Positions 1-64,000 of a stretch of 64,000 bases of DNA are shown here, in pieces (within the stretch, counting starts at the first letter, position 1; the number at the start of each line of letters is the position of its first letter). A program made the position numbers and the translations under genes. The notes beneath the pieces were generated by a model. The model did no database searches, was not told where the DNA came from, and was given only the letters and a program-made list of their open reading frames with translations. Source of the stretch: Isurus oxyrinchus (lineage: Eukaryota); assembly GCA_026770705.1 (NCBI GenBank), contig JANJGN010000052.1, positions 806,001 to 870,000 on the forward strand. Reading direction: 5' to 3'.

Positions 1-1080
1 GGATGAGAGGAAGAGAGAGAGAGATATGGAGCAGGAGAACACCTCCTCCGGTCCCGATGTTCCTCCAAAATCTCTGACATTACTGCATCTCCCGGGTCCC
101 CCTGATTCCCATCGCTCCACCATTGGTGGCCGTGCCTTCAACTGCCTGGGGCCCTGAGCTCCGGAATACCCTCCCTTTACCTCTCTGCCTCTGTCTCTTT
201 CTCTCTCTCTCTCCTTTAAGACGCTCCTTAAAAACTGACATCTTTGACCAAGCTTTTGGTCACCTAACCCTAATATCTCCATATGTGACTCAGTGTTAGA
301 CTTCTCTCTGATTTACGCTCCGGTAATGTGGGCTGGGACATTTTTCAATGTCAGAGGCGCTGTGTAAATGCAAGTTGTGAGTGTTATGTGGAAGGGAGAC
401 CCCAGGCGGCAGTCAGTGCCAGAGACTGGAGTCATTGTGTGCAGACCATATCTAATCTCTCCGAATGCACAATCGGTTTGACTGTCAGCCAAAGCACTTT
501 TGATATTTGATCCTTCTAACTGTTTATAACCAGGCCTACATCAAACACCGAGAGGCTGGTTAATCAACAGACACCTTAGAGGATCGAGTGAAAGACAAAG
601 AGGACTTGCATTTCTCTAGCGCCTTCCAACACATCAGGACGTCCCAAACTGTTTCGCGGACAATCAAGTGCTTTTTTTCTTTCATGTGAGGTCACTGATG
701 TACTGTGGGAAAAGAATCAGCCATTGGCGCACAGTAAGATCCCACAGACAGCAGCATGATAATGACCAGCGCGCTCCCAGTACTTGCACTGCAAGTGTCA
801 GTTCAGGATGTGTGCTCGATTCTCTGCAACTCTCAGCTCTGAGTTAAAAGGACCACCAGGCATAATTGAGAAATTACCGAGCTGTCGGAGGGTCAGTACC
901 GGCGGGGGGGCAGGACAGTCGGAGGGTCAGTACTGAGGGGGTGCTGCATTGTCAGACGGTCAGTCTTGGAGTGCTGCACTGTCAGAGGGTCAGTACCGGC
1001 GGGGGACTGCACAGTCGGAGGGTCAGTACTGAGGGGGTGCTGCATTGTCAGACGGCCAGTACTGAGGGAGTGCTGCACTG
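1..1080. repeat. Inverted segmental duplicate of ~37866-38924 (HAMP-like intron 2)
   Basis: ORF 328-510(+) is nearly identical to ORF 38437-38619(-), and ORF 866-1183(+) matches ORF 37833-38081(-). Base 1 aligns to 38924 in reverse complement; similarity ends inside the 33-bp array. Confidence 0.93.
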
Positions 1081-1560
1081 TTGGAGGGTCAGTACTGAGG
1101 GGGTGCTGCATTGTCAGACGGTCAGTACTGAGGGAGTGCTGCACAGTCGGAGGGTCAGTACTGAGGGGGTGCTGCACTGTTGAAGGCGCTGTCTTTCAGA
1201 TGAGATGTTAAACTGAGACAACATCTGCCCTCTCAGATGGATGTAGAGGATTCCATGGCCACAATTTAAATGAAGTGCGTCAGGAGTTGGGGGTATGTGT
1301 GGAGGGGGTGGTGGGGGGTGGATGGGGTGGAGTTATGTCCGCTTTCCTGGGGCAAACATTTATCCCTCAACTGACATTGGTAAAAAACTGAAAATCGGGG
1401 CCATTATCACATTTCTGTTTGTGGGATCTTGCTGTGCGTGAATTGCCTGCTGCGTTTCCTACATTACAGCGGTGAGCTCACTTCAGAAAAAGTCCTTCCT
1501 TCAGCTGTGGAACACTTTGGGCCATCCTGAGGAGGGGAAAGGCGCTATAGAAATGCGGCA
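883..1560 (+). mobile_element. DeuSINE-like (SacSINE1/AmnSINE-type) SINE with tandemly amplified 33-bp unit
   Basis: Array of cagtactgagggagtgctgcactgtcggagggt runs into gtctttcagatgagatgttaaac...tgtttgtgggatcttgctgtgcg...aaaggcgctatagaaatgc. Family name is from recall, not a search. Confidence 0.65.
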
Positions 1561-1645
1561 TCCTCGTTCCAATGACGCGCCTGATTGAAATGATGCCTTC
1601 TTTCTTTCCGGAATGTTCTCACCTATTGTCCTCCTGCTTTTCCAG

Positions 1646-1762
1646 GGCTCCTTGCTGCAGCGCCAGAACAGAATGAGCAGACAGCGGCACTGCAGATTCG
1701 GCTGTCACTGCTGTAATTGGAGAGAATCAAATGAGACTCGTGGTATCTGCTGCATATTTTAG
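1646..1762 (+). CDS. HAMP: Hepcidin-like exon 3 (end of pro-region, RxxR site, 6-Cys mature peptide)
   Basis: Acceptor ctcctgcttttccag, then phase 0 GSLLQRQNRMSRQRHCRFGCHCCNWRESNETRGICCIF*. Fits the hepcidin pattern CxxCCxCC..CGxCCxF with two Cys substituted. Its intron is duplicated downstream of HAMP-like exons 1-2. Confidence 0.8.
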   Translation, partial: GSLLQRQNRMSRQRHCRFGCHCCNWRESNETRGICCIF

Positions 1763-2467
1763 ACCCTGGCCTCATTCACGCAAGGTCATCCTGCACCATG
1801 CCACAGCCTCTCCCCTCCTTATCTACTGCTTAGCAATCTATTTAACACAGGCCCTGTTCATTAATTCCAACTGAAACTTTACCTGCGTTTTACAGCAGGG
1901 AAAGAAGCCATTCGGCCCATCTGCTCCATGCTGGTGTTTCTGCTCCACACGAGTCTCCGCCCACCCCTTCTCCATCTCACCCCATCACCATATCCTTCTA
2001 TTCATTTCTCCCTCGTGTGTTTATCCAGCTTCCCCTTAAATACATCGACACTATTCACCTCACGTGACTGTGTTTGTGTCTGTCTTTATGAGCGTGTGTA
2101 TGTGTGTATGTGTGTGACTGTCAATATGTGTGTGTCAATGTGAATGAGTGAGTGTGTCAGTGTGTCTGTGTGGGTGTGTGTGACTGTGTCAGTGTGTGTC
2201 AATGTGAATGAGTCAGTGTGTCAGTGTGTCTGTGTGGGTGTGGGTGTGTGAGTGTGCAAGTGAATGTGTGAGGAATCTTATGACTAAGTCATTTGAATGG
2301 ATGTTACTGGGGTTAATGATAGTTAAAATTCAGAGAGATGTAAAGCGGGCTCCTGATTTTGCTGCTTTATGCTCCCGGGCACAGATTCACCCCGACAATG
2401 TGTTCATGATTCACCATTATCTTGTCGGGACTTTAATTGTAAAGATGATGATTTGTAAAAAAAAATG

Positions 2468-2473
2468 AATAAA
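2468..2473 (+). terminator. Candidate polyadenylation signal for the hepcidin-like gene
   Basis: AATAAA about 700 nt after the stop codon at 1762. Confidence 0.3.
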
Positions 2474-4106
2474 CAACTTTTGTCTTCACAAAGTGTCTGG
2501 CTTGGTATTTCAGGCTACTTGTCTCTCCCTCACCCTCCCCCCCCACCATGCCCCCCACACCAGGGAACAATTGTCCCCCCTTCCTCTGAAGTTCGGGGTA
2601 AAGATCAGCTTTGTTCAATGCAAGCTGTTCCGACATCGAGAACGTTGTTACAAATATCTCACAAAGGGCACACGCCATGATAGCCCACTTTCAACAGATT
2701 TTACCAGTTGACCAGGTTGAAAACCTTTTCATAAACCACAACGTAGGTGTTCAATTCTTGCTGCTGTTTGCTTAATGTTCTCATAACTGCTATAACCTCT
2801 CTAGTTCCACTACATAACAACACCAACATAAATAAACAGAAGCAGGAGTAGGCCTTTTGGCCCCCCAAGCCAGCTTGTCCATTCAATTTGAACCTGGCTC
2901 CTGCTGAAAGTTATTTAAGTTGAAGCGATAAAGCCATCAGGTGCAGGGATTAAAATGTAAGCAAAGGAAAAATAATACTTAGACATGAGATTTAAAATCA
3001 GTTTCTGTCAAGTATCATAGTGAGGCCCATTGCTCTGGATTCCTTCTTTCCAGAGTGAAGGGTTTGAAACTAGGAGTCACATTCAGCAGCTGCATTGTCT
3101 TCTCTAGTTGACTGTTTGGAGGTTGCCTGTAGATGTGAATCAGCAGGTCAGCAGCTTTGAGGAATGAGTGAAGGTCCCTTTTATTTACAGGATCTGCCAG
3201 AGGATGTGCAGGAATATTCCTGCTGAATCCCCCATCCTTGTATTCATGAAGGTTTTGAAACTGGAAGTCATATTCAGCAGCTGCAATGGCCTTTGTAGTC
3301 AACTGTCTGGAGGTTGCCTGTACAGGTGGACTCGGCATGTCAACAGCTTTGTTGGGCGGGGGACACAGGTAGTGAAGGTCCCTTTTCTTTAACGGCTCTG
3401 CCAGTGCAAAACTTGATGATCCTGGGTCAAAATCATGTAACTCCCTCCCCAAAAGCACTGTGGGTGTGACCTATGGAGGTTCCTTGGCTTCGACAAGCAG
3501 CCTACCAGCTCTGCTCTCAATTCCTCTTCGCACTTGCTTCCTTCCTCCTCTGGTCTTTACTTTGTTATAGTGTTAGTGTCCGCTCTGCCTTTTTTGTTGC
3601 TTTCCCAATTCTTCCCACCAACTCTCTCTGGCTTGATCCTTCTCTGTGCTCATCTCATTGGTTTGGGTTTCTATCCGTTCATTGACCTGGTGTAATCTGA
3701 AACTGGTGCAATCAGGTAGGGGTGGGGGGGTTGGCGCTGGCCGTGGGTGGTGATACACGTTACCTTTTTACCAAAATTCTTTCACGGGATGTGGACAGCG
3801 TTTGTTACCTGTTCCTGACCGACCCCTTGAGAAGGGGGTGCTGAGCTGCCTTTTCGAAGTGCTGCAGTTCGCCTGGTTTGACTGGTCTGTGGCGGGTTTT
3901 GATATAACTCAGTGGCTTGCTCAGCCATTTCAGGGGCCAGTTAAGAGTCAACCACATTGCTGTGGGTCAGGAGTCACACGTAGGCCAGAATGGGTAAGGA
4001 CGGCAGGTTTCCTTCCCCAAAGGGCATTAGTGACCCAGATGGGTTTTTGCAACAATTGGCCTTAGTTTCATGGTCACCATTACTGAGACTAGCTTCGCAT
4101 TCCAGA

Positions 4107-5190
4107 TGTCACATCCAGTCGTGGACAATTAAACAACTCACTGGAGGAGGAGGCTCCACAAATATCCCCATCCTCAATGATGGAGGAGCCCAGCACATCG
4201 GTGCAAAAGACAAGACTGAAGCATGCGCAACAATCTTCAGCCAGAAGTGCTGAGTGGGTGATCCATCTCGGCCTCCTCCGGAGGTCCCCAGCATCAGAGA
4301 TGCCAATCTTTAGCCAATTCGATTAATTCCACGTGATATCAAGAAAGGGCTGAAGGCACTGGATATTGCAAAGGCTCCAGGCCCTGACAATATTCTGGCA
4401 ATAGTACTGAAGACTTGTGCTCCAGAACTTGCTGCGCCCCTAGCCAAGCTTTTCTGGAATTTTCTAGTACAGCTGCAACACTGGCAACTACCCGGCTATG
4501 GGGTACGTCCTGTACACAAAAAGCAGGACAAATCCAACCCAGCCAATTACCCAGCAGTCTATTCTTGATCATTACTAAAGTGATTGAAGGGGTCATCAAC
4601 AGCGCTTGCAAGCAGCACCTGCTTAGCAAGAACCTGCTCACTGATGCTCTGTTTGTGTTCCACCAGGATCATTCAGCTCCTGGCCTCATTACAGCCTTGG
4701 TTCAAACATGCACAAATGAGCTGAACTCCAGAGGTGAGGTGAGAGGGACTGCCCTTGACATCAAGGCAGCATTTGACTGAATGTGGCAAAACAAGGAGCC
4801 CGAGCAAAACTGGAGTCAATGGGAATCGGGGGAAAACTCTCCGCTGCTTGGAGTCATACCCAGCACAAAGGAAAATGGTTGTGATTATTGGGGGTCAATC
4901 ATCTCAGTTCCAGGACATCACTGCAGGAGTTACTCAGGGTAGTGTCCTAGGCTCAACCATCTTCAGCTGCTTCATCAATGTCCTTCCTTCCATCATAAGG
5001 TCAGAAGTGGGGATGTTTGCTGATGATTGCACAATGTTCAGCACCATTCACGGCTCCTCAGATACTGAAGCAAGTTATGTCCAAATGCAGCAAGACCTGG
5101 ACAACATCCAGGCTTGGGCTGACAGGTGACAAGTAACATTCATGCCACACAAGTGCCAGGCAATGACCAGCTCCAACAAGAGACAATCTC
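4107..5190 (+). mobile_element. CR1-group LINE reverse transcriptase fragment (degenerate)
   Basis: Motifs ALDIKAAFD, GVTQGSVLG..IFSCFIN and MFADD spread across frameshifted ORFs 4415-4780 and 4755-5129. Confidence 0.88.
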
Positions 5191-5689
5191 ATTGAAGGTG
5201 CAGAAAATTTGGATTTATTTTAAAGAGCCAGCCAGGACCAGCAGCTAGGGTGACAAAGCGTACACAGACAATCACATCCTTACATGAAAGCTAAAAACCT
5301 GTACAAAGGGTTCAGCTGTAAATTTGCAATGAGGAAATGGGAGACACACACACAAGGACACAGGGTGACTCAATCAAGAAATGGGGAAGGTTATTTCACA
5401 CCCTCCGATGGCCTTGAACCACATCCAGTCAGCCCCCGGAAACCTTTTGTATTGAACAAACATAGATTCTTTGCTGTCTCTAAAGGACAATAGCCAGTCT
5501 CTGCCCTGTAATTACTGTACAAGAACACAATTATCAGCCCACCGGAGGGTCATTGTGCTGTGGCCTTTGTCTAACTAATACCATTACCTTGTAACTGAGA
5601 GTAAAAAATATATAAACTGTGCTCATTTGAACCTCGGTGGAGAAGCACCTGGACTGCCCAGGAATGGTGGCTAAATGAGCTGCTGACAA

Positions 5690-6590
5690 AAAGATAGGTT
5701 GGAAAGTAAATTGTGAAGAGGATGTAAGGTGGTTAGAAAGTGACATCGATAGGTTAAGTGAGTGGGCAAAGATCTGACAAATGGTGTATAATGTGGGCGC
5801 ATGTGAAATTGTTCATTTTGTCAGAAAGAACAAGAAGGAAGATTATTATCTAAAAGGTGAGAGATTGCAGAGCTCTGAGATGCAGAGGGATCTGGGTGTC
5901 CTCATGCATGAATCACAAAAGGCTGGTTTGCAGATACAGCAGGTCAATCGGAAAGCTAATGGGATGTTATAATTTACTGTGGGGGAATTGAATAGAAAAG
6001 TAGGGAGGTTACGTTCAGTTGTACAGGGCACTGGTGAGAGCACATCTGGAGTACTCTGTACAGTAAGGTCACCTTACTTAAAGAAAAATGTAAATGCATT
6101 AGAAGCAGTTCAGAGAAGGTTTACTAGACTAATACCAGGATTGGGCGGGTTGTCTTATGAGGTCAGGTTGGACAGGTTAGGCTTGTATCCACTGGAGTTT
6201 AGAAGAGTAAGAGGCAACTTAATTAAAACTTTTAAGATCCAGGTAAGTCTTGACAGGGTGGATATGGAGAGGATGTTCCCTCTTGTGTGAGAATCTAGAA
6301 CTAGGCGGTCATGGTTTAAAAATAAGGGGTCGCTCATTTAAGATAGAGATGAGGCGAAATGTTTTCTCTCAGGGTAGTAAGTCTTTGGAACACTCTGCCT
6401 CAAAAGGCAGTGGAAACTGGGTCTTTGAATATTTTTAAGGCAGAGCTAGATAGATTCTTGATTAACAAGGGGGTGAAAGGTCATTGGGGGTAGACAGGAA
6501 TGTGAGGTTGAGGTGACAATCAGATCAGCCATGATCTTACTGAATGGCGGAGCAGGTTCGAGGGGCTGAGTGACCTACTCCTGATCCTAA
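5690..6590 (+). mobile_element. CR1 LINE 3' fragment
   Basis: RDLGVLMHES and LEAVQRRFTRLIPGL..LSYE.RL.RLGLYPLE motifs, followed by a CR1-type 3' UTR. Confidence 0.88.
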
Positions 6591-7939
6591 CTCAGATATC
6601 CATATGTTCTCAAAGGCAATTGGGGATGGGCAACAAATACTGGCCTAGTCAGCGACACCAACATCCCTGAAATGAATAAGAAAAAAATGTATCAATCAAT
6701 TAAATTTATTGATTAATCGAATCGAAATTCCTCCAGCTGCCGTGGTGGGATTTGAACCCGTGCCTTCAAAGTATTCACCTGGGCCTCTGGATCACTGGCC
6801 TAGTGCCGTTCCCATTGTGCGACTGTCTGCTATCATCATGGCTCTTTCACATCGATGTGGAAGTCCTGATAACAGAAGCATTGGACGAGGTACAGAAAGG
6901 TGACAAATCAGGAGCTCCATTGCTCAATATGAACGGATAATAAAGATAAATGAACATAAACCTTCCAGTCGCTAATTAGGGAGTCACTGTGGAGCCCATG
7001 AGTCCCTCGCAGCGCTATTGCAACCTTCTGGATCCCCAGTAGGGGACTCGGGGTGCTGCTGTGTCTTCCTCATCATTTGGAAAAGCCGGAATTGTTCGGG
7101 TGCCCCTTCAAACAGGCCGAAGATGCAGTGGGTGATGTCTCCCACAGGCCCTGGGAGACCTCCCCTGCCAATTTGTTTTGTAGCTTATTCTTCAACTGCG
7201 ACATTGGATCAGCTTGAAAAAGGGTGGGTCTGAGGCAATACCACCAGGTAAGCGTCTATCCCCTCACACGTCACCCCCCCCCCCCACCCCCGTAACCATC
7301 ACAGTCCCTCCCATCGTGCTGGAGGAGCATAATGTGCACATTCCCCTCCTTCCAATCAGTCTCCTCCCTTCCTCTCTAATCCTTGATCTTATTGTGTTCG
7401 GGGTTGACATCCCAGTACTCCTCCCTAGACTGTCTGATGTTGACATCCCAATGCCCCATGTAGACCTGACCTCTCTCCAACTAGAGGCCCATTGTACTGT
7501 GACTTACAGAGACCACCGGCCCCCCTCGATTTCCCCCCCCACCCCTACCCTCTATATTACCTGCTCCCCACTGACAGGCTGCAGATGCCTCCCCTGACTG
7601 GGATTGTGCCACCTGCGGCCTAGTATCAAGCCACCCACCCCCAGGATGGACGTGTGTGAGGGACTGACCACGTCACTCACACCATGCTGGGCACCACCAA
7701 CCCAGGACTGCCAGGCTGTCCCCACCACACTGGACTGGGACTAGAATAGGCGTGCCAAGCACAGCTCTCTAAATCGTGGCGCAGACCCACAGCACTCGCA
7801 ATGTTTTGTGGCCCGAATCCTTGCTGAGGAACTGCCCAGCACTAAAAGCAAAAAAACTGCGGATGCTGGAAATCCAAAACAGAAACAGAAACAGAAATAC
7901 CTGGAAAAACTCAGCAGGTCTGGCAGCATCGGCGGAGAA

Positions 7940-8887
7940 GTACTGAGGTAGTGCGGCACTGTCGGAGATTCAGTACTGAGGGAGTGCTGCACTGTCGGAG
8001 GTTCAGTACTGAGGGAGTGCTGCACTGTCGGAGGTTCAGTACTGAGGGAGTGCTGCACTGTCGGAGGTTCAGTACTGAGGGAGTGCTGCACTGTCGGAGG
8101 GTCTGAGCTGAGGGAGTGCTGCACGGTCGGAGGGTCTGAACTGAGGGAGTGCTGCACGGTCGGAGGGTCTGAGCTGAGGGAGTGCTGCACGGTCGGAGGG
8201 TCTGAACTGAGGGAATGCTGCACTTTCGGAGGGTTTGAACTGAGGGAGTGCTGCACTGTCGGAGGCTCTGAAATGAGGGAGTGCTGCACTGTCGGAGGGT
8301 TTGAACTGAGGAAGTGCTGCACTGTCGGATGGTTTGAACTGAGGGAGTGCTGCACTGTCGGAGGGTCTGAACTGAAGGAGTGCTGCACTGTCGGAGGGTT
8401 TGAACTGAGGGAGTGCTGCACTGTCGGAGGGTTTGAACTGAGGGAGTGCTGCACTATCGGAGGGTATGAACTGAGGGAGAGCTGCACTGTCGGAGGGTTT
8501 GAACTGAGGAAGTGCTGCACTGTCGGATGGTTTGAACTGAGGGAGTGCTGCACTGTCGGAGGGTCTGAACTGAAGGAGTGCTGCACTGTCGGAGGGTCTG
8601 AACTGAGGGAGTGCTGCACTGTTGGAGGGTCTGAAATGAGGGAGTGCTGCACTGTCAGAGGGTCTGAACTGAGAAAGTGCTGCACTGTCAGAGGGTCTGA
8701 ATTGAGAGAGTGCTGCACTGTCGGAGGTTCTGAACTGAGGGAGTGCTGCACTGTCGGAGGGTTTGAACTGAGGGAGTGCTGCACAGTCGGAGGGTCTGAA
8801 CTGAGGGAGTGCTGCTCTGTCGGAGGGTTTGAACTGAGGGAGTGCTGCATTGTCGGAGGGTCTGATCTGAGGGAGTGCTGCACTGTC
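7940..8887. repeat. 33-bp minisatellite array (SINE-derived)
   Basis: About 28 tandem units; 11-aa periodicity (TVQHSLSSDPP) in the overlapping ORFs. Confidence 0.95.
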
Positions 8888-9618
8888 TAAAGAACATTGT
8901 ACAAATTGCACAAAATTTCATCTGATGCCTGTGTCTCATGCTAACATGAAGTTCATGCACACAACAGGAATATTTCTCGCTGTTTCTCTGCAGCAAGACA
9001 GCTTTGGTATCACACCACCCACTGGCAAGAGTGTGCAGCTACAATGTGACATGTTTACATTGGAAATTTCTATTATAAAGATGGACAGAGGAATTCATCT
9101 GATTGGAATACGTGACAACAGGAAGCTATGTCTTAGAGCCAAGAATTTTGCAGCAAAACAAGAATTTTAATCTTTAAATATCTACAGAACAGGCTGAGCA
9201 TTTTAATCACTTGAGTTAATCAATGTAATTTTATTCATAACCCAAATGCTTCTTACAATCTATCGCAGCATGAAAAAGGTGCAGCATTCAGAAAGCACAT
9301 TCCAATCAGAGAACAGAGTTTAGCAACGTCACATTTCTGTTCATTCCTACTCGATGAACAATTTCAAAAGGAAATTGGACGGAAATTGGAAATAAATTTG
9401 CAGGGATACGGGGATAGAGCGGGGGATGGGACTGAGTGCATTGCTTTACAGAGAGACAGCATAGACTCAATGGGCCAAATGTCCTCCTCCATTGCTGGAA
9501 TGACTCGATGATACGGAGATGATTATAACCAGGACACTGACCAGTTTCTTTACAACTTAACACAACATCACACGTTATTTGTCCGCACTGACTGACCAGA
9601 TTGTTGCTGTACAAAGCT

Positions 9619-9758
9619 TCAAACAGTCTGTCGACTTCCTTTCACTGTTTGTCTCTCCCAGACACAGACTCCAGCGATAGTGATAACCACAGCCACAAGG
9701 AATATCACAGCTCGTATTCCCAGGATCAGGATCACATGCAGAATCTCTCCTCCACTGT
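9619..9758 (-). CDS. Activating-type transmembrane and short-tail terminal exon of a Siglec-like gene
   Basis: Acceptor tgtgttctctag, then phase 1 (H)SGGEILHVILILGIRAVIFLVAVVITIAGVCVWERQTVKGSRQTV*. Hydrophobic helix contains Arg; tail has no Tyr; AATAAA(-) at 9230-9235. Confidence 0.85.
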
Positions 9759-11427
9759 CTAGAGAACACACAGAAAGAAATCATCACTGACTCTCCGCTT
9801 TCAATCTCTCACTCTGGCTGAACAATCAAGCTTCATATCACTGCAACATTTGCTGTAATATTGACCCATCCACTGGGATTCAATGTGGAATGAATGTTTT
9901 CATTGTAAACACTCTAAGAGTGGACAATCGGAACTTTCCCCTTAGCGTGGAACATTGGTGAGAATGGATCATTGTGCTGTTGGACTCCCTGTCCAATGTT
10001 TCTCTCCATCGCTGTGTACAGGATTGTGCTGTAGAAAATTCTGGAAACGTTTAGTGCAGGGTGGAAATCCATCTCAGCCATGTGTGCGAATCGAGCAGGA
10101 TTGAGATGGACTCCCCCACGGACTTACACACCCCGCTTAATAAACAGTTCCAATCTTTACCCAGAGAGAGGGGAGAATGTGGAACTCACTCCCACTGGGA
10201 GTGTGTGATGTGAACAGTATCGATGTATTTAAGGGGCAGGAGGGTCGGTAACCAGAGGGACACAGATTGACGAACCGGAGGGGCAGATGAGGAGAATTTG
10301 TTTTGACAGAGCGAGTTGTTGTGATCTGGAAGGTGCTGCCTGAAAGGGCGGTGGAAGCAGATTCAATAGGAACTTTCAAAAGGGAAATTGGATAAACACT
10401 TGAAGGAGGAAGATGGGGGAAAAGTGGAGTGGTGGTTAGTGGATCTGATGGGATAGAACATTGAAAGACCTGGCACAGGCTCAATGGGCTGAATGGCCTC
10501 CTCCTGTGCTGTATCATTCTCCGCTTCCATGATCTCTCCCCCAGTCAGTAACCACTCCAGATCCCTCTTGAAGGTGACAGAGAAACAGCAACCACCACAC
10601 CCACTGACAGCACATTCCCGAAGATCACTACTCTCTGGGAAAAGATGAACTCCCCAACATCCAGCCTATTCCTGCTTCCCAGAGAGTGTAAACCCTTCAG
10701 GGAGGCACTGAGGAAGTTTTCAATAAAATGACATCAAATCCACCGTTTGAGAAATAATTGAATTCCGATGAACTCACAGCTTGTGTAGCAAACTGGGAAG
10801 TAGAGTTGCTGGGAAAGCTGGGAAACACAAGGATTAAGGGCTACAATGCCACCACTGGTGGGAGGCTGTAACTACAGCGTGACGTTTACATAGGCAGTCA
10901 TCATTATAAACAGGGGCATTGCACATAATGGGAATTATGTGCATGGAAATAGTGAGAACATTATGTAAGCTTTTCACCAGCAGGAATTCTCTTCCTAAAC
11001 CTCTCCAACTCTCTCTTACTCTCAGATACACAAAGAAAATCACACAGAATCAGATAAGGAAGAGTTGGGTTGGTGATTCGTCAAAGGGTTAGGTTTCAGG
11101 AAGCTTCTTAAAGGGAGAGAGAGAGTTGGAGACGCAGAGAGTATCTGTGAGAGCCTCTAAGCATCTGAGTGTCTGTAATAGTAATTTCCATATTCTTCCA
11201 TAAATATGAATGGGAACACAAATCCCAGAATTCAGGCCAACTCTCCAGTGCAGTACTGAGGGAGGTCAGGTAACCCATGAGGGAGTGAGTGTTAGTGTTT
11301 GTGTGTGAGTGTGTCTTTGTGTGTGGTCATATATGTGTGTCTGCACGTGTCTATTTAGGTGTGTATGTTCGATGGTGTTTGTGTAGTGTTCAAATCTGAG
11401 AGAGATGTTGAAGTCTGTGTAACTCAC

Positions 11428-14400
11428 GTTCCACACTGATGGTTATGAACCCATCCACTGCTCCATGTTCTTTCTCTGCCACACACTGATAGTCTCCAGT
11501 GTCCCTGGATGTAACATGAGGAATCACCAACCACAGCTCATTGTTGGAACTTGTTCTGTTCATTTGGACATTCAGATGTCATGGCAGGAATCAAGAAGCC
11601 CGTTCACAAGATTACCAACAGAAAGTGAACAACAATTTATACTTAATGGGAAGAGAGTGCTGATTGGTTGGCAAGTGGTCTCTGATAGGTGGAGATGTTG
11701 CCATGGAGAATGGTGTGTGCGAGATGTAAAGTTTAGACAGCTTGTCTCTTCATTCAGCAATAATCAAATAAAGATCAATTAACTTCTATCGACTTTGAAG
11801 CACTTAGAGAGGCCTTAGAATGTGGATACTGAGAACGGGCTGCACTGTCAGAGGGTCAGTGCTAAGGGAGTGCTGATGTAGAATGAATGGTGCATGTAAT
11901 TACCTTGCACAGTTAGTACGAGGGTCCGCTCCGATGAAACAGATGGATATCTCACTCTGCAGCTGAGAGTGTGTCCGTGGTGTTTGAGTGATGGGATCAG
12001 GGTCAGAACAGAAGTATAGGTCAGAGTGACACCATGCTGAGTTACAGTGTTTGAGACTGATCCAGGTACGTCAGTGGGAGTGTCCCAGGTTAAGACAGGT
12101 GCTGCTGTTCCATTGTACGTTGTGTTGAAGGTGCAGCTTACATCCACACGCTTTTCTGCAATAATTTCAGCAGGGAATATCGTGGGTTTATCTGTGAAAT
12201 CTAACACACAGAGAATGGATCATTTTAGAGAAATATAACGTGAAGCATCAGTTCAAATAGAAACCACAGTCCCACACGAGAAAGCACTTTGACAAGGATG
12301 ATATCAGAACTGAGAGGTTACAACGATCAGGAAAGATTTTCTTGCTCTTTGGCAGTAGTGTTTCTGTCTCTCAGCTTAATACACGTTCACTCCGAGACAT
12401 GTGAATTGAGAACACTGGATGAGAGAAGAGGCTGAGACCAGAGATTGGAGTTAAAAGCAGAATACTGTGGATGCTGGAAATCTGAAACAAAAACAAAAAT
12501 TGCTGGAAAGACTCAGCAGGTCTGACAGTATCAGTGGAGAGGAAGACAGGGTTAACGTTTCGAGTCCGTATGACTCTTCATCAGACCAGAGGTTTGAGTT
12601 CACTGGCTTCTCATTTCCTCAGTGATCTGGGTGATTTATCACCTTGTGGTTTGTTGGATCTTGCTGTGCACAAACTGCCTGCTGTGTTTTACATCTGTGA
12701 CTACAATTCAGGAATAATTTCATTGGCTGTGAAGGGATTTGGATTCTCCTGAGGTGGTAAATTGCGCTGCAGAAATGCACATCTTTCTTTTATCGATACG
12801 TCAGACTTTTAAACAGGACAGGAGAGATTGATGGGTGTGGTAATCTGAGAATACAGTTAATGCTTTTCATCAGTGATACTAAAGTGAGTATTGGAGGTTG
12901 CTTTTGGACTGAACTGGAAGCTATCACCAGGTTATTGAGAATCAGACAGTGTGTTATAATAAGCTGTGTTTTGTGTTAATATGTAAATGTCACAGTTTGT
13001 GTTATTCCCATTGAGTGTTGAATGTGAATTGTTGAGTAATTATAACACAGCACTTACCAGAAACGTGAAGCTGGGTTACAGGATAGTAGCTGTAACTATT
13101 CCTGCTGTCAAATTCTATTCTGAAAAAAATAAGGTCCTGCATCTTTCCGTCTGATGTTGTTTATAATCAGGGAACAGTCGCCATCTTTCAGGTCTCCAAA
13201 CAGCCGGGTACGATGGCGGAATCTTTGATCCCTGTGACTGTGACCCTCGGAGTGAAAGGCTATAGACCATTTAGGCTGTAGGGTTCCCATCTATTCCTTT
13301 CAACCAGATTCCGACACGTGATCTCCCTACGAAATGTGATGATTAACTGTAATGACATGGAATTTGTACACAGGAACCTTCCTGCGCTGTCACCTCTCGT
13401 GGAGTGTCGCCTTTCCACTCTTGTGACAGTCCAATTGGAGAGAGAAATGTCAATATTTAACTCTGGAAGGTTTGTAGATCCAGTAGACTCGATATCCACC
13501 CCCTCCATCACTGGGGCACAGTGGCTGCAGTGTGGACCATCTACAGGACACACATGGAATTCCCCAAGGTTTCACAATGGATGGAAGAGAATCCTGGACA
13601 CAGGAGTGGACAAGTTCATTCTACATTGGCTCATGGTCCTCAGGACCCTGTTTAGTGAAGCCAGTCTTCCACCCAACACAGTGTCTACAAGATACACAGG
13701 GAAACTGTGTAAATATCTCATCTCTCTAAACTGACTGGCTTGGCTTCGGTTTAACTTTCAGTATTTTTAAATTTCCATATTGTGGTTGCTATGGTGAAAC
13801 TGTGCAGGAAGAGTGAGGGCTGGACTCTCTGTCTATTCTCACTGCATCTGTGATGTGGTCGTGGTGATTCTCAGTAAAATGAAACCCTCTGATCTCCTCC
13901 ATCCCCGAGGTTTAGGGAGTGAATTCCAGAGCTCAGGCCCCAGGCAGCTGAAGGCACGGCCGCCAGTATTGGAGTGATGGGAATCGGGGGATGGTCAAGA
14001 GGCCGGAATTGGAGTGACACAGAGATCTGGGAAGTTGTTTGGTTGAGTTGCAGGAGGTTTCAGAGATTAAGAGATAAGAATGATCTTTTACAAAGACTGT
14101 TAAACATAAATCTGTCTGAGCTGATGATGATATTACCTTGGGAAAGTGACAAGAGGAAGTAGATTTCCCGATCATCGTCCACTCCCAGATATTCCATCCA
14201 CTTCTCACTCTCAAGCTGTGAAAGAGAAAGGAGTTAATGAGACGTCACCTCTTGTCCGAATGCTCTCGAGAGATCAGAACTGCTTTTAGACAATGTCTTC
14301 ACAGACTAATTTGATTCTCTGTGGGATGATAGGTGCTCTGCAGAGAGTTACAAGGCTTTAAGAAAGAAGAACATTGAAGGATTTGCATTTCTATAGCACC

Positions 14401-15045
14401 TTTCACCACCTCAAGACGCTCATGTTTTGAGATCTTGGTGAACTGTTAACCGTTTGTGTCCTGACCCTGTGGTGATATTTCTGCTCAGAGGTGGACAGTC
14501 ATTGACCAGGAGTTTCTCCTGTGGGTCAGTGGGTTTCACAGCCAAATTCAGGGGCTCAGAACATTGTGGGATTCAAGACCCCATTCAGGGGACGTCTGCC
14601 CCACAGAGTAGACTGAAACTCCCCAGTGTCAGTACTGAGCAAGTGCTGCACTGTGGGATGGTCATTACTGAGCAAGTGTTGCACTATTGTAAGGTCAGTA
14701 CTGAGGGGGATCTCCACTGTTGGAGGGTCAGTACTGAGGGAGTGCTGCACTGTCAGAGGGACATTTATCAGGGAGTGCTGCACTGTTGGAGGGTCAGTAC
14801 TGAGGGAGTACTGCACTGTCAGAGGGACATTAATCAGGGAGTGCTGCACTGTTAGAGGATCAGTACTGAGGGAGTGCCGCACTGTTGAAGGGTCAGTATT
14901 AAGGTGCTGATTTAGAAGACAGGACAATGTATTAGGAGCCCTCAGAACTTCCCCCGTGATTTCCAATCGATCCGTTACTTACCCAGGACCTGTCTGACTG
15001 CTTGACTGGGGAGGAACTGCCCACACGCTCTGCTTGGGCTGAATG
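11428..15045 (-). pseudogene. Siglec-like pseudogene A: noncoding exon 1 (14983-~15045), leader (14137-14215), V (13058-13434), C2a (11904-12200), 5'-truncated C2b (11428-~11582)
   Basis: Relative to gene B: 1-bp deletion in the leader, V acceptor AG changed to AA, in-frame TAA and an extra base before the essential Arg in V, C2a interdomain Cys changed to Tyr (TTYNG), and the 5' half of C2b missing. Confidence 0.88.
14625..14905. repeat. 33-bp minisatellite array
   Basis: Tandem cagtactgagggagtgctgcactg units. Confidence 0.9.
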
Positions 15046-16780
15046 GGCCTCCTCCTGTTCCTGTGTAACAGGCTTGATGGGGCTGAATGGGCCTCCTCCT
15101 ATTCCTGTGTAACAGGCTTGAGGGGGCTGAATGGGCCTCCTCCTGTTCCTGTGTTATAGGCTCGAGGGGCTGAGTGGGCCTTCTCCTGTTCCTGTGTAAC
15201 AGGCTTGAGGGGGCTGAATGGGCCTCCTCCTGCTCCTGTGTTATAGGCTCGAGGGGCTGAGTGGGCCTCCTCCTGTTCCTGTGTAAAAGGCTAAAGGGGC
15301 TGAATTGGCCTTCCCCAGTTCCTGTGTACCAGGCTCGAGTACATTAGGAGCATCATTGGGAGCAGCATTTCACTTGCACTTTCCTCAATTTAATCTACTG
15401 CCTTCACTGCTCCCAATGTGGTCTCCTCTACATGGGACAGACCAAACACAGACTGGGTGATCGCTCTGATGAACACCTTCGGTCTGTCCACAAGCATGAC
15501 CCAGACCTCCCTGTCACTTGCCATTTTAACACCCCACCCTGCTCTCATGCCCACATGTCTGTCCTTGGCCTGCTGCATTGTTCCAGTGAAGCCCAACACA
15601 AACTGGAGGAACAACACCTCATCTTCCGACCAGGCACTTTACAGCCTTCCGGACTGAATATTGAGTTCAACAATTTCAGATCATGAACTCTCTCCTCCAT
15701 CCCCACCCCCTTTCCAATCTCCATTTTTCCAATAATTTATCATTTTTAATATTTTTTTTTATTTATATATTTTTCTTTTCCCACCTATTTCCATTATTTT
15801 TAAATGTTTTACATCTGTTGTTGTATCTCTACCTTTTAGCCGATTTCAATCCTTTCCCCCCACCCCACCCCCACTAGGACTATCTGTCTCTTGCTCGTCC
15901 TGCTTTCTACCCTTAATGTCCCCATTAGCACATTCCTCAGATAATATCACCACCGTCAACACCCCTTTGTCCTTTTGTCTATCACATCTTTGGCAACCTC
16001 TTCTTTACCTCCACCTATCACTGGCCCACAATCCAGCTCTACCTGCCCCACCCCCTCTACCAGCTAAAACGTCACCTCATTTCTCGATTCCCTTAGTTCT
16101 GATGAAGAGTCATACAGACCCAAAATGTCAAGTGTGTTCCTCTCCGCAGATCCTGTCAGACCTGCTGAGTTTTTCCAGCTATTTTTGTTTTTGCTCCTGT
16201 TCTTGTGGAACAGGCTTGAGCGGCTGAATGGAGCCCCTAATTGTTCCTGTGTAACAAGCTTGTGGAGGCTGAATGGGTCTCCTGTACCTGTGTAACAGGC
16301 TCAAGCGGACAGAATGGGCCTCCTCCTGTTCCTGTGTAACAGGCTCAAGGAGGGTGAATGGGCCTCCTCCTGTTCCTGTGTAACAGGTTCAAGGGGACAG
16401 AATGGGCCTCCTCCTGTTCCTGTGTAACAGGCTCAAGAGGACAGAATGGGCCTCCTCCTGTTCCTGTGTAACAGGCTCGAGGGGCTGAATGTCCTCCTCT
16501 CATTAAAAATAAATACTGCAGATGCTGTAAATCTGAAATAAAAACAGAAAATGCTGCATTAACTCAGCAGGTCTGGCAGCAGCTGTGGAGAGAGAAACAG
16601 AGTTTTTGCTTTGAGACTCTGAAGAAGGGTCATACAGACTCAAAATGTTATTTCTGTTTATCTCTGCACAGATGCTGCCAGACCTACTCAGTTTCTCCAG
16701 CATTTTCTGTTTTTATTTCAGGTGCCCTCTTGTTCCTGTGTAGCAGGCTCGAGGGGGCTGAATGGCCACCTCCTGTTCCG
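15036..16780. repeat. ~44-bp tandem repeat (gggctgaatgggcctcctcctgttcctgtgtaacaggctc) interrupted by Penelope pieces
   Basis: Units start at 16357, 16401 and 16445 (period 44). Blocks at 15036-15340, 16195-16500 and 16725-16780. Confidence 0.88.
15355..16195 (+). mobile_element. Penelope-like element 3' fragment (GIY-YIG endonuclease)
   Basis: LYMGQTKHRLGDR..EHLRSV..PVTCHFN..LEEQHLIFR.GTLQP.GLNIEF in and just upstream of ORF 15432-15686. Confidence 0.85.
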
Positions 16781-17836
16781 AGTCAATGGGCAGTCAAAGC
16801 ATGTGTCTGATTTGGGACCTCGAACCCAAATCTGTCCTCACCTCATTAACAGAGAAAATGACCAGTTACAGATCAATGCAGGAGGATTATTTATTTTCCC
16901 AATCTTTGAATCAAGTATCTCATCAAACATAGAGCAGAACCAGGATCAAGGATGTTGGTCTCTGTGATCTGTAACACATCGCACAGTCCACCCATCCACT
17001 CAGCCTTCAGGATGGATGCTCATTGTACTCTCCAAGTGTGAAAGACTAAAATGGTGGTTTATTGCAGCTCTATCTCATTCTGTTATCAAAGCTGTCTCAT
17101 CCATCCATGACATATTGAAGAAGATAAACCTGCAACCAATTTTTCACATCATAGTTTTCAATGTTCATTGGCAACATGAATGTAAACATGTCACGCTGAA
17201 ATGATGTCCTCCTACCAGTGGTGGCACTGTAGCACATCTGTTATCCTCTGAGCTGCAGAGAATTTCTCAAATCTCCAATCAAATTGTTTCCCTGTTTCCC
17301 AGATTCTTGTTTGTTTCGCTGTTTAACGATGAAGTGTAAAATCCAAATATATTTCTGAAAATACATTTGACTACAAAACGGTGAGTAAATTTTACCAATC
17401 TCCTCTGCTCCAATTATCCACCGATCCTGCATTTCCTGAAGTCTGCACTGGCTGATGAATATTCTGTAAACACTGACAGACAGAACGGTGAATAACAGAA
17501 TGAAAATTAACTCATAATCATGGACACGGGATTGAATTTGTCCGTTCTGTCCTGGTACATCATCGAACGATATCTAAAGACATTTACAATCAGAATGGAG
17601 AGAAGGATGTTTCCAACAGTGAGGGACAATTCTGAAGGAGGATGTTCGAATTGAAACCCACAGACAATCATCCTGGATAGATCATTCCGAAGAAATTCCA
17701 TCAGATTGTAACAAGAGATTTAAATCTATTTCCTGGGAGTGAGTTCCTGTGGATATTAGGAAGGTAAATTGGAGTTTTGAATGATTCTCCCGTTCTGTAT
17801 TCTCCCCACACTGTGTGTGTCTCATTCTTGCTCAGT

Positions 17837-17953
17837 TTATAAATTCCCATAAACAGAATCCTCAGCAAATTCACAGTTTGCGTAAAGATCATCATCTGTA
17901 TCAGGATTGACTCCGCGGTTAGATTTCATTTCCAGATCCTTCTCATCTTTCTT
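17837..17953 (-). CDS. Orphan terminal cytoplasmic exon with tyrosine motifs
   Basis: Acceptor ttctattacag, then phase 0 KKDEKDLEMKSNRGVNPDTDDDLYANCEFAEDSVYGNL*. SVYGNL fits the ITIM consensus. Confidence 0.7.
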   Translation of the reverse strand, partial: KKDEKDLEMKSNRGVNPDTDDDLYANCEFAEDSVYGNL

Positions 17954-18049
17954 CTGTAATAGAAACAGAAATGATCAGAGTGACAATCAGAGTGATCAGT
18001 GTTTAGTATTATTGATCCAAATCGAAAATTCCACCCATAATAGATACAT

Positions 18050-18453
18050 TAATTATTGATACTGAACAGGGTTTGATTATTAATACTGAACGGGGTTTGA
18101 TTATTGATTCTGAACGGGGTTTGATTATTGATACGGAACGGGGTTTGATTATTGATTCTGAAGAGGGTTTGATTATTGATACTGAACGGGGTTTGATTAT
18201 TGATTCTGAACGGGGTTTGATTATTGATACTGAACGGGGTTTGATTATTGATTCTGAAGAGGGTTTGATTATTGATTCTGAACGGGGTTTGATTATTGAT
18301 TCTGAACGGGGTTTGATTATTGATACTGAACGGGGTTTGATTATTGATACTGAACGGGGTTTGATTATTGATTCTGAACGGGGTTTGATTATTGATTCTG
18401 AACGGGGTTTGATTATTGATACTGAACGGGGTTTGATTATTGATTCTGAACGG
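18050..18453. repeat. 24-bp minisatellite (ttgattattgattctgaacggggt), about 17 copies
   Basis: Direct tandem units; 8-aa periodicity in the ORFs. Confidence 0.95.
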
Positions 18454-18586
18454 TGTTGGGTGTGAGTTTGGTTGGGTTTGGGAGTGACTGTATAAAACAT
18501 TGCAGATACAGGACTGGAGCAGCCATATCAATAACCAGGCTACTGGAGCAGCTGAGAGGCTGGGGATCCTGTGGTGTGTGACTCAC

Positions 18587-18691
18587 CCGATTCCTCAAAG
18601 CCCAACCACGCTCACAGTTTTCATAAACAGGACCTCGATATTCATCAACACGATGGTTCGATTTGATTCCTGCTTTCCCCTCGCCTCTCTT
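18587..18691 (-). CDS. Orphan internal cytoplasmic exon (phase 0-0)
   Basis: ctctattacag|KRGEGKAGIKSNHRVDEYRGPVYENCERGWALRNR|gtgagt, 105 nt. Its acceptor region resembles that of 17837-17953. Confidence 0.65.
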
Positions 18692-19037
18692 CTGTAATAG
18701 AGATGGAAATGGACAGAGTGACAATCAACATGATGTGTATTCGGTGTTGGGTTTGATTATTGGGGAGAGAGTTCCAGATTTCCACTCCCCTTTGTGTGAA
18801 GAAGTGCTTCCTGACATCACCCCTGAACGGCCTGGCTCCAATCTGAAGTTCCGGCCCCCTTGTTCTGGACTCCACCCGACCCCCACCACCCACCCCCACC
18901 CGAGGGAATAGCTTCTCTCTATCGACCCTATCGAGTGTTTAATCAGTTTGAACCCCTCAGATAGATCACTCCTTAATCTTCTAGACCTGAGGGGATATAA
19001 TCGTAGACTGTGTGTAACCTGTCTGCATAATTTAACC

Positions 19038-19330
19038 AGAAAGATGTTCTGTACAACAGACTTGAGCCTCACACCCTGATCTCAATAATCAGTAGAAATC
19101 TTTCAAAGGCATCAATCATTGGAATCTGTCTTTATAAAGTCACAACATCAACAAAGGACGGTGTTGGTGGTGGAAGTGAATTCCAATCGTTCCGTTACTT
19201 ACCCAGTACCTGTCCGACTGCTCGCCTGGGGAGGAACTGCCCACACGCTCTGCTTGGGCTGAATGACCTCTTCCTGTGCTGCTCCCTCTGTGTATTTAAT
19301 GAGAAAGGGTTGATGTGTCTCTGTGAGTCA
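19038..19330 (-). promoter_or_regulatory. Duplicate of the Siglec promoter, noncoding exon 1 and intron 1 start
   Basis: Near-identical to 29866-30160: donor after 19203, GGAA ETS-like site, AT-rich box near 19295. Confidence 0.6.
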
Positions 19331-20229
19331 AATCATGAATTGGGGAACAATTGTGAAAACCCTTTCATTGAAACGTAGGGTCTTAGTGTTGTGTTGTAAG
19401 CAAACCGTTAACCCTTTGTGTCCTGACTCTGTGACGTGATTCCTGTGTAAAGCTGAGCAGTCGTTGAGCAAGTTTCATTTCACTGCTCATTCCAGGTGTT
19501 GAGGTGGATCTTCTGAAGGAGCAGATGTTGCTCAGCGCTCCTTAAAAATGTGAGACACTGAACAACGTGTAAGAGGACGAGAGAGAGAGAATGAGAAGGA
19601 GAGCATTAGTGGAGATAAGAGAGAGAGTGAATGCGACAGGGAAAATGGAAAGAGATTGCATTCACTAACAAAAGAAAGGTTTTCATTTATATAGCACATT
19701 TCGCATCATCAGGAAGTCACAAGGTATTTTATGGTCCAGGTCAACACTGCCAGTTACAGGACTGAGTTGTGAAACAGTGAGTGTTGGATGAGATGGTAAA
19801 CAGTGAGTGAACATCAAAGCTCTTCAGGGGCTGTGAAGGGTTTTGGGTTGTGAAAGTTGCTATAGAAACGCAAGTTCTTTCGAAAAGGAGAGAAAGTTGA
19901 AGAAAACATGTTCAAAGACAACCAATTAAACCTTCACACTTACTTTCTCACACACTTGAAGATGAAGAATCCACTCAGTCCAACACTCAAACAGATTCCA
20001 GCTCCAAGCAATCCTGCTTTCCATTCATTGGAATCTCGCCCTGTAAAATCAGCCAATGAATGACTCCGGTACAGTTTGAGAATGGTTCCCTATGTACATG
20101 TAGTAATTCTGAACTTGTGAAGTGATATTGTCTATGCATGAAAGGTCTATACAAATAACATTTATCTATGTAATATTTATTGATAATATCCATGTACATG
20201 CAGGTTTCTATAAGGAGGATTCACATATA

Positions 20230-21262
20230 ACAGGTGCCAAGCTGCTGAGGTGACACACAGGACTACATACACACCAAACAGCGGAAACAACATGCTATAG
20301 ACAGAGCAAAGCGATCCCACAACCAACGGGTCAGATCTAAGCTCTGCAGTCCTGCCACATCCAGTCATGAATGGTGATGGACAATTAAAGATCTAACAGG
20401 AGGAGGATGTTCCACAAATATCCCCATCCTTAATGATGGGGGAGCTCAGCACATCAGTGCAAACGACAAGGCTGAAGCATTGGCAACCATGTTCAGCCAG
20501 AAGTGCTGAGTGGATGCTCCATCTCGGCCTCCTCCAGAGGGTCCCAGCATCACAGATGTCAGCTTTCAGACAATTCGATTGACTCCACGTGACATCAGGA
20601 ATCAGCTGATGATACTGGATACAGCAAAGGCTATTGGCCCTGGCAACAGCCCGGCAACAGGAAATAATGTGGCTACAAATGCGGGTAAGAGGCTGGGAAC
20701 TCTGTGGTGAGTCATTCAACTCCTGACTCTCCAATGCCTGTCCACCATCGACAAGGCACAAGTCAGGATTGTGATGGAATAATCTCCACTTGGCTGGATG
20801 AGTGCAGCTCCAACAACACTCAAGAACATCAACACCATCCAGGAGCAGCTTGTTTGATCGACAGCCCATCCACCAGCATGAACATTCATACCCTCCACCA
20901 CTGGCACACAATGGCAGCAGTGTGTGCACCATCTACAAGATGCACTGCAGCAACTCACCAAGGCTCCTTCGACAGCACCTTCCAAACTCTTAACCTCTTC
21001 CACCAAGACAGTTCCAACTCAGTGTGGTGTGTGATTTGGAAGTGAACTTGAGGTGGTGGTCTGCCCTGGGACTTGGAACTATATCGGCCGTTCCTTCACC
21101 ATCACTGGGACAAAATCCTGGAACTCCCTCCCTAACAGCACTGTGGGTGCGCCTACACCACATGGACTGCAGTGGTTAAAGAAGGCAGCTCACCACCACC
21201 TTCTCAAGGGGCAGTTACAGATGGGCAATAATTTCTGGTCTTGTCAACAATGCCCACATCCC
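20230..21262 (+). mobile_element. CR1-group LINE fragment with internal deletions
   Basis: Same family as 4107-5190 (acaaatatccccatcct...), with the 3' end ctccctccctaacagcactgtggg. Confidence 0.8.
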
Positions 21263-21304
21263 ATGAGCTAATAACACGAGAACGTTCAATTCTGTGTAAC
21301 TCAC

Positions 21305-21586
21305 GTTCCACAGAGATGGTTATAAATCCCTCCACTGCTCCATGTTCATTCTCTGTCACACACTGATAGTCTCCAGTGTCCCTGGATGTAACGTGAGGAA
21401 TCACCAACCACAGCTCATTGTTGGAACTTGTTCTGTTCATTGGGACATTAAGATGTCGCCACGTCAGGTTAGAAGCTGGGAAGCTCTCGACAGAGCAGAT
21501 TATCACTGCAGAATTCCCCTCAATTATATTGATCGATGAAGCATTAATCATATCAAGAGAAGTAACTGAGAGATTCCGTGGAGCAT
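21305..21586 (-). CDS. Siglec-like gene B, C2-set Ig exon (last C2b copy)
   Basis: 282 nt, phase 1-1, AG/GT sites; APRNLS..IICSVESFPASNLTW..DTGDYQCVTENEHG..ISVE. Confidence 0.9.
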
Positions 21587-22328
21587 CTAAAAACAAATAA
21601 AGATTTTAATGTGAGCAAGCACAGTGCACAGCAAGACTCCATGCATCATCTCTCTGTATCTGATATTGGAATGCATTTCCAGGTACCTTCCCTCAGGAAA
21701 AAATACTGCCACATTTATAATGGGCACTTCCTATGTAAACTGTCACACTGCAGTTGCATTCTCCCACCAACAGAGTTGCTGTCCACCTAGAATGAAAGAA
21801 ACATCCTTTAACACTCTCAAGATGCCCCCAAGGGATTGAAAGCCCGTGAATTGTATTTGATTGATGGAGCACTGAGGAGTAAATCTACAATTCTCCGTTC
21901 AGGAAGTTGCTCATCCAATTCAGGATCTTGCTGATCTGGAGTTTACCTTCCTTCAACACAGAATCAGAGCTGATACCGAGACTCCAGTGCAGCACTGAGA
22001 GAGGGGAGGGATCTCACACTTGTGTGTGTGTGTGTATTTCTGCACAAGTGAGTTTGTATTTGTGTGTATGCGCGTGTCTGTCTGCGCATGTGTGGGCATG
22101 CGTGTGTATGTGGGTCTTGTGTGTACATCTGTGCTTGAATGAGTGTGTGTGTATACGTGTGTCTACGTGTGCGCATGAATGATTGTACGTGTGAGTTGAG
22201 TTTGTGTGTGTTTCTGTGTATGTGTTTGAATGTATGTTTGTGTGTAAACGTGCATGTTTGTGTCTACACATGAGTGTTTTTGCATGTGTGAGTGTGTGTG
22301 TGTGATGTAGATGTCTGTGTGCACTCAC

Positions 22329-22610
22329 ATTCCACAGTGATGGTTATGAATCCCTCCACTGCTCCATGTTCATTCTCTGCCACACACTGATAGTCTCCAG
22401 TGTCCCTGGATGTAAGGTGAGGAATCACCAACCACAGCTCATTGTTGGAACTTGTTCTGTTCATTGGGACATTAAGATGTCGCCACGTCAGGTTAGAAGC
22501 TGGGAAGCTCTCGACAGAGCAGATTATCACTGCAGAATTCCCCTCAATTATATTGATCGATGAAGCATTAATCATTTCAAGCGAAGTAAATGAGAGATTC
22601 TGTGGTGCAT
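22329..22610 (-). CDS. Siglec-like gene B, C2b exon copy
   Basis: 282 nt, phase 1-1, intact C-W-DxGxYxC Ig core. Confidence 0.9.
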
Positions 22611-23210
22611 CTAAAAACAAATCAAGTGTTTAATGTGAGCAAGCTCAATTTACAGCAAGACTCCATGCATCATCTCTCTGTATCTGATGTCTGTATGCAA
22701 TTCCGGGTACCTTCCCTCCTTATAACTTCCACTGTCAAATTTATAATGGACACTGCCTATGTAAACAGTCAAACTGCAGTTACATTCTCCCACCAGTAGA
22801 GGTGCTGTCCACCTAGAATGAAAGAAACTTTCACATCCTCTGGATTTTGCCAAGGGATTTACGGGAATGAATTGTATTTGATCGATGGAGCACTGAGGGG
22901 TAAATCTACAATTCTCTGTTCAGGAGGTTGCTCATCCAATTCAGGGTCTTGCTGATCTGGAGTTTACCTTCCTTCAACACAGAATCAGAGCTGATACCAA
23001 GACTCCAGTGCGGCACTGAGAGAGGAGAGGGACCTCATGTGTGTGTATGTGTTTGTGTTTATGTTTCTGCACAAGTGAGTGTGTTTGTGTGAGTATGCAC
23101 GCATGCGTCTGTGTGTGCGTGTGTGTATGTGTTTGCTCATATGTGAGTGTGTCTTTGTGTATATTTCTGTGCATGAGTGAATGTGTGTGTATGTTTATGA
23201 GTATGTGTGT

Positions 23211-23273
<63 letters not shown>

Positions 23274-23299
23274 TGATGTTGAAGTTTGCAGTAACTCAC

Positions 23300-23581
23300 G
23301 TTCCACAGTGATGGTTATGAACCCCTCCACTGCTCCATGTTCATTCTCTGCCACACACTCATAGTCTCCAGTGTCCCTGGATGTAACGTGAGGAATCACC
23401 AACCACAGCTCATTGTTGGAACTTGTTCTGTTCATTGGGACATTAAGATGTCGCCACGTCAGGTTAGAAGCTGGGAAGCTCTCGACAGAGCAGATTATCA
23501 CTGCAGAATTCCCCTCAATTACATCAATCGATAAAGCGTTAATCACACCAAGAGAAGTAATTGAGAGATTCCGTGGTGCAT
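23300..23581 (-). CDS. Siglec-like gene B, C2b exon copy
   Basis: 282 nt, phase 1-1, intact Ig core. Confidence 0.9.
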
Positions 23582-24181
23582 CTATAAACATAGAAAGATT
23601 TTAATATGAGCAAATATAGTGCACAGCAAGACTCCATGCATCATGTCTCTGTATCTGATGTCTGAATGCATTTCCAGGTACATTCCCTCAGGATAAGAAC
23701 TTATTTCACATTTACAATGGGCACTGCCTATGTAAACTGTCACACTGCAGTTACATTCTCCCACCAGTGGAGGTGTCCATCTAGAATGCAGGAAACTCCC
23801 TTTCAGATCCTCAGGATGTCCGCAAGGGCTTCAAAGGCAATGAATTGTATTTGATCAATGGAGCACTGAGGGGTAAATCTACAATTCACTGTTCAGGAGG
23901 TTGCTCCATGCAGTTCAGTGTCTTGATGATCTGGAGTTTACCTTCCTTCAACACAGATTCGGAGCTGATACTGAGACTCCAGTGCAGCACTGGGAGAGGA
24001 GAAGGAACCCACATGTTTTTGTGTGTGTATGTGTGTGTTGGCTTGTGTGTGTATGTTTCTGTAAAATAAGGATCTGTGTGTGTGCACGCACTCATGTGTG
24101 TTTGTGTGTGTGTGCGCACGTGTGTCTGTCTATGCATGTGTGTGTGTGTGCTTGTGTGAGTTGAGATTGTGTATGTTTCTG

Positions 24182-24232
<51 letters not shown>

Positions 24233-24265
24233 GTGTGAGTGATGTTGAAGTTTGCATTAACTCAC

Positions 24266-24358
24266 ATTCCACAGTGATGGTTATGAACCCCTCAATTATA
24301 TTGATCGATGAAGCATTAATCATATCAAGCGAAGTAAATGAGAGATTCTGTGGTACAT
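24266..24358 (-). CDS. Siglec-like gene B, internally deleted C2b mini-exon (31 aa)
   Basis: 93 nt encoding DVPQNLSFTSLDMINASSINIIEGFITITVE; both splice sites intact and frame preserved. Confidence 0.7.
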
Positions 24359-24577
24359 CTAAGAACAATTAAAGATTTCATTGTGAACAAGACTCAGTAC
24401 TGAGGGAGTGCTGCAGTGTTGGAGAATCAGTATTCAGGGACTGCTGCAGTGTCAGAGGTGAATTTGTATCAGTTAAAGACTATTGATTTGTTGCTAAACG
24501 CAATGCAGTTGTGGGATCTTGCAATGTACTATGTAGAGCTTTCTAGCTAATGTAGAATGAAGGGTGTCCATTCTTAC

Positions 24578-24874
24578 CTTGCACAGTTAGTACGAGGGTC
24601 CGCTCCGATGAAACAGATGGATATCTCACTCTGCAGCTGAGTGTGTGTCCGTGGTGTTTGAGTGATGGGATCAGGGTCAGAACAGAAGTATAGGTCAGAG
24701 TGACACCATGCTGAGTTACAGTGTTTGAGACTGATCCAGGTACGTCAGTGGGAGTGTCCCAGGTTAAGACAGGTGCTGCTGTTCCATTGCACGTTGTGTT
24801 GAAGGTGCAGCTTACATCCACACGCTTTCCTGCAATAATTTCAGCAGGGAATATCATGGGTTTATCTGTGAAAT
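24578..24874 (-). CDS. Siglec-like gene B, first C2-set exon (C2a)
   Basis: 297 nt, phase 1-1; DFTDKP..VSCTFNTTCNGTAAPVLTW..YTSVLTLIPS..HGHTLSCRV. The extra Cys matches the Siglec V-C2 interdomain bond. Confidence 0.92.
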
Positions 24875-25732
24875 CTAACAGACAGAGAATGGATCCTTTT
24901 AGAGAAATATAACGTGAAGCATCAGTTCAAATAGAAACCACAGTCCCACAAGAGAAAGCACTTTTACAAGGATGATATCAGAACTGAGAGGTTACAATGA
25001 TCAGGAAAGATTTTCTTGTTCTTTGGCAGTAGTGTTTCTGTCTCTCAGCTTAATACACGTTCACTCCGAGACATGTGAATTGAGAACACTGGATGAGAGA
25101 AGAGGCTCAGACCAGAGATTGGAGTTAAAAGCAGAATACTGCGGATGCTGGAAATCTGAAACAAAAACAAAAATTGCTGGAAAGACTCAGCAGGTCTGAC
25201 AGTATCAGTGGAGAGGAAGACAGGGTTAACGTTTCGAGTTCGTATGACTCTTCATCAGACCAGAGGTTTGAGTTCACTGGCTTCTCATTTCCTCAGTGAT
25301 CTGGGTGATTTATCACCTTGTGGTTTGTTGGATCTTGCTGTGCACAAACTGACTGCTGTGTTTAACATCTGTGACTACAATTCAGGAATAATTTCATTGG
25401 CTGTGAAGGGATTTGGATCCTCCTGAGGTGGTAAATTGCGCTGCAGAAATGCACATCTTTCTTTTATCGATAAGTCAGACTTTTAAACAGGACAGGAGAG
25501 ATTGATGGGAGTGGATAACCTGATAATACAGTTAATGCTTTTCATCAGTGATATTAAAGTGATTTTAGAGGTTGCTTTAGGACTGAACTGGAAGCTGTCA
25601 GCAGGTTATTGAGAATCAGACAGTGTGTTATAATAAGCTGTGTTTTGTGTTAATATGTAAATGTCACAGTTTGTGTTATTTCCCATTGAGAGTTGAAAGT
25701 GAATTGTTGAGTAATTATAACACAGCACGTAC

Positions 25733-26098
25733 CAGAAACGTGAAGCTGGCTTACAGGATAGTAGCTGTATTTATTTCTGCTGTCAAATTCTATTCTGAAA
25801 AAATAAGGTCCTGCATCTTCCCGTCTGATGTTGTTTATAATCAGGGAACAGTCACCATCTTTCATGTCTCCAGACAGCCGGGTCCGATGGTGGAACCGAG
25901 GTAACTCGTGACTGTGATCCTTGGAGTGAAAGGCTATAGACGATGTTCTCCATTCCTCATTAGTAAACCAGATTCCAACTCGTGGTTGCTTTTCCAAATG
26001 TGATGGATAACTGTAATGACATGGAATCTGTACACAGGAACCTTCCTGCGCTGTCACCTCTCGTGGAGTGTCACCTTTCCACTCTTGTGACAGTCCAA
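25733..26098 (-). CDS. Siglec-like gene B, V-set sialic-acid-binding exon
   Basis: 366 nt, phase 1-1. EW..GSCVQIPC..GDCSL..DAGPYFFRIE..NKYSY shows the B-E strand Cys pair, no F-strand Cys, and the essential Arg. Confidence 0.93.
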
Positions 26099-27460
26099 CT
26101 GTGGAGAGAAATATCAATACTTAATTCTGGATGTTTTTTCAATCCATTAGACTTGATATCCACCCCCTCCATCACTGGGGCACATTGGCTGCAGTGTGGA
26201 TCATCTACAGGACACACAAGGAACTCCTCAAGGTTTCACAATGGATGGAAGAGAATCCTGGACGCAGGAGTGGACAAGTTCATTCTACATTAGCTCATGG
26301 TCCTCAGGACACTGTTTAGCTTTTTTTCAAATTATTCATTCATGGGATTTATTACCCATCCCATGTCCATCAGAGGTATTTAAGAGTCAACCACATAGCT
26401 TTGGGTTTGAAGTGACATGTAGGCCAGACTGGGTAAGAGTGGCAGATTTCCTTCCCTATAGGTGATCAGTGAACCAGGCTTTTTAATCCCATTCATCTGC
26501 TGTGATAGGATTCACACCCAGGGCCCCAGAGCATCACCCTGGGCCTCTGGAATACTAGCCCAGTGACAATACCTCTCTGCTACCACTTCCCCTTAGTGAA
26601 GCCAGTCTTCCACCCAACACAGTGTCTACAAGACGCACCAATTGAGATCCATTCAGTGCTGATTTACAAGACAGGACAATGGATTAGGAGCCCTCAGAAC
26701 TCCCCCCATTATCACCGTCATGAATCACTAATTAGCCTAACATTCCTGTCTGCTCTTCAACACAGCTGATTGGCTAATCTGATTCAATCTGATTGGTGTT
26801 CATTCCCTCTTCAATGTTTAAGGAATCACCAATCACTCGGCCTCTAGTTATTCTCCTGCCCACAAGAGGGAACATTCTCTGTCTACCCAGTCAATCAAAA
26901 CCTTTCATCTAAACCTAGTGGTGCTTGAGTATATAGTCGGGAATCCAGGGCAATGGAGCCTCAGGAGAAGAGATGGAAACCCTGTGAGGTGGAACGTCAC
27001 TGAGGCCATCCGAGTTGAAGCGACTTTTGGAGAGAATTCCGAGGCAAGATCTTCGAAGTTGAAGACTGGAATCCCTCATGAGAGAAACAGAGTTTCAGTG
27101 AGATTGGTTGACTGACAGTGTTCACTGATGTCCGGGTGGGTTGTTGTGAAATCCATGGGATCTGTCTTGGTCGCGTTTACAATTTAATGAGTAATGTGGC
27201 TGTGAGACCACAGTTTGCCTGTTAATTCACATGAGCTCATATTAACCCAGCATGTTAGGGTATAAGGTGGACATTGTGAATTATTTTATCTTTCTGAGCT
27301 GGTGCAGTAAAGTTTATTTTTGTTTGTTTAAAAGCCATGGAATCTTGTAGCTCTATTCTCTTTGCAAGCGTCTTAAATCTCAAACCTCGTCTACTTGAAA
27401 CAAAATATTATTGGTTCCTAACTGTAAATTATCAAAAAAAATTGGGTGCCTGTTCCTCCA

Positions 27461-28685
27461 TCAGCAACTCTTCAGAATCCTGCTGAAGTCACGGATATTT
27501 CAGAAGGACAGGGAACAAGAGGTTTCTGGTATGAGCGTTTTGTGTGGGGCCCAGTTCAGTTTGAACAAATAAACAACACCATCTTTGAAAGTCATGAACC
27601 CACCACAGCGGCACCTCCGACACATGCAGAGCTCAGGCGAGAGGCGCTTTGTTAGTGTGTTTCACAGTGTCTGCTGGAGTAGGGTCAGTGCTGAGAGGGT
27701 CTGCTCAAGGATCATAACAACCTGCACTTGCACCTTCCAAGTAATAAGATTTTGTAAATGTATTCATTCATGGGATGTGGGCGTCGCTGCCAAGGCCAGC
27801 ATTTGCTGCCCATCTCTAATGTCCCGTGACATAATCTCTGTAGCAGAGTAGAGACAATCATGATCACTCAGGATATTTGACATCTATCCACATGAGCAGC
27901 TTAGGCTTCCTTCTCTCTTTCAGTTATCTTACTCCCTTATTGAAGTTTCTAGCATGGTGAGAACTGGATGGTTTGCTCGGACATTTCAGAGGAACCACGT
28001 TGCTATGAGTCTGGAGTCACATGTAGGCCAGACCAGATATAGACGGCAGATTTCCTTCCCTAAAGGCCATTAGTGAACCAGATGGGTGTGTATGACAATC
28101 GATGATAGTTTCATGGTCTCCATTACTGAGACTAACTCTCATTAGTGTAAACAGAGTGAACAGTTTTCCATTGATCCCACCTTTCCCGTTCTCTCCGGTG
28201 TTTTACACACTATTGCTCGATAATTTGATTCTGCCAAGGACCCCTTGGAAAATCATGGACCCCAGTTAGACAACCAATGGAATAAGGAATCTCTTTGGAT
28301 TCTCATTGTCTAAGGAATCTCTTTGGATTCTCATTGTCGAAGGAATCTCTTTGGATCCTCATTGTCTAAGGGATTATTTCTGATCCAAACCCTATATTGT
28401 TGTATTGTTGATTCCGATGCAGCATTGTAGACTGACTTGTCCCCAAGCTCAGCACTGACCCTACTCCAGCAGACCCTGTGAAACACACTAACAAAGCGCC
28501 TCTAGCCTGAGCTCTGCATGTGTCGGAGTTGCCGCTGTGGTGGGTTCATGAATTTCAAAGATGCTGTTGTCATTTGTTTTGTTCAAACTGAACTGGGCCC
28601 CACATGAAACGCTGATACCAGAAACCTCTTGTTCCCTGTCCTTCTGAAACATCTGTGATTCAGCAGGATTCTGAAGATTTGCTGA
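27461..28685. repeat. ~235-bp inverted repeat (27461-27695 / 28448-28685) in the gene B leader-V intron
   Basis: Reverse-complement match; ORFs 27446-27655(+) and 28488-28958(-) both end HEPTTAAxPTHAELRxEALC. Confidence 0.9.
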
Positions 28686-29558
28686 CAAGGTTCTTAAATT
28701 GTCTGATTGTTGAATGATATAACACAGGAGGAGCTTGTTTGACCCATCGTGCATGTGCTGACTCTTTCCCAATTCCTCTCCAGCACCTTTCGCACATCCC
28801 TGCAAATTTCCCTTCAAGTATTTATCCAGTTCCCCTTCTGAAAGTTCCTGTTGAATCTGCTTCCACCGCCCTTTCAGGCAGTGAGTCAATGGTCTCTCTC
28901 TGAGCTGCAAAGTGCTCAGATTCTGTGAAATTTGAACTCTGCAGCAGATCAGAATCAATCATGATAACTCAGAATATTTGACAGTTTTACACACAGACAG
29001 CTTTGCCTCCCTTCTCTCTTTCAGTTATCTTGCTCCCTTATTGAAGTATCTAGCAAGGTGAGAATGGACAGGAAGTGTGACACTGAACAGCCTGTCTATT
29101 CTAGGAGCTGCTGTGTTGTCTTCATGGGAAGTTTTGAATAAAGGCAGCAAAGGACACAAATTTCAGGTTATTGCTATCGGATAACTCTCATTAGGATAGG
29201 CTTCACCCACCAGGTTTTATCCCTGCTTCTCTATTCAATCCATCAATCCCCATTGCTCACTGACCAACGTCTGACAGCACCTGAATTTTGAGATTCTGCT
29301 CTCGCTGCTACAAACCTGCCTATCCCTGTACACTTCTCCAGCCCCTACAACACTCCAAGGCCTCTGCTGTCCTCCAATTCTGCTGTCAGACAGGGTGTCA
29401 GTGTATATCAGTGAGCAGAGGAGTGATGGATGAATGGGACATAGTGTGAGTTTGTACACTGGCTCACTGCTAAATCAGTTCCCAATTCGAGGTCAATAAG
29501 AATGATCTTTTACAAAGACTATTAACCATAAGTCTGTCCGAGCTGATGATGATATTAC

Positions 29559-29598
29559 CTTGGAGAAGTGACAGGAGGAAGTAAGATTTCCCGATCAT
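29559..29598 (-). CDS. Siglec-like gene B, leader (signal peptide) coding exon
   Basis: Encodes MIGKSYFLLSLLQ+G|gtaata (phase 1), joining the V exon as VGLSQEW. Acceptor at 29641-29642. Confidence 0.85.
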
Positions 29599-30030
29599 TG
29601 TCTGCTCCCAGATATTCCTTTAGCTTCTAACTCTGAAGTTCTGAAAGAGAAAGGAGTTAATGAGACTTCACCTCTTGTCCGAATGCTCTCGAGAGATCAG
29701 AACTGCTTTTAGACAATATCTTCACAGACTACTTTGATTCTCTGTGGGATGATAGGTGCTCTGCAGAGAGTTACAAGGCTTTCAGAAAGAAAAACAATGA
29801 AGGACTTGCATTTCTATAGCACCTTTCACCACCTCAGGATGCCCCAAGCTCATGTCCCTTGAGCTAGAAAGATGTTCTGTACAACAGACTTGAGCCTCAC
29901 ACCCAGATCTCAATAATCAGTAGAAATCTTTCAAAGGCATCGATCATTGGAATCTGTCTTTATAAAGTCACAACATCAACAAAGGACGGTGTTGGTGGTG
30001 GAAGTGAATTCCAATCGTTCTGTTATTTAC

Positions 30031-30170
30031 CCAGGACCTGTCCGACTGCTCGCCTGGGGATGAACTGCCCACACGCTCTGCTTGGGCTGAATGACCTCTT
30101 CCTGTGCTGCTCCCTCTGTGTATTTAATTAGAAACGGCTGATGTGTCACTGTGAGACAAAATGAGGAAGT
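30031..30170 (-). promoter_or_regulatory. Gene B noncoding exon 1 and proximal promoter
   Basis: Donor gtaaat after 30031. The exon is conserved in three copies (14983, 19203, 30031). GGAA cores near 30100 and 30165; AT-rich box near 30121. Confidence 0.55.
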
Positions 30171-30269
30171 TGGAACAAAGTGAGTGAACAGCACTTTGCT
30201 GTGCACTGTCAGTAAACCCTGTGTCTGTATAAGAATATAAGAACAGAACAAGTAGGATCAGCTGGACAC

Positions 30270-33180
30270 CCTGACATTTTCACTCCTTATATTCCATCCA
30301 CACATTATTTTATCCACTCACGGAAACTATTTATCTCCCTCTGCAGCCTCTTTGTGTCCTCCTCACAACCAGCTTTCCTGCCCAGGTTATATATTTCCTA
30401 CCTATCTTCACCATACAGTCAGAAAATCTGCCTACAGTACAGTCAGTGTCTTCATCCAAGTCACTAATGTAGATAGTGAATAGTTGAGGCCTCAGCACTG
30501 ATCCCAGTGGCTCTCCACTAGTTACAGTTTACCAAGCTGAAAATCACCCATTTATCCTGGCTCTCTGTTTCCTGTCAGTTAGCCAGTCCTCTATCCATAT
30601 TAATATATCACCCCCAACACCATTCAATTTCACCCTGTGCAGTATCCTTTGATGTGGGACCTTATCGAAAGCCTTTTGGAAATCCAATGTCATGAAGAGA
30701 TATTTGTGTGTAACGTGTGCTTGGAAATAATATTTTCAAATAGAATTCTAGTGGTGGTCCATGTATAGGGGTGTGTCTGTGTGTGTCTTAATTGGATTAA
30801 AGCCAGCTGGTCTGTGTGCTTTGATGTTTAGTAGTTTTGAGATGTTAATTGGGTGAATTGTGAGGAGAACAGTAAAGTGTTCATTTGCAATTGTTGAATA
30901 AACCATTCCAGACTGGGGGTAAAATCTTGCACCTAGTTAGAAGGAGCCAAAAGATGTGTTTTTTCTTGAACTTACTAATGAAATTGGTGCTATGAAAGGG
31001 GGTTTATTGTTCGAAGAGCTGGAGTTCAGAAGACCGAGTGATACAAGGGAAAATTTACATTCAAAGGGAAAGCTAGCTATATAAAGGAAGGAGTTTGTGT
31101 GTGTGAGGCAGGAGCATTTCAGACCTAACCAGCCTGTAGCCTCCAACCAACTTGCAAAGGAACCTCATTCGGAATTCGTAATGTCAAATGTGCTTTGCCT
31201 GGTGTCTATATTATGTCAATGGTTCATTGTTGCCTTAGTAGAGGTTTACGTGGGGTTGATTAATTGGGGATTTGTTAAAGATTTATTATAGTAGTTATTT
31301 GTAGCCAATGTGTATGTGTTAAATTTGTTGTTAAATTAATAAATGGTTTATTTAGTTTTATATAAAAAAACCCACAAGTCTCGGTGGTCTAATTCCTACT
31401 GAATTCAAAGTCTTCATCTCGAAATTACAAACAGCAACGTTGGGTTACGACAGTTGTTTCAATTTTCCCTCTGGGATTTGAACAACTCAGCCTTTACCCT
31501 TGGCTGTGTCATAGTCCCTAATACACCACATCTACAGGTTCCAATTTATCCAATCCACTTGTTACATCCTCGAGGAAATCTAATTATTTTTTCAAACATG
31601 ATATCCCTTTCACAAACCCATGTTGACTCTGTCTGATTGAATTATGGTTTTCTAAATGTCCTGCTGCTCCCTCCTTCATAATGAATTCTGGTATTTTCTC
31701 AATGACAGATATTAGACTAACTGACCTGTGGTTTCTTGCTTTCTGCCTCCTCCCTTTATTGAACAGAAATGTTTCATTTATGTTTTTCCAATCCGCTGGG
31801 ACCTTCCCATAATCTAAGGAATTCTGGAAGATTACAACCAATGCATCCACCGTCTCTGCAGCCATTTCCTTTCAGACCCTCACATTCAGGCCGTCTGCTC
31901 CATGGGACTTGTCAGCATTTGTCTCATTAGTTTTCTTAATACTTTTTCTCTGGTGATAGTGATTGTTTTATGTTCCTCCCTCCTTGTTGCACCGTGACTT
32001 TCTCCTGCTATTGGGATGGTTTTAGAGATTTTTACTGTGAAGACAGACACAAAATTCTTGTTGGAAGTATCTGTCATTTCCTGTTTCCCATTATTAATTC
32101 CCCAGTCTGATTTTCTCTGTGTCCCATTATTACTGGAGCTTCTCTCTTATTTTAATGTACAACATCTCACTGTCATTATTTATGGTTCTTGCTAGTTTAC
32201 TCTCATATCATCATTTCTGCCTCCTTATATTTCTCCCCTCACTTTTCTGGTTTCTCAAATATTCCCAATCTCCAGCCTATCACTAAGCATCCCAACATTG
32301 CCGGCTTTATCTCACAATTGGATACCGTCCTTAGCTTCCTGAGTTAGCCGCCGATGCTCCATCCTTTTTATAGATTCTTTCTTTCTTACTGGAAAATATC
32401 TTCATTGGAATTTATGAAACATCTCTTTAGACGCCTGTTACTCCTCATCTACCTCCATCCCCCCTTTAACCTGCTGTCCCACTCTACTTGGGCCGACTCT
32501 ACTTTTAACCCTTGTAATTGCCTTTAGTTAAGTTTATGACACTAGCTTCAGACCCAAGTTTCCAAATTGAATATTAAATTTCAACACCGTATGATTACTC
32601 TTCCCTTGAGGATCCTTTACAATGAGATGTTAATTAGTCTTGTCTCATTAAACATTGCCAGGACTAAAACAGCCTCTACCCTGGTTGGTTCCATGTTGCA
32701 TTGTTCTAAAATACTGTCCTGAATACAATCTGTATAACCTCGCTGAAAGCTACATTTGCTAATCTGATTTGTCTAATCCATATGACGATTGAAAACTCCC
32801 ATGATTAATGTGGTGCCTTTCTCATAAACCTCCTCATGTATTGATTTATAATCTACCCCTGCAGTGTAACTACATTCAGGGGGGAGTATAAACCAACCCA
32901 CCAGTGATTTCTTTCCCTTGCAATTCCTTATGTTCACCCAAACTGACTGTGCATCTTGACATCTGAGCCAAAATCATTTCTCACTACTTTACAGGTCTCA
33001 TCTTTTATTAACAGAGCGACCCCACCTCCTTTTCATTTTTCCTATCCTTTCAAAGATTCCAAATATCCTTCAATTTTCAATTTCCAACCTTGGTCACTTT
33101 GCAACCAACTCTCTGCAGTGTCCATCTTATCGTACCCATTAATCTCTATTTGTGCTATAACTTCATTCATTTGTTCCAAC
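30270..33180 (-). mobile_element. Degenerate CR1 LINE (antisense), interrupted by an LTR-like element
   Basis: ALVVIFQNSLDYGKVPADWK..SQHGFVKG.SCL in ORF 31584-31865. Confidence 0.8.
30688..31513 (+). mobile_element. Solo-LTR-like insertion
   Basis: Ends tgtcatga...gtgtcata, splits the CR1 at ggaaatccaa, and is homologous to 35134-35884. Confidence 0.6.
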
Positions 33181-34326
33181 TTTATGTTTTATATATTCAT
33201 TCTTCCATGGGAAGTGGGCATCACTGGCTAGGCCAGCATTTATGGCCCATCCTTAATTACCTTGAGAAGGTGGTGGTGAGCTGCCTTCCGGACCCTCTGC
33301 ACTCCATGTGGTGTAGGTACACCTACAATGCTGTTAGAGAAGGAAGTCCAAGATTTTGACCCTAGTGGCAGTGAAGGAATGGCGATATATTTCAAAATCA
33401 GGATGATGTGTGTCTTGGAGGCGAACTTCCAGGTGGTGGTGTCTGGGCATTTCAATCCCTTGTGACAATAAATGTAATATTATAGAAAATGCAAAGGCTT
33501 CTTGTAATCTATCACAGAATAAACAAGTTGCAGAATTCAGAAAGCACTTTCTGAAATGTCAACAAAGTTCAGTGACATCACATTTCTGCTAATTACTATT
33601 CGGCCATGTTGGCTGCACGCAGTCAGGCAGTCCCTCGGTTGTGATGTGTCCACACAGCAGTACTGGGATGCATCAGCATCAAAGGACATGCTTAGTTGTT
33701 GCCGTGCAATGCATTTATTGCGAGGCTGTTGCACACACGCCCTGTCGATGGACCCTCCGAATTACCATTCTGAATCGAGGCAAATCAACTTTCCTGCAAC
33801 AACTTGCATTTATATGGCACACTTAATGTAACAAACTGTCCCCAATCTCTTCAGGGGATTGTTACCTACATATAAATCCATCTCAGAGACACATAATGAG
33901 GTATTAGGGACAGGTGACAAAAAGCTGATTTCACAAAGCCAGTTAATNNNNNNNNNNNNNNNNNNNNNNNNNNNNNNNNNNNNNNNNNNNNNNNNNNNNN
34001 NNNNNNNNNNNNNNNNNNNNNNNNNNNNNNNNNNNNNNNNNNNNNNNNNNNNNNNNNNNNNNNNNNNNNNNNNNNNNNNNNNNNNNNNNNNNNNNNNNNN
34101 NNNNNNNNNNNNNNNNNNNNNNNNNNNACTGAATCTCTGTCCCCAATGACTCAGCATCAAGTCGTCACTGGGGAAACATTTCATTCCAAACCACACCAAC
34201 CACAGACCCATTCAGTCCCTTCCTCCCTCTCTCCCCCTCTCCCCCAGTGGGTTGTCTCATGTTCCCAAGAATCTTCATCCCTGCCACCATCCACAAACCT
34301 CCTGACCACCTCTGCCTTTTTCACGC

Positions 34327-34575
34327 TCAGTTTCTCTTGAATCTGATCTGTGCGTATTCCGTCTGCTCTTCCCTGTGGACAGACCCATCACCACTGGGCA
34401 CCCTGAAGACTTGGGGATTGGCGTAGAGAAACTCGTCGGGATTGTCGGGGTTCCCATGTCCAGCATTGCCTCCCACTGCACATTCAGAGACACCCCGGGG
34501 AGCTGGGGTCTCCCCCTCGCTAGTTGTGTCTCTGGTTGTGTTCCGGGGCTCAGTAATCAGCACGTTCTGTTTACC
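34327..34575 (-). CDS. Orphan Siglec-type terminal cytoplasmic exon
   Basis: ctctgtag|GKQNVLITEP...EFLYANPQV...TEYAQIRFKRN*, phase 0. AATAAA(-) at 33714-33719. Confidence 0.8.
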   Translation of the reverse strand, partial: GKQNVLITEPRNTTRDTTSEGETPAPRGVSECAVGGNAGHGNPDNPDEFLYANPQVFRVPSGDGSVHREEQTEYAQIRFKRN

Positions 34576-35133
34576 CTACAGAGAAATGGAAACAGAAGGC
34601 ATCCTCACATCATTTACTGGCACTGATAGGGTTAAAATATTCTGCAGCCTCGTTAGTGTCAGTCGTGGGTCAGTGGGTTTAACCCTCTCTCACATGTCTT
34701 ATGAAAGAAAACACCTATGGCAGTGCAGTGCTCCCTCAGTACTGACCCTTCGATAGTGCAGCACTTCCTCAATGCTGACCATCCAACAGTGCAGCACTCC
34801 CTCAGTACTGACCCTCCGACAGTGCAGCGCTCCCTCAGTACTGACCCTCCAGCAGTGCAGCGCTCCCTCAGTACTGACCCTCCGACAGTACAGGTCTTCC
34901 TCAGTACTGACCCTCTGACAGTGCAACACACCCTCAGTACTGACCCTCTGACAGTGCAGCACTCCCTCAGTACTGACCCTCTGTCAGTCTCGCACTCCCT
35001 CGGTAATGGCTCTGGCGAGTGTCGGCTTGGATTCTGCACTCAGGTGCCTGGTGTGAGGCTCAATAACATGAATCTTGTAATCAGAGAGAGGATGAGAGAG
35101 AGAGAGAGAGAGATGAAGGGTCAGAGACTGAGC

Positions 35134-35884
35134 GTTATGAATCTATTAATGTATGTAATGTAATTGGAAATTGTCTATTTAAAAAGAGGTTTAGTCTGTG
35201 GGTGTGTCTGTGTGTGTTTTAATTGGATTAAAGCCAGCCAGTCTGGGTATTTGATGTATAGTAGTTTTGAGATGTAAACTGAGGCATAAAAATTTGTATT
35301 TTTAAACAGAGCATTCAAAACCTGAGAGTGAAATCTTAAACCAATCAACATTTATTTTATTGATAAAATTGATACTATGACAGAGGATTTATTGTTTGAA
35401 GGAATGGAGTTCAAAGGTCCTGATGATACAATGAGAATTTACATTGAAAGAGAAGCACTGGGTATAACTTGAGCAGTTTTGTGTGTGCAGAGCAGAGGCT
35501 TGTAACATCAAAGCAGCTGTAAGCCTACACCTGTCTGCAAAGGAACCAAAGTGAAAGGAACCTCATTTGGAATTTGTGAGGTGAAAATGCTTCGCTTGGA
35601 ATCTGCTTAAAGTCTATGGGTTGTCTTAGAGGACGTTAGTTTGGGAATTTGTTAAAAAGTTATGATAGTACTAGCTTGTAGCCATGTGCATATGATTAAC
35701 TTGTGAAAATTAATAAATGTCTCATGTAGTTTGATATAAACCCATCTCAAGAACTGATGGTCTTATTCCTGAATTTAGAGCTGCATCTCAAACATTCCAC
35801 TGGGAAATATAGGTTATGACAGTTGTTTAAAGTTTCCCTCTGGGATTTTAAACAACAGCCTTTACCAGTTGCTGTGTCATAACA
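35134..35884 (+). mobile_element. Solo-LTR-like insertion
   Basis: Inverted termini gttatga...tcataac; homologous to 30688-31513. Confidence 0.6.
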
Positions 35885-36019
35885 GAGAGACAGCATGATA
35901 CTGAACCATTGCTGACTCCACAGGTACAAATCAGTGGGTAACTGGGCTGGGAATCTGGGACATGTGTTGTCTACACACTGAGATTGAAGCTTTGGAGTGA
36001 GTGTAAACAGCTCCTGTAC

Positions 36020-36101
36020 CTGGTGCTTCACAGAGAGTGGACTGGGGGTCAATACAATGTCACTGGTCCCTGAAACTCTCTCCTCCATTGCTGTCTTTCT
36101 C
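36020..36101 (-). CDS. Juxtamembrane cytoplasmic exon (phase 2-0) upstream of tail exon 34327-34575
   Basis: ttattacag|G RKTAMEERVSGTSDIVLTPSPLSVKHQ|gtacag; phase fits between a TM exon and the phase-0 tail exon. Confidence 0.65.
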
Positions 36102-36234
36102 CTGTAATAACAAAATATCACACTGTGGTTATCATATAGCAGAGAGTCAGTGTAGCACAGACACAGAGCCCACTGTAATCTTAGACCAACGACTGGGACT
36201 GTCTCTTTAAATCAGTTCTATACAAAGCACAGAA

Positions 36235-36700
36235 TCAAGAAGCTTGACACCATCCAGGACAAAGCAGCCCGATTGATCTACACCCCATCCCCCACATTAA
36301 ACATTCACTCCCTCCACAACGAACACACAGTGGAAGCAGTGTGTGTACCATCTACAAGATGCACTGCAGCAACTCAGCAAGGCTCCTTCAACAGCACCTT
36401 CCAAACCCACGACCTCTACCATCTAGAAGGACAAGGGCAGCAGACACATGGGAACACCACCACCTGGAAGTTCCCCTCCAAGCCACTCACCGTCCTGACT
36501 TGGAAATATATCATCGTTCCTTCACTGTCACTGGGTCAAAATCCTGGAACTCCCTCCCTAACAGCACTGTGGGTGTACCTACACCACATGGACTGCAGCG
36601 GGTCAAGAAGGCTGATCACCACCACCTTCTCAAGGGCAATTAGGGATGGGCATTAATGCTGGCATCACCAGTGACAGCCACATTCGATGTAAGAATTAAA
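36235..36700 (+). mobile_element. LINE 3' end
   Basis: KLDTIQDKAA..CTIYKMHCSN..RTRAA..SKSWNSLPNS. Confidence 0.8.
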
Positions 36701-37020
36701 AATCTCACATCTCAATGTATTTATTGGGATCCTCCTGCACACACGCCCTGTCGAAGGAGCCTTTGTGGTTCCATTGTTAATCAAAGCAGATCAGACTTAC
36801 TGCAACTACTTGCATTTATATAGCACCTTTAATGTAGCAAAATGTCCCAAGGCTCATCCGGGAATTGTTAGTCACATCTTCACCTGACTCTGAGGCACAT
36901 GAGGAGATATAAGGGACAGGAGACCAACAGCTGAGTCAACAAAGTCAGTTATTAACGGGCATCTTAAAGGAGGAGCTGGAGATAGAGAATGAGTGACAGA
37001 CACAGAAAGAAAGACAAAGA

Positions 37021-37055
<35 letters not shown>

Positions 37056-37252
37056 TGAATCTCTATCCCCAGTGGCTCAGCATCCAGTCCTCTCTGGAGA
37101 AGCATTTCATTCCAAACCACAGCAACCGCAGCCCAATCGCATCCCTTCCTCCCTCTCTCCCCCTCTCCCCCAGTGGGTTGTTTCCTGTTCCCAGGAATCT
37201 CAATCACTACCCCCACCCTCACACCTCCTCACTCCCACTCCCCATTTCTCAT

Positions 37253-37501
37253 TCAGTTATGCTCGAACCTGATCTGTGCGTATTCCGTCTCCTCTTCCCT
37301 GTGGACAGACCCATCATCACTGGACATCCTCAATACTTGGGGATTGGCGTAGAGAAGGCCGTTGGGATTGTCGATGTGCCAATGTCCAGCATCGCCTCCC
37401 AATGCACCTTCAGAGAGACCCCGGGGAGCTGGGGTCTCCCCCTCACTAGTTGTGTCTCTGGTTGTGTTCTGGGGCTCAGTAATCAGCACGTTCTGTTTAC
37501 C
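37253..37501 (-). CDS. Siglec-type terminal cytoplasmic exon; candidate exon 3 of a HAMP-Siglec chimera
   Basis: ctctgtag|GKQNVLITEPQNTT...LLYANPQV...TEYAQIRFEHN*, phase 0. AATAAA(-) at 36720-36725. Confidence 0.8.
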   Translation of the reverse strand, partial: GKQNVLITEPQNTTRDTTSEGETPAPRGLSEGALGGDAGHWHIDNPNGLLYANPQVLRMSSDDGSVHREEETEYAQIRFEHN

Positions 37502-37644
37502 CTACAGAGAAATGGAAACAGAAGACATCCTCACATTATTTACTGGCACTGATAGGGTTAAATTATTGAGCAGCCTCATTAGTGTCAGTCTTGTCTCAGT
37601 GGGTTTAACCCTCTCTCTCATGTCATCTGAAAGAAACCACCTAT

Positions 37645-64000: not shown

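What the first reader, a model, noticed from the sequence alone, without database searches (positions are those of the whole stretch)
1646..1762. Atypical six-cysteine hepcidin-like peptide with an extended, glycosylatable loop
Seen: RQNR followed by MSRQRHCRFGCHCCNWRESNETRGICCIF*. Established: hepcidins have 8 Cys (human pairing C1-C8, C2-C4, C3-C6, C5-C7), a loop of about 4 residues, and an N-terminal DTHF/QSHL-type segment needed for ferroportin activity. Here C2 is Gly (GGC) and C6 is Arg (CGT), each one base from a Cys codon. The loop is 8 aa with an N-E-T sequon, and the N-terminus is cationic without that motif. Inference: a divergent antimicrobial-type paralogue with rewired disulfides (C3 and C4 left free), or a decaying copy. 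With exons like those at 41475 and 39582 the precursor would be 88 aa, a typical hepcidin length.
Basis: partly seen in the sequence, partly recalled or inferred. Interest (0 to 1): 0.8.

Follow-up and report, generated by a model that had tools for sequence, protein, structure and literature searches.

The report
Shark hepcidin copy missing two cysteines
This is the last exon of one copy in a shark's fast-changing family of hepcidin (iron-hormone and defence peptide) genes, and its two missing cysteines look like recent private damage to this copy, not a designed new peptide.

Summary
The sequence is in the window exactly as described. A good splice acceptor precedes an open exon, 1646-1762, encoding GSLLQRQNR|MSRQRHCRFGCHCCNWRESNETRGICCIF*.

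It is a real hepcidin-family exon 3. It aligns without gaps to annotated basking-shark and catshark hepcidins (BLASTP E 2e-9). Pfam Hepcidin scores 20 bits, below its cut-off of 27. Siglec/CD22-like exons lie around it.

The 8-residue loop and 29-residue mature length are not atypical. Conserved shark hepcidins from two orders share them.

Only the six-cysteine state is special, and I could not confirm it independently. In three runs with the same species label, 5 of 5 contigs read T (Cys) at 1700 and 6 of 6 read T (Cys) at 1739. One of those runs behaves as RNA and shows very strong transcription of near-identical eight-cysteine relatives. Contigs can drop rare variants, so this is not proof of absence.

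The two lost cysteines belong to different disulfide pairs (recalled connectivity). That fits damage better than a tidy paired loss.

My best reading is a recently crippled copy or allele in a redundant, diversifying family (0.55). A working six-cysteine defence peptide remains possible (about 0.2).

Exons 1-2 of this gene lie outside the window and were not read. The scan had already found this hepcidin family on other DNA of this genome.

The parts
1..1645 (+). 3' part of intron 2 of the left hepcidin gene; exons 1-2 lie upstream of the window. It holds a SINE-derived 33-bp array at 882-1180 and ends in a polypyrimidine tract plus AG at 1644-1645.
   Evidence: Depth in the RNA-like run X1 is about 1.2e3 here against 1e5-9e5 in the exon and UTR.
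1646..1762 (+). Exon 3 coding part: the pro-region end GSLLQRQNR, a 29-aa mature peptide with 6 Cys, and the stop TAG at 1760-1762.
1700..1702 (+). GGC (Gly) in the column of the 2nd cysteine. All 5 contigs laid here read TGC (Cys).
1739..1741 (+). CGT (Arg) in the column of the 6th cysteine. All 6 contigs laid here read TGT (Cys).
1730..1738 (+). N-E-T sequon inside the 8-residue loop.
   Evidence: No difference is listed between 1727 and 1739 in the eight-Cys relative contig of X7.
1763..2490 (+). Probable 3' UTR shared with close relatives, with AATAAA at 2468-2473. The end coordinate is approximate.
   Evidence: X1 depth stays at 1e5-9e5 up to bin 2422-2468, then falls to 1.4e4 and about 140. 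AATAAA is at 2468.
37761..38889 (-). Inverted duplicate of window 50-1186 (96.7% identical): intron 2 of a second, truncated hepcidin copy. The match breaks inside the 33-bp array.
41475..41567 (-). Exon 1 of the truncated right-hand copy (signal peptide, 31 codons, donor GTAAG). It stands only as a proxy for the unseen exon 1 of the left gene.
   Evidence: 30 of 32 residues, 93.75%, identical to Cetorhinus P0002.
39582..39638 (-). Exon 2 of the truncated right-hand copy (19 codons, VDTALGSSTIEKSVDSPDT).

Best explanation
Window 1646-1762 is the third and last exon of a member of the shark 'long-loop' hepcidin lineage. That lineage has a 29-residue mature peptide and an 8-residue loop. The gene sits in a Siglec/CD22-like cluster that has been duplicated and rearranged.

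The family's mature-peptide exon changes far faster than its introns and UTR, and close eight-cysteine relatives are transcribed at very high level. This copy has replaced the hydrophobic ferroportin-type N-terminus with Arg/Gln/His. It has a weaker processing site, RQNR rather than RQRR or REKR. It also carries two private, derived single-base changes, TGC to GGC and TGT to CGT, that remove the 2nd and 6th cysteines.

Those cysteines belong to two different disulfides, so two bonds are broken and two cysteines are left without partners. I read this as recent loss of function in one redundant copy or one haplotype, not as an engineered six-cysteine peptide.

Shown here: family membership, the derived state of the two changes, exon-focused divergence, and the lack of any transcript contig carrying them. 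Inferred: loss of function.
For: Family membership:
- The exon aligns gap-free to P0002, P0003 and P0004.
- Pfam Hepcidin hits it at 20 bits. The like-for-like 38 residues of P0002 score 37.9 bits.
- The long loop is shared by Cetorhinus P0002 and Scyliorhinus P0003.
- Siglec/CD22-like V-set and C2-set exons lie in the window.

The two changes are private and derived:
- All three annotated shark hepcidins have Cys in both columns.
- 5 of 5 contigs at 1700 and 6 of 6 at 1739 read T. At 1700: X1 3 contigs, X2 1, X7 1. At 1739: X1 4, X2 1, X7 1.
- Every other exon letter in which the window differs from one contig is seen in some other contig. These two are not.

Expression:
- X1 depth jumps about 100-fold at the acceptor and falls just after AATAAA.
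- Its contigs nearest to this copy carry Cys codons. One example is a 76-nt contig at 1645-1715 with only 2 differences and depth 9717.

Diversifying family:
- Against the 863-nt X7 contig there are 12 differences in 114 coding bases (11 change the residue) and 8 in 701 flanking bases. Fisher p = 1.6e-6.

Other points:
- The region is prone to rearrangement: an inverted duplicate has lost exon 3.
- By recalled connectivity (C1-C8, C2-C4, C3-C6, C5-C7), C2 and C6 are not partners.
Against: - Exon 3 has no stop or frameshift. Its acceptor and poly(A) signal are intact.
- An even number of cysteines remains, so a three-disulfide fold is conceivable.
- Only about 19% of random single changes remove a Cys, so two of two has a chance of 0.035. 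That could hint at selection rather than drift.
- Teleost hepcidins with 6 or 4 Cys exist (PMC9039748, passage read).
- The read evidence is from Logan contigs only, which drop rare variants. Only about 65% of X2 was read. No run held more than 0.68 of the sampled words, so the assembled animal is probably not among the runs.
- Exons 1-2 and the promoter of this gene lie outside the window and could not be read.
Confidence: 0.55

Rival explanations
1. It is a working six-cysteine, cationic, possibly N-glycosylated defence peptide. After losing C2 and C6, the orphaned C3 and C4 (Cys-His-Cys) bond to each other or stay as reactive thiols. The peptide acts on microbes, not on ferroportin.
For: - The exon is open, with an intact acceptor and poly(A) signal.
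- The cysteine count is even.
- Net charge is +3 plus 2 His.
- The family shows exon-focused amino-acid change typical of defence peptides.
- Reduced-cysteine hepcidins are known in teleosts (PMC9039748).
- Two of two private exon changes hitting Cys codons has a chance of 0.035.
Against: - The lost cysteines come from different disulfide pairs (recalled connectivity), so two bonds break at once.
- No contig, RNA-like or DNA, carries either letter.
- The processing site is weakened to RQNR, while most transcripts read K at that residue: 185,093 of 194,810 depth at 1669.
- The Pfam score is 18 bits below that of an intact shark exon.
- No structure or chemistry could be tested because the structure tool was off.
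Confidence: 0.2
2. The six-cysteine state is not a property of a distinct gene. It is either a rare allele of an expressed eight-cysteine gene in the one assembled animal, or a consensus artefact of assembling many near-identical copies.
For: - Neither letter is seen in any of 5 and 6 contigs from three runs.
- An X1 contig matches the window across 1645-1715 except at 1700 and 1706, so it could be the same locus in another animal.
- The window holds many sized N gaps in repeats, which suggests a scaffolded assembly.
- The family is multi-copy, with flanks about 99% alike.
Against: - Substitution errors at just two first positions of Cys codons are unlikely for an assembler.
- The same copy has two further private letters in the intron (1558, 1566), read differently in all four runs, including another species. 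That fits a separately evolving copy.
- Contigs drop minority paths, so absence is weak evidence.
Confidence: 0.2
3. It is a chance open frame with cysteines in repeat-rich DNA, not a hepcidin exon.
For: Many Cys-rich frames in the window come from TG-rich simple repeats. The big profile-free search with the 38-residue peptide found nothing.
Against: - Gap-free alignment to shark hepcidins starts exactly at the exon boundary.
- Pfam hits it.
- Depth in the RNA-like run steps up at the acceptor.
- Homologous exons 1-2 sit in the duplicated copy.
Confidence: 0.02

Closest known systems
Shark long-loop hepcidins: Cetorhinus maximus LOC144671611 isoform X2 (P0002) and Scyliorhinus canicula 'hepcidin-2-like' (P0003)
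   Same: - The exon 3 boundary is the same (GS(L/V)L...).
- The mature peptide has the same 29 residues after a basic site followed by Met-Ser.
- The spacing is the same: C-x2-C-C-x-C-C-x8-C-x2-C-C with an 8-residue loop.
- The alignment is gap-free, with 45-47% identity to the three annotated shark hepcidins in alignment A1.
- In the duplicated copy, exons 1 and 2 together match P0002 at 45 of 50 residues, 90%.
- Downstream matches to the alternative 3' exons of the Cetorhinus gene lie at 4667-4777 and 13487-13654 on the same strand. This suggests the same locus.
   Different: - Gly and Arg stand in place of the 2nd and 6th Cys.
- The N-terminus is SRQRH instead of SHLS(V/I).
- The loop is WRESNET with a sequon, instead of the basic K/R-K-G-T/S-K-K-T.
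- The processing site is RQNR instead of REKR or RQRR.
- Pfam gives 20 bits against 37.9 for the same 38 residues of P0002.
Teleost hamp2-type and reduced-cysteine hepcidins, e.g. the 4-Cys hepcidin of Dissostichus mawsoni
   Same: These are extra hepcidin copies thought to serve defence rather than iron control (PMC8235187 passage). Forms with 6 or 4 cysteines are described (PMC9039748 passage).
   Different: They arose in a separate lineage and by separate duplications. I did not see which cysteines those forms lack. No shark case was found in print.
Human hepcidin-25 (HAMP), the iron hormone
   Same: It has the same family fold signature and a three-exon gene with the peptide in the last exon. 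Its neighbours are Siglec genes; HAMP next to MAG and CD22 in human is recalled, not tested here.
   Different: Human hepcidin has a 4-residue loop, 8 Cys and an N-terminal DTHFPICIF segment needed for ferroportin binding (recalled; Preza 2011 seen only as an entry in a reference list). This peptide has none of the hydrophobic positions.

Membership tests
Hepcidin (Pfam PF06446) | Profile score at or above Pfam's gathering cut-off (27 bits) | tested here: not met
   The exon 3 peptide alone scores 20.0 bits, E 8.8e-4. The matching 38 residues of P0002 score 37.9 bits, and whole P0002, P0003 and P0004 score 44.8, 45.2 and 48.6.
Hepcidin (Pfam PF06446) | Sequence homology to bona fide hepcidin precursors over the mature peptide | tested here: met
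   BLASTP against P0002 gives 17/36 identities, no gaps, E 2e-9. tblastn of P0002 and P0003 hits 1646-1753 with E 8e-8 and 3e-8. See also alignment A1.
Hepcidin (Pfam PF06446) | Eight cysteines in the pattern C-x2-C-C-x-C-C-loop-C-x2-C-C | tested here: not met
   Six of eight are present, and their spacing is kept. Gly stands in the 2nd column and Arg in the 6th.
Hepcidin (Pfam PF06446) | Three-exon gene: signal peptide in exon 1, pro-region in exon 2, basic cleavage site plus mature peptide in exon 3 | tested here: inconclusive
   The acceptor, the minimal R-x-x-R site (RQNR) and the mature peptide are present. This gene's own exons 1-2 lie upstream of the window. Only those of the inverted duplicate were seen. 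An earlier first-reader note (s1-863653) speaks of a broken donor upstream; I could not check it.
Hepcidin (Pfam PF06446) | Neighbourhood of Siglec (MAG/CD22-type) genes | tested here: met
   V-set / Ig_CD22 exons lie at 25653-26117(-) and 62590-63057(-), and a C2-set exon at 11851-12207(-). The mammalian HAMP-MAG-CD22 adjacency is recalled.
Iron-hormone type hepcidin (ferroportin ligand) | N-terminal segment with His3 and hydrophobic residues at positions 4, 6 and 8 before the CC pair | tested here: not met
   The window has M-S-R-Q-R-H-C-R-F, against M-S-H-L-S-(V/I)-C-V-Y in P0002 and P0003. Which positions matter is recalled from work on human hepcidin.
Expressed gene | Transcripts that carry this copy's diagnostic letters | tested here: not met
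   In the RNA-like run X1 (read whole), 3 of 3 contigs at 1700 and 4 of 4 at 1739 read T. These are contigs only, so absence is not proven.
Processed or unitary pseudogene | Frame-breaking lesion (stop, frameshift, lost splice site) | tested here: not met
   There is none in the part inside the window. Only the loss of two structural cysteines and a weakened cleavage site are seen.

The most novel reading that the evidence does not exclude
A working six-cysteine hepcidin derivative in a shark. It would be a cationic, N-glycosylated 29-mer in which simultaneous loss of one cysteine from each of two disulfides is rescued by a new Cys-His-Cys bond or by reactive free thiols. That would give a defence peptide with a fold not described for hepcidins, born inside a rapidly diversifying hepcidin-Siglec cluster.
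Probability: 0.15. Interest if true: 0.55.

Novelty: new member of a known kind. Interest (0 to 1): 0.3.

Why it matters
On its own this is probably one damaged member of a multigene family, and that is ordinary.

The context has more value. Sharks carry a conserved long-loop hepcidin. This genome has multiplied and diversified it next to Siglec genes, with changes concentrated in the mature-peptide exon and very high transcript levels. I found no paper describing this in four searches.

A copy caught just after losing two cysteines could serve as a natural experiment on how much of the four-disulfide cage a hepcidin-type defence peptide needs. That only holds if the copy proves to be real and expressed.

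Tried and rejected
Searches that found nothing useful:
- PDB sequence search with the 38-residue peptide gave no hepcidin chain at E up to 10, only chance hits.
- The word search with the exon 3 stretch found no candidate sharing three 5-residue words.
- The full HMMER search of 1.84 billion representatives with the 38-residue peptide gave 0 hits at E 1e-3 or better. The query is short, so this blank says little.
- Exact look-up of the 49-aa ORF 1613-1759 and of the exon 1 ORF found neither in the collection, which is uninformative.
- Literature searches gave no paper on shark hepcidin families. Hepcidin appears only in passing in PMC9207270 (nurse shark plasma; passage read) and PMC6795676 (a list of fish AMPs; passage read).
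- Supplements were not opened. Supplementary gene lists of shark genome papers could name these genes.

No fold or disulfide geometry was tested.

Readings rejected:
- The extended loop as a novelty. It is conserved in P0002 and P0003.
- The exons at 41475 and 39582 as part of this gene. They belong to the inverted, truncated duplicate, which continues into a Siglec-type tail exon.
- A chance ORF.

Each exon was searched apart.

Full report
WHAT IS THERE

A polypyrimidine tract and AG end at 1645. An open exon follows at 1646-1762. It encodes GSLLQRQNR, then MSRQRHCRFGCHCCNWRESNETRGICCIF, then TAG. Codon 1700-1702 is GGC and codon 1739-1741 is CGT. AATAAA lies at 2468.

IS IT A HEPCIDIN?

Pfam Hepcidin (PF06446) hits residues 5-38 at E 8.8e-4 and 20 bits, below the 27-bit cut-off.

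Three searches with the exon peptide found nothing useful:
- the PDB sequence search;
- the word search;
- the full HMMER search of 1.84 billion representatives (a 38-residue query has little power).

The word search with the exon 1 stretch of the duplicated copy did succeed. It found Cetorhinus maximus LOC144671611 (P0001, P0002). A search with P0002 then found two Scyliorhinus canicula 'hepcidin-2-like' proteins (P0003, P0004) and a third Cetorhinus isoform (P0005).

The window's exon aligns to P0002 from the first exon 3 residue without gaps: 17/36 identities, E 2e-9.

In alignment A1 the six cysteines fall in six of the eight invariant Cys columns. Gly falls in the second column and Arg in the sixth.

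Like for like, the same 38 residues of P0002 score 37.9 bits in Pfam. So this exon belongs to the family but is much more diverged.

Siglec/CD22-like V-set and C2-set exons lie at 25.6, 62.6 and 11.9 kb. That is the neighbourhood of HAMP in mammals (recalled).

THE LOOP IS NOT THE ODDITY

P0002 has the mature peptide MSHLSVCVYCCGCCNKKGTKKTCGYCCKL. P0003 has MSHLSICVYCCGCCNRKGSKKTCGYCCKL. Both have 29 residues and an 8-residue loop, and they come from two shark orders. P0004 has the usual 4-residue loop.

The window's peptide therefore descends from a conserved long-loop lineage.

Three things set it apart from that lineage:
- Arg, Gln and His replace the H-L-S-(V/I) segment.
- A W-R-E-S-N-E-T loop with a sequon replaces the basic loop.
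- The processing site is weaker (RQNR).

In the contigs of a close eight-Cys relative, the N-E-T codons are unchanged. The sequon is therefore a trait of the local subfamily, not of this copy.

GENE CONTEXT

Window 50-1186 (+) matches 38889-37761 (-) at 96.7%.

On the minus strand, exon 1 (41567-41475) and exon 2 (39638-39582) precede that duplicated intron. The similarity then breaks inside a 33-bp SINE-derived array. The sequence runs on into a terminal exon with tyrosine motifs (LLYANP, TEYAQI), not into a hepcidin exon 3.

tblastn finds only one hepcidin exon 3 in the window.

The true exons 1-2 of this gene lie upstream of the window.

The count 31+19+38 = 88 matches the 88 residues of P0002 and P0003.

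The non-hepcidin tails of the Cetorhinus isoforms X3 and X1 match window 4667-4777 (86%) and 13487-13654 (84%). Both lie on the plus strand downstream of exon 3. This suggests that the left gene is the counterpart of that Cetorhinus locus.

READS

One search listed 24 runs. None held more than 0.68 of the sampled words, so the assembled animal is probably not among them.

I laid 4 of the 24 on 1200-2600. All are kept as Logan contigs:
- X1 (guessed RNA, read whole), organism A;
- X2 (about 65% read), organism A;
- X7 (read whole), organism A;
- X10 (about 50% read), organism C.

X1 behaves as RNA:
- Depth is about 1.2e3 across the intron.
- It rises to about 1e5 in the bin that holds the acceptor.
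- It stays at 1e5-9e5 to 2468.
- It falls to 1.4e4 and then to about 140 after the AATAAA.

The family's exon 3 and its roughly 0.7-kb UTR are thus very strongly transcribed.

At 1700, all 5 contigs (X1 3, X2 1, X7 1) read T. At 1739, all 6 contigs (X1 4, X2 1, X7 1) read T. Both readings give Cys codons. X10 has no depth over 1623-1857.

The window's other exon letters that differ from some contig (1669, 1676, 1686, 1689, 1706, 1727, 1745-1758) are each seen in another contig. One X1 contig (76 nt, 1645-1715, depth 9717) equals the window except at 1700 and 1706. It has 5 unmatched letters upstream, as a spliced molecule would.

Two intron letters, 1558 and 1566, are also private to the window in all four runs.

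These are contigs, which drop minority paths. The result shows that the nearest expressed and assembled relatives have eight cysteines. It does not show that the six-Cys form is absent.

PATTERN OF CHANGE

Against the 863-nt X7 contig, the window differs at 12 of 114 coding bases and at 8 of 701 flanking bases. Eleven of the 12 coding differences change the residue. Fisher p = 1.6e-6.

The ratio of 11 replacement changes to 1 silent change is not by itself beyond the neutral expectation (p = 0.30). The excess over the flanks is what points to diversifying change, or patchwork exchange, in the mature peptide. That pattern is usual in defence-peptide families.

About 19% of single-base changes to an eight-Cys version would remove a Cys (64 of 342). 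Two of two private exon changes doing so has a chance of 0.035.

HOW IT MOST LIKELY WORKS, OR FAILS TO

By the accepted connectivity of human hepcidin (C1-C8, C2-C4, C3-C6, C5-C7; recalled), C2 and C6 are not partners. The older model (C2-C7, C3-C6; recalled) agrees on that point.

Losing both therefore breaks two disulfides and leaves C3 and C4 orphaned in a Cys-His-Cys triplet. A selected reduction would more simply remove both members of one pair.

Four further points weigh the same way:
- the weakened cleavage site;
- the lack of any contig with these letters;
- the rearranged neighbourhood;

Together these make me read it as a recently disabled copy or haplotype (0.55).

A working six-Cys defence peptide (0.2) is kept alive by three facts:
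- the exon is intact;
- the cysteine count is even;
- teleost hepcidins with 6 or 4 cysteines are known (PMC9039748, passage read).

A rare allele or assembly consensus artefact takes another 0.2. A chance ORF is excluded in practice.

In any reading it is not the iron hormone. The hydrophobic N-terminal positions that P0002 and P0003 keep are gone. Their importance is recalled from work on human hepcidin. PMC8235187 (passages read) notes that second hepcidin genes in fish are not iron regulators.

NOVELTY

It is a new, probably defective, member of a known family.

Earlier follow-ups in this scan had already reported expressed long-loop hepcidin copies and hepcidin-Siglec chimeras elsewhere in this genome. 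My results agree with them and add two things: the comparison with the conserved Cetorhinus and Scyliorhinus proteins, and the read check of the two Cys positions.

In four literature searches I found no paper on shark hepcidin gene families. Supplements were not seen.

Noticed in passing
window 37253-37501 (-), with 39582-39638 (-) and 41475-41567 (-): Hepcidin exons 1-2 of the truncated right-hand copy are followed by a terminal exon, not by a hepcidin exon 3. That exon encodes a cytoplasmic tail with LLYANP and TEYAQI tyrosine motifs (ITIM/ITSM-like). All three exons are phase 0, so an in-frame chimera is possible. Earlier follow-ups in this scan report the hybrid splice in RNA.
   Followed up: partly
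window 4667-4777 (+), 13487-13654 (+) and 26151-26318 (+): The non-hepcidin C-terminal parts of Cetorhinus LOC144671611 isoforms X3 and X1 match these stretches at 86%, 84% and 80%. The first looks like a fragment of a retroelement's reverse transcriptase (...LDIKAAFD). The match suggests read-through or alternative 3' exons downstream of hepcidin exon 3, conserved between species.
   Followed up: partly
window 25653-26117 (-), 62590-63057 (-), 11851-12207 (-); duplicated blocks 11872-13655 / 24546-26319 / 61970-63099: Siglec/CD22-like V-set and C2-set exons lie in at least three duplicated blocks at 84-95% identity. This is a multiplied Siglec-like cluster around the hepcidin copies.
   Followed up: partly
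window 21291-24293 and 56962-61472: About 1-kb tandem units, 84-97% alike, occur in two arrays. The second is broken by many sized N runs. TG-rich stretches in them give spurious Cys-rich frames.
   Followed up: no
window 40445-41273 (-): Intron 1 of the right-hand copy holds a long array of about 37-bp units (...ctccctatctctgtaacctcctccagcccctacaacc...), about 80% alike.
   Followed up: no
window 1558 and 1566: Two intron letters (G in the window) are read as C in every contig of all four runs laid, including another species. They are private letters of this copy and would serve as copy-specific markers.
   Followed up: partly
window 1200-2014: The run X7 is labelled DNA? and has only 142 million letters of contigs. 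It holds one 863-nt contig at depth 16.6 that spans intron, exon 3 and UTR of an eight-Cys relative. For so small a data set this looks more like unspliced RNA or an enriched library than whole-genome DNA.
   Followed up: no

Follow-up and report, generated by a model that had tools for sequence, protein, structure and literature searches.

An arginine-bearing transmembrane exon as the predicted activating end of genes in a shark array of CD33-like Siglecs

Introduction

Paired Siglecs have been described from primates. In the Siglec-5/14 and Siglec-11/16 pairs, near-identical V domains are carried by genes with ITIM-bearing tails and by genes with a basic transmembrane (TM) residue and a short tail, sequence is exchanged between the members, and the activating member is frequently lost (PMC13358205, PMC6288428 and PMC2832619; these and the papers below are cited from excerpts). 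The same excerpts have all described human activating Siglecs signalling via DAP12. Siglec-15, which has a V-C2-TM layout with a basic TM residue and is present in fish, couples to DAP10/12 by a TM lysine that is conserved in fish, and fish are described as regularly having only four Siglecs, without inhibitory CD33-related ones (excerpt of PMC7226832). Another point of comparison is provided by the FcR-gamma/zeta-coupled receptors CD89, NKp46, NKp30 and TCR-alpha, which combine an upper-TM arginine with a short motif-free tail; partners of FcR-gamma/zeta (CD89, NKp46 and TCR-alpha) are marked by an arginine close to the top of the helix, and partners of DxxxT adaptors, e.g. DAP12, by a central TM lysine (excerpt of PMC13107469). 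The excerpt of PMC8455134 holds one general mention of Siglecs. The literature that we searched (titles and the beginnings of abstracts, with subscription journals mostly outside) yielded no description of paired Siglecs in sharks. Shark or fish Siglec clusters may be mentioned in the comparative surveys of Cao and co-workers and of Bornhöfft and co-workers, and the families described here may also appear in a whale shark Supplementary file 9. What is already known is that automated NCBI models of the shark proteins exist: the Siglec-12/13/14-like and CD33-like models P0025, P0027, P0040, P0043, P0069 and P0093 are the same proteins with the same arginine-bearing end (91-96% identity for Carcharodon). 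The names of these models are automatic and imply no orthology, and the models carry no functional-class annotation.

Here we describe a 64,000-nucleotide stretch of Isurus oxyrinchus DNA (contig JANJGN010000052.1, positions 806,001 to 870,000; hereafter the window), in which a first-pass annotation had proposed a paired activating/inhibitory Siglec system. We consider it probable that the TM exon flagged in this window, the Arg-TM exon, is a spliced anchor, that it is one of the three types of gene end present in a shark array of CD33-like Siglecs several megabases long, and that its arginine couples intact copies to an ITAM-bearing dimer of FcR-gamma (or CD3-zeta), by which they are predicted to be activating counterparts of the copies with ITIM tails. 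The flagged copy itself is a pseudogene. If this is true, a large paired array in sharks would mean that the sister group of the bony vertebrates evolved or retained pairing at a far larger scale than in primates and probably through another adaptor.

Results and Discussion

The Arg-TM exon and its splicing

The flagged exon and the remains of its gene lie on the minus strand:

9597-9758, minus strand: Arg-TM exon, with a phase-1 acceptor, TM helix, 12-residue tail, stop codon (9619-9621) and a probable 3'UTR donor after 9597
9712-9714, minus strand: codon (CGA) of the intramembrane arginine
11428-11580, minus strand: C2 (I-set-like) remnant, 5'-truncated, the second C2 exon of this copy, skipped in the splice joint seen
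11904-12200, minus strand: open first C2-set exon, which is joined to the Arg-TM exon by splicing
13058-13434, minus strand: V-set exon with a lost acceptor, an in-frame stop and a frameshift
14137-14175, minus strand: leader exon, one base short (39 nt, not 40) and frameshifted

A polypyrimidine tract and AG precede position 9758, and the exon opens in phase 1 and translates as SGGEILHVILILGIRAVIFLVAVVITIAGVCVWERQTVKGSRQTV. Its best hydrophobic windows of 21-25 residues begin at Val8 (mean KD 2.9); Arg15 is thus the eighth residue of a stretch of 23-25 residues, preceded by seven hydrophobic residues, which places it in the outer third of the TM helix. The cytoplasmic tail, ERQTVKGSRQTV, is 12 residues long and free of tyrosine. 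Translation and hydrophobicity windows therefore agree with the earlier description of a TM helix with an internal arginine and a 12-residue Tyr-free tail. The copy itself is a pseudogene: the leader is frameshifted, the V exon is without its acceptor and is interrupted by a stop and a frameshift, and there is no open leader-V-C2-TM frame.

Splicing of the exon is seen in other members of the family. Four runs were examined from 22 candidates (three studies, organisms A and B; that the runs are RNA is a guess), and in all four presumed-RNA runs contigs join the first C2 exon to the Arg-TM exon with GT..AG ends (9758 to 11904) and skip 9759-11903. A single 972-nt contig of run X7 carries V, C2 and Arg-TM exon together. 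The run contigs derive from Siglec family members and not from the flagged copy, and the joint covers the Arg class only. The first-pass annotation would have been undone by an exon never spliced to Siglec exons; the exon is so spliced in four of four presumed-RNA runs, which holds for the family and not for the flagged copy. A GT donor 22 nt past the stop (9597) is conserved; contigs of X4, X5 and X7 break there, and read-through is seen in run contigs as well. A SINE-like stretch lies in the 3'UTR of the flagged copy (9355-9500). Splicing of the Arg-TM exon on to an ITIM tail was considered and rejected: among the matches listed, the stop precedes the donor in 39 of 39 loci chosen by their likeness to the flagged exon and in 16 of 16 copies of the census described below.

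A CD33-like ectodomain

The V exons of the family score as V-set and Ig_CD22 in Pfam, C2-set_2 is also matched, and the Pfam matches, gene models and V-C2-TM contig all give a type I TM layout in which V-set is followed by C2-set. When the full-length Arg-class protein P0043 is compared with the PDB, its best matches are Siglec-5 (3e-28), CD33, MAG, Siglec-10 and Siglec-8. The Siglec cysteine pattern (a B-E intra-sheet pair plus the inter-domain cysteines of V and first C2) aligns with that of CD33 and Siglec-5, and all 77 V exons retain three cysteines and the A-strand tryptophan, the count being made after three V rows overlapping census loci had been removed as duplicates. The essential arginine of the F strand also aligns with that of Siglec-5 and CD33. 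It is kept in most open V exons of each class (Arg class 42 of 45, ITIM class 13 of 15, third class 7 of 8), and an excess loss of this sialic-acid arginine in activating copies is not seen when the Arg class is set against the ITIM class. Siglec-15 shares the layout, but has lysine rather than arginine, is conserved rather than expanded and matches the shark ectodomain much more weakly (7e-11 with P0043, far behind CD33, Siglec-5 and MAG).

All 92 of the longer homologues are elasmobranch proteins, the closest named ones being lamniform. In the 59-row V tree described below, the shark proteins form one clade and the nine rows of tetrapod Siglecs another (100/99 each, with the bootstrap not fully settled), and by this alignment the family appears separate from tetrapod Siglecs. 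The V-domain phylogeny proposed earlier as a check thus places the sharks apart, in a tree without Siglec-15 or mammalian MAG/CD22 rows; with 122 columns its deep forks are unresolved, and the best PDB matches are CD33-related.

Shared V domains on opposite ends

The genes fall into an Arg class, an ITIM class and a third class. The best ITIM-class match of an Arg-class V domain has a median identity of 93% (41 of 45 at 90% or above, maximum 99.2%), the V exons of L013 and C52:662759 being an example of an Arg/ITIM pair at 99%, the median among ITIM-class V pairs themselves is 78%, and distinct V subtypes are common to both classes. In a V tree of 105 rows, 16 changes are needed to place the Arg label on its 20 rows, close to the 18.7 that shuffled labels need on average (26 of 500 shuffles are as low). 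Monophyly of the Arg-class V domains is rejected by the AU test (19 rows vs 40, p 1.75e-77) on a 59-row subset comprising all Arg rows, a random 16 of 43 ITIM rows and a random 8 of 27 third-class rows. Within-species sister pairs of Arg and ITIM V domains occur in both catsharks, which is the pattern of concerted evolution described for the primate pairs (excerpt of PMC6288428). Paired receptors are recognized by linked genes, near-identical ectodomains and opposite end-types, and all three are found here, with a basic TM and short motif-free tail in one class and ITIM/ITSM in the other.

Within the window, the candidate inhibitory partner named earlier consists of two pieces:

54881-55129, minus strand: ITIM+ITSM tail exon, with LFYANI (ITIM) and TEYTQI (ITSM)
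56969-63038, minus strand: ectodomain exons of a TM-less gene upstream of this tail (V, C2 and five more C2, one with a stop)

The leader and first V exon of the TM-less gene lie beyond the window end, and no TM or juxtamembrane exon was found between its last C2 (56969) and the tail, where a 139-nt masked stretch is unreadable. The ITIM/ITSM assignment of the tail is borne out by its two motifs; its usefulness as a partner is not, as no TM exon of its own was found. Because the flagged copy is a pseudogene and the tail is without a TM exon of its own, the two do not form a working pair. The proposed paired Siglec system consequently stands at the level of the family, on shared V domains and opposite end-types, and falls for the flagged exon together with the tail at 54881. 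Inner V exons of tandem-V genes, which start with EPSQEW (e.g. 62670-63038 in the window), often have an extra cysteine in the BC loop.

Copy number and decay

Exact motifs of 22-24 nt, whose reversed controls gave 0, occur 213 times for the Arg-TM exon, 215 times for the ITIM-class TM and 101 times for the third-class TM in the whole assembly. By these counts there appear to be hundreds of near-identical Siglec-type genes, compared with two pairs in primates, and Arg-anchor ends are about as many as predicted-inhibitory ends. Part of this number may be an effect of the assembly, through uncollapsed haplotypes on unplaced contigs; we regard this as a serious possibility, if the less likely one, as the array occupies no fewer than 15 contigs and two of the 36 loci that gave a long alignment have a partner at 99.98% identity, whereas one 4.17-Mb contig by itself has 64 Arg-TM, 66 ITIM-class and 32 third-class motifs (counted from listings), the median nearest-neighbour identity is 99.0% over 4.2 kb, and the gene order of the units varies.

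An unbiased, contiguous census of 864 kb contains 16 Arg-TM, 12 ITIM-class and 9 third-class exons, the types alternating and lying in both orientations. Fully intact genes make up 3 of 16 in the Arg class (5 of 16 if one skipped exon is allowed) versus 10 of 12 in the ITIM class, with a Fisher p of 0.002, or 0.009 with the 5 of 16, values that are optimistic because the copies are related. Among the Arg-TM census exons, five of 16 have no V exon and one has Gln for Arg. The gene at G000:C52:721059-737390 is an Arg-class gene complete apart from a TM Gln replacing the Arg, and the V-less leader-C2-TM(Arg) genes at G000:C52:1050938, 1202276 and 1253706 have open frames; judging from their exons, such V-less genes could be ligand-blind receptors. 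Of the 39 loci chosen for their similarity to the flagged exon, 18 have one or more open V exons together with an open C2 and show no damaged leader, the leader being in range for one of these 18. An intact copy lies, for example, at G000:C71:420231-424808. Within the genome, Arg-TM exon copies have pN 0.010 and pS 0.006 and their upstream intron is 1.4% divergent; they are too recent for selection on the exon to be visible. Nor is positive selection on V shown by uncorrected Nei-Gojobori counts (pN/pS 0.72 overall and 0.91 in BC-CC').

ITIM-class genes (e.g. G000:C52:662759-679702) often have two or three tandem pairs of juxtamembrane and tail exons, some ITIM+ITSM and some ITSM only, which are possible alternative 3' ends. 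More diverged third-class genes at G000:C34:15129540-15190723, on a 19.9-Mb scaffold, are possibly the anchored end of the array.

Origin of the exon

The shark genes differ from the primate pairs in forming a separate clade, in having one to three tandem V exons and in an Arg-TM exon that is unrelated to the inhibitory TM exon; no likeness was detectable between it and the two uncharged TM exons of the array. One Arg-TM motif match lies elsewhere, on a 118-Mb scaffold (C21, 89.44 Mb). This copy is ~70% identical, its homology extends ~500 nt into the upstream intron, and it sits in frame in a V-C2-TM gene with an in-frame stop in V (G000:C21:89443380-89447625; L146:3380-7625). In the PDB, the V part matches nothing but SLAMF6 (E 0.001) and SLAMF5 (0.018), and the gene has the SLAM/CD2 character of a Cys-less V with extra cysteines in its C2 exon as well as at the junction with the TM exon. 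The C2 exon alone best matches CEACAMs, and support for a SLAM/CD2 gene is therefore moderate; an atlas search with this exon named no family. At this moderate strength, the gene is probably a SLAM-family pseudogene with a diverged Arg-TM exon. Thirteen other SLAM-like loci have no Arg-TM exon within 1.5 kb, a distance beyond which their TM exons may lie. A second expanded family, consisting of near-identical SLAM-like C2 exons, is present on unplaced contigs (L151-L162; C62, C87, C133, C219, C225, C790, C795, C962 and others).

In the bamboo shark, the Arg-TM end is found on CD22-like models (P0095-P0098, automated and possibly chimeric). Since the exon occurs on Siglec genes and on a SLAM-type gene (and on the CD22-like models), it has moved between receptor families at least once, and its presence on a SLAM gene would be a rare DNA-level trace of an activating end doing so. 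It is found in galeomorph sharks only, absence elsewhere being weak evidence; among named matches there is no Arg-class protein from Cetorhinus, Mustelus, Heterodontus, squalomorph sharks or rays. A bolder proposal, to which we give somewhat less than an even chance, is that galeomorph sharks invented an activating cassette, a phase-1 Arg-TM exon with its intron, that moved among CD33-like Siglecs, CD22-like Siglecs and a SLAM gene and could plug any ectodomain into FcR-gamma. Such a cassette would have driven the ~1:1 array, with ~200 ends of each kind, activating and inhibitory, and with its tandem V heads shuffled; this would be an innate repertoire, encoded in the germline, much larger than the 15 human Siglecs.

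The activating end could instead be of old gnathostome origin, its exon sharing ancestry with the one in Siglec-15 or in some other activating receptor and being kept while the V exons were homogenised, an idea that concerns origin only and is compatible with our preferred reading. It gains from the ability of concerted evolution to hide the age of a pair on V trees (excerpt of PMC6288428), from the alignment of the PDB Siglec-15 chain with P0043 to residue 257, past the TM arginine, and from the same exon ending the CD22-like bamboo shark models. We nevertheless think it unlikely, as the TM exon, which has no Pfam match, when searched alone found only shark proteins (nine matches) and, up to an E of 10, nothing in the PDB, the tetrapod basic-TM Siglecs P0172, P0174 and P0178 have lysine in a helix that is built differently, and Siglec-15 is far below CD33, Siglec-5 and MAG on the ectodomain. 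The independent origin in this lineage that the first-pass annotation had thought possible is likely, though not proven, because V trees cannot date a TM exon when V exons are exchanged and the TM exons of mammalian Siglec-14, -15 and -16 were outside the comparison.

The TM arginine and its predicted adaptor

The TM arginine is invariant in 10 of 10 aligned proteins from Carcharodon, two Scyliorhinus species and Chiloscyllium, and together with its LGIRA context it is invariant across three shark orders. The tails of the Arg-class homologues from Carcharodon, Scyliorhinus and Chiloscyllium are 7-17 residues long and Tyr-free. The genome was searched for adaptor TM exons of FcR-gamma, the zeta family and DAP10. 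FcR-gamma exons are present (L121 and L122, 91% to a named shark FCER1G), as is a second zeta-family TM exon (L120), which is read as CD3-zeta. Because the arginine is near the top of the helix, as in CD89, NKp46 and TCR-alpha, and because FcR-gamma/zeta exons are present, FcR-gamma/zeta is favoured as the putative adaptor, by analogy and from the exon sequences. The placement is that of FcR-gamma partners, whereas the primate pairs use DAP12; unlike CD89, the shark proteins have a Siglec-type ectodomain and a hydrophobic residue one turn above the arginine, where CD89 has polar residues.

The same paired system might use DAP12 or DAP10, as do human Siglec-14, -15 and -16, and the basic TM residue of human Siglec-14 is an arginine, not a lysine. 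The choice of FcR-gamma is weakened by the use of DAP12 in human activating Siglecs, which reviews report (excerpts of PMC13358205 and PMC6288428), and Siglec-15, with its DAP10/12-coupling lysine, adds a precedent from a receptor conserved in fish (excerpt of PMC7226832). We consider these adaptors distinctly improbable here, given that the outer third of the TM is the position described for FcR-gamma/zeta partners (excerpt of PMC13107469) and that the DAP10 profile search of the genome gave no clear match (best E 0.41), a weak test in which short exons are easily missed.

A reading of the Arg-class genes as decoys that do not signal, or as passengers carried along by segmental duplication, with an arginine that snorkels at the membrane surface or is tolerated, is very improbable in our view, even though most census Arg-class copies are broken or V-less and a within-genome selection signal is absent, as the arginine and LGIRA are invariant in three shark orders and are both kept in the SLAM-family copy that is only ~70% DNA-identical, seven hydrophobic residues precede the arginine, and genuine activating Siglecs typically have null alleles at high frequency (excerpt of PMC6288428).

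Returning to an FcR-gamma- or CD3-zeta-coupled paired system, we infer all of the steps from ligand binding to signalling. The V domains would bind sialic acid via the F-strand arginine, the TM arginine would pair with the Asp pair of the adaptor (an FcR-gamma or CD3-zeta dimer), and Syk-type activation by Arg-class copies would oppose SHP recruitment by ITIM copies. V exons would be swapped between classes by conversion or unequal crossover, so that activating copies would track the ligands of inhibitory ones, and activating copies would break more often than inhibitory ones. The array would then offer a direct test of the counter-trap model, with V heads in common, activating copies that decay faster and just one residue to be mutated.

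Neighbouring genes in the window

Two further sets of Siglec-type exons lie in the window:

17837-29598, minus strand: intact third-class Siglec gene with an uncharged TM, the nearest intact neighbour of the flagged exon
29559-29598, minus strand: its leader exon
25733-26098, minus strand: its V exon
24578-24874, minus strand: its first C2 exon, followed by three more C2
19944-20040, minus strand: its TM exon
19203-19287 and 17837-17953, minus strand: its cytoplasmic exons (SVYGNL, an ITIM-type motif)
34327-37501, minus strand: orphan 3' end of the inhibitory class, with a juxtamembrane exon (36020-36101) between two tails (37253-37501 and 34327-34575, the latter ITSM only)

The tail of the third-class gene reads DLYANC/SVYGNL, with SVYGNL at its end. 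The first cytoplasmic exon of third-class genes (19203-19287) is identical at 83 of 85 nt to an exon at 30031-30115, and an exon like the latter sits ~450 nt upstream of leader exons. This likeness suggests that a 5'UTR exon may have been reused as third-class coding sequence, or the reverse.
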